64,000 bases of DNA, from assembly GCF_018977255.1 (NCBI RefSeq), contig NW_024704743.1:5954001-6018000 (forward strand), written 5' to 3'. Each line of letters starts with the position of its first letter. Positions within the stretch are counted from its first letter, which is position 1. Made by a program: the position numbers and the translations under genes. The notes beneath the pieces are model-generated. The model made no database searches. It was not told the origin of the DNA and saw only the letters and a list, made by a program, of their open reading frames with translations. The stretch comes from Callorhinchus milii (taxonomy: Eukaryota). Of the stretch, positions 1 to 64,000 are shown piece after piece.

Positions 1-503
1 CACAAACAGCCCCAACTCGCTATGAATGATTATCTGGAACATTGTTGGGCAGGACAGTGAGGAAAAACTCCTTTCTTTTTATGGGATCTTTAACTTCTAA
101 CTGCCAGACCTTCTGAAGGACGGCATCTCTGAAAATGCAGTACCAGCCTTAATGTCAGACCAAAGGCTTAATATTAGGCTGATAACTATGGGGAAGGAAG
201 ATACAATGTGCATACACTAATGAGAAAGTACAATTGAGTTGTCATTTGCATGATTGTTTGCCAACAATGAGCAACGGGAAAGTAAAGACTGGTTTCAATT
301 CAGAACTTCAGCACATCTCTGGACCTGTTTTTGATTTGTAATATAAATGTATTTGCACATAAAAGCTGGAAATCAAATTAAATGCCAAAACTTTTGCTCA
401 TTACTTTGTAATACGTCACTCCTAATTATAATAAATCTAGGCCATTTCATTTGAAGGGTTTAGATTTGGCATTAAGAATTAATTCTAAATATTTTCCCTT
501 TAG

Positions 504-644
504 AGTAATGGTGTTCAGCAAACCTGCTACCTCGCACAACAATACTGTCAAGAAGCCATCCGCCAGATCTCCATGCTGCATCCCTCACCAGAAAGAGATG
601 CCTTGATTCATCTTACAGAAATTGTATTAACACGGGACAAATAA
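504..644 (+). CDS. PDSS1: Terminal coding exon of decaprenyl-diphosphate synthase subunit 1
   Basis: Acceptor ttttccctttag|AGT; manual translation SNGVQQTCYLAQQYCQEAIRQISMLHPSPERDALIHLTEIVLTRDK* matches the vertebrate PDSS1 C-terminus as I recall it (..QQYCHEAIREISKLRPSPERDALIQLSEIVLTRDK); PDSS1 is the convergent neighbour of ABI1 in human. Not in the ORF track. Confidence 0.95.
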   Translation, partial: SNGVQQTCYLAQQYCQEAIRQISMLHPSPERDALIHLTEIVLTRDK

Positions 645-1229
645 GAGTACACTCCACTTTTCTACAGGCAGCTATTGACTACAAATGAAAATTATATTAA
701 CCATTGTCAAGTCTTCAGTTTGTTTGTGAATTCCAAACAACTCGGACAACAGTGGAACTTTGTTTACATGTTTGTACTATACTATGCCTATGGAGATTCA
801 ACATCAATTTCCCCCAAGAGGTGCTAACTCCTGCTGGTTTCTATGGGTGCCAATCCTCATCCAAGCCTGCATCAGAACCTGGACAGTGAGGCTATTTGAC
901 CTTGAAGCAAATCACAGCAGAGTCGGTTTCCACTCATTCTCATGTATGCCTATTCCAGTAATTAACTAGAAAACAGAAGTAGAAAGCACGGCTGTACTAA
1001 CATTAACTGGAGCACCACTACTGTTGTCAGCCTGCTCAGGAATCAGTCTCCTCATTTTCTGATCTATTGCTTAGGCGACATTGGGAGTTCCTTTACCCAT
1101 TAGAAATCATGAAGATAGTTCATTGAACAACAAACAGCCCTGTCTGTCGTTCAATTTACGCAACCATGGCTTGAGTCAACTCCTGTCCAACTTAATTCAT
1201 AAAAAACATTTTATCTGAAGCGTGTGTTG

Positions 1230-2628
1230 ATTTTATATATTGAGAATGATTTATTATAAAAGACTGTACATACAATTAACAGGTTATATACAAATTAAAG
1301 AATGCATTTTCAGTTTTAAAGTCAAAGAAAATGAAGTCTCACAATGTTAAAGCTTCTTACAATCATAAGGCAGAAGTTAATAAGAAAGCCTGTTACATGA
1401 TCTGTGGACATAACTTTTACAGATCAATTGTTGTGGAACTTTGTTGTACATAATCACACTGATAAATCAGAATAGGATTAGAGAACTAAACACAATGTAA
1501 ATCAGGTGTTGGGAATTAAAAGTTCCATCTCACCCCGAACGAGGGCACAGTGGTGGTCCCTCTGGTCCATTTTAATTTCAAAATTTCTTACAATACAGCA
1601 ATTGGATTATCAATATATGGGATTTTGTTTTCTTATTAGCTTCACCACTGAAACCTTGAATAGCAAAAAGCAATTAAACAATCTATGGAAAATACAGAGT
1701 TGAACACTGATTTAGATACCGGGGCCTTTCTGGTCATAGAATGCATTTCCAAATACAAAATGCAAGAATTATTAAACATTGAGGAATTTGGTACTGATTC
1801 CTTAACAAATCATTACATTGTCTCTCAAAAGGAAATAGGGAAGCATAGCCAAATGGCCAGTCTTGTGCTACAAGACAGAGTTGAAGGCAAACCTGGCCCA
1901 AGTTTCAGAAACAGTGACAACTATTTTTGCAGTCAAATTATCTGGATCTGAATTCATAAGGTAGAAACTGCACCATCTTCTAAAGGTTAGTAAAACTATC
2001 CAATAAAATTTTATGAGGGTTACACAAAGCCAATGGTCCAGATAATTTCGACTGTACAAATGAACTGACAACATACCAGACTACACTTTGGTTCACTTTG
2101 TGACCACAGATGACTTTCCATTATGTAAATTTACCCATACAAAATGTTTAACCTGTTAAGTACAAATTACAACAACATGTACTTTGATTAGAATACACCC
2201 AAGCCTCATCCACATAAATGTCTTTATAGACTCCTGTGACAGTTCATGAGATTACAATTTAGTGTGAGTACTCACAGATTAACTGAAAATTACAACAAAT
2301 TGGAAGCATTTTAGGTTAAAAAAATTGATTTGCTACAATACATAAATTCGCTTTTTATGCATGCTATCAACAAGCACTAAGTTGCAATTTAGGAATGACC
2401 ATAAGTCGAAAAAGTTTGACCAGCACTTGCACTTTCACCCTTACAGTGTCAGTCTGAACACAAGTTTGTTGCATTTTCAGTCTAATCGTGTCAGTTTCCA
2501 TGCGGAGGGGAAAAGTAATGGCACCCTTGAAGACATCTTAATAAAAATCGATCCCACATTAACCTACACACCCCAAATGCTTAGGCTGGTCAAGGAATAA
2601 AAGAGCTTGAAGAATCAGGCGGTTTGTT
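1230..2628 (-). other. ABI1: Probable ABI1 3' UTR
   Basis: Repeat-free AT-rich sequence between the stop codon and a - strand AATAAA; 3' end position is inferred. Confidence 0.6.
1250..1255 (-). terminator. Putative ABI1 polyadenylation signal AATAAA
   Basis: + strand tttatt at 1250-1255; preceded on the - strand by TGTA motifs (TGTATGTACAG) and a Pumilio-type TGTATATA (1285-1292). Confidence 0.6.
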
Positions 2629-2832
<204 letters not shown>

Positions 2833-3047
2833 TTAAGAATGTATACCTATAACCTGAAGCAAACAAGGTGAATATTTGCACTTTAAATCAATTTGAACAA
2901 AATGATAATTTTGTTTTGATTAATTTTAAACAATTAAAACCTCAAAGTACACAACTTCATATAATTTGCTAATTTAGTTTGATAAATAGAATTCCCATCA
3001 CTGATCATGCATTTCGTCCACAAAATATACAATATTATTAAATAATT

Positions 3048-3212
3048 TGATCACTCAATCCATGAATGTTTGTGGGACACTGCTGTGTGCAATTGGCTGC
3101 CACATTTTGTTTACAAAATATAGTCAATTCACTTATCAGTATATTCTCTGACTTATTTTGAGACGTCTCAAAGACGTGATAGGGCGCTATATTAAATACA
3201 ATGATTATTATT
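3048..3212 (+). mobile_element. SINE family 1 3' fragment (similar fragments at about 3535-3640 -, 5951-6100 +, 22077-22192 +, 39697-39805 +, 40553-40735 + head, 42645-42735 -, 50280-50435 +, 58800-58889 +)
   Basis: Shared tgtgggacactgctgtg..aattggctgcc core and/or gagacgtctc..gacgtgata..gcgctatat tail. Confidence 0.85.
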
Positions 3213-3958
3213 AAAGCACAGATTTAAAGAAAAACATTTTATATTGAGATGAACAGTTAAGAAAAGGACAACAATTACTATAGGAAATACAAATCAATTG
3301 TTTTCGCCTGATACACAGAAACCCATCACAATGCTTAACGCCAAACAAACTGGGTCCAGCATTATGTGTGGAAAATGAAGTAAGGCATCACCATGGTTTT
3401 AGGAAAGGAGGGATAAAGCAAGGGAAAGAGACTTGGAAAATTGAAAGCTTTAAGCAAAACTAAAAAAGGTTCATCAAGAACAATTTGAAGATAAACAAAA
3501 GGGAAAGAAACTCACAGCAACTACCAGGGACAAATAATATTTGCATTTGATATAGCGCCTTACCATGTCGTTGGGACATCTCAAAGCGCTTCACAGAATA
3601 TACTGCAAAGTGAAATGACTATATTTTGTGGCCAAAATATTTATTGCCCGAGTTCATAGTTTCCTACTGCACCACGAACAAGCATACAATGCCCTCAATC
3701 TATGGCACCACCTGCCCCCGTATGAAATGATGAAAAGAACAATAAATTCACATTTTTGACAGAAATTGTGGCCATTACAGATTTCCACTATTCTTTGTCA
3801 AACTAGCGCAAGTTTTACCAACGTTTTAGCGTTCGACGTTTTGTGCAATCAAAAAAAAGGATTCAACCAGAATTCACATTCAACATCGGGGAAATTAAAT
3901 GCGAAGACGACGGAATAGAGTTGTGTGTTTTCTTTTATCTCCTGACACATTTTCCTCA

Positions 3959-4186
<228 letters not shown>

Positions 4187-4288
4187 TTAATACGTTCAGA
4201 TATTTAACAGGGAAAATTCAAACTGTACAACACTCACATTTTACACTCACTCACTCACCCCACACACAAAAAACTAAATAGAGGGTTA

Positions 4289-5731
<1,443 letters not shown>

Positions 5732-7341
5732 TCAATCACAGAGATTGAGGCACAAGCAGCACACAAATTGCATAATGATGCAGTGGAACCTCATATATCA
5801 AAGTACAAAAAGGTTCCTCAGCATTCGTGTTTTAGGTAACGTGTGTTAAGACTAGTTTTAGACAGCAGTGAGCACAAGATTAACATGAACACGGTGGCAA
5901 AATGGCGAGTACCTATATTACTTCAAAAAGTTTTTTTTAAAATAAACTAAACAATTTGATCACTCAATCCACAACGGTTTGTGGGACTTGTGGGACAATT
6001 GGCTGCCACGTTTCGCTCCCCAGTATATTCTGTGAAGCGCTTTGAGACTTCGCAAAGATGTGATAAGGCGCTATATTAAATGCAAGGATTATTATTATTA
6101 CTACTTGGTTTCTAGGACTCCAGCAAGCAACATTAACAATCACGTTTGATTTTGCTACAATAGATAAGGTTCCACTGCAATAACATTTTAAAAAAAGCAA
6201 GTTACCCGCCACAAATTTTAGATAAAATCTAAAAATGCAAGACAGAAGCTCCATTTTACCCAGGATTTAAACTTCTCTATTCACAGATGAGTGTAAATCC
6301 GCACTAACAAATTAAGGAGCTACCATGTTTTATTCAACAACCCCAGAATCAATCCTACAGCAACTATAAATTACAGTTCTAACCACGCATTATAAATTTT
6401 AAATGCAGGGCAACCCTACTACAGCTAAAATAGGACAAGGCTGAACTCTAGCGTCAACCTATTTCGGGAAGGGGGTGGGGGGGAGGGAGAGAGGGAAGAG
6501 AGAGAAAGCTTTTGAGGACTTCAATATATCACAGGAAAGGCAGTTCACAATTTTCTCAGCAGTCATAGCTTCACCACCATCAATTCAGGCCAGACAGATG
6601 CAGGGACTATGCCTTGAGAAAAAAATCAGGTTTGACAAGGTTCAGATAGGTGCAGTTTATAGCTTCAATGCTTCCAGCGCTTGTTTTAGCCCACGTTTAG
6701 TTTCAGACACCAATTAGATTGACAGCCACTTAGGTACATTTTGGTAAAATTCAAACCGGGAGCATGAAATTCTGACCTTCCACACAACCCAAGCTCTCAC
6801 CTCCTGGTGAGAAATATTAATGGTCGACAATTACGCAGTTTTATCAATTATGTTTTTGGAGGGAGGGGAGAAAGATGGAGACAGGGAATATGTCTGAAAA
6901 GTCCATATCATGAATTAATATAAACTTCTACTTTCCTGAAATTGTAGGGCAGTAGGAAATTATATTTAACAGTTAAGCAAATCTACCAAAGTAGATTTTT
7001 TAAAAAAAAATAAGAAACACGATAGCTCCTTTAACTGCAGTTCTCAAGCACTAGATTCATTAAGCTTGTGGTTGATAAATGGCAACTTCAGTATTATTGC
7101 ACACACATTTAAATCAACTCCCAATAAGATTAGGAGGAAAAAACTGCAGGAAGATATAAGAAGTTCCTCAAGAACAGGGTCTCATAAAGACAGTTGGTAA
7201 ATTAATGCTTATTAAAGCCACACAAAAAGGTACACCACAAGCCGTCGGACAGTTTGACGTCAGTACAGCTGTTATAACGAGTTTCATTCATGTGTGGATA
7301 CCAATATTTACTTACCCCCAAAATTAAAAATCTGGTCACCA

Positions 7342-7546
7342 GCTCAACCAGCACTTCAAATCGCCTGCCGGCCAGCACACAGGAAACAAAATGGCTTCTG
7401 GCTCATCGGATTGCCACTGATGTAATTTCCTGCATGATGCACAAGGATTGCATGCAGGAAATGACATTATTAGCGATCCAATGACCCGGAAGTTAGACAT
7501 TTTGACTTCTCATGCGGCGGCTGATGATTTGAAGTGCCGATGGAGC
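7342..7546. repeat. About 200-bp imperfect palindrome (fold-back, MITE-like)
   Basis: gcacttcaaatc/gatttgaagtgc, caaaatg/cattttg, ttctggctcatcggattgc/gcgatccaatgacccggaa, atttcctgcatg/catgcaggaaat are symmetric about ~7443. Confidence 0.85.
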
Positions 7547-7589
7547 CAGCTGTCTTTCTGCATGCACAGTGAATGTGGAAATGCTGAAT

Positions 7590-8222
7590 AGCAATAGTGC
7601 CTCACTAAAGCGCTTGTTGGGATGTTTTTCCAAAGGGTGTTGTGGGATGGAGTTCCAAAGGTGGGGGCGGAGAGACTGAAGGCCTATCCGCCAATGGTGG
7701 GGCAGGCCAGCCGGGGATGTAGAGCAAGTCCGAGCCTACTGAGCGGAAGGAGCAGACAGGTTGATAAAGGGTTAGCAGGTCACAGAGGTAGGAAGGGGCA
7801 AGGCCGTGGGGGGCCTTGAAGGCAAGGACTAGGATTTTGAACTCTATCCTCTGAGGGAGCCAGTGGAGCCAGGCAAGGGTGGGGGTGATGGGGTCACGGA
7901 GCCTGCCGCGGGAGAGAACACAAGCTGCAGAGTTCTGGATAATCTGCAACTTGTGGGGGGGGGGGGGGGGAGAGTTGGGGAGACCGACAAGCAGCGAGTT
8001 GACGTAATTGAGCCTAGATGTGATGAATGCGTGAACGAGGGTTTCAGCAGCCTGAGGGGTGAAGCAGTGACGGAGCTGGGCGATATTGTGGAGGTGAGGG
8101 AAGGCAGAGCGGGTCATGGCACGGATGTGGGGGAAAAAGGACGGTTGAGGGGCAAACAAGACGTCAAGGTTCCTGACTGGCTCAGAGAGGTGAAGGATGC
8201 ATCCTTGGATGTTGATGTTGCC
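7590..8222 (-). mobile_element. L2 LINE 3' fragment
   Basis: ORF 7605-8303 carries VRNLDVLF, HAFITSRLNYVNSLL, LQIIQNSAA, PITPTLAWLHWLP, similar to the 51.8-53.7 kb copy. Confidence 0.92.
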
Positions 8223-8406
8223 ACGTACTCTATCCACTGCACCACTGAGTCTGCCTGGCTGGGATTTTGTGGACCTACAACTGGGATTGTACCAGTGATG
8301 CAATGTATCTTTAACAGATCACAAAATACTATCATCACTAAAGATGCTATTCTTGAAACAGTAATTACTATCTAATTGCTCAATTGATTAATCGAATCAC
8401 ACACAC

Positions 8407-8693
8407 ACACGCCTCTGTTTACCTAGCAGTAAATGGGAACCCGCTTGTTAGTTGACTGGCGGATCGCTTTCCCAGGGTAATAGTACCTCCAAAAAAAAAA
8501 TCAATAATAATGTGGTCACTCAATCGACTACTGTTGGTGGGATGGCTGTGTGCGCAATTGGCTGCCGCATTTCGCCCACAAAACCCACAATCACTACACT
8601 TCGCAGTATATCCTGTAAAGTGCTTTGAGATGTCTCGAAGACGTGATATGGTGCTACATCTAATGCAAGGATTATTATTATTAATAATAATAA
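8407..8693 (+). mobile_element. 5'-truncated SINE family 1
   Basis: acgcctctgtttacctagcag ... atgcaaggattattatt. Confidence 0.9.
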
Positions 8694-8814
8694 TTGCTGA
8701 AACCACTATCTAGTGTGAAACAAAGCAAGACAGACCCAGAAGCTCCTTGTGCCAAATACTGGACGGTGCCAAGTTAGCACACCTTTATCAGACCAGCTGC
8801 AAGTTACTCACTCT

Positions 8815-9108
8815 GATAATAATAATAATAATAATAATAATCCTTGCATTTGATATAGCGCTTTTCACGTCGGGAGGACGTCCCAAAGCGCTTCACAGAA
8901 CACACTGTAAAGTGAATTGACTGTATATGTGTGGGTGAACGCGGCAACCAATTGCGCACAGCAATGTCCCACAAACAGTCGTAGATTGAAAATGACCAAT
9001 TTATTATTGTTTTTGGAGGGATTATTATTAGGCTCTGTGTGGAGTAAGGAAACTTGCCCGAGGTTTCGCCCTCTGCCTGGAATTGAACTCAGGTCTCTCA
9101 CTTGCAAA
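8815..9108 (-). mobile_element. SINE family 1, short form (internal segment missing)
   Basis: (aat)n tail, tgtggagtaaggaaacttgccc, B-box-like gagttcaattcc; lacks the tgtttacctagcag segment. Confidence 0.9.
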
Positions 9109-11853
9109 GCAAAAAAATGATCCGTGAGAACTCAGTTACCATTCAATTACTTTTGCTTACTGACCGGAGTCACCAAAGGTCAATTTGAAGCACCAATGGG
9201 CAGCAGCAGGAGTCTCTAATTGAAGTCTCAAATAGTCACTTGGGCATCTCTATATGTGATTCCGGTCACAGATCACAACGTGTTAAACTCCAATGTCTAC
9301 AAACATGGGAGTTTCCAACAGGGGTCACTGGGAATAGAAAACTTGGTTGATTTTTTGCTATCAGTTCACAGGCACATAAAAGGATGATGCTAAAATGTCA
9401 CCTCATCAGTAATCCTGGCACATGGAAATAGTTTAATTTCTCCTAACAATGCATACAGGACTGTTTAGTTCTGCATCAATAATGAGCATTGGTTCTCCAA
9501 TGCATTTAAACTATTACACTTATAAAAAGTTAATTAGAAAATGTACACTGGACTAAATTCTGAAAAGTCTGAATGATTTTGGATGGATGCATTCTATATG
9601 TAGCCCATTACATTGCATTAAAATGACCAACAAGAAAACATCTATGCAAACGTTAATTTAGATTTTCATACCACATTTTACACAGCTCTGCAACTGCACT
9701 GCTGCTACCACAGACGGCTTGTAATGAAAAGGAAACAGAATGCACCACCCTAAACCATTTAGTTTGTTGGATCCCTTTTCTGCCACTCCCAGTCATTGCT
9801 GCTGCTACTGACAGTTAAACGCTCATGGATGGCGATTTTTCTAGATGCATTAAATCTTTAGGAACTTTTTTCCCTGATCGCTGCTGCTACGTAAATAAAG
9901 GTAGCTGAATTGGAGGGGGGGCGAATTAAGAGAGAAGGCAGAAAAAAATCACCTGATAATTAGTTATTATTAGGTAATGGTTGAGCAGAAACACCCAGGA
10001 CGTTTAAATGTATGACATGACCGCAGTACGAGTACATCTTAAATCTCAATGCCTTTACTTAAGTCACTTATTTGCAGCTATAAACCCAACATAAAGGGAA
10101 CTTTCATTTGCATCAATTTAAAAAGCATGATGGCATATCTGTAGAAACCCTACCAACTATACAGCAAGTGTTTCCTAATTTAATCTGATCCAATCAACAA
10201 CTTTGTTCCCTCAATATAAACTGTTTCCTCCATATTCATAAAGGTAAGCAGATTAATTGAATTCATGAAAATGTAGTAGTTTGTCACAAAAGGAATTAGA
10301 CTCTTGCCTTCCCTCTCTTCTCCCTCCCCAAATGCACGGATCTATTAACTGGTAAAAAAAGGAACCATTGCTAATCCACCGTTCAAGGTTATTAATGAGC
10401 TCTGATTGTAATTCAGTTGGGTCATTATCTTGAAAGATACTGGCAGCGGCAAATTGAGCATGTAAAAGCAACTCCTAACGCCAATTGTAGAATTCGACTG
10501 ACTGTAGAATGAATGCCTGGCTGAAATCAGCTAACTCAGATCAGGCCACATATTGAACCTGATTTTACACATCTGTATGGTTTCAGTTTTATACAGATGG
10601 TAGCTTTATTAATATTAGTATCTAAGCCAAATCAAGAGTTACACTTGTTTTTTTTGTGAATGAAAGAAAAACCTAGCCAAAAAATGCCAAATGGCCTAGA
10701 ACACTAGAATAAGCTGGTGTAAAAAAAAGTCAGAATTTGTGATTATGCCAACTCCTATAATGTACGTGAATACAGATTGAATGCAAACCAGAAGAAAAGG
10801 CTCATCTGACCAGTTTCAATGCTTGAATCTTTCCTTTACAAACTATGTGCAACAGTGCACGCACACTAATGATTGGTTTTGCACAATTAGATTTTCATAT
10901 TTTATTTTGAACAGCAACCTTGGCTGAAGTATGGCACAAGCGCTCTTGTACCAAGCCGGCTGCTATACTCATCCCAAATTCAGAAGCATTAGCAAATGCA
11001 TTAAAACAACCAATAAAATGGCTCAATGTTATGCCTGTTCTACAGTTATTTTGGGTATGCAATTTGAGCATTATGTCCCAAAGAATGCCTCTTAAGTTAT
11101 TGTGGTTGTAAATCTATCTGTCAGAGGTAAATATCCTCTTATGCTCATCCAGGCAAATGCAGCCTCTGCAAGCCTCTAGCGTTTAAAAAGTCGAGCTGCC
11201 ATTGAACAGCTGTCATTTTGCTACTACTAAAATATCTTGTGCAATTCCAATGAATCCCAAGCATCCTGGATATCTGGAAACCCACACATTTAATTAAAGA
11301 CATCAAATATTTGGGAATGTCTTCCCCTCCCTGTAGAATGTGAAAGCTCTGCACGGTCTTATTATCATTTCTGAAACACTTCACAAATATGACATTCGGT
11401 GGTTTATTGCTAGAGAGACTACTGAAAATTTCTCTTTCAAAATTAATTGCTGGCAATGTCAGTATTCTTCACAATTGTAGCTGGTTATCACATCTTATGT
11501 TCGCATTACTTTAAAATTATTTTTTATATAAATGATTTAAACACACAAATAAGAGAATATCTTTTAACTCATTAACTTTACTTCAAAACTATTTTCTCTT
11601 CCCTAAGAAAAGGAAGTTCCTTGAACATTTATCACTAAAATAAACTAAGAAATACAAATAAACTAAATTAAACAATCTACTGAGAATTCTAAAATCCGGT
11701 AGCCACAAAAGAGCAGCCTAGGTTATTCAGAAATATACCATTACATTTCTTTGCAAGTAAGATTACCAGAAAGCTTAAAGAACCTATAATCCCAGTTAAT
11801 ATAGAACAGCTGTTGTATATAAATTAGTGTTAAAGAAAGGTATAACGCCTTAC

Positions 11854-12030
11854 TTGAATTCTGAGTATAAAGAGGGCCACCATTAACATGAGCTTGCACA
11901 GAAAACTGAGAAGTCACCGAAGGATTTCGCCTGTAGCCCCCAGAAGATGCCGTAGAGTTGGTGGAATTATGCCGAGAGACCTGCCGGGTCATGGTACTGT
12001 ACTGGGAACCAGGAGCCGAACCAGGGCCAG
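11854..12030 (-). CDS. ABI1: ABI1 exon 9 (177 nt)
   Basis: gcttttag|CT ... A|gtaagg; [59 protein letters not shown], phase 1-1. Confidence 0.97.
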
Positions 12031-13211
12031 CTAAAAGCATTAAAAAGGTAACAGCAAACAGGGGAAAAAGAAATGAGCATTATTCCATAATTTGAGACAG
12101 ATAAGAATCATTCAGTTGAAGGAAACCTCAAGCCAGCCACAATAGGAAAGGAGTGATGAAATTTAAATGTAACATAACATTTCAGTTTGTAAAATATTCA
12201 AGAGATCTGAACTTCTTCCGAGTTGCATTGAAACAAGTTGATGAATCATTCTTCCTGAAGACTCTTTCTATTCTGCTGTGGTTCCTGTTCATCTTACCAG
12301 TTATATAAGATTGGAATGACCGGAATAAAATCAAAGTCACATGACCTCCTGATTAAACATACTTTCCATCATAAATGTCCCAGAAGGGAGGTGCCATTTC
12401 CTGTTAAATGTGAACTTTGTTAGACATGCAGAGAGAAACATTTTAATTATTGTAGCATATCAATTTCTTATTCAGGCCGGTTCCAGTCGCAAACCTTCAC
12501 CAAATTCACTAAACAGTAATGAGCCATTAAAATTAGTAGAGGCTTTACACTTTATAAAAGCGTATATACTTTGAAATTTTAATTTCAGTTCTTCAGTTTT
12601 TTGGCTATCCAAATATCAAATGAGTTAAATGTTTTCAGATGCTCAATGTGAATGTAGATATGCTTTTATAATAGGAACGCTGAAGCCATTTTCATCCATG
12701 TAAGAATCTTAACTGGAAAATCTACAATTACTGTATATTTCACATGCAAAACATGTGACGTTTCTTCAGAAGATCCTACTCCAGGAAAGGTAGAATTGCT
12801 GCCACAAATTGTCAAAGGCATTGGATGTTAAATTTTGGCATTTTCTTTTAAAACCACAATTTAGAAGGCCTCCACACAGCCGGACACAAAAGTGGAAATA
12901 AAAGATATCGGATACAAACTAAGAGACTTTTGTTAATTGATTTTTATTTTATTTTGTAAGCTTCAGAATAACCCACTAAAACTAGGTAGGCGTCAACCCC
13001 AACCGAGACAAGGATTTCCACATGGATAAAAAATACCTTCATCTCCAGTTCCTTATACCCCATTCTTAGGCAGAATTATATCAGCAGGGTTTTACAAATG
13101 CTAACTCACTGCAACCCAACACCAATTCTGTGCATCTATAAAAACCATTGCAAATTAGCTGTGAATCAAAGCACAGATGCGTGAGTAGTTCTGAACAGGA
13201 GGTGGTCTCAC

Positions 13212-13286
13212 CTATCAAACTGCCCGCTGGCAGTGGAGGTGGTGGAGGTGGTAGGGAAAGGGATCCAGCAGGGACAGAATATGGTG
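13212..13286 (-). CDS. ABI1: ABI1 alternative exon 8 ('8b', 75 nt, proline-rich)
   Basis: ttttggtag|CA ... ATA G|gtgaga; (A)PYSVPAGSLSLPPPPPPLPAGSLI, phase 1-1; position and composition correspond to the mammalian alternative exon (..SVPPPSGAPPAPPLAPLLPVSTVI). Confidence 0.85.
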
Positions 13287-13458
13287 CTACCAAAATAATC
13301 ACAAAATGTGGTTATAACAAGCTGCTGGATAACAGTGCACAATTTACTGAATTAGAAATTACAAGGAATTGTGATACAAGTAGACAATAAAAGAAAACGG
13401 CGTTAGTGTTGGACGACAGCAGTAAGTGTACACGTCACATCATGCTAACATTTCTCAC

Positions 13459-13560
13459 CTAATGTAGGGCCACCAGGCAATGGAGGGGGAGGGGGAGGAA
13501 CATCATTCGGGAACTGAGAATACTGTGTTGACAGAAGATGGGGAGGGGGAGGGAGATCTC
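13459..13560 (-). CDS. ABI1: Candidate additional ABI1 cassette exon '8a' (102 nt, proline-rich)
   Basis: Branch-like ctgac ~25 nt upstream, gtacag|GA ... TTA G|gtgaga; open in phase 1-1: (G)DLPPPPHLLSTQYSQFPNDVPPPPPPLPGGPTL; weak pyrimidine tract; no transcript evidence available. Confidence 0.7.
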   Translation of the reverse strand, partial: EISLPLPIFCQHSILSSRMMFLPLPLHCLVALH

Positions 13561-15038
13561 CTGTACATATGCAACATTACAAAGTCAGTTTTTTTTCTCT
13601 CCAACATTCAAGGTCTAGTATCTACACATAGTCGTATCAGGTGGAAATACTGGTTTGTCAAGATTCAGGGCTTGTGGCAAACTGAAGGTGGAACTTAATA
13701 TAAACAACACCTCCACTAAATTTTGGTATATTTAACTTCTGCCTCCAGCAAAATAAAGGTAACAGGCAGAAGAAAACAGCTGAATTGTTGGTTCTTCGAC
13801 GTTTATACAATTAGTCCTGCTTCAAGAGGCACAAAGTAAATGTGATAGGGCATAGCTGACATACATGGCAGTACACATGCCTCAGGCAGCAAATGCCGAA
13901 CACAGCACTGGGATCGTCTTTCAAATACATGTGTGCTTTGTAGGCAGTCTCTATTAGCTTTACCATACTGCCACTAGTAGTAAAGCAGGATATTAAGTAC
14001 AACATTGGAACGTCATTTATGAACTGTTCAACCAAACTGAATCTCAAATTTAGAAAGAATTTGACTGCTGTTCAATTTAAAGTCAAAACATGTCCTGGAT
14101 TACACAAGACCTGCACAGCCACTAACCCCTTTGTTCCACCTTAAACATTTAATTGCTTCATGTACAATTACTAATACACGTAAGCACAAGGGTTAAACCA
14201 GTTACTCCGATTTAACCCTTTCAGCCAATTTCAGGAAACTGACACAGCATCAAGTCTTTTAGGATGGATCAAATAAAGCCCCTCCAAACTCAGTTTACAA
14301 CTCCAGTCACTGGACAATGGAATTCAAACAGTTTGGGGACAGGAAAATGAGACGAGGGGTGGAATTATGGTCTACAAAGCAATATTTCCTGAGGGAACTC
14401 AACCCCTAAAGAATGGAATTTTGGGGCTCCAGATATTGTTTATAATACAAATTAACCTGTTTCAAGTAGTTTGTTTACTTTTAAAATTAGTTTTAAATGC
14501 ACAGTATTTTTCAAATTAAACGTTTAACTTTCACTCCAATATCATCACCATCTCATGAATGCATTTCACATCACATTAAACAAAATTATTACTGAAACAA
14601 ATGCGCAGCTGAAAGAACATCCCTCCCAGCATCTGAAATCACTTATTGACAGGAATGGTCAGATTTAAGTAAGCCTAGAAATGGGTCTTGGCAACTTTAG
14701 AATCACCATTTCCACTAGCATATGGTTTCCCTCTGAAAATCTTGCTGGTATTCTGATTAATATTTATAATTTATTATTGAAATGTGCTAGGTTTGAGCCA
14801 CTATTTTTAAATGCAACCCACTGGTTCCACTGTGTGGTGATGAGACAAATGTTTGCCGATACCAGTGAAGTAAATATTTTGTGCCAATACTGTGCCTTTA
14901 TAGGTTGGTTTGACAGTGAGATTAACTTATCATCGAGCATTTCAATCAGAATATCTCTTATTCTTGTGTTAACTGATACGTTCATGTTCTAGTGCTCATT
15001 GGCTTAAACCATTCGGACAAAGATTTCTTTATAAACTA

Positions 15039-15275
<237 letters not shown>

Positions 15276-18200
15276 TTATGTCTTTCACAGTACAATTTCA
15301 TTAGAATAACTTTCTGCAGGCAAACACAACAGCTACAGTAACACAGTGAGGTTTCACCTTTCAGCCTTAGCAGTTGTATTTCAAACCTTATGAAACATTT
15401 GTAATTGGTCCCAACTCATCAAGAAATGAAACATGACTGAACATGACTGGTGCCACACACCTAACTTCTACATCTCATTCTTGAATGAGGCTTTATAAAC
15501 CATTCGTGGTCTGAAACACAGATCTAACCGCAATGGATTAAAAATGTGAAATTTCAATGCATTGTTTTTGGTTGTGAGGGGGAAGGTTAACAAAATTTGT
15601 TCTGAAAAATTAACTTTGAATTTAGCCATCTTTCCCCAATTTGTGGATGTGTTCCATCACTCTGCAATCTTGTTGTAATTTAAAATGTTAAATGTCTAAA
15701 ATGTTAAAGTTCTTGGACCATTGCAAAAAAGGTACAATATCAAGAGGGCGAGGGCAATTTCTCTCCCTCCTGCTTTATTCACCCGTGAAGAGGCAGATTC
15801 TTACTGGGACACAAATGCACAAGAACGAGCAAAGCTCTGGTGAATCTGGCCATTCGTTACCCAAGAAGTTAGATAGCACATGTTGGCAAGCTATTAAATG
15901 CCACATTTCAGTAATATCCAGTTCTGGTCTCAACATCAACACATCTTCCTTTTCCAACTCAATAGCTTGCTATCAGTAATAGAAACCTGGCCTGATTGGT
16001 TTCACTTTCTCTAGTCCAGGAATGCAAAGATCCAATGTGTTTTGAATTGCTTGCTTAATGTATGAATGGCTGGTTATATAAGCTTCAATTTAAATGGCCC
16101 ATCTCTGGTTTATGCTCTATAGTTTTACAAAGGTAGCAGTCACATACTTCAAATAACGTTCAAATGAGACTAATAGCAACAATTCAACTCTATATGAAGC
16201 CACTGTGTGTGTAGAAATACCAGTGTTGCTCTGAATGTAAACACTTGAGTGAAGTTGGCCCAGTTCCCAGTATTGATGGCAGATGACAGAAGCAGTTTTA
16301 CTCTTATTTACTCTGTTCTTCTACGTTTTGAGCATGCCGGTGCCTATTCTCCAGCTTTAATTAATGCCCTTGAAAGTTTTACCTCTCACTCTTCTCTCCC
16401 TTCTCTGTTTAGTCTGATTTCATAAATCCAAGGTGTAAATGGACAATCCCTGAAATAGCTTGTCAGGTGGCAGTAGGGTTACCGGAAATTTTCAGGAGCA
16501 AATATATCAGCACTATTCACACTGAAATCCCAATGCTACCTGCCATTTTGTTTCTCTTGACAAGGCTGGCTGAGATTAACTTGTTCTCATGGCTACTGCA
16601 ATAATCGCTCTTTTCTTTCGTTTCCTGAAAATTGTTTTATAACTTTTGTTTAATTCCACCTGGAGGATTGAGATTATATAAATAATGGTGGTAGAAACCA
16701 GACTGTATGAAGCCAAGGAATGTGGGTGAAGTTAGAGAATGTAGATTATGAGGGATATACAAAAGCTATTGCTCTTTTGAACTTGCCTCTAGTTCTTCAT
16801 AAACCCACTTTTACATGTTCCTTCCCCCTTCCCTCGCATTTGCCACTTGGTCAAAACATCGCTCTAATTGATTCTTTTCCAGGACCTACAACCCATGAAC
16901 CTTAGCTTCCTCAATCTTCCCTTCCTCTTACAAGGTACAGGCTTTTGAACCGCACATTCACCACTACATCCTGAATCATCGAGTTCAGGTGGTATCCAGC
17001 ACATCAAGTCTAGCTTTTTCAATTGAAGAGAACATTAGCATTTTCAAATCAACATTCATTTTGTTATAATACTTTTCCCATAATGAAATAACCCACCCCC
17101 ACCCTTCCACCAAAATCATGATTTTTAAAGTTCAATTCCAAGACACACATATACATCTATGTAACCTATGACAAACCCATCAGAAAAAAATGTAAAAATG
17201 TATATAAGTTATAAAAGGCACATGTATATTTCATATGAATAACAAATTGAAAGATAAGGATTCAAATTATACATTGTATCACAACCTATGTGCAATCTAG
17301 ATGCAAACTTAAGAGGCAAGAATTCTATCCGCTCAACTCCTGTTAATGCTGCAAGTCAAAGCCTCAATGGGTAGGGTGGTCCTAGCTAGACAAGTAGCAT
17401 CCTGTATGGGATTTGGGTGGATTAATTGATAAACCTTCACCAGCGAAAGAGGTGGAAAGAGGTGGAAACATGAGAAGTGAAACTAAACAGTGCTTCCAAT
17501 GGCAAGTTTTGTAGTTTTAGCTGGTTAGCAGCAGTAGCTGGTTAGCTAACCAGCAGCTGGTTAGCAGCAGTACTTCAAAGCATACTGGAGTCCCCAAGCC
17601 TTAGCTCTTGCCACCCTGCACCAAATACTCTCCAGAATGAGGTAGCAGAATGCATCCCTTTAGATACATCCATTTAGGTACATCCATTCCAATACACAGG
17701 GATTTCTAAGTGTAAGCAGAATACATGGAACCCTTGGTTTGGACACTCCTAAACACGATGATGGTTTCTGCCAGATACCCAGAGAAAACAAAAATGCAAA
17801 CTGGAATATTATTCCAATCAGCACGCGATACAGTGTGTAAAAAAATGGGATAATGGAAATTTGTTCACAACACAAACTGCAGTGTCTGAACTGGATCCAA
17901 GAAGATTTTCCTGCCAAAGCCAGGAAGATCTGGAGTAATCCAAATCATGGCTGATGGTTGACAGGACTTTCTGATTCATCATTGCAGACATGATCTCAAC
18001 CCAGCAAACCAAAGTCCCAGTGACCAGGTTAGTCCAAAATGAATGCACAGTTTCCATCAGTGCAAAAAAAACTGGTGTAGTTTAAAAATACACCAACCAT
18101 ATTTTTGTCTACCATCTCACTTTTCTTTAAAAAAAAATAACTATGAACAAACTGTCTTATTGCCACGGTTTTAGGATTTTCTTGAAATGCTAGAAACCTA

Positions 18201-18959
18201 ATAAAATAATTTCTCTTCAATTTCTTAAGATTTTAAATACTGATTTCATGGTCACTGTGAATAATTAATTATCCAGTTGACAAGGTTCGATTGCTTGATC
18301 AATATCAGTAATCCCAGTGATTAGTTTCCCAGTGAAGCAGTTTCTGTTTCAGAAACAGTTCTGGTTAAATTGAAGGATTTGTTTGTACCAACTTCAAGAC
18401 TTCTTTAAAACCAAAGATATTGCTACTACAATATTTTTGTCTTTAAACAATTCAATGCAACCCAATGACTCATAGATTAAAAATCTTAGGATATAGAAAT
18501 TATTTCCTCTTTTTCAATTACCCATTTTGCAAAATGCCACCTTTGGTTTGAGTACCTAATATACATTAAACAATTAAACTCTGCCCAAATAATAAGCTAC
18601 AGATTCAAAATGAATTATGTAATATATACACACACCATATATTATAGATAAATATAACTAAATAAAGCTCCAACATCTAGATACTATACAACAGAAACAA
18701 ATTTTCTGCAATGAGGGGGCCATTTTGCCTAAAATGTCCATGTCACAATCATCTGCTTTTCCAAAATCATCCTTTATTTCTGATGGACAGGAATATCATC
18801 AATTGGTACAACTACCAAATAAATATCCAGTCAGCTTCATCAGCAAAAGAAATTAGGCCAGTATTTTGTGACTGCCTGGCTCATAAACTGAAGACTAGAT
18901 CTAAATACTAAGAAGATATACATTTTAAACTACTGCAGTTCTGACAACGTGATCCTTCA

Positions 18960-19214
<255 letters not shown>

Positions 19215-21760
19215 TTATTAAAATAAACAAAAACTTAGCTGTAAAATTCAAGCAAAGAAGACAACGGAAACGTCCTTCACAAGATATTATCAAATTATCT
19301 TCCTTCCATACAGTAAACAATATAGTAAGTTCCTGATAACTCAACCCTGGCTTAATTTATCACTACTACTTAATCAACATCACAGCCACATTTATGTTTA
19401 TACATATGGCTAACTCACCACTCCTGACAACTCATCACTGAGCCCTTTCCCTTAGAGTGACGAGTTATCCGGGGTATTTTACACATAAAACAGCAATTTG
19501 AAAGAAGTCAAAACCTGAAAGTAAGGCAGTAGCTAATGATAAACCGAGGTAAATCAATGAATTGTGGTAAAGAAGCATTCAGAATAGTCAATTACTATTA
19601 ACTATTCTCCAGTCTGATAAGCCTCCCAACTTGGAATAAGCACCCAAATTGTTATTAATTGGGTCTGTACCAATGCTTTGTTTCTATTTTCTTTATGTAC
19701 ATGCATACACCACAATCTCATCCCACCCAATTACATCACCCCCAACCCTATTCCATCGCTCTTCCAACTGCTGCTCATTTTTCACTCCCTCCGTCCTGGT
19801 ATTGGTGGTCAAGCCTTCATCATTATGTCCTCTCTCCCAACAGAAATACACCCCTTCCCGTTTCCCATAAAATTGTTTCATCCTGGCGAATACAGAGCAA
19901 TCCCATTCATAAAGCAGTTGAGTGTAGTTCACTTGGAGCTGATGTTCTGTGGACCCACTGGAAGCATCTGGCACTGACTGGCCTGCTTCCTGGTCACCAG
20001 ATCGTTGCTATTACTTATGAGCACAAAAAGTGACATGTCAGTCACTTGACTATCTGGAAGGCAGTTTTTTTTTAGCGTTCTTCATTTTAACAGTCTGAAG
20101 TAGACTCAAATTGCCGTGTTATAACGAGGTTGTCTTGAATTCTGGTCGGGCACTACACTTTTTTTAAAAATAAAAACGTCCATTTCTTTAGTCACTGTCG
20201 GAAATGTTTAACCTGAAAGCCAAATATTTCAAAACTGACACGTTCTGAAACAATCCAATAAAAGAAATGCTAAACCCTTCTCAAGCCTGATGTGCTGATA
20301 CTTAAATACTCTGTATCTAACAAAGTCTGAGATTGTACACATTTATTCTTTGAATTTTTTTGTCAATTCTTTCATGTTTAATTTTGTTGACATTCAAATT
20401 CCTAGAAACGAATTTTCACGAATTGATGGTGTCAATAGTGACACAAGTGTGAAGAGGGTTTGGTTTAAAATTAATGCAGTGCAAACTGAAATATAGGTTA
20501 ACGTTCTCTGGAGAGCAGTTTATTCAGGACTAAATATAGGCTTGTGCCAGTGAGAGCTAAAATGATCTTAAATGAATTTAGTTTCAATTTCCTGCTACAG
20601 CAAGTTAAACATGGGTTCCTAATTTTTGGATCACCTTCTGGAAACTTAATGAGCCAAGTGCAAGAGAGAGAATTGTGAGTGGAAGCATGAAAACTGTAGA
20701 TTTGTGAGCAGAAATGTCCCATTCCAGACATAGCAACTTTTATATGTAGGTGAAAATATATACACAGATGTCTATATATCATATATGTGAAAACTTAGCC
20801 TGGTTTGGCTATTCTTAAACATAGTGATGGGTGTCTGCATGGATCATCATATAAAGAAGAAAGTTCAAGACATAAATTAATTGTGTGTGCAAGTGTCAAA
20901 ACGATATATTTACAAGAGTGGGCCACACTTGTGCACAAACATAAAATTCATGCTGGAGTGGGGACAAGACCAGGCCAGGCAAGGAAGAGGAGACTTTTTT
21001 TTAATGTAAGGGCATCAACAAAGTTGCTTGGTGTGCTTGATTTTGAAAGTGTCTCACAAAAAAATACTTCTCAGATATTCTCAATCAGATGTAGAAAGGA
21101 GACCAAGAAACAAAGCAAGATCAAAATGAGATCACAGAAATTAACAGTAGAACATCCAAGCCACAAAGAGGGGTAAAGAGCGAATACCTAATGGGAACAG
21201 ATTTTAAGCCAAATTAATCAGGAAGAATCCAAAAGCAGAAACAGCACAAGTGAATCAATAAGATTTGGAAACTAAAGATTAAAGTGGTTGCTGGACAAAG
21301 GGGAAGTAGGAATTAAAACAAAAACATTTTATCCAAACTGTACATATTGTAGCTACTACCATTGTTATGCCTCGTATCGTCTACATGAAATTGGGAATAT
21401 CTGGCCTGGATGATTCCAGGCTCACTATATTTGTTTACATTCTTTAAGCGCAACAGACAACAACTTCTTTAAGGAAATTTTTTTTTCCTTTATGCAACGC
21501 CTTTGGACGTCCTCCCAAAGTGAAAGGCGTTATATAATGCAATTTGTTATTTGTAAATAAAAACAACCACCCGAGAACAGCTATAATGGCAAAAATGCTC
21601 AACAAATCTGAGCATTTTCTCACAACCGTGAGCAAGTACATGTTCCCTGGTAGTAAGGAAGCACATAATTTATGACCAGACATTCTCCAGTTGTCTGTAA
21701 TTTGTTTTCATTGGTTTCTAGGATATTCCCAAAATGTATTACAGCTCCAATACAATGTTA

Positions 21761-21951
<191 letters not shown>

Positions 21952-22742
21952 GCTAAAGAATGATTAATAAACTAACCAAGAAGCCACCACTGTATACTTA
22001 CTTTATAATAACAAATGGACGCAAGTTTCTGTTGACTATTGTGAAAATATTATCCGCAAAAAAGGCAGGTTGATTTTGCCGCATTTCGCCCACAAAATAC
22101 AGTCAATTCACTTTACAGTATATCCTGTGAAGCGATTCGAGACGTCTCAACGACGTGATAGGGCGCTATATCAAATACAAGGATTATTATTACACGATCA
22201 GGGTTTCCCAGATGTGAATATAAGCATTATTCTAAAGTAGCAATGACAACAGTAATTTCTTTATAACTTTTATGCTCAAATTTATGACTGGTCAATTAAG
22301 TTATTTATTTAAAGGCACAAAAAGTTAAATGTTAAACACTTAACTCAGAGGTGAACCAATAATTATTAATCTGAAAATATGCCTTTTATAAAAAAAATTG
22401 AATACCCAAAGAAACTACCACCAACAGCTTATCGACAAAATCTAACAAAAATATCTGGGAAGCCCCGAGTACAATTAAGAAAGATTTATTATAAGACTGC
22501 TAAATCCAATGAAAACTATGTTAGTGTATACATCAAAGGCATGTTTTGCCTTAAACTTTCTATAATCAATATATCTCTAAAATGATATATTGGGAGATAT
22601 TGGAAAAGCTCTAAAAATACTGTTGCACCTGAGAAGGGAAGGCATATGAGAATAGAAGAGGTCATACACTGATATTTAGAGTTTCAGCAGCTATTTCTAT
22701 CTTTGGTACACTAGGATTCATATAGGAAATAGTTCATCTTAC

Positions 22743-22757
22743 CTTGGCTTTAAGCCA
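22743..22757 (-). CDS. ABI1: ABI1 exon 4, 15-nt microexon WLKAK
   Basis: Pyrimidine tract ...ttctccctttggcaacattaag|TGG CTT AAA GCC AAG|gtaaga; peptide is the ABI1-type microexon (ABI2 has WLLRFK). Confidence 0.93.
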
Positions 22758-25700
22758 CTTAATGTTGCCAAAGGGAGAAAAATAAGGAAAAATTAACCAC
22801 ATGTCAACAAAATTAGCAGAAGAGTAAAAAGGAAAGCACTTCAGAAACGTAACAGAATTTTACAAGCATCGCAGTAAAAATACTCATTTAATTTTTTTGT
22901 GCTTGCCATCATTAGCCAGTGGCACAATGTCTCCTTATATTAACAAATGTCAGCCAGCTGAGCTACTGGAAATAAGTATGTGCTTCAATTAACACTAAGA
23001 TAAACATTCCTGCACCCGTTGAGATTACGTTAACACGTGACAATCCAGGCTTACTGGCTGAAACTAATGAGTACAGCTTAATACCGTTTCATGAAAGTAA
23101 CTTTGTTTAAAAAACTACCTTCCCCCCCACACACAGAAACACGTGTGTAATTATGCTGCCCAGCTATACATTTGGTGCAGTTAAAGATCACAACACAAGC
23201 AGAAAAGAAAGATTACTAGCCTGATTTTTTTTTAAAAAAACATTCTTTGAATCAAGGAAGTCCTCTCCACATCAAATATGGAGATCTACTCCCAGCATCA
23301 AATTTCAGAGAAATCTTTTAAATCCACAGCTTTTCTTGAAATCTAATTTTGACCTTTTCATGCCATGACATCAGAAGATGCTTCCTCTTTTCCTCCCCCA
23401 CCCCCCTCCAGTTTGTTTACAGTCTTATTTTGTATACCCAATACTTATAAATCCCTTGAAGACACCTGTGGATTTTGATGAGAGGGAACTCAGTATGTGG
23501 AGAATGTCTTCTAATTTGAAGAGTAATGACCCTGCCACATGTAAGTCATTTTCCTTTCTTCGTTTGCAACGTCCTCCATACACAAGCATACCAGATAGTA
23601 CCCGGAAGAAGCGGAGAGAGGCCCTTACAACAAACCAATGAGTCCAGCAACTAGGAAGGAAATGCAAAAGGATCTCTCCTGTAGTAACTATGGATTTACA
23701 CAAGTTGCTCAAAGTAACAGCCTAACAAGCATCTGTGGAGTTTACACTTGTCTAGGAAGTGGTTGTACAGCGAGTAGATAACCCCTTCATTGACCTGGAT
23801 GAAAGTGCCTCACCAATTATTTCATGACAGGTTTCGAACGTGTGAAAAGCACGATACATTTCCAAGTTTACAATAGATTTTGCAAAATGCTAAAAGCATA
23901 CGGTTCTCCATGTAATGAAAACCATACTCCCAAATCTTACTCGTATGGTAAAATATTCACTTTGATAGAAAACAGGGAGAGGCCCTCAACACTGCCTCAG
24001 CATTACACCAAATCAAGCCGGCTGATGAACATATATTGACTATCCCACTGAGCTGACAGACATCAGCAGCAGGCTCACATTAACGTCACATCACTGGAAT
24101 TCATAAATTTGAATAAAGTGTGCACTGATTTATGTTACACCAAGTCTGGAGCCCACAAAGGAATCTATAGTATTGAATTTTGATATCTCTTTCATAACAT
24201 GAAAATACCCTCTAAGCAAACAGCAAAAATGTTATGGAGAATATAAATAGCTGCATATTTGAGCATGGCTTCAAGCTGAATTTTACCAAATGTTTCAGTA
24301 TTTGAAAAAGAGTTTGTATCTTTAGAAATGTACCAAATGACAAATAACTTCCATTTTATCTTTGATATTTTATTGGTAGACTTGTCATGAGGCTCTATAA
24401 GCACCTTCACTACTAATGAAGACTAGCATCAGTTTACAACCTCCTCCTCCCAAAGCTACCAACGACTTGAACCAGAGGCCCACTGGCTCTAAGCAATGAA
24501 TCTGATCCAACTATTGGATGAGAAGGGATGTTTTGCAGGAAGTGCATATTTTTAGCAATCGTTTAATGTACATTTGCTCACCAGTGGGGGAACAAACTAA
24601 ACAGACATCAGGGAAGCCCTCCTAATATACAAAGCCAAAGAGTTGGTGTCTTCTATCATAGCATCAATATAGTCATATAGCTGTCCCTTTGAAGTAACTC
24701 TTCCAAGACTTGCAGACCTCAGGTTAGTGTGTGGAGGATGTTGAGAATGAAGAATGGAAAAGGTTGCATTCCTATGAGCACAGGTGATCAGGATTTAACT
24801 GGTACATGTTACATCATGTTTAAATGAATGCATTAATGCAGGTCACTTCATAGCATGCACAAAAAAAAACTATAAATTTCAATCGGTCTTATCTATCAAG
24901 AATGAGAGGCAAACACCGTACAGATGCCGCACATACCCAGATTGGTTCAGGCATCAACCACCACATAACCAAGTTTTTTTTAAACTGGGACTTAAGGAGA
25001 AATTTGCCACATCTACAATCAATCATGGACCAAACTATTTATCCAATCCCAAAGGTCACTAAAAATTGGGGTGGGTCTGGGGTCAAACATGTTTATAGTA
25101 AAAACTACACTGAAAAATTACATATTCTCAAATAATTTTTTTGCTATAAATTTGCAATTAAAATTGATTTCACCCCACCCTAGCTGCCGCCAATTACTCG
25201 GGTGCTCACCTCTGGATGTCCTCCCGATTGGAAAGGCACTGTATAAATGTAAACTGTGGTATATTTTGCTTTCTGTCGATTTCATTTTATGTTGTTATAC
25301 AGCATGGCTCAATTTCAGTGTTCTACTGTCTCCTCCAATTTGTTGTACCCTTCTCTGTTCATCGATTACTGCTCTACACTAGAATGTGCTGTGCAGTTGA
25401 CGTCAGTTCTTGGAAGGTTGTACACAGGTAAGCTATGTGCAGTAAATCTGATGTTCCCATACATTTGTGCTACTCATAATATATGGACCAAGGCCAGGCT
25501 ATTATAACGAGCATTGTATCCACCACATATAGATTTAACCACGGTTATATTTTCCACAGTATACAAAAGAGAAAAATAAATCTTTGTACAACTTAAATTT
25601 ATGTGCACTTATAAAAGAAAAAAATTCACTTAGTCATCTAAGATATCTTATGATTAGCAGACTAAAGCAAGTAGTATGATGCATTTAAATATTTAAATAA

Positions 25701-26616
25701 ACATTAATACTTCAACCATTATCAGTATCATACCACTAAGCTATTTCATAAACCAACTACAAAATGGATAAAACTAGAATTAAAAGAAGCCCCATATATT
25801 TCAGCTGCGCTCACGACTATCTTACAGAAAATGCAAGTATGAAGAATGGATACAACCTCAAATGAATGCACCCGAAGGTTAAAAAATATGTACACAATGA
25901 AAACTCACTTGGGGAATGTACCCACTATAGAATCTTAGCTCTTTTAAGAGAAAGGGAACAAAATTAAAGGACTGGAGAAAGGGAATAGCAAATCCCTACG
26001 CTTTCCTTCCGATTCAATAAAATATATTCTTTTCAACTGCAAGCTTGTCTGCAAAAGGAAATGTATAGTGCACAGAAAATATTTTAAAAAATGGAAGTTC
26101 ATGACATTTTAGGAAACCTATAGCACAGAACTCTTCCTGGTCAAAGGTCATGACCAATATTTTAAACTTCAAAAGATAAAACACAGCTATCATACAGACT
26201 AAATTACAGCTGAAAACACAGGCTACAATATTCATTTATGGGTTTGTTGGTGAGCGGTTGCTTAGATTCTGTGGCTGTGATCTTGTATTACAGCTGGCTT
26301 AAGGCCAGCACAAAAAGCCACAATGCAATCAATAGATAGTGCCAACAAACCTTCCATTCAATTTAGATGAAGTGGCTGATTCTCTTCATTCCTCAGTTGA
26401 ATACTCTCAATAAAGTATTCCATTTAGTAAGCAGCTGTAGGTTACATGAAGCATTTGAACTGAACTGCTATAAACAGTAAATATTCTGCACTATGTGGGT
26501 GCACTTCCTAAATGGAGAGCATTGCTATTTTTAGTTTTAAGTATTGATAATTTTGCTAAAATTAGTCTTCCAAGCATATTGGAAATACGTATGAGAAGTG
26601 AAGTTTTGTGTCAAGA

Positions 26617-26940
26617 TTGGCTCAGTGACAGAACTCTTGCCTCGGTATCAGTAGGTTGTGGGTTCAAGCCCTAATCAGTGGGGGGGGGTATATTGTTGAA
26701 GGTGCCATCCTTCGGATGAGACATTAAACTGAGATCCTGTGTATCTGTTCAGGTAGACATTCAAGATCCCACGGTACTATTCGAAAAGAGAGGGAGTTTC
26801 TCCCAGTATCCTAGCCGACAATACCCCAAATAAAATTGGTCATTCATTTCATGGCTGTTTTGTGACACTCCCACAGTCACTCCACTTCACAATAAATCCT
26901 GTGAAGCACTTTGGTAAAGTGAAAGACACTATACCAATTG
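26617..26940 (+). mobile_element. Older Deu-domain-type SINE (family 2)
   Basis: tRNA-like head ggctcagtg..ggttgtgggttcaagccc, core ggtgccatccttcggatgagacattaaac..gatccca..ggagtttctcccagtatcct, resembling the Deu core of SacSINE1/AmnSINE1 from memory. Confidence 0.7.
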
Positions 26941-27207
26941 CACAGATTATTATTATTATCAACTTTCCAACTCCGATGAGAGTGCTACCAACTGAACTAC
27001 TCGGACACCTGAAGAGGGTTAACGAATTAGCAGCCAGGCTAGAAATAGGGAGGGTAGAATTAGGCTTGGCTGTCATTCCCCCTTACCAAACTGATTGTCT
27101 AAGTTGATTTGTGAAGAATTTTGTTACTGGAAGACTGAAAAAATTCCAGTCTTCAACAACGATGACAAGGAAGATATCTAAAAAGTGTGTAGATTGGCAG
27201 ACATCAT

Positions 27208-27546
27208 AAATAATCCTTGTATTTAATAATACTTGTATTTGATAGTGTCTTATCACATAGTTGAGACGTCCCAAAATATACAGTAAAGTGTATTGATTGT
27301 GCGTTTTGTGGGTGAAACACTGCAGCCAATTGCACACAGCAGTATCCCACAACCGGTTGAGGATTGAGTAACCAAATTGTTTTATTTATTTCTTGGGGGG
27401 ATTATTACCCACAGAAAACGATCTGCCAGTCAACTAACAACCGGGTTCCTACTAAGTAAACAGAGGCATGTGGAGGAAGGAAAGGAATCAAACCCAGGTC
27501 CTCTCGCTTGCGAGGCAAGTGCACCAATCACTAAGCTACAGGACTC
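27208..27546 (-). mobile_element. Full-length SINE family 1
   Basis: Reverse complement of the same consensus. Confidence 0.9.
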
Positions 27547-28336
27547 CACAAGGGATTTACTGTAAAGTGTAGTGATTTTGCATGCTTTATAGTGCTGTGT
27601 AATACTCTTAACAAACAAACAAACCCTCATTTTGATTTAAAAAAGGGAAACTAAAGAGTTCTGCAGAGAGGTACCACCTTTAATCAACTTCACCCATTTC
27701 TCAATTATAACATGTAAAAGGAGCACCGTGTTGTGCCATTGTGCAGAGCTTCATTGCAGTTTGTTAAACAAAAACTATCAAAGCAGAATCATTCCTGGGC
27801 ACCTCAAAGTAAAAGTCCAAGTCAGAGTGCCATTGACAGAATTCTAAAAAACAGGCCATCTGTTGGTTCGTATGGTGCCCAGGAAAAGGGAAATTAAAAT
27901 GCTAGTCTTGACTCTATTCATGTTCACTTAAACCTGAGAAGGGACCCAACTGAAGAACGGTACTTGATTTTAAATACATCCCTATTGTGTAGCGTTGTGC
28001 TAATTAGTGACATGAATTACCCATTTCACAAGGCTCATCCACTCTAAACCAATTATGAGCGAGACATAGCAAAGCAATACTCAGAGGTTATTATGTCACA
28101 CGCATATCTTGGGCACACATTGCCATTACCACATATATTAAGTGCGCTACCATTGATGTGTAAGAGATTTGATTCCAAATCACTGTACTACTGTGTATTA
28201 TAATTAAATAATCCTTTGCTGATACGGTATGTATTATGAAATGTCTCAAAGCACTTGACAGGTACTTGCAGTCGAGTGTTATTGTGTGTTTGTAAGCAGC
28301 CCACCAACCAATTTCCACACAGCAACGTTCAGATTG

Positions 28337-28692
28337 AGTCGTGTGGCTCAGTGGTTAGAGCACTCGCCTCGCAAGCAAGAGGATGGGTTCGATTACCAGC
28401 AGAGTGAAACGTTGGGAAAGTTTCCTTACTCCACACGCCTCTGTTTACCTAGCAGTAAGTAGGAACCCAGGTGTTAGTCGATTGGCAGATCGCTTTTCTG
28501 GGGGTAATAATCCCTCCAGAAATAAATTTGTTTTTAAAAAATAATTGGTCACTCAATCCACGATGGTTTGTGGCTATTGGCTGCTGGGTTTCACCCATAA
28601 AATATAATCAATTCACTTTACAATATATTCTGGAAGTGCTTTGATGTGAAGATGCGAAAAGGCACTATATCAAATGCAAGGATTATTATTAT
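28337..28692 (+). mobile_element. Full-length SINE family 1
   Basis: gtggctcagtggttagagcactcgcctcgcaagc..gggttcgatt..(att)n. Confidence 0.92.
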
Positions 28693-28790
28693 AACATGTA
28701 TTCTAGTACTGTAGTGGTGTGGGAATTAGTGATAGGTGCTCCATGCTGCAACTTAAACATGATGCTCCTTTTACTTTATGGCTGTTTAGT

Positions 28791-28880
28791 TTCTGCAGTG
28801 AAGTACCGCCTTAAATCAACTTCACCCGTTATAATTGGGAAATGGGTAAAGTTGACTTAAGGTGGTACTTCTCTGCAGAA
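28791..28880. repeat. 90-bp palindrome; related arm at 27659-27712
   Basis: ttctgcagtgaagtaccgccttaaatcaacttcaccc ... gggtaaagttgacttaaggtggtacttctctgcagaa. Confidence 0.88.
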
Positions 28881-29894
28881 TCAAACAGCTATGAAGTTAA
28901 TGACCAATTTATTTGGATTGTTGACTTGGACACCCGAAGAGACTCTCTCTTTCCAACAGTCCAGTGGGGTCTTTAACATCGACCTGAGTAAGACCCTTGG
29001 TTTAACATCTCGTCTGAAGGACAACACCTTCGGCAATGTGTCAGCATTAGCTATGAGCTTAAAGTTCCGACATGTTCTTGAACCCACAACCTTCTTTCTG
29101 ACCCAGAAGGTGAGAGCCAGGCTGATGTCCATTACCGTAAGTTTGAAGTTTATGAAGTTATTTTCTGAAGGAATACAATTTACAAGTTAGCAATAGTACT
29201 GATATACTTATTAGACATCGGTTAATAATGTTTGCCACCTCATATACTCTACTTTCAAATGTTTGTTTTTACAAAGCCACAGGACTACCAGGGTAAAGGG
29301 CTGCAATCTGCAACTTGGAATTTAACTGACTGAAAGAAAATTAGGTAAATATGGTCAGTTATCTCAATCCTTTCCAGCTTTTGAAATATAAATGTTGGTG
29401 GTAGTGAGGAAGCAATATTCAAGAGTTTTAGTGGTCATGGCTACCAATGGGGTAGATCATCATGTACATACGTTGCAGACAGCCCAATTGATGCATCAGT
29501 ATCACTAATAAGAGAGACCCAATCTGGCATCAAGGCTTCCAATATGTGTACACTGGTTATCTGATTGCTAAACAGCTTAAAACAATCTCATCTTATTATG
29601 TTCCAATTTAGATTCCCAGCCTTTATTGGCTGTATATAACTGAATATTTCTTTCGATGAGCAATAGAACTATTTTTGGAATATAGTGGTAGAAAATGAAT
29701 GTTTCCTGGAGTAGTTTATATATTAATACCAGCTGTAGAAGCAAGTACGACGGTCTGACATTTTAATTAAGTCCACATTCAGTTTATGAGTGAAGACACC
29801 TACCACAATAAACTTAGTTCAAACATGATGTCACATTTTAGCCAGAACAGTTGGCAGTAACGTGCCAGTTATGAAGTCTGCTAATAATGTGGCA

Positions 29895-29997
29895 TTGTTC
29901 TGACAAAGGGTCGTTACCCGAAACATTGACTCACTTTGCTTTCTCCATAGACGCTGCCTGATCTACTGGTTGCTCCCAGCAACTTCTGTTTTGGTTT
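29895..29997 (+). mobile_element. Probable Penelope-like element terminal fragment with decayed hammerhead-like motif
   Basis: ctgacaa-agggt-cgtt-accc-gaaac followed by gacgctgcctga..ccagca..ttctgtttt, a layout I recall from shark Penelope-type repeats. Confidence 0.55.
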
Positions 29998-32900
29998 ATT
30001 ATTACTGTCTACTTTGTCAAATGCCAACTGAAAATGGACCACTGTAGGTTTCCCAAAGCCAGGCAGACTGCCGAGCCACTACACAGACTCGTCTTCACTT
30101 TCCTCCCACCACCCCAATTCCCGTGGAGTTGTATGGTTATATTTTACAATCAAAAAGAGGCCAGACGAAAAATGTATGCACAATCAATGAACCCGATGGC
30201 AAATAGGTCAGTTGGGAGTCAGAGGTAATCAGGAGCTGGTGATAACTCGATCAGATGCAGGTCACAAGATAAACTCAATGTTCTTTCACCTTCCCACCCC
30301 CAAAAATTAACATAGCTATAATTGATAGTTAATGAGCTGCTCAGTCACATTTAATTTCTATGAGAAACACCACAGTGCTGAACCGTCTACTTTTATAATT
30401 TAAGGAAATTGACTTTTGGCTCGCTTGCTACTGTTATTACCAACAATGTAAATAGCAATTGATACAAGAGTCCCTATAATTAGCAAGTATAGAAGCTAAC
30501 CATGGATAGCTTTGTTTTCATGTTACATTGTTAACAATTCTTGAACTCCAATGGAACTGCTTCAGTTAAATCTCTGCTTAAGAACATAAGAAATTGCTCG
30601 GCAAAAGAAACCAAGGTCTGTCTAGTGCGCCTTCCACCAGCCTGGCAGTCGCTTGACATGTGTCCCAAACTAAATGTTGTATCCTGAGATATTATTTTCT
30701 AGCAGAAATCGATCTAATTTGTTCTTGAATCAAACAACATTTTCTGCTTTCCCGGTCTCCCTTGGGAGGCTGTTCCATAGGTTTACTACTCACTCACTGA
30801 AGTAGTGTTTCTGCAGATTTCTTCTGAACTTACCCCAATTCAATCGCAGGCCATGTCTTCTGGTTCTACCGCTAGAGTCTAACCAGCAAAAAAACACACA
30901 CATAGCTTGCCACTGAGAGCTTTCCCACTGCTTGTCCAGCTAGGCCAACCCGAGCCGTTAGGGCTTTGGCTTGCCGGGTTAACTATTATTATTAATATTA
31001 TTATTATTAACGGGTGTTGAGTATGAAGAGTCCCTGCCCCCGCCTTCATGTCCTGCCAATGAGCCCGGCTGTGCTGTCATCAGTGGTGCCTTGGAGTATT
31101 GTGAACCCATCAGGTTCAGGAACTGGAATCTGAGACGACCACAGAGTATTGGCTCAATTCCAGCATTCCAATGTGTGGCAATATGTCCAGCATTGCCAAA
31201 CATGCCACCTTGGAGCCAGTTAATCTGCAGTGAGACACTGCTTGATTACCTCCTCCCCAAAAGATGATAGTATGGCTGAATAAGAAGGGCTAAGCTCTGC
31301 AACATCGAGGAATGGTGTAAGAATGAAACCGTACTTGCCAATTTCTAGTATAATCTTAGTCTAAGAATCTAGATTTCTACCAAACAACTTCTGTTTACCA
31401 ATGTAAGCCATGTATTACACTAACTCCCTGAATGTTCATAAAATTTTACAGCGCAGAAGGTGGCCATTTAGCCCATTGCACTGGTCCGACCTTCCCCACC
31501 AAAGCAAAATGCTCCGATTCCACTCCCTTGTTCTTTACTTGAAGTAAAAAGTATGTATTTTGTGCTACAAGGCAAAGAACAAAAGTAGATTGTGCAAAGA
31601 CATTGCTTTCAAGGAGAGAGAGATATCAAGAATCTTTGAATTAATACCTTCTTAAACCAACGTAACTACTACTATGCTATCCTGATAACGCTTTTTCAAT
31701 ATTTTCTATGAAAGTCCCCAAGGTCCAAACAAATCTACCTAAATGAAACACACATTTGCATTGATTAAAATACTAGTAACGATAAGTCAGAAAGTTTTAA
31801 AAATCAAAATATCAAAAAAAAAGGAAATATGTTAAAAGTTTTTGTCCAATCCTAAATTCTCTAAATTTATATGCAACTGTGATACAATCATCGTTAAAGT
31901 CAAAAGCTAGAGATTATAATTATTCATCTAGATCTGTTATTCTAAGGAACTAAGGCTTCTTAGTCTTGGTGCACTGGCTGGGGGTTTAAGGCAAGGTTGA
32001 AACCTACTGATTTCCCATTCTGAGTCAATTAGGACTAAAGAATGCTGAGAATGCTTTGCTCCTTTTGAAAGCTCCAGTCCTTCAGAAGCCACTCGTGGAA
32101 TGTGTGCAAGTTTTGTTAGTGCTATGGAATATTTTATGCAACATGTTCCATAAAGGCACAATACCTAACATGTTTTTTTTTTGTCATGTGTCGTTTATTC
32201 AGTGCACCAGATATACAGCATTCTTTCATTTTAACATAAATGGAAATAGAAAAGAGCACATAGTCATTACACCTCCCCCACCTGACTTGTGTACATTATC
32301 TTATCGAACACGCATTTTATGCCTATTACCTTATCCAACTCACATTTTCCACAAAATTCATTCATTCCGTTCCTTGTAGCACCTGAATTTCCACAGGGAT
32401 TTCACCTACTGACCTAACCTTACAGTTTTTATGTAATAAGCATTTTATTCAACACATCATTATCTGTATTTGTTGGAAGCACATTTAAAATCCACTAGAT
32501 TTGGTGGTGGGGGGAGGGGGGGAGAGGAGACAGACAGACAGACGAATGTTTCTTCTGGTCTCGAGGATTACTAATTCCAATTCTGCATTGAGTTCAGATT
32601 AAACAGCTTCCCATTATTTTGAAGGCCCGAATATCACATGAAAAGTTTTTGCATTTTTAAAAAAAAATGTTCAGTGGTCTTTTCCCAGGTCTTTGCAATG
32701 GAGCATTAGCTAACTGAGTTAGCTTCAAAATAGCACTGCCTGCTGTGTCTGTGAAACTTGTCTCGCTTACATTGTGGTGACAATTTCTACAGCACCAACA
32801 GCAAATTACAACAGTCAATTTCTGGCCACTGACGCTTCCCCAATTAAGTAATGTTCATCATATAGGTTGCAATTTCCTGGTAACTGTTTGGTAGCAGCGC

Positions 32901-33303
32901 AATCAAAGGCATATTGCATTTTTCACTGGAAGTGTATATATAAGAATTGCCAGACGAAAAAACACCAAGGTCCATCTAGTTAATTTGTTTAGGTTTCAGA
33001 ATCCAAAAACTTAAATGGTGCTCTTTAAAATGACCAAGCTTCTTGGTTTTCCACACCGAAGAAAATAAATTCAGACATTGTTTGGAGGGCCACAGGAAAG
33101 GGAGAACCAAGCAAAGCCCATGAGGGTAGGAAACACCAAGATTGAGGGTGGAAGCAGAATTCAAAAAGGCCTACAGTCAAGAATTCAAGGTAATAAGGCA
33201 TAATTTCCCAATATTCCTCACTAAAATCAAGACTTATTGTTGTCACCTCGGAGTCAGGACTTGCAACTCATATAGTTTAAGCTGACACTCCAACGGAGTG
33301 CAT

Positions 33304-33541
33304 TGTTTAACTAGTAGCAAGTAGGGATCCCGGTGTTAGTCAATTGATGGGTTGCTTTCTGGGGTTAATAACCCAGCAAAAAAAATTGGTCACTCAATCC
33401 ATGACTGTTTGTGGGACACTGCTGTTCACAATTGGCTGCTGTATCTCACCCACAAAATACAGTCAATCCACTTTACAATATATTCTGTGAAGTGCGTCAA
33501 TGACATGATAAAGTGCTATATCAAATAAAGATTATTATTAT
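33304..33541 (+). mobile_element. 5'-truncated SINE family 1 nested in a Deu-type SINE
   Basis: Family 1 body and tail interrupt ggagtgcattgt|cagaggtgccatcc; attgt at both junctions. Confidence 0.85.
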
Positions 33542-34067
33542 TGTCAGAGGTGCCATCCTTCAGATGAGACATTAAACCGAGGCCCTGTCTGCCCGTTTGA
33601 GTTTCTCCTGGTATCCTGGTCAACAATCCCCAAATAAAAAATTGTGGGCATTCATAGCCTTTTGTGAGACATTGCTGTGTGCAAATTGGCTGTCGCGTTT
33701 ACCCACAAAACACACTTTACAGTATATCCTGTGAAGCACTTTGGGATGTGCTCTGATGTGAAAAGGCGCTATACCAAATGTAAGGATTAAGGGGGTTATT
33801 GGTTATTTTTAAACAAAGGGGAAGTGCTTAAAAAAGATTTCACAAAGAGTGTTGTTTCCCTTTGCTAAGCATCTTACTAAAGTGTAACACTGAAATTGTA
33901 ACAAGCTAGCCACAACTACTGCAATTGTTCTGCATATAAAAACACACATCCTCCTTTTGAATCCCTGAGCACAGCAAAATCTATCAACAATTACACAATG
34001 ACCAGCTGATGGCAACATTTTCTGAGTCATTATCTGGATGGAACTGAATACCTCAGAAGAACATTCA

Positions 34068-34625
34068 ACAACAACAACAAATGACATTTGTATAGTGCCT
34101 TTCACATCAGGGGGACGTCCCAAGGCGCTGGACAGTCACAGATCCGCACCCGAGCTGGTGGTTGGGATCAGGAAAGGTGGGTAGTGGGGCGGGGAGAGTA
34201 GGGTAGGAGGGTGACCGAAGGCACGGTCAAAGAGGAGCTTCTTGAGATGGGTCTTGAAGGAGGTAAGGGAGGTGGCAAGGCCAAGGGACTATGGGATGGA
34301 GTTCAAAAGGGTGGTGGCAGAGAGGCTGAAGTTCCGCCTGCCAATGGCGGGGCAGGCAAGGCAGGGGACGTGAAGCAGGCCTGAGCCCGCTAAGTGGACA
34401 GTTTGGTAGAGGGTTAGGAGGTCACAGAGGAGGGAGGAGCAAGGCCGTGGAGGGCTTTGAAGGTGATGATCAGGATCTTGAAATGTATCCTCAGTGATAG
34501 GGAACCAGTGGAGTCGGGCAAGGATGGGGGTGGTAGGGTTGCGTAGCCTAGCGCAGGAGAGGACACGGGCTGCAGAGTTCTGCATAATCTGCAGCCTGTG
34601 GAGGGAGGAGTTAGGAAGGCCGACA
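34068..34625 (-). mobile_element. L2 LINE 3' fragment with (TTG)n tail
   Basis: MQNSAARVLS..PILARLHWFP; tail gcgccttgggacgtcc..tgatgtgaaaggcac, (caa)n on + strand. Confidence 0.9.
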
Positions 34626-34699
34626 AGACATTCAAGGAATCTTTACTCATTCTTCTGCAAAGCAGTTTTGCAACAAACCTTCTGGCACGATTTCTAATC

Positions 34700-35260
34700 T
34701 TTGATATATAGCACTCCACAATCTACCCTATGACAAACTGCAAAGAGAATTTGTTCACTTCAGGGGCTCCCTTCAATTTACTGCCATATCTTGTTATCTC
34801 TAATGTAGGCCATTCTCACTGGTTCACAATGCAGTAGGTCATTGAAGCTTCATCTAGGTTTCCCAATATTTAAGATGAACATCCTTGAGGTTCTTCACAT
34901 GAAGTTCTGGAAGCTTACAAAAACACTGGGGGTATCAATATTTGATGCATCACTGTTGCACAGACAAAACCCACTCCACTTCATAAATAGGTGTAGCTGC
35001 TCATGAAACCCAAGAGTTTCATCTCAGTAGTACTTTATGTATGCTGGTAGCAATCTAATTCTGTTAGTGCTGCTATCCCTACCATCTCTCTCGACACTCA
35101 GTCCAGGGAGATCTTTCCCAAATCAAATAACTTTTCCTTGTGGGAAATAATGCAAGTCTCAGTTGCTGGCTTATTCACAGGACACACACTGCTTCTCTGT
35201 TCACCTTCTTCTCAGTCGCCTCCATCACCTTCATCTTAAAAGTTAAAAGTGTATTGGAAT
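34700..35260 (-). mobile_element. Possible highly degenerate pogo-type transposase remnant
   Basis: - strand peptide FKMKVMEATEKKVNREA near 35190-35245 resembles the Brinker-type DNA-binding N-terminus of pogo transposases; no intact ORF. Confidence 0.3.
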
Positions 35261-36067
35261 AGATGTCATGCTAAATGTAAAAATGTGAGGTCTTGTGTTT
35301 CAGACCCATTTCACCAGACAGAATGTGTTGTACATAGACTTTTACATTTATAGTGGAATTATAACTCCAGCCACACTCACGCCTAAATTAAGACGAGAAC
35401 AAGCCACGCTTTGTGACTTTGTTTTTCTTCTGAGCAGACTGGATGCAAGAACTTCAAGCCTGTAGACCTTCTCATGCATTTCAAATATTTCTACAAGCTC
35501 AATTATAACATATCCACCTCACTACTTTTGTTTTTTTGGGTTTGGTTACCACCTTTCATTTGTTTCAATTCCTCAATAGTTCACAACTGAAAAAACATTT
35601 GTCTGGTAGATGTAGAATTCACCAAAAATCACTCACCACTCTTTTTCTCAGCAATATCTATCACTGTAAAAATGACCAGGTGCCATTCCAATACAAGAAG
35701 TGAAAATGCCTCACGACTAAAATATCCACAGGTTACAGATGTGCGGCCAATTATATCAATCGCTTAGACTTCTTTCTTCTGTAGAGTTTGAACAGTTCAT
35801 TTAATTTTGAGGTCAATCAAAGGCCTATACATTCATTTTCGAATGGCTAGTAGGTGATAATTACTGACAAAATACATTTGCTCCAAATGAGCAATACTAG
35901 CAAATAGCTGAACTGCTGAGTTTGTCTATGAATATCTTCTTGTGGCCAGTACCAAAAAGAGAAAAAATATAATGGCAAATCAGTCTGTTATTATTCTCTA
36001 TATTCACAAGTTAAAGGAAAGCAAAACCACCAACTAAACAGCAATAGGATTCACCAAAAAGCACTCA

Positions 36068-36529
<462 letters not shown>

Positions 36530-38293
36530 TCACAGAATTCTCTGTGAAGTGTAGTAGTTATCTATAGGCAAATGCAACAGCCACTTTGTACACAAAGTCA
36601 TGTATTCTAAATTTTATGTAGAGGGCAGTTGGCCAGGACACTAGGAGAAATTTCTTCCTTCTTTCTCCCAAATAGTTAGATTCTTATGCTTTCAAGAATC
36701 TAAGGTTTCGCTGCTTAATAGTCCAGCCCTCACACAATTCCATTTGATAGAGCACATTTCATACTAGAAGAATGTCTCAAAGTACTTTATAGAATTGCTC
36801 TAAAATTTAGTGACTGCATTTTGTCAGCAAACACACTAGTAGCTTGCTTCAGAATTTGAAAACTTGAAACAGCATTCTTCTATTAAAGACATCAAACACA
36901 AATCCTCAGGTTTGGGGGTCCAATGGTTTGAATGCTTTTACTTCACTTTTGTAAAGAGTTACAAAAGCTCGACATTGGCAAGTATAAATTTTGTATAACT
37001 TTTTGAACTTGTTACAAAATAGTGTGCTGCCTAATAAAATCCATGGGTTACCTACTGGACTACTTTCGTCAATTAAGCCTATCATAAGAGTTTAAAGCTA
37101 AAATTAAAGATGTTAAGCAATAGGGAAAAGGTAATAGTACACAAACAGGAATATACCACTGCCAAAGCATTGTGAGAAATGGAGATTTAATTCCCTAACC
37201 CATCTAGATGCTAATCTCAACCTTAAATACATCAAGCTTTATAAAACTTACTACACTGTGTACATGGGGCACTGTAACTATTGATATATGTAAGGCTAAT
37301 TGTTACCCATCGCCCATTTTATACCTTCCATTTCACTTCGCTTCAGTACTTTCCCCAGCTAGAATTTTCCAGGATCAATTTATCAACAACCATGATTAAT
37401 TAATTCTGTATGCTATTTCATAGGAAGTAATCCATTGCTATCCACTTATATAGCCTGCCTCGCGCAACATTAGGTACTTTCTTCTAATGCACATCAAGTT
37501 CCATCTCAATTTGAGTTTCACACATATGGGGAGATAAATGATACAGGAAAAAAAATGAAAACAAGAACACAACTTAATGGGAAAATATGCTAATCACTGG
37601 TTATAGTACAACAGTATAATAGTTAAATTGTTTTGGTGACATTATTATAGCCTGAAAGACAGGATTATAATGGCCAGCCAAAAATCAATGTCAAGCTACA
37701 TTTGTAATGATCTATTCTCTTGACAATTATATCGGGCAGAGAATACTACCAATACATCAAAGGAGAACTTTAAACAAGAGCAATGTTAAAACCTTGCTTC
37801 TATAGTTTACATTTCAAGATTGAATGTCTGCTTCAACCCTTTTTTTCCCCCCAGTAGATTTCTGTGATCTTGCATTTATGTGCCTTGTATAGTTTCCAAT
37901 ATTTCCTTCATCTATCTTTACATCTGAAATAGCAGTTAGTTTGAGCACAATGTCCAATTTATAATACCCAAGTATATATAGGATTGCCAGGACACCTTTG
38001 CGTTTAGGCTTTCAATTTCAAGTTTTCAACAACAAATTATTTTGTGTCAAAGAGGGTGTAGGATTAATCATGGCCAAAAAACTGGTTCGAGCAAATACCA
38101 TTAGTTTTCAAACAAAAAAAGTGATTCATCCACACACAAGTTAGTTGTATTTTAAGTGGGATCTAATTTGCAATCACACTTTCCTAGGTGTTGACAGCAT
38201 CAACCTGCATAGATGGAACACAGTGGAGCTGGAGCAAAGCCTTAATGTATTGATTTCCAACATTATTTCTAACCCCATATCTGTGCTCTTACT

Positions 38294-38582
38294 TAATAAT
38301 AATCCTTGCATTTGACATAGCGCCTTATCACGTCTTCTCGACGTCTCAAAGCGCTTCACAGAATATGCTGTAAAGTGAATTGACTTGAATACTTGTGGGC
38401 AAAACGCGGCAGCTAATTGCGCACAGCAGTGTCCCACAGACAGCCATGGATTGAAAATGACCAATTTATTATTGTTTTTGTTTTTTGGAGGGATTATTAA
38501 TAGGCGTGTGGAGTAAGGAAACTTGCCCACGTTTTGCCCTGCCTAGAATTGAACCCAGGTGTCTCGCTTGCAAGGCAAATGC
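38294..38582 (-). mobile_element. SINE family 1, short form
   Basis: Same junction as 8815-9108 (ggagggattattaataggcgtgtggagtaagg). Confidence 0.9.
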
Positions 38583-38589
38583 TCTTGAG

Positions 38590-38995
38590 TACTTGCTCAA
38601 TTTTTCCTCAAATCCAGTATTTTTCGTCAAATCCAGCTCTCCTCAGGCCACTGAGAACCTCAACAATGCTTTTCACCTCAAGTCTACACCAACACTCTCC
38701 TCGCCGGATTTCCCAGGTACTGCAACCCTACAAATCTGTCCGCTCCCTTCGCTCAGCAAGAATTAGCCTACTTCATGTCCCCCACATATTCACTCCACAA
38801 GCGGCAGGCAAACCTTCAGCCATTCTGCTCCAGTTCTCTCAGACTCAATCCCTCCTCATTCTCAAGATGTACCTCTTTGATTGCATTTTCAGTTATCTTG
38901 GCCCTCTCCACCCTCTCAGCTCAGGTGCCCAGTCAGCAGTGAGAAGTGCTTTAAGATATCCTCATGACGTGAAAGGTTTTATATAAATGAAAATT
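38590..38995 (+). mobile_element. Diverged L2 3' fragment
   Basis: Degenerate L2 3' ORF motifs and tail agtgctttaagatatcctcatgacgtgaaaggttttatataaatg. Confidence 0.6.
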
Positions 38996-40781
38996 GTATT
39001 GTGCAAGTTCTGGGTCAAAAGACTTCCATGGCTGACTTGCACCACCACTGCAAGACCATTTGCCATATATTAAAAAAAAAGACTTGGACAGGACAGACAA
39101 TGGGTCCTTCCACTCAAGTTATGGTTGAAACCAAAATTAAACGAGTTATAAATACTTTGCAAACTAATGAGAAAGTTTCAGAATGGTGGATTTGAGAATG
39201 ACCGCAGACCAAAAGTTAAAGAGTATCTAACTTTGCAAGATGCACATCTTTCAATTCCTCTAACAGATGTCCAAACTAGCCACATAGAGGCACCCACATT
39301 TTATTCTCTTTAGTGGATTGCTAATGGATTGCACACTGAATTGTCTATCCAAGAAACTATTTTGTTTTTGGTGAACCTGACATGAATAATGCTGATGCAA
39401 CAATACAATTAGTCAATGGTCCATTCAAAATATTTATTGATTTTTTTTTTAAGAGAGCAACCCTATACATGATTTGGCTGCATAGTTTAAGAATAAATTA
39501 GTTTGAGAATATTTTGATAACTGTGGGTGGAGACGGAGATAGTTGGGCGTCATCCGCATGCATGTGGAAGTTATCCCCATGCTTGCGAATGACATACAGA
39601 ATCTAAACACTTAATAAAATCCCCCAAATTCCTTAGTCAGAATGCCTGAAGCAACATTTTCCAGAGGAAACATCAATTTGTTTTAAGAGCTGAACTATTT
39701 TGCCCACAAAATATACACTCAATTCACTTTACAGTATATTCTGTGAAGCGCTTTGAGATGTCTAGAAGACGTGAAAAGCGCTACATCAAATGCAAAGATT
39801 ATTATTTCATCTTCATTTCATTGTCAAATAACCTCCTAAATGCAATTAAAACTTGCACGTAGAACCAAAATCCCTCAGTGTATTGCAGGGCAGTTAGCTA
39901 AACCGTTCAGTTAGGTAGATATGGGTGTGGGGGAATGTTATTGAAATTCTGAGATCAAATTGTTTTTCTGAGTCAACCAGGTGTCCGACACGTGCAGAAA
40001 CCCATCACGATGCTTAGAGTATCCAAAGCAAACTGAGAAGTTACTTCAAATAAAGTTTAGAATTCTTCAAAACACTCCAATCCAGTCACATGAATTGTCT
40101 TAATTAAAATGTAAAAATCAGCACTTTCATAGGGTTCTTCCTTCAAACTATGTTTTGATTCAATCTTCGTAAATCAGGAGACGGTAATTCCAAGAGCTTA
40201 CATGGAAGCTTCCCATGGTACTACGCAAGCTGAATTGAAACATCTTTCGCAATTTTTTTCTGCCGCAGCTAAATGCCAATGCACACCTTCACAGTCTGCC
40301 CATCACTGTAACTGTGCCCATTCATTCGTATGATTGAATCACTGAACCAAACTGTTACAAAACAAAGAAGTGGCACAGTTTTAAGTCACATACAATGTGT
40401 TCCATAATTCTCAGAAAATCACTCAATATGCCTTAACATGTTCAGGTATGATACATCTCAGCCCTATATTCTGCCCCCCAAACACCCCACCACCAAACAA
40501 TAAGGTTTTCTGCAAAACTCCCACAATATATACATAATACATATATATCATATAGTCCTATAGTTTAGTGGTTAGAGCACTCGCCTCGCAAGCGAGAGGA
40601 CCTGGGTTTGAATACCAGGCAGGGCGAAACGTCCGGCAAGTTTCCATACTCCACCTGCACCTGTTTACCTAGCAGTAAATATAAACCTGGTTGTAGTGAA
40701 TTGGCAGATCGCTTTTCTGGGGGTAATAATCCTTTTTTTTTACGTGTCTCGGAGCCATTATAAGGGGTTATTATTACATAA

Positions 40782-41205
40782 CATTTACATTTCTATAGCA
40801 TCTTTCATTTTGGGAAGATTTCTCAAACTGCTTCACAGGATATACTGTGAAGGGCAGTGACTTGTTTTATGGGTGAATGCAGCAGTCAATTTGCACACAG
40901 CAATGTCCCACAAACAGCCATGAAGTATATGTCCAATTTAATTCGGGGGATTGTTGGCCAGGATACTGGGAGAAAGAAACTCCCTTCTCGTTTTGAATAG
41001 TGCCATGGGATCTTTAATATCCATCTGAACAGGCAGACAGGGCCTAGTTTAATGTCTCACCCAAAGGCTGGAACCTCAGACAATACAGCACACGCCCATC
41101 ATTGTATTGGAGCTTAGACTATCAATTCCAAGTCCCTACATGTGGCTTGAACCCATAAAGTTCAGACACAGAAGTGAAAGGGCTACCAACTGAGTCAGGC
41201 TGCAT
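40782..41205 (-). mobile_element. Deu-type SINE family 2, near full length (other pieces about 1-170 -, 28885-29130 -, 33245-33790 +, 49474-49620 +, 58930-59090 +)
   Basis: gggatctttaatatccatctgaac..tttaatgtctcacccaaagg..ggcttgaaccca; reverse complement of the 26617 copy. Confidence 0.75.
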
Positions 41206-41569
41206 CCTGGTTGCAGACGTCTGAAATAGTAATGACTGCCTGTGCCAAGTTTGAAATTGAAAACTTTCACACATTTGAAATCTGATCTGTAAGTGATTCA
41301 GTTTACATTAAATTCTTTATTCCAGCGTTCTAAAATGTGGATATGACATCAGCTACAAGACAGGCTGAACATGTCATCTTCTCCACCTCCCTTGCCCTCT
41401 CTCATCCAAATCCGTAGCTCAGGTGCAAACCTCTCATTGTCCAATGCCTTGGGACGTCCTCCTGATGTGAAATGCACTATATAATACACTTTGTTGTCGT
41501 TGTTCTGCAATATAGCTGATGAGATAACATTACAAGCTCGGCGACCATTTTTCCCCCCAATCCCACTGT

Positions 41570-41990
41570 TAATAATATCCTCAATTTCACTTTTTATACC
41601 AAATATCAACAATTTGCATTCATATAGGTCCTTTCACATAGGTTGGGTCTTAGCTTGCTTTACAGTGATGGGGTTAGACCTTGAGCAGAGGTGTTTAACC
41701 ATAAGCACTGTCAACGAGGTAAGTTTTAAAATGGGACTTAAGAAATAGGGAATGAGACGGAGTGAGTTCCAGAGGTTAGCGGCATAGAACCTGAAAACTA
41801 GGCCTCTGATGGCGTGGATGAGGTGGGAGGAACACTTAGCAAGCTTGAGTTAGCCAAGTGGAGGGTGTGAACAAAATGGGGAAGGAGGGGATTAGAAAGA
41901 CAGAAAGGTGCTAGGGTCTGAAGGGATTTGTTGGGAAGGTTGAGGACCCTGAAATCAATTTACTGGGAGACAGGCAAACTTGGCAAGCCC
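41570..41990 (-). mobile_element. Diverged L2 3' fragment
   Basis: gagttccagaggtt (WNSL motif on - strand), ttgcattcatatagg..ctttcacat tail. Confidence 0.6.
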
Positions 41991-43274
41991 CAAGACCTTT
42001 TCAGGTTCTATGCCGCTAACCTGTGGTGACGAACAGATTTTTAATCTATAAATCTAAAGTACTGCCTATGAACAAAGTTGCTTCCCAGGGTTTCTTGCAT
42101 TACTAATCAAGGAAATTGACTGAGAAATACCCCTTGGGGAAAAAAAACCTCTGTATTAAACTAATGGGTTTATTTCCTGCCACAAATTATCTTAGGAAGA
42201 GACTACCCATGCCTGTGTAGACGCTTCTTGCCACCAGATCCAATGATTGTGACACCACTTGATATGCTGCACAATAACAACCAAGGCAACGGATAGCATT
42301 TGCTCACAACCAGAAGTCCCTGGAAGTGGCAATATACTGCTTCAATTGTTACTTTTATGCAACAGAGCACATATTAGGTAATTAAATTTCTTCAATTGGG
42401 AATTGCGCCCAGACCACTGAAAAGATTTATATCTAAGAATATGCAGCTGATGTCACGCCTACTGAAGTTTCAACAGTCACAAATTTCAGGTGAATGTGAT
42501 TTTTGTTGTGGATTTTTTTAAAAAAAAACAATGAGCAAACTTTACAACTGGAAGTTTCTCAGCCATTCTGCTCAGTTTACCTGCTCCTGAGGGACGCAAT
42601 AGGAAAATAGTCAGTATTTCATACATGACAATCCAAATCTCTTTATAATATTTGCATTCAATATAGCGCTTTCACAGCATTAAGACATCTCAAAGCGCTT
42701 CACAGCATATACTGTAAAGTGAATTGACTGTATATTTTTTATAATGTAAGTGATATTGGATTCAGAGCTTTTAACTGGTCATGTATGGCACAGGAATAAG
42801 TACCATCTCCGCTTTCGGTTTAATTTCTATATCTTTGGCGGCCTGATTTCCAGAGTGCATAAATTGGGAGCAGTGGCCTAAGCATTAAGAACACCACCCC
42901 GAATTAAGCAATACTTCAGCACAAGTCACCAGCATTAGACAAGTTAAATCATGGGAAAAGTATGCAAGAAAAACACTTAGGTGAACCAGACTCCATTACA
43001 TTTATAATTTTGAATAACCATAAACTCAAGATAGAGTGAGAATTCAGATCAGTACATTTCTTAGATAAGGATGTACACAATCATTAACCTCCCCTGGGCA
43101 CCATGTATTGATCCTACTGTTTCACAATAAGATCATTTAAATATTTACACAGGCTACAGGTAGACACAGCCACAAGTCCACAATATTCCTATGGTCCCAG
43201 TTCATGTTCAGATCATTCAACTTCTGTACAGTACTTCACTCCAGAGAGGAAGAGGGTGAGTTATTCTATATATA

Positions 43275-43653
43275 AGTCCTGTAGTGTAATGGTTAGCGCA
43301 CTGACCACGCAAGTGAGAGGGCCCGACGTTCCATTCAAGGGCGGGACAAACTCTTAGGCTAGTTTCCTTACTCCACATGCCTGTTTACCTAGCAATAAGT
43401 AGGAACCTGGTTTTTAGTTGATTGGTGAATCACTTTTCCCGGAGTAATAATCCTTTCAAAGAATATTTTTTTTAAAATAATAATGTGGTCACTCAATCCA
43501 CAATTGTTTGTGGGACACTGTTGTGCGCAATTGGCTAACGCTTTTCACCCACAAAATATACAGTCACTCCACTTTACAATATATTCTGTGAAGAGCTTTG
43601 AGACGTCTCGAAGACGTGATAAGGCCCTATATCAAATGCAAGGATTATTATTA
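43275..43653 (+). mobile_element. Full-length SINE family 1
   Basis: Same head/body/tail organisation as 45560-45928. Confidence 0.92.
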
Positions 43654-44409
43654 TATGAACGACCAAGTGTAGGCCAGGCATGATGAGATGCACCAAACAA
43701 TCGATCATCTGGGTCACTCAACTATATGCAATCAGGTTTTCAGTCCAATTTTTTTTCAGCTAGGGAAGATACAGCAAAATGTTTACAAAAGTAAACTTCC
43801 CCTTTAAATGCTCATGGAATTCAATTGTGTTTTAACAACTGACTATAGATAGAGCATTTACAGAATCATGCCAGGAAAAATGTAGCATTTTTGAGGTCAG
43901 GCTAGTAATGTTTAAGCTTTAAAGTTGAGCACAAAGTACTAATCACAGAAAATATAGGTCCCATTCTAACTGACAATTACTTTCTAGATGAAAACACGAT
44001 ATAAAAATACCACAAGTCAGAAAGTTTTTGCATGAAATTAACTTATTTGCTGTTCAATACATTTTACCCTTTCACATTGCAAAGTAGCTTGGTCAACACA
44101 TTGTCTCAGTTTTTTTTATTTAAAATGAAATGTAATAAATTTGTTAATTTCAATTTAACTTATGGAAAATTCATAACCAAACATTTTTGATAATTATCCA
44201 GACAAAGTACCAGAATGTAGCCATAAACAACAATTCAGGTCCAGTTAACAGTACACATTTTTGAATTTCTTCAAAATTAAACATTAAGATTCAAATTATA
44301 TACATAATGTATTGCTACACAGTACAGAAACTTTTCATACAAATATTCAAGCTACTTACATTCAAATCATCTCTAATTGAATTTTGACACAAATGCACTT
44401 ACAAATGTT

Positions 44410-45095
44410 AGAACATGGTATCCAATTATGGTCAGCCCACATCTGAAAATATTTCATAAAGAAGGTGTAAATGAGATTTACTAGGATGATACCAGGGATG
44501 ACATAAGAAGACTGTAGGAATTGGGCCTATTTTACTGGAATCAAGAAGGTTGAGGAGGACACCCACTGGAGGTCTTTAAGGAGGCATTAGAGCCTGGCCA
44601 TTTAGAAGTGAAATCAGGAAACATTGTTTTCATCCGAAGAGTAGTGGAAGTAGTGGAAGTATCTGGAAGTCTCTCCCCCAAAAGGCTGCGGATGCTGGAT
44701 CCATTCACATTTTCAAGACTGAGGTGGATTACATATTTGTTAGCTCAGGGTATTAAGGAATATGGGGCAACGGCAGGTATCTGGACTTGAGGTACAGATC
44801 AGCTATGATCCTATAAAATGGCAGAACAAGCTTGAGGGGCTGAGTGGCCTACTCCTGTTTCTATGTTTAAACCCCCTTATAATTTTAAGAGTCGATGGGG
44901 AGACATTATTTTCACTGAGTCAGTGGCTGGAGAGCACCAATTTAAGCTTTAATTTTATTAAAGGAGCAAAAGGGGACATTAGGAGAATATTTTAACACAA
45001 AAGTTAGTGTGTGGAGGGGGTAGAGAAAAAGAGCCAACACAGACCTGATGGGCTAAATGATTTGCTTCTGTCCTGTAACCTTTTAATGGTTCTAC
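44410..45095 (+). mobile_element. CR1 LINE 3' fragments
   Basis: ggtcagcccacatctg, agatttactaggatgataccaggg, tggcagaacaagcttgaggggctgagtggcctactcctg (CR1-type 3' UTR). Confidence 0.75.
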
Positions 45096-45174
45096 ATCTA
45101 CACAAGTAATTCTATTAAGAATGGCTCAGACTAATAAACAAGAAGTCAAACAATCTGCAAGCAACTCTCATACA

Positions 45175-45374
45175 TCTCCAAAAACAATAATAAATTGGTC
45201 ATTTTAAATCTACGACTGTTTGTGGGACATTGCTGTGCGCAATTGGCTGCCGCGTTCGCCCACAAACATACAGTCAATTCACTTTACAGTGTGTTGTTCT
45301 GTGAAGCGCTTTGGGACGTCCTTCCGACGTGAAAAGCGCTATATCAAATGCAAGGATTATTATTATTATTATTA
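45175..45374 (+). mobile_element. SINE family 1, 3' half, young CpG-rich copy
   Basis: Nearly identical to the reverse complement of 8815-9015. Confidence 0.9.
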
Positions 45375-45559
45375 AGGAACCAACTCAGAGCAGCATTGGT
45401 TAAATAAGACTAAGGTAGTGTGCCACCATGAATAGAGGTGAGTGAGAGCAATTTGTTTTTAAAATCATGATTACTCAAGTCTTGAAGCTAGGACTATTTA
45501 CTTTAAACACGTTATATATAAAATAAGTGTTTTAAATTTATACATCCACAAACTGTGTA

Positions 45560-45928
45560 GAGTCCTGTAGCTTAGTGGTTGGAGCTCACGCCTCGCAAGC
45601 GAGAGGACCTGGGTCTGATTCTTGGGCAGTGTGAAGCATTGGGCAAGGTTCCTTAGTCCACATGTCTCTGTTTACCTAGCAGTAAGCAGGAACTCGGTTG
45701 TTAATCAATTAGCAGATTGCTTTTCCGGGGTTAATAATCCCTTCAAAATAAATAATAATTTGGTCACTCAAATAATTTGGACTATTTTTGGGACGCTGCT
45801 GTGTGCAATTGGCTGCCGCATTTCACCCACAAAATATATAGTCAATTCAGTTACAGTGTATTCTGTGAAGGGCTTTGAGACGTCTCAAAGACGTGATAAA
45901 GCACTAGATTAAATCCAAGGATTATTAT
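45560..45928 (+). mobile_element. Full-length tRNA-derived SINE (family 1, long form)
   Basis: Head agtcctgtagcttagtggttggagc..cgcctcgcaagcgagaggacctggg (A/B-box-like), body tgtttacctagcagtaag, gctgtgtgcaattggctgccgc, L2-like tail with (att)n. Confidence 0.92.
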
Positions 45929-47019
45929 ATTATAAATATATATATGCACACACTAAATATTATATAAATAACAAAAGTGACAAACAAAACAGAAGCAGTT
46001 ATAACACATAGTTGGGACCATATAATTCCTACCCATTTTATAACAGGGTGCAATTGTAGTCCATGCTTCCACAGTTTGACATCACCGATCACTTGACTGG
46101 TGACATCAATGCACATGCAGAGAAAGGCAGCAAACTTCCTTAGTACAAAAACAAGACCAAATTCCAGGTCATCGTGTCACCAATGCTACTTCCTGTTCAC
46201 TGCACATGCACAACAACAACTTGCATTTACATGAACGCTTGACAGTGGCAGAGTCTGACCCTGAGCCCTGGGGAGATGATTATTTAAAAATTTGCCCAAG
46301 GTTTCGCCCCGCCTAGGAATCGAACCCGGGTCCTCTTGCTCTCAATACTTCCATTCCTCTCAAATGGAAGTATTCAAACTTATTTCCAATGGAAATAAAA
46401 ATTCAAGAATTCAACAGAGCTGATATTCATATAACAGGGTCTAGTAATGCACTATTGAGCTAAAAAATTAGAAAAATCTGCACAATTTAGCCATTCAAAA
46501 ATGACAATGTTTAAGATTACAACACTGCCATGATATCACTGCTATTTTAAAAGCTTTACTCCACAAGGGTTTTTAAGATCTACACTCACAAGGGCTTTTA
46601 AGTTACACAATATAGTGCACAGCCAAATCATGAACTCCTACATTGGGAGCAGCATACAAAGCATTTTTTTCCTCAGTACATCAGTTTACACTATTGACCC
46701 TGAACTGAGTTTCACCCCCTCCCAGTATGGCTTATTGCCATGCCCGTATTCTGGAACTCTTCCAAATCCACTGCCTTCAAAAGTATCCTAAAAACAAATC
46801 TCTTTAACGGTACTTTGTCAGTAAATTAAAATCTTATTCCCACATGTTATACACGACTAGATTTCTAATGCATTTTAAAATGTTAGAAAGGCATGAAGAC
46901 TGCTTTCTCTATCTCTGGAGCATCGGAGCATTATTAATATTATTATTATGGAACATTATTATTGTTATCCCTTTTTCTATCCCAACTTCACCCGCAGCAC
47001 AACCAAACACTCACATCAT

Positions 47020-47490
47020 CCATGACCTCCAGACTTGATTTCTCAATCACCCTTCTTGCCAGCCTTCCCAGTTCCTCTTTCCCCACAAGTTCCAGCTCTT
47101 CTGAAACTTTATACCCCATATCACCTCCCGAATAAAGCTTCAAGTGCCCATTACACCATCCTTGACAGCTCCACTGGATATCTGTCCCCCAACTTGGAAG
47201 ATCCTCATACTGACTCAAATGCTCTTGCCCACTTTTCATCCACCATCTCCCACTCCCTCCACCATCGGCGGTAGAGCTTTCAGCACCTACTTTCTGAACC
47301 TCCCTCCCGGGAAAACATCTACCTTCCCTCTCCATTTTCAAATCCTTCCCATCCACCATTCTCTTTGACCTCACTTGTTCACCTTTCTCTTATTCCTTTC
47401 TATGTTGCTCAGTGGTCCACCAATCCACCAGCCCACTGAAACACTTTGATACATTGTCCAAATTGAAAGACGCTATAGACATTCATGTTG
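47020..47490 (+). mobile_element. Diverged L2 3' fragment
   Basis: cccattacaccatccttgacagctccactgg, accatcggcggtagagctttcagc, tail tgaaagacgctatag. Confidence 0.65.
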
Positions 47491-47759
47491 TATATAAAAT
47501 TAATGTTGTTAATTTGGTTCATAGATATTACCACTTCTGGATTCAACTACTTTTTCTCACCTTTTCTTTCAACCATGACATTAGCGTTGCCAAGGTTTTT
47601 CAGAAAATATATGCTGTTCCTTTCCACAAAGGTCAACAACTGGTTACCATCAAGTTATTAGCAAGTAAGCTAATCATTTTCTTATGATTAAACCTAATTT
47701 TCATACAAATGGAGCCTCATTAGCAACCTAAAGTAATCGTCTCACTAAATTCACAATTA

Positions 47760-48158
<399 letters not shown>

Positions 48159-48527
48159 CTACTAAAAAGAAAACTTACTCGTACCTATAAATATAATCAA
48201 CAGATGCTTTAACTATAAATAAATTCTATTTAACAATAGATCACTTAAACACTACCACTCTGAAGGCAGATGTCCTCCAGATACCTAATGAGTAAACTCA
48301 GGCTTGGGGCAGCAGCTGCTGAAACACAACCCAACACAATTACTTGGAGTCCAAGTTCATGAACACAGGAAGCGAGCATGCACAACAGAACCGGGGATCG
48401 CAGCTTCATTATAACACAGCTTGAGACTTCTTGGACTCAACTATCACATTATAACGGGGCGATACTATAGCTTCTAGAAAGCATTCAAAAACCATGAAAT
48501 ACAAGCAAAAATTGGTACCTTCACTCA

Positions 48528-48900
48528 CTCTACTGACTCCCATCCCTCAGCGGATGGACTTCAAAATCCTCATCCCCAAGGCCTTCCGTAGCCGTGCCCC
48601 TCCTACTTCCATGACTTGCTAACCCCTTATCAACCTGTCCGCTCAGCAGGTTCCGGCCTGCTCCACGTCCCCTGACCGCCTTCGGTAATTGGGCCTTCAG
48701 CCCCTCTTTGGAACTCCATTCCACATTCCCTTCTCCTCACTTCCTCAAGGCACAGCTCAAGACCCTCCTTTTCAACCGTTCTTTCGGCTACCCTCCTACC
48801 CTCCCCCCCCCCAGCTCAGGTCCAAATCTCTGACTATCCAGCACCTTGGGACGTCTTCCCGATGTGAAAGGCACTATACAAATGTAATTTTGTATTGTAT
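48528..48900 (+). mobile_element. L2 3' fragment
   Basis: cttcaaaatcctcatcc..ggaactccattcc..gcaccttgggacgtcttcccgatgtgaaaggcactatacaaatg, same motifs as other L2 copies. Confidence 0.8.
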
Positions 48901-49744
48901 TTTTGTGTTATACAGGTCAAAGGAACTAAAGTAAAGAGGGATGTGTTAAGGCAAGAGTTCAGTGTGGAATAAACAAGCAACACAATAGATTTCAATAAAT
49001 AATTATTGAAATGGTGTGTAGGGAGATTTTGCAGATAGACAAAAAAAAACTTGGAACAGAAAAGCTATTTTGCACGAGCAAGTGGAAACATAGCTGTTGG
49101 AGCAAAACATGAAAATAACCAAGTAAGTTCAATTAGATTTGAGGGGGAGGGAGAGCATACTTGGTGATTGTGGCAGAGACAGAGGGCATTGCTCAGGGAA
49201 CAGGAATACAAAAATACATATTAAATTGCTTTTGTACCAATCCAAAAAAATATTTTGAAATCAGAGGTGAAGACTGCGAGTGGAAAGATCCACCGGGTCA
49301 ATTCAACATGCCATTCACCATTTATCAAGCCAACTATGCTGCAGACGTATTCTCAATGCATGAAAGCAAACAACACAGAACGGGACCATTCAGTACATTT
49401 TTTGTTTTGGTAAATACATGAAATTGGAATTTCAATATGGCTGCACGTTCATGAGATACCAGCTTTATATGTCTGCTTGGCTCAGTTAGTAGAACTCCTG
49501 CCTCCAAGTCAGGAGGTTGTGGTTTCAAGCTCAAAGTCACAACTTTGAACTTGTAATCTAGGCTTACATTCCAGTGCAGTGGATTGTTGGATGCACTTTG
49601 AAATGTCCCTCTGACACAATAAGCTACTTAAATAATCATTTCATTTTTGCACCCTTATATTTGACATGTCAAATGAAAGAATTATTTACTAAACAAAAAT
49701 CGTAAACAGCCAGCAAACCGCTAACTGGAAATGAAATGTTACGT

Positions 49745-49991
49745 CTCACCCTGACCATTTCCCCCCTCCTCGCTCCCTCCCTTCCCTCCCCTCACCCTGA
49801 CCATTTCCCCCCTCCTCGCTCCCTCCCTTCCCTCCCCTCACCCTGACCATTTCCCCCCTCCTCGCTCCCTCCCTTCCCTCCCCTCACCCTGACCATTTCC
49901 CCCCTGCTCGGGTCATGACCCAACTGTGCAGCGCCTTGGGACGTCCTCCTGACGTGAAAGGCGCTTTATAAATGGAATCTTGTTGTTGTTG
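49745..49991 (+). mobile_element. Young L2 3' end containing a 46-bp tandem repeat (about 3.5 units)
   Basis: Unit ctcaccctgaccatttcccccctcctcgctccctcccttccctccc starts at 49745, 49791, 49837, 49883; followed by L2 tail nearly identical to the reverse complement of 51832-51940. Confidence 0.92.
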
Positions 49992-51831
49992 TACGTTGGT
50001 AAATCAAGTGTCACAGGGCCAGCGAGCAACCACCTACATTCAAAGTCGTGACGTAGGGCTTGAACCCACAACCTTCTAACATGGAGGAGTCTACTTACAG
50101 CATACTTCATATTAAGAAATTCTAAATGTATGGATTTAAATTAACCCAATTATTGGTATTGCAGAAATACCAGTCAGAATTATGCAAGGATGGCACTCAA
50201 AAGATATGGAATGGTATATATGGGTAGACACCGTCCTTTTAAGTTTAAATTATTAATAGCCAACTAATTCCTTAAAAAAGGTCACTCAATCCACGACTAT
50301 GTAGGACACTGCTGTGCGCAATTGGTTGCCGGGTTTCGCCCACAAAATAGTCAATTCACTTTACAGTATATTCTGTAAAGTGCTTTGAGACATCTCCAAG
50401 ACGTGATCAGGCGCTATAATCAAATGCAAGGATGATCAGTATTAAAAGGAGAACATCAGCAAAAGCCATACAATTAATAATACGTTGTATTTATACAGAG
50501 TCCTTCATGCAGGGGAGCACATTATAGCTCTTAAAGACATAGTTTGACAGTCGTAGGGACAGTCAAAGAGGAAAGTCTACAGGTACAATGTGAAGACAGG
50601 CAAAGGAGGACAAGGCAAAGCCATTGAGGCAAGGAGTTCCAGAGGTCTAGAGACGTTGTGGTTGAAAGTACGCTGCAATGGTTTATGCCGATAATTAAAA
50701 TTATTAAGGGGAATAAAATGATCAACCTAAAATGAATAGATATTCAGCAAATATGAGAGGATGCAAGTAACTATTGCTAATCATGGCTATCTCAATATCC
50801 AAAGCAAAGTACACAGAGAAGCAGAAATCAAAAGGGAGAGTTAAACAATCTCAGAGGTGCTCAGTGACAAGTGATAACACATAAAGCAGGGCAGATTTTT
50901 ATCAGATTTAGCATTTGGCAGTCCATCAGAACTTTTTTGGTAGCTGGATGTAGGTGAACACTTGTACTTTAATGATCCCTATACAATTTGATTTAACACT
51001 GTAAATAAGACCAAAACCAAAAATAACCATAGGGCTAGAGAAGAACTTTAGAGAAACGCTGTATCTATTAAAAAGCCACTGGGGGTGAACGTTGGGGGCA
51101 GGTAAAACGAAAAACAGATCTAATGGTAAAGTACAAATAAAATGTTAGATCAGGAAAAGTACACCACTAAATGAATGCTTCACATCAGTCTTCACAAAAT
51201 AAAGACTGTAGGCAAATTCTGAATCCAGTTATTTCAGCAGAGGATTCTACAAAAGATTTGAAGGTCAATAATGCATCAATTATGAAGAAACACATGATTA
51301 ATTATATAAAGGGCGCTTGAATCAACTGATATGCAGTCCTAAAAAAATGAAAACTTGCATTCATATAGCACCTTCACACAGGGTAGGGGAGGAGAGAAAT
51401 CAGCACGGCATTGGGCAATTTATTTCCACTAATTCAGGAGTTGTACCCAAGGCAAATCCATGGCAATATTCAATATTCCTAATCCTAACCCTAATATCCA
51501 AGACAGTGAATGATAAACCCATATACTAATGCAATCTTAATTTTTATAATTGGCTGCTGCGCTTCACCAACAAAATTCATAGTCAATCTACTTTACGGTA
51601 TATCATGTTTAAAGCATTGACACATCCCAACAAAATAAGGCAAGGAATATAAGGAAATGCTCATTCACAAAAAAATCATTTTACAGGACATTACCAATGT
51701 TTATCTGAAGAGTGTAGCGGATTAATCAGCAGGGATTTGAAAGCCAAAGGTTGTGTTTCACAATCTCGTGGAGTTCTTCAAAATCACTAGATTTGTTGAC
51801 AAGTATAACTAAATTTGCATATGCAATTAAT

Positions 51832-53712
51832 ACAACAACAACAAGATTCCATGTATAACGCGCCTTTCACGTCAGGAGGACGTCCCAAGGCGCTGCACAG
51901 TTGGGTCATGACCCGAGCAGGGGGGAAATGGTCAGGGTGAGGGGAGGGAAGGGAGGGAGCGAGGAGGGGGGAAATGGTCAGGGTGATTGGGGCAGGGGAC
52001 GTGGAGCAGACCGGAGCCAGAGGAACGGAGGGTACGGGCAGGTAGGGGGATAGTAGGTCGGAGAGGTAGGAGGGAGCAAGGCCGTGAATGGCCTTGTAGG
52101 TGAGGATGATCTTGAAATCAATCCTCTGGGGGATGAGGAGCCAGTGGAGGCGAGCGAGGGTGGGAGTGATGTGGTCCCGAAGCCTGGTGCGGGACAGTAC
52201 ACGAGCTGCAGAGTTCTGAATGACCTGCAGCTTGTGGAGGGAGGTGGCGGGAAGGCCGGCGAGGAGAGAGTTCCCATAGTCCAGCCTTGAGGTGACAAAG
52301 GCGTGGACCAGGGTTTCAGCCGCGTGAGGGGTGAGGTAATGCCGTAGTCTGGCGATGTTCCGGAGGTGATGGAAGGCGGTGCCAGTTGTGGTGCGGATGT
52401 GAGGGAGAAAGGACAGCTCAGGGTCGAACAAAACGCCGAGGTTCCTGACTGGCTTTGAGAGGTGGAGAGTGCAGCCTTGGACGCTGATGGTGTCGGCACC
52501 TGAGGTGCGGAGGCGCTGACGTGAGCCAATCAATGCCTTGAAGGTTGAGGTGGGAGGACAAGCGGATAGCGTGGTCGACCGTATCGAATGCTGCCGATAG
52601 GTCGAGGAGGACGAGGAGGCAGAGGGAGCCCTGGTCACAGATGGTCAGGATATCATTGGTGACCTTGACCAGGGCAGTTTCTGTGCTATGGGCAGCACGG
52701 AAACCTGACTGAAGGGGTTCGAAAAGTGAATGGGTGGAAAGGAAAGAGCGCAGTTGGGAGGCGACAACTCTTTCCAGGACCTTGGAGAGAAAGGGGAGGT
52801 TGGAGATGGGCCGGTAGCTTGATAGCTGCGACGCATCAAGGGAGGGTTTTTTCAGGGTGGGCGTGATGGTGGCAGTTTTTAAGGGAATGGGGACAGAGCC
52901 AGAGGAGAGGGACAGGTTGACAATGTCGGTGATATGTGGGGCAAGAAAGTGGAGCTGGGAGATAAGGAGTGGAGTGGGGATGGGGTCAAGGGAGCAGGTG
53001 GTTGGTTTCAGGGATAGGATGAGTTTGGTGACAGAGGGTGGGGAAACGGGTAGGAAACTGTAGGGGAGGATGGGTAGCAGTCGGAGTGTGGGAGTGAGGG
53101 GGTGGGGGGTTGGTGGATGTTGGAGGGGAAGTGACCGCGGAGCGGATTCCCTTGATCTTGGATTCAAGGAAATCCAGCATCTCCTCGCAGTGAAGGTTGG
53201 AGGAGATGACCTGCGCGGGGTGGCGGGGGGGACGGAGGAGTCGGGTTGTGGTGGAAAACAGTAGCCTGGGGTTGTTCTTCGCCTCCAGGATTATCCTGGA
53301 GTAGAAGGACGACTTGGCCGAGGCTAGAGTGGAGCGGTAAATTTTGAGGAGGTCCAGCCAGATTTGTCGGTGGACCGTTAGGCCAGATTTGACACAGGTG
53401 CGTTCAGCGGCCCGCACCTGGCTTTTCAGTGAGCGGAGGTGGGTGGTGTACCAGGGGGAGGAGCGGGAGTAGGAGACAGTGCGGGAAGTGATGGGGGCAA
53501 GAGTATCGAGTGTGGAGGAGAGGGTATTGTGGAGGAGGGAGAGAGGAGAAGAGGGGTCGGTGAGGGTTGAAGGCCAGAGGGAGAGGAGTTCAGAGGACTC
53601 CAAGGCATCGGTTAGGGATTGTGGGGGTAACTTCTTCCAAGGGCGGTAGAAGATGGTGGTGGGTCTGGTGGAGGTGGGGAGGGGGGTGGAGGTGGTGAAG
53701 GAGATGAAGTTC
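51832..53712 (-). mobile_element. L2-clade LINE, 5'-truncated, frameshifted and internally deleted ORF2
   Basis: Three overlapping ORFs with SPWYT, TTCSLDPIPT, YRPISNLPFLSKVLE, QSGFR..HSTETAL, LLDLSAAFDTVDH, VRNLGVLFD, HAFVTSRLDYGNSLL, DHITPTLARLHWL; (TTG)n tail; PQG and YADD RT motifs absent. Confidence 0.95.
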
Positions 53713-54109
53713 CACACTGACATTATAATGTCAATGTGGAATATAATTTGACATTATAAAGATGATTACAATAATAATAATAATAGGAAACAAAGTCAAG
53801 GGGATAGTACTGTGTCAAAGTATTCATGGTTAGTAAACATTGTACTAGCCTTTAACAAAGCATGGTCAAGTTTCACTAGACTGGGATTTTACATAGTCTT
53901 CATCTGCCTAACAACTCTGCAAAAATAACTCACACAAGCGATGTGCTTCCCAGAACAGCTTCCAACAGGAATGACTATTTCTGATTAGCCTGGGAGCTAA
54001 TACAAGAACTGTTTTATGATGAATACCCAAATTTATTATATTTTTACTTAGTTATAAAGGTTGACAAATGCTGGCACTTTTTTGGCTGCATATCAATTTG
54101 AAATACAAT

Positions 54110-54345
54110 AATTCTAATCAAAATCTAGCTTTCCCTTGAATACATCTATTTGCCTCAACAACTCTTGTGGTGGCATGTTCCACATTCCAACTATTCTCTG
54201 TGTGAAGAAATTCCTTCTAACTTCCCTATTTGATCTATTTGTGACTATTTTATATTGATGGTCTCTGGTTTTGGTCTCCCACACAAGTGGAAACATCTTC
54301 CCTATCAAAAGCTTTCATAATTTTAAAGACATCTATCAGGTCACC
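54110..54345 (-). mobile_element. CR1 LINE ORF2 C-terminal fragment (other CR1 pieces about 30583-30880 -, 55750-55910 +, 60870-61245 -, 62090-62310 +)
   Basis: KTRDHQYKIVTNRSNREVRRNFFTQRIVGMWN..FKGKLD is the CR1 TRGH/FFSQRVV-WN-L motif. Confidence 0.8.
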
Positions 54346-56414
54346 CCTTCCCCTCCTCTTTTTTAAAAAGTGAAGTGTCGGGACTGTATTTGTAGCCATT
54401 ACTGTAGCCATTTTGAAATAGTTCCTTTCCTAAGTTTGGCAACCATCCCATTAATGTATCTCTAATTCAATCATGGCCTACCCTGAACTGAATTATTTTT
54501 ATAGCAAGTTAAACTTTAAGGAATTGGAAACTTTTACAGTCTAAATTTTCACTAGTAAAGAAGGTACACAATTTTTATTAATAGTACAGTACTTTGTAAC
54601 AGATACAGGCTCAGTTAGCAGGTGGTGTGGCCTCACATATTGCTATCTGCAGGGATATGAATTTCTGAGAACATTTGCCTTATAGGAAGGTCAACTTCAT
54701 TTTGTAAACCCCCACTTATTAATGGCGATCTTGTAAGAGACTTGTCCAGTGTGGTACACCTTTCAAATTTGGTTGTGGGAACTTTGATTAGGACTAGAAT
54801 TCAGTCAAACTGCAGCAAACCAAAAAGGTTCCACAAACTAACCACTTAAAGAAATAATGAGGTTGTAATTTGTTAATGGGTGGTCCAAAATCAATCTGCG
54901 GTCTACAACTTTGTATGCACTAGACTTTCCAGTAAGCAAATTAAATTTGCCTCCTTATCCCCAATGATGGCTCCTCAAACGGGGGTATGGATTCATGGGC
55001 ACTTTCTCCTCCAGAATCAACCTCAAAGTTACAATAAACAAGAACAGAGGAGTCTCAGCAGCTATTTGACAGCTGAAGCAGTTTTGCTGAAATCTAATCC
55101 AGTTTCAAATGGAATCCACACACACACTTACTACATCCCTAGAAGAGTCATGGAAGCCATTTATACCACTCATACCATCATCTCAGGTGAAATAGGATGC
55201 GTCAGCACACACAGGGCATCAGCCCTGGTAAATTTATGCTGATCTGATAAATCTGACAATGGAAAAAAATCAATAGTCCCATATAAGAGTTCTTTGTAAT
55301 GATTTTGTTTTGTGAATAAACAGGCAGTTGTGCTTTTTGACCATTCTCCAGGAATGACTTACTTTGGAGATGTTTCATAAGTGCCAGGTGCCCTACAGCA
55401 ACATCACCTATTCATGTGCAAGAGTTTGTGTTGGGGAGTTATGTGATGGAATGGTACAGGAAAGAGGTTGGAGAAAAGAGGAAGGGGAAATGAATAATCA
55501 GGAACTGAAACTTTGCCTTTTTATAAAAAAACTTAGAAGCCCAAAAGTAGCAACTTTAATATTGTCTAGGCTGAGATTACCTAGCAGCACAATCTAGGAA
55601 TTATACCTGGGACTATTCTGATCTACCGTATATGATTCAACACAACACTGGCAGTGCTTTTCCCAACTATGATAACAAGAAGCCTACAACAATAACTGTA
55701 ATATGAGATCTTCATGAAGTGTATAACTGGAAAAGGAATTTATGAAGACATGATACTTAAATTCAAGACCAAGTCTGATAGATTTCTAAAGGATAGAGGG
55801 ATTAAGGGATACGGGGATAGGGCGGGTAAATGAAATTAGGTTAGAAGATCATATTAAATGGCAGGGCAGGCTCGAGGGGCCGAATGGCCTACTCCTGCGT
55901 CTTATGGTCTTAAATTGACTGGTTATTAATGAGGCATTGGCAGCAATAATACTCACATTTGATATCGTAACTGATCAGCTCATCAAAATGGCTCAAAACT
56001 GTTCACAGGATTTTACTGCCAATAGCATTATTTGCAGCTGAATGTGGCAGCCAATTTGCATACAGAACTTTAGTATTTTTAACTATACAAATAACCCAAA
56101 TGCAAGATCTTAATACTTGTAGCATATGAAAAAGTATTTTTAGATTAGTTTATTTTGTTAAATCTCTTATTGTATCACTGATAATAGCAGGTTATTACGA
56201 TAAGGACATTTGGCCCTGGACACTGGAAGTAATATTTATTCACAATTTAGCTATGTGCCCAGTTTCACAAGATGCTTGGTAATCTCTGAAATGTTTGTAC
56301 TACAATCATAAATCGTGTCCAGGAAACAGATTTACTGTCAAGTCAAAGAAAACAGGTGTTATGATAATTTCACATTCGGTGTTTTTTCATGCAAACATAC
56401 TTATCCTATACCAG

Positions 56415-57740
56415 CAAGTTGCATTTATATAGCGCTCTTCAAGAAGGATAGCATTTGTGCACAGAAAGTGGTAGGATGGATGCTGAGCAAGGGAGGAGGG
56501 GGAGAGAGGGGTAACCATCCATAAGGCATAGAAGAGTCAAGTCTTAAGGTGAGATTTAAACAGGAGGTGAAGCAGAGGAGATGGGCATTTCCAGAGGTTA
56601 GGGGTATAGCGGCTGAAACCATGGCCACCAAAGGTGGCACAGAGAAGTAGGGGGACGCACAGCTAGTGAGCAAAGGGAGACGGGTACAATCAGGTCAGAA
56701 AGGTCGACATGATGGGCCGAATGACTTTCTTCTGTGCTGTAAATTTCTTTAGTTCTAGTTCAATAGGTGCTAGGGTGTGAAGGGATATATATGCATTGGT
56801 GAGGATCTTGACATCGATCCTCTCAGATCCTTCTCTGATCAAGAACCCAATTCTGTTTTGACATAAGATTGTTGCGTCAAATCCAAATCAGCTTAAGTTG
56901 TCATATTGTGCTGCACCAATACTCAATAAAGGACTGTGTCAGTGTAATAGTCTCTGGATGGGATCTAAAGTTCTGTACCACGAGTTTCACAAACCACGTT
57001 ATAGGAACATGGGGCAGATGTTCACGCAAGCTCCTCAAAATTAAGAGAATCACATACGCAGCACTAGCAAGCATGCTCTGAATGTTTGATGTTTGTAGCC
57101 CCTCCAATGAAAAAACTAAACTCCTTTTGCAATTCTTAATCAAGACATACCAAGAGCTGTAAGAAAAGCTTCTCTATAAAGAGCCCCTAAAACCATTAAG
57201 CAGAATTACAGAATTGTGTAGTAAGCCATTAAAAGCATCTGGATTGCACACAAGGTCTAAAATACAAGTTGAAATTGTTCTGAGATTAATGTACTAGTGA
57301 GCGATTTTGGCATTTATATTACATTTCACTGCATTATTTGAATGCTAGATAGAGAAAGGTACAATAAATGAATCATGAATATGAATTTTGACTTTTTAAG
57401 TCAAAACCAAATGATCTTGATTTGCTGTGAACATGCAACAACTTGCATTTTTATAGTGCACTTCACGGAGGATAGCATCTCAGTGCGCCTTACAGTGACA
57501 GAGTTGAACCAAAGCACCAGAGAGAGGGGAAATGACCATAGGCACGGTCAGAAGAAGGTCTTCAGGTTTGATTGGAAGATTAATAAGGCAGAGGGATTGA
57601 GGCAGAGAGTTCCAGAGTCTCGGGGCATAGATGCTAGGCTGAAAGCTCGGTAGAGCAGAGGGATGGATAAGGGATGTGCAGGAGGCTGAAGCCCCCCGAG
57701 GGCAGAGGAGTGGGTGTAAGCAGTCTTAGAGGAGGGAGAC
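56415..57740 (-). mobile_element. Two diverged L2 3' fragments (about 56415-56815 and 57435-57740)
   Basis: ttgcatttatatagcgc tails and ttccagag motifs. Confidence 0.55.
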
Positions 57741-59234
57741 TGTAGGTCTCAATAAAACAATGTCCGAGTAAAATTCTTATCTGAAGTTTCATCACCAGCG
57801 ATGGGTCCATTAAGCTTAGAACAATTTAGATTTGTTTTAAAAGTTTGCATGCATGGCTGTGTCACCCAACCAATACCCAGCACTCATGAATAGAGCCCCA
57901 TATTTTGAGCGTCAGTGCCCAAATGTATGTAGTTTGGCCATTGAAAGCCACCCATTAGTGTAAGAAGATTTCTGCGTGAGAAACATATGTACTGACTACT
58001 TTCCAAGTTTCTCTTTGACAAAGAAATTTTTTTGAGGCAAATTCTCCCTTTTTGAAAAGGGTGAAATTGGACAATGGATCGACATCTGCCGGTAGCCCTC
58101 CTGTACCTCACATAATTATTATTCATGCCAAGACAGACTGTAGGCAAGTTAATTGACCACGGTGGACGTTAGAAGCAAACCTTAAATGTCTTTCCATTAA
58201 GGGTCAATAGATAACAATTCAGAGATCCTATTTTTATCTTCCCTGGCCCAGAAGTATTAACAGGTTACCCCACTGGCAGAGACCATTAATCTACCTGCAA
58301 TCTTCTGGACAGTATGGTTTATACTACTTTCACTTTGAGTTTCACTATAGAGACAAGTCGCTACCAATATAACCCATCCTGAAAAAAGGGGACAAGTTCC
58401 CAATGCTAAAAATCCGTAAACTCTGCTGGGAGTTGGCTTCTCGCTGCTTCAGTCTGCATAGCAAAGGTCAAGGCCAGAGCAAAAGGACACAGTGTCATCA
58501 ACCACACTGCCAAAAATATTAGCAGGTTGTTTTCCCAAGCTGATAAATAGGAGTAGGAAAGCCATGTTAAAGTACTGGGAGAAACTCACCTGATATCTAG
58601 GCCTACAAGAGAGACACTAACAAAGCAAATGGATGTCAGGGTTCAAGAAATATCAAATATAAAAAATTTGTTATGGCTCTACTGAAACTGATGGAACTTG
58701 GAAGAATTACTTTCAGATTGGGGTGCTTCAATCGAGAAAGGATATACTGGCTTTGGACAGTATGAAGGGAAGATTCACAAAGGACAATACCATTGTCTAT
58801 AGTCACTATAATTTACTATACATCCTGTGAAGCTCTTTGAGGCATTCTCCTGACGTGAAAAGGAACTATATCAAATGCAAGGATTATTAAGATAATAAAT
58901 TAAGATAATAATTGGGTAATTGAAATTGGCAAGTCTCTTGGAGATTGTGGATTCAAATTCCAGATGAAGATTTCAGTTTGTATTGTTGGCTGGCATTCCA
59001 GTGTAGTATTGAGGAAGTGTTGTATTGTTGGCAATACTTTCCCTTGGATGCAACATTCCAAGGATCTGCCTGCGTGTCCCAGTGGATCTTTTTAAAACTA
59101 TTTCCAAATGGTATCCTGACCAAATTGCATTCCTCATTTGCTACAATGCTAAAGAATGGTCATTCTAAAGAAACAGAAAATGTTGTGGTCAATTGTATTG
59201 ATTTAGGATTCACTAAAACTTAAAATACTAGTAG

Positions 59235-59483
59235 GAAGTAGGAACCGGTTGTGACTCGATTGGCAGATCACTTTTCTAGGGGTAATAATTCCTTCAAAAA
59301 ACAATAATAATAAATTGGTCACTCAATCCACGACTGTTTATGGGACACTGCTGTGTGCAATTAGCTACTGCATCTCACCGACAAAATATACAGTCAATTC
59401 GCTTCACTGTATATTCTGTGAAGCGCCTTGAGACGTCTCAAAGACATGATAAGGCATTATGCCAAATGCAAGGATTATTATTA
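59235..59483 (+). mobile_element. 5'-truncated SINE family 1
   Basis: aagtaggaaccggttgtg ... atgcaaggattattatta. Confidence 0.88.
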
Positions 59484-61421
59484 ATCATTCACTTCCATTA
59501 TCTGTCAACTACATTATGCGTTCCCCAATTAAAACAAATCCAGATTTTTTACATTTTATTTTAAGCACTCTCCACAATCAGTTTTAACTCCATTTCTGCA
59601 AATATTTCTAGTCAGTGATAGACTGGACAGACTACATAGAGTAAATGACTTCAATAGATCTAAATCTGACAGAGTTGGACAAGAATGCATTCCAAAGCTT
59701 AACTTAAAACTATAAAAAGGTTAAGAGAAAAAGAATTATTGGAAATTAAAGGATGCAGTTATTGATAATTAGATGGGTCAAATGAATGAGAGGTTGGATG
59801 GAAAACTTACTGCTACCAAACTGTACATTTCTAACAAACTCAAAATTATTGTATCCCACTCACTAAATAGACACTAAAATCCAAATAGACCAGCAAAATT
59901 CCTAGGTTCAAATCCTAACGCCAATGTGGATTACTTGATCAAAATCAGGTGTTTTTCCAAATGATTTCAGTATCCCTGGACCAGGGAGTGAATAAATGAT
60001 AAAATAAATGTTGCCACAGTATTAAATTCCACCAATGTTACGGGTTTAAAAATCAGACTGTGGCTCACTACCCACAAGATGAAGCTTAAAGCTTTCTGGA
60101 GAACACATTTTCAGCTGCAGTTAAAACAAGCTGCCTACATGAATGAGATTCCCCAGGCAACAACTGGGAATCTATTTCCTGTGTGCATGCACAGGGCACA
60201 CAGTAAACTAAGAATCCAAAATATTTCCCTCATCTTTGATGCATTGATAAAAGTATGCAGTACTCTATTCCCAGTAGTAAGACGTTCAGAGCTTTAGTCT
60301 CAGGATATCCTGTGCTGAAGATTAATTTGCTTACTTTATAGAAGCATTCTGTAATACTAATATAAACTTTCTTTTAAAAAAGTGCAACTCCCAATATAAT
60401 GAATTAAATTCCACAGACAATTAACTTGAAATGAAATGTTCTTTAATATCCTATAGCCCAGATTTATGCAGTCAGTACTCCACATTACTTTCCGGCATTG
60501 GACCGGGGGCACATATTGCAACATAAACTCCTGCATGCATTCCAGGAATTGTTGCCTTGAGTTTCTAACATACACATTGTGTACATACACGCACACAAAA
60601 TCTTACTCATGAGAATTTCTTCAATGGAGCTGTTCAGTAAAATTGCCATAAAAAAACAAGACAGTTCGGATTAATCCAACCACATGGATTCAAAGTACAG
60701 TATTAAATACACAAATTATGAAGGGGAAAAAGACATTTATCCCATCAAAACTTACTGCTTCCACAGGCCACATAAAGCTTACTTATCTCTATCCCACCTC
60801 ATATATTCTCCACAAAGATATTTCCATAATGAGAAAGGCAACTAAACAAATAGCCTGAATATGCATTCTATCCATTTCCCAAGATCGGATGAAAAGGGCC
60901 TATCAGCTCATTTGATCTCATCCTTCCGGTGTACCCACCCTACCGTTTCCTATTACAGCATCAAGCTGTTTTTTTTAAAAAAAACAGTCCAGAGACCTGG
61001 CCTTAACCACCCTTCAAGGTAACGTGTACCAATTATTGATTTGCCTCTGCATTGAAAAAACAATTTCCTGGTACCTGTGCTGAAATTGCCTTTCGCAACT
61101 CTACACCTAACTTGTTCTGTCTTGGTGCATCCTAACAATATATTCAAGTACTGTTCTGGGTTTGCTTTTTCAATCCCATTAAAATGTTATACACCTGGAT
61201 AAGGCCCCTCTGACACTTCTCAGACTTAAGAAACCTATCTTGTCGAATTGTTGCTCATGCCCAAGAAAATTGCAAAAATTTGCCAAAAATTGCGAAAAAA
61301 ACAATTTATTAATGTTTTCTTCAAGAAAAAACAGACGTCCCCCTTGGAGGGAAAAATCACCAGCCCAGGTCCAAATGGTCCGTTTCCACCCTGCGCTACA
61401 TTTGAAGGCCCAGAGATCCGA

Positions 61422-61900
61422 CAACAACCTTGCATTCATATAGTGCCCTTCACACGGCGTAGCATCCCGGAGTGCTTGAACACCAGCATTGCTCGCCAGT
61501 GTTCACCGCCTCCTGCCTCTCGGGGCCGGCCACCACACATGCACACAGAGACACAGAGAGACACACGCACTTAGACGGACATACCCACACCCACCATGTA
61601 CACAACAGTGGCACAGTACGACCTGCGGCCAGGAGCAGGCCATCACCGGCTCACTCACCAGCGTGCGAGTTCCATTTCCCGCCAGCCACCCACCAACCCC
61701 CCACCCGGAAGTCTTTAGATGGGACTTGAAGGAGGTAAGAGAGGGGGTAATCCGGAAGGATTGTGGAATAGAGTTCCAGAGTATGGGGGCAGAGAAGCTG
61801 AATGCCCGACCGCCAATAGTGGGGCGGGAAGTGCGGGGGACCTGAAGCAAGCCGGTCGGTGTCCACCAAGCAGAGGGAGTGGACAGGCTAATATGGGGAT
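61422..61900 (-). mobile_element. L2 3' fragment
   Basis: ORF 61503-61850 TIGGRAFSFSAPILWNSIPQSFR..LTSFKSHLKT is the L2 ORF2 C-terminus. Confidence 0.85.
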
Positions 61901-63044
61901 AGGAGGGCGAAAGCCCAGGTATCGATCAAACAGCCGGCATCATCAGTCTGAAGCCCAGGCGCTCTGGCTTTTACAGAATCCACCCAAAAATTGCAGGCCT
62001 GTACAACCCATTTATGTCACGGGAACCAGAAGTGTATGCAGTGCTCTTGTTGCAGCCTATATTGCTTGATAATGCCTGAGGATTTGAACTCAACTGAAAA
62101 GAGTAGTGAGATTGTGGAACTCGCTGCCTGAACGATGGTTGAATCAGATAGTGTAGATGCATTCAAGAGGAACTAGATCTTCACATAAGGGAGAGGGGAA
62201 TACAAGAGTTGGGAAAGAGTAAAGAATAAGTGGAGACACGTGTGGAGTATAAACACCGGCACAGAACTGGTTGGGCCAAGTGGCCTGTTTCCGTGCCGTA
62301 CATTCTTTGTAGCGGCAGGGCAGGACTGAGGTCTCAGGGATCATGACCAACAGGTAGCAGTAGGTAGGACTGAGGTCTCGGTGATCAAGTGGTAACCTTT
62401 ACTGGGTTCAGGCAGAGTCACCATTTCACAATCTCCCACCTAAACCAACAGTCGAAACTCCCCAGTGTGACGTCACATCCACCCACCAGGTTTGAATGCC
62501 TGGAACCAGACGTAGTATAGTCTAATGCTATCTACTTCCCCTCCTCTGGCTTTTCCCTGCAGGCTGCTTGGTGCATCCTAACAATATATTCAAGTACTGT
62601 TCTGGGTTTGTGTGCCCTGCCCCCTCTCTACCTCTGCACAGTCTCTAGCCCCTGCAGCCTCCATGCCTGTGGGTTGACCGTGCCCAACTAACCGCCTGCC
62701 TCAAGTCTCGGTGTGTACATCTATTGCTGTCTCCCCTGACCCGCTTTTCCCAAAATAAATAATAATATGGTAATGTCAATCATTTTCTGCAGTTACGCTT
62801 AAAGTCAAAATGACCAATTCATTAGGTAGCACCCTAAATTACAGCATTGGAATGTTTCCTCCAGCAAGGAATAAACACCACGCCTGGTAAACTGAATGAA
62901 TGGCCAACAAGAATGGCCTAGCATGCAAGAAAAACATTTTTGCCAGCGTTAAATTACAAAAGTTTTCAAAGCCCCTTCAGAAACTTAGAAGGTATCAAAT
63001 CTAAAAACGAAAGTAGAACAAGTCTTTAAACCAGGTTATTCTAT

Positions 63045-64000
63045 CAACAACAGATTTCATTTTTTAGCACCTTTCACATTGGGAGGATGTCCCAAAGTGT
63101 TGGACAGTCAAGGGTTTGCACCCAAGCTGGAGTTGTAATCAAGAGGGGTGGAAGGCATAGGGGTAGGGGGATGACCGAAGGCACAGTCAGAGAGATTTCA
63201 AAAACATTTTCATGCACAAGTTTGTTCTGGAAGTACTGCAGCTCTTTCTTTGCAAAGAAGTTACTGCTACTGCAATGTAAATGCATCCAGAATCTGGTGA
63301 CAATCTCAAATCGCAATTCAATCTCCATTGGCGGTTCAGAATATTTGTAAGCTAGGATTTCCCACTAAGGCTTGGGCTCAGGGCACATCTAGACATTCAA
63401 ATCCAATGTTTTGAATTGCTGCAGCCATCCCTTGGCAGTCCACCTCAGTCAGAAACAGTAAAGCATGGTACACAGTTGATCTCAGCATCGCCACTGCTTG
63501 GTGTGTCCTGGGAAGAACACATCAGTGAAAACAGTGAAGCTATTTGCAAAGGTCCCAGAGTGAAATAGCCTAACACTCCATCCATGCAGTCTCGCAAGCA
63601 AAACTGCCATGGAGGTCTGCCAACAATCATGCAACTGAATCTCTTTATGAGTCAGTTAAGAGAAGAAAATTGGAGATCCAATTGTGCAGCCTCAAAATAC
63701 ATCAACAAGTCAGGACCTCTTAATACCACACACAAGACCAAGCATGATTTTAAAAACCATTTGTACATCTATTAACCCAATAGAAATTTACATTTATATG
63801 GCGCCTTTCATGTTGGGACGACAGTGCAGGGTTTGCACCCGAGCTGGGGTGGGGACTGGGTGAGAAGGATGGCTGAAAATGTGGTTAAAGAGGAATACCT
63901 TGAAGGAGGCATGGGAAAGGACAAGCCAGAATGGACTTCCAGAGAGGAGCAGATACACAGAAAGCCCAACTGCCAATGGTGAGGCAGGTGGAGCAGGGTA
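63045..64000 (-). mobile_element. Two L2 tail fragments (about 63045-63200 and 63785-64000)
   Basis: cctttcacattgggaggatgtcccaaag and gcgcctttcatgttgggac tails, gtttgcacccgagctgg motif shared with 34140. Confidence 0.65.

Follow-up and report, generated by a model that had tools for sequence, protein, structure and literature searches.

A spliced extra cassette exon beside exon 8 of elephant shark abi1a, and its probable origin by tandem duplication

ABI1 is an adaptor in the actin-building WAVE complex; proline-rich stretches like those of its exon 8 are linked to WW domains. The human splice isoform L of ABI1 skips exons VIII to X (PMC8058658). The 29-residue exon 10, a proline-rich cassette, binds active Rac1 (PMC2866655) and depends on RBFOX2 (PMC8881802). 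Extra exons are known to arise by tandem duplication, which is often tied to mutually exclusive choice (PMC9013439), with further mutually exclusive tandem exons treated in PMC9741552 and PMC8373072. Drosophila Abi is described as using two LPPPP motifs, Abi3 as having two, and LPPPP as able to bind EVH1 (PMC4165403, PMC8789275), more weakly than FPPPP does (PMC4165403). The FP4 core is given as [FWYL]PX[hydrophobic]P, multiple FP4 motifs raise ENAH binding, and an FPPPPPPPP peptide is described in ABI1 (PMC8789275); the human-labelled protein in our set (P0192) reads otherwise. In human Abi1, Ena/VASP binding has been mapped to a non-FPPPP stretch, residues 352-394 (PMC4165403). Co-precipitation of profilin-1 needs the Abi1 proline-rich domain, which the text consulted places near the C-terminus and does not map to exon 8 (PMC7326921).

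The window analyzed here, a stretch of 64,000 nucleotides of the Callorhinchus milii (elephant shark) genome (C2:5954001-6018000, within 991.5 Mb searched), holds abi1a: exon 9 is a 98% match to "abl interactor 1a" of C. milii and an 84-91% match to shark and ray orthologues, and ABI1 exons 2-12 lie on the minus strand. The genome-search matches included no processed copy of abi1a and two paralogues, C6 and C23, whose sequences we read as ABI2-like and ABI3-like and which have one long exon each at the exon-8 place (210 and 174 nt, respectively). The 174-nt exon of the C23 paralogue (C23:8061500-8069400, minus strand) is phase 1-1 and proline-rich, and no exon-9-like segment was found in that paralogue; a Heptranchias protein named merely "abl interactor 1-like" is built like it. 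Elsewhere in abi1a, the 15-nt exon 4 (22743-22757, minus strand; WLKAK), which we take to be a conserved ABI1 microexon, is optional in isoforms of C. milii and of sharks. Translation past the exon-10 donor (5575-5507, minus strand) yields SKFLWLSRC...LRTEK, closely similar to a 25-residue extension annotated in Scyliorhinus canicula isoform X9, and its SKF is common to all three paralogues; this intronic sequence is conserved and may serve as a splicing element or alternative donor. Long open frames within the ABI1 introns at 52000-53750 and 7600-8320 (minus strand) are presumably LINE-type retrotransposon fragments.

Between exons 7 and 9, the first-pass annotation of this DNA had marked two phase 1-1 open segments, 172 nt apart and both ending in TAG/GTGAGA, had noted an AG acceptor and a CTGAC branch-like motif for the first, and had described their C-termini as parallel. 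Each of these observations held, with exact coordinates (Table 1). The two segments, 8a and 8b, encode DLPPPPHLLSTQYSQFPNDVPPPPPPLPGGPTL and PYSVPAGSLSLPPPPPPLPAGSLI, respectively; both frames are open and both 3' ends have the stated form. The 8a acceptor reads ...ATGTACAG/G, with CTGAC at 13588, 28 nt ahead of the exon, and its pyrimidine tract is the weakest (0.57) among ten exons measured. A tandem CAG-GAG at this acceptor (13560, 13557, minus strand) makes a second in-frame acceptor 3 nt downstream possible; the contigs contain no instance of its use. Exon 8a is laid out as DLPPPP (FP4/EVH1 type), a spacer, and VPPPPPPLP, and it contains an internal repeat of the CCTCCC type (21/27 nt at an offset of 54 nt). 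Between exon 2 and the last exon there are 676 open, frame-keeping AG..GTR segments of 45-200 nt, and every one of the 13 that contain five prolines in a row belongs to 8a, 8b, exon 10, or exon 11, which argues that the 8a/8b observation is not due to chance. The 172-nt intron between the two exons contains GCATG at 13445 and ACTAAC at 13407, presumably RBFOX- and QKI/branch-like words. We rejected regulation of 8a/8b by RBFOX or QKI as a candidate: the words are single, and GCATG is not clearly enriched (4 in 3.0 kb versus 0.77 per kb gene-wide).

Table 1. Features around the 8a/8b pair of C. milii abi1a, in window coordinates, and the gene models that include 8a
Feature	Position or accession	Strand	Remarks
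abi1a exon 7	15068..15168	-	phase-1 donor; contig pieces
CTGAC before 8a	13584..13588	-	branch-point-like; putative branch point
Exon 8a	13459..13560	-	102 nt, phase 1-1; contig joints and RefSeq isoforms
Intron 8a-8b	13287..13458	-	172 nt; joint 13286/13459 in 4/4 runs
Exon 8b	13212..13286	-	75 nt, phase 1-1; LPPPPPPLP; orthologue of the single exon 8
abi1a exon 9	11854..12030	-	sequence match
abi1a exon 11	3979..4164	-	carries the conserved non-canonical Ena/VASP site (human mapping in PMC4165403)
8a-bearing RefSeq models	XP_042187909.1, 911.1, 912.1, 917.1, 918.1, 920.1, 922.1		isoforms X1, X2, X3, X8, X9, X11, X13

Thirteen sequencing runs contain this stretch, none recorded as RNA but nine of them guessed to be so, and four (X1, X3, X5, and X9, from three studies) were examined. 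Run type being a guess, splicing is shown by the joints themselves, which have canonical ends (CT..AC on the plus strand at 13559/15067 and 13286/13459). Exon 7 is joined to 8a in three runs from three studies (X1, X3, and X5), 8a to 8b in all four, and exon 7 directly to exon 9 in one (X3). A single contig in run X5 spans 7-8a-8b-9, with 8a on the main contig path, and loose ends in run X1 correspond to 13259-13286 and 13215-13241, matching 7>8b and 8b>9. The proposed tandem pair of cassette exons is thus spliced as such, and among the junctions put forward beforehand, 15068>13560, 13459>13286, and, as a loose end in run X1, 15068>13286 were recovered; 13459>12030, which would join 8a to exon 9, occurred in none of the four runs, an absence that in contigs is no proof. 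Contigs inform on joints; levels, tissues, and isoform ranking are outside their scope. With canonical ends, inclusion in spliced RNA, and skipping that keeps the frame, 8a is confirmed as a genuine spliced extra cassette exon. Because 8a and 8b are joined in every run, inclusion is additive and not mutually exclusive, and we rejected mutually exclusive splicing also in view of six RefSeq isoforms with both exons. Three inclusion patterns are shown (none, 8b, and 8a plus 8b), and the fourth, 8a alone, comes from the gene model only. In run X1 (11700-15096, minus strand), contig depth is about 37-55 over intron 7-8a, intron 8b-9, and the intron after exon 9, a joint bridges the 172-nt intron, and the intron ahead of exon 7 is at depth 2-7; in this one run, read as contigs, the surrounding introns may be retained as a block while 8a and 8b are already joined to each other.

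As an exon, 8a is already known from public gene models. It is present in 7 of the 12 current RefSeq isoforms of C. milii abl interactor 1a seen (X7 is not among these 12), together with 8b in X1, X3, X8, X9, X11, and X13 and alone in X2. Exon 8b alone is found in isoforms X4 and X5, an older RefSeq model, and UniRef V9KEH4, and one C. milii protein (P0095) has both exons with exons 9-10 skipped. The earlier suggestion that 8a is novel therefore fails, though no orthologue seen has it. Its value as a discovery is small, and our understanding of ABI1 and the WAVE complex would stay unchanged by it. Literature searches found no publication on C. milii 8a or the 8a/8b pair, nor the comparative reading in which 8b is conserved, 8a is an additional copy, inclusion is additive, and the two exons hold the sole canonical EVH1 motifs of the protein.

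By isoform, the FP4 count is zero with neither exon, one with 8a alone, one with 8b alone, and two with both; in the isoform with both (P0070), LPPPP stands at residues 278 (8a) and 321 (8b), and the protein has no other canonical EVH1 motif. The 8a motif is the DLPPPP of its N-terminal half. The first-pass annotation had matched DLPPPP/LPPPP to the EVH1 consensus, which is right for one LPPPP per exon and not for the 8a tract that parallels 8b, VPPPPPP, which starts with valine and has no FP4 match. Its emphasis on EVH1 binding likewise stands only in part: splicing does set the motif count at 0, 1, or 2, but the Ena/VASP site of human Abi1 (PMC4165403) corresponds by comparison to the exon-11 region, which is conserved in C. 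milii, so that 8a and 8b could do no more than supplement binding already in place. The motif is also mostly missing from tetrapod exon 8, so we consider binding of the profilin or WW type at least as likely. Long proline runs with a leucine also occur in formin FH1 repeats. The PPPPPPLP of both 8a and 8b and the PPAPPLP of tetrapod exon 8 resemble the VASP peptide that serves as profilin ligand in PMC8410842; this is a resemblance only. Given the constancy of PPLP in exon 8 and the dependence of profilin-1 co-precipitation on the Abi1 proline-rich domain, the predicted partners of 8a/8b would rank in the order profilin, EVH1, and WW/SH3. The most likely function of 8a, judged from its sequence, would be a splice-set rise in polyproline valency and linker length.

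It is possible, if on balance unlikely, that 8a is instead a tolerated, near-neutral lengthening of a disordered linker whose partners are unchanged, a reading compatible with duplication. The segment varies freely, with inserts at the exon-8 position ranging from 14 to 59 residues across vertebrates and FP4 present in only 6 of 114 tetrapod inserts, and the exon-11 site already provides Ena/VASP binding in the human protein (PMC4165403). Near-neutrality fits less well with an open frame and a proline run kept despite synonymous change, and with an exon that lies on the main contig path of run X5 and is joined in all three studies.

As for origin, 8b is orthologous to the one exon 8 that ABI1 has in other jawed vertebrates: over its last 14 residues it has 10-14 identities to elasmobranch (shark and ray) exon 8 and up to 11 to tetrapod (bird) exon 8. 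In a sturgeon fragment, a single exon-8-like segment continues into IGET by read-through, as happens at the 8b donor, and the other jawed vertebrates sampled have one exon-8 segment each, in agreement with the single exon that the first-pass annotation had given for human ABI1 at this position. Aligned from their exon ends, 8a and 8b share 9/14 residues and 27/43 nt over the last 14 codons (BLOSUM62 score, 60), above shuffles of 8a (p=1e-4 for residue shuffles and 3.5e-4 for shuffles that preserve proline runs), with the anchoring picked post hoc and the 14 residues of low complexity. A free local alignment gives p=0.0014 (residues shuffled) and 0.02 (proline runs kept). The spacing from proline run to donor is equal in the two exons. 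Identity by codon position is 9/14, 11/14, and 6/14 for positions 1, 2, and 3, and merely three of the nine same-residue positions have identical codons, the pattern of an old copy that would be under protein-level constraint. Likeness above shuffles together with diverged third codon positions favors an old tandem duplication, and the pair agrees in phase, adjacency, and homology beyond composition, the last over 14 codons only. The intron sequences that flank the two exons are not similar (p=0.39 on the upstream side and 0.70 on the downstream side), as expected if the copy is old, which lowers certainty without refuting duplication. Nothing in 8b corresponds to the first 19 residues of 8a, which may derive from the internal repeat.

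The template looks like a cartilaginous-fish exon 8, since PPPPPPLP is found in elasmobranch inserts (29/29) and is absent from tetrapod (0/114) and coelacanth (0/6) inserts; 8a also scores higher with the exon 8 of cartilaginous fishes (55-66) than with that of tetrapods (21-52). The usual form in the tetrapod exon is PPAPPLP, and PPLP is present in 93 of 114 inserts. On balance, we consider it probable that 8a is a tandem duplicate of a cartilaginous-fish-type exon 8, made most simply in the chimaera line, that adds predicted polyproline valency. The earlier description of an ancient exon duplication is thereby kept in part: duplication is the best reading, and synonymous divergence suggests an old copy, but one known from a single species. 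Because 8a is no closer to 8b (9/14) than to elasmobranch exon 8 (9-10/14), the duplication may be older than the separation of chimaeras from sharks, or 8a may have changed more quickly after it. An origin ahead of that separation fits equally well, given that 8b lies nearer to elasmobranch exon 8 (10-14/14) than to 8a.

Among annotated proteins, an 8a-like N-terminal half is absent from all 68 elasmobranch entries (20 species, going by the first name given for each entry, with seven X1 isoforms included), all 7 coelacanth entries, and all 118 tetrapod entries, one tetrapod protein (P0174) being left unparsed. None of 45 further tetrapod proteins, nine of them read by eye, has an insert of at least 30 residues. 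A protein search centered on 8a returned it in C. milii only among the best 120 of 131 matches, the best 8000 candidates scored among short proteins and fragments gave one match, a shark exon-8 isoform, and no 8a-like words occurred in the 50%-identity representative proteins searched. These counts refer to protein annotation, chiefly to the representatives of clusters (for the main shark cluster, 15 of its 46 members were covered); the bony-fish sample comprises a single gar isoform, in which the exon is skipped, and a small number of teleost models with no proline-rich insert, and the chimaera sample is C. milii alone. So far, then, 8a has been seen in the elephant shark only and appears to be a lineage-restricted splice detail. 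In Latimeria abi1a (P0058/P0092/P0094), exons 7 to 9 enclose a 50-residue insert with three GAPPPPP repeats, possibly an independent expansion of the same module.

These distributions bear on an older origin, in which a second exon present in stem cartilaginous fishes or jawed vertebrates was kept in the elephant shark and lost or left unannotated elsewhere, with the coelacanth insert as a potential multi-exon relic. The near-equal distance of 8a from 8b and from elasmobranch exon 8 and the divergence of synonymous sites would suit this scenario, as would the long, repetitive coelacanth insert, of which one UniRef model has only the last 35 residues, and the single long exons at this place in the C6 and C23 paralogues. 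We regard it as unlikely, since 8a is missing from all 68 elasmobranch proteins, even the seven X1 isoforms, and has the cartilaginous-fish PPPPPPLP and not the bony-vertebrate form; likeness to the C23 exon is gone once proline runs are kept (p=0.29), and none of the five coelacanth RefSeq-type proteins bearing the insert has it in part. Homology of 8a to the C23 ABI3-like exon, with which it shares a DLPPPP...QF...PPPPP[LM]P outline, was not supported by that same comparison (p=0.04 with residues shuffled). A mobile-element origin was rejected as well, the 371-nt region being single-copy in a genome search that skipped simple repeats.

A bolder proposal, which we hold to be quite doubtful, is that in cartilaginous fishes the splicing of ABI1 counts canonical Ena/VASP motifs (LPPPP, in 0, 1, or 2 copies), a device since given up by tetrapods. 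Exon 8a would then be a bivalent ligand, its LPPPP followed 18 residues on by another proline tract, and would be retained from an ancestral module of two exons that either lies unannotated within the introns of sharks or survives as the coelacanth repeats, and the 8a-8b pair would be spliced first and released via the retained flanking introns. Finally, that 8a is no copy at all and was exonised from a CCT/CCC-rich intronic repeat, converging on a proline run, is improbable: its CCTCCC-type repeat, weak acceptor, flanks unlike those of 8b, and unrelated N-terminal half would be in keeping with this, but the register from PPPPPPLP to donor and the TAG/GTGAGA end common to both exons, the concentration of divergence at third codon positions, and a single-copy region with no recognisable mobile element (simple repeats skipped) argue against it.

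Under the favored duplication, an exon 8 of the cartilaginous-fish type would have given rise to 8a, in the simplest case within the chimaera line, and the polyproline unit of 8a seemingly then doubled inside the exon. With both exons in phase 1-1, none, 8b, both, or (in the gene model) 8a alone can be included with no shift of frame. Splice choice would set the length of a disordered linker and its number of polyproline-II tracts, namely none, one LPPPPPPLP, or three, and the likely effect would be higher avidity for polyproline readers at the WAVE complex. Candidate readers are profilin-actin first and then Ena/VASP EVH1 and WW/SH3 domains; these partners, like any tissue regulation of the choice, are predictions. 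Binding by 8a/8b would come on top of the exon-11 Ena/VASP site, which is the same whichever choice is made between 8a and 8b. If the binding is real, the pair would illustrate, in compact natural form, how motif valency can evolve through exon duplication in a subunit of the WAVE complex, and the coelacanth repeats would be a possible parallel.

Compared with known systems, the C. milii gene models come closest: the RefSeq abi1a isoforms contain sequence identical to 8a under names with no remark on duplication. The exon 8 of jawed vertebrates corresponds to 8b in place (between exons 7 and 9), in being frame-keeping, optional, and proline-rich, and in having PPLP near its end, whereas in C. 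milii there is a pair of exons with as many as three proline tracts. LPPPP is a feature of cartilaginous-fish exon 8 that the tetrapod exon mostly lacks. Exon 10 of ABI1 is a precedent for splice tuning of the proline-rich region (PMC2866655, PMC8881802), in a different exon, and those results do not extend to exon 8 or 8a. A further related system is the link between Abi and Ena/VASP, with the human site at 352-394 and not in exon 8 (PMC4165403), the LPPPP motifs of 8a and 8b being candidate EVH1 ligands. Like the tandem duplicated exons described in PMC9013439, 8a and 8b are neighboring, homologous, of the same phase, and probably tandem copies. In contrast to mutually exclusive tandem exons, the two copies in C. 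milii are joined together in all four runs, and their inclusion is additive.
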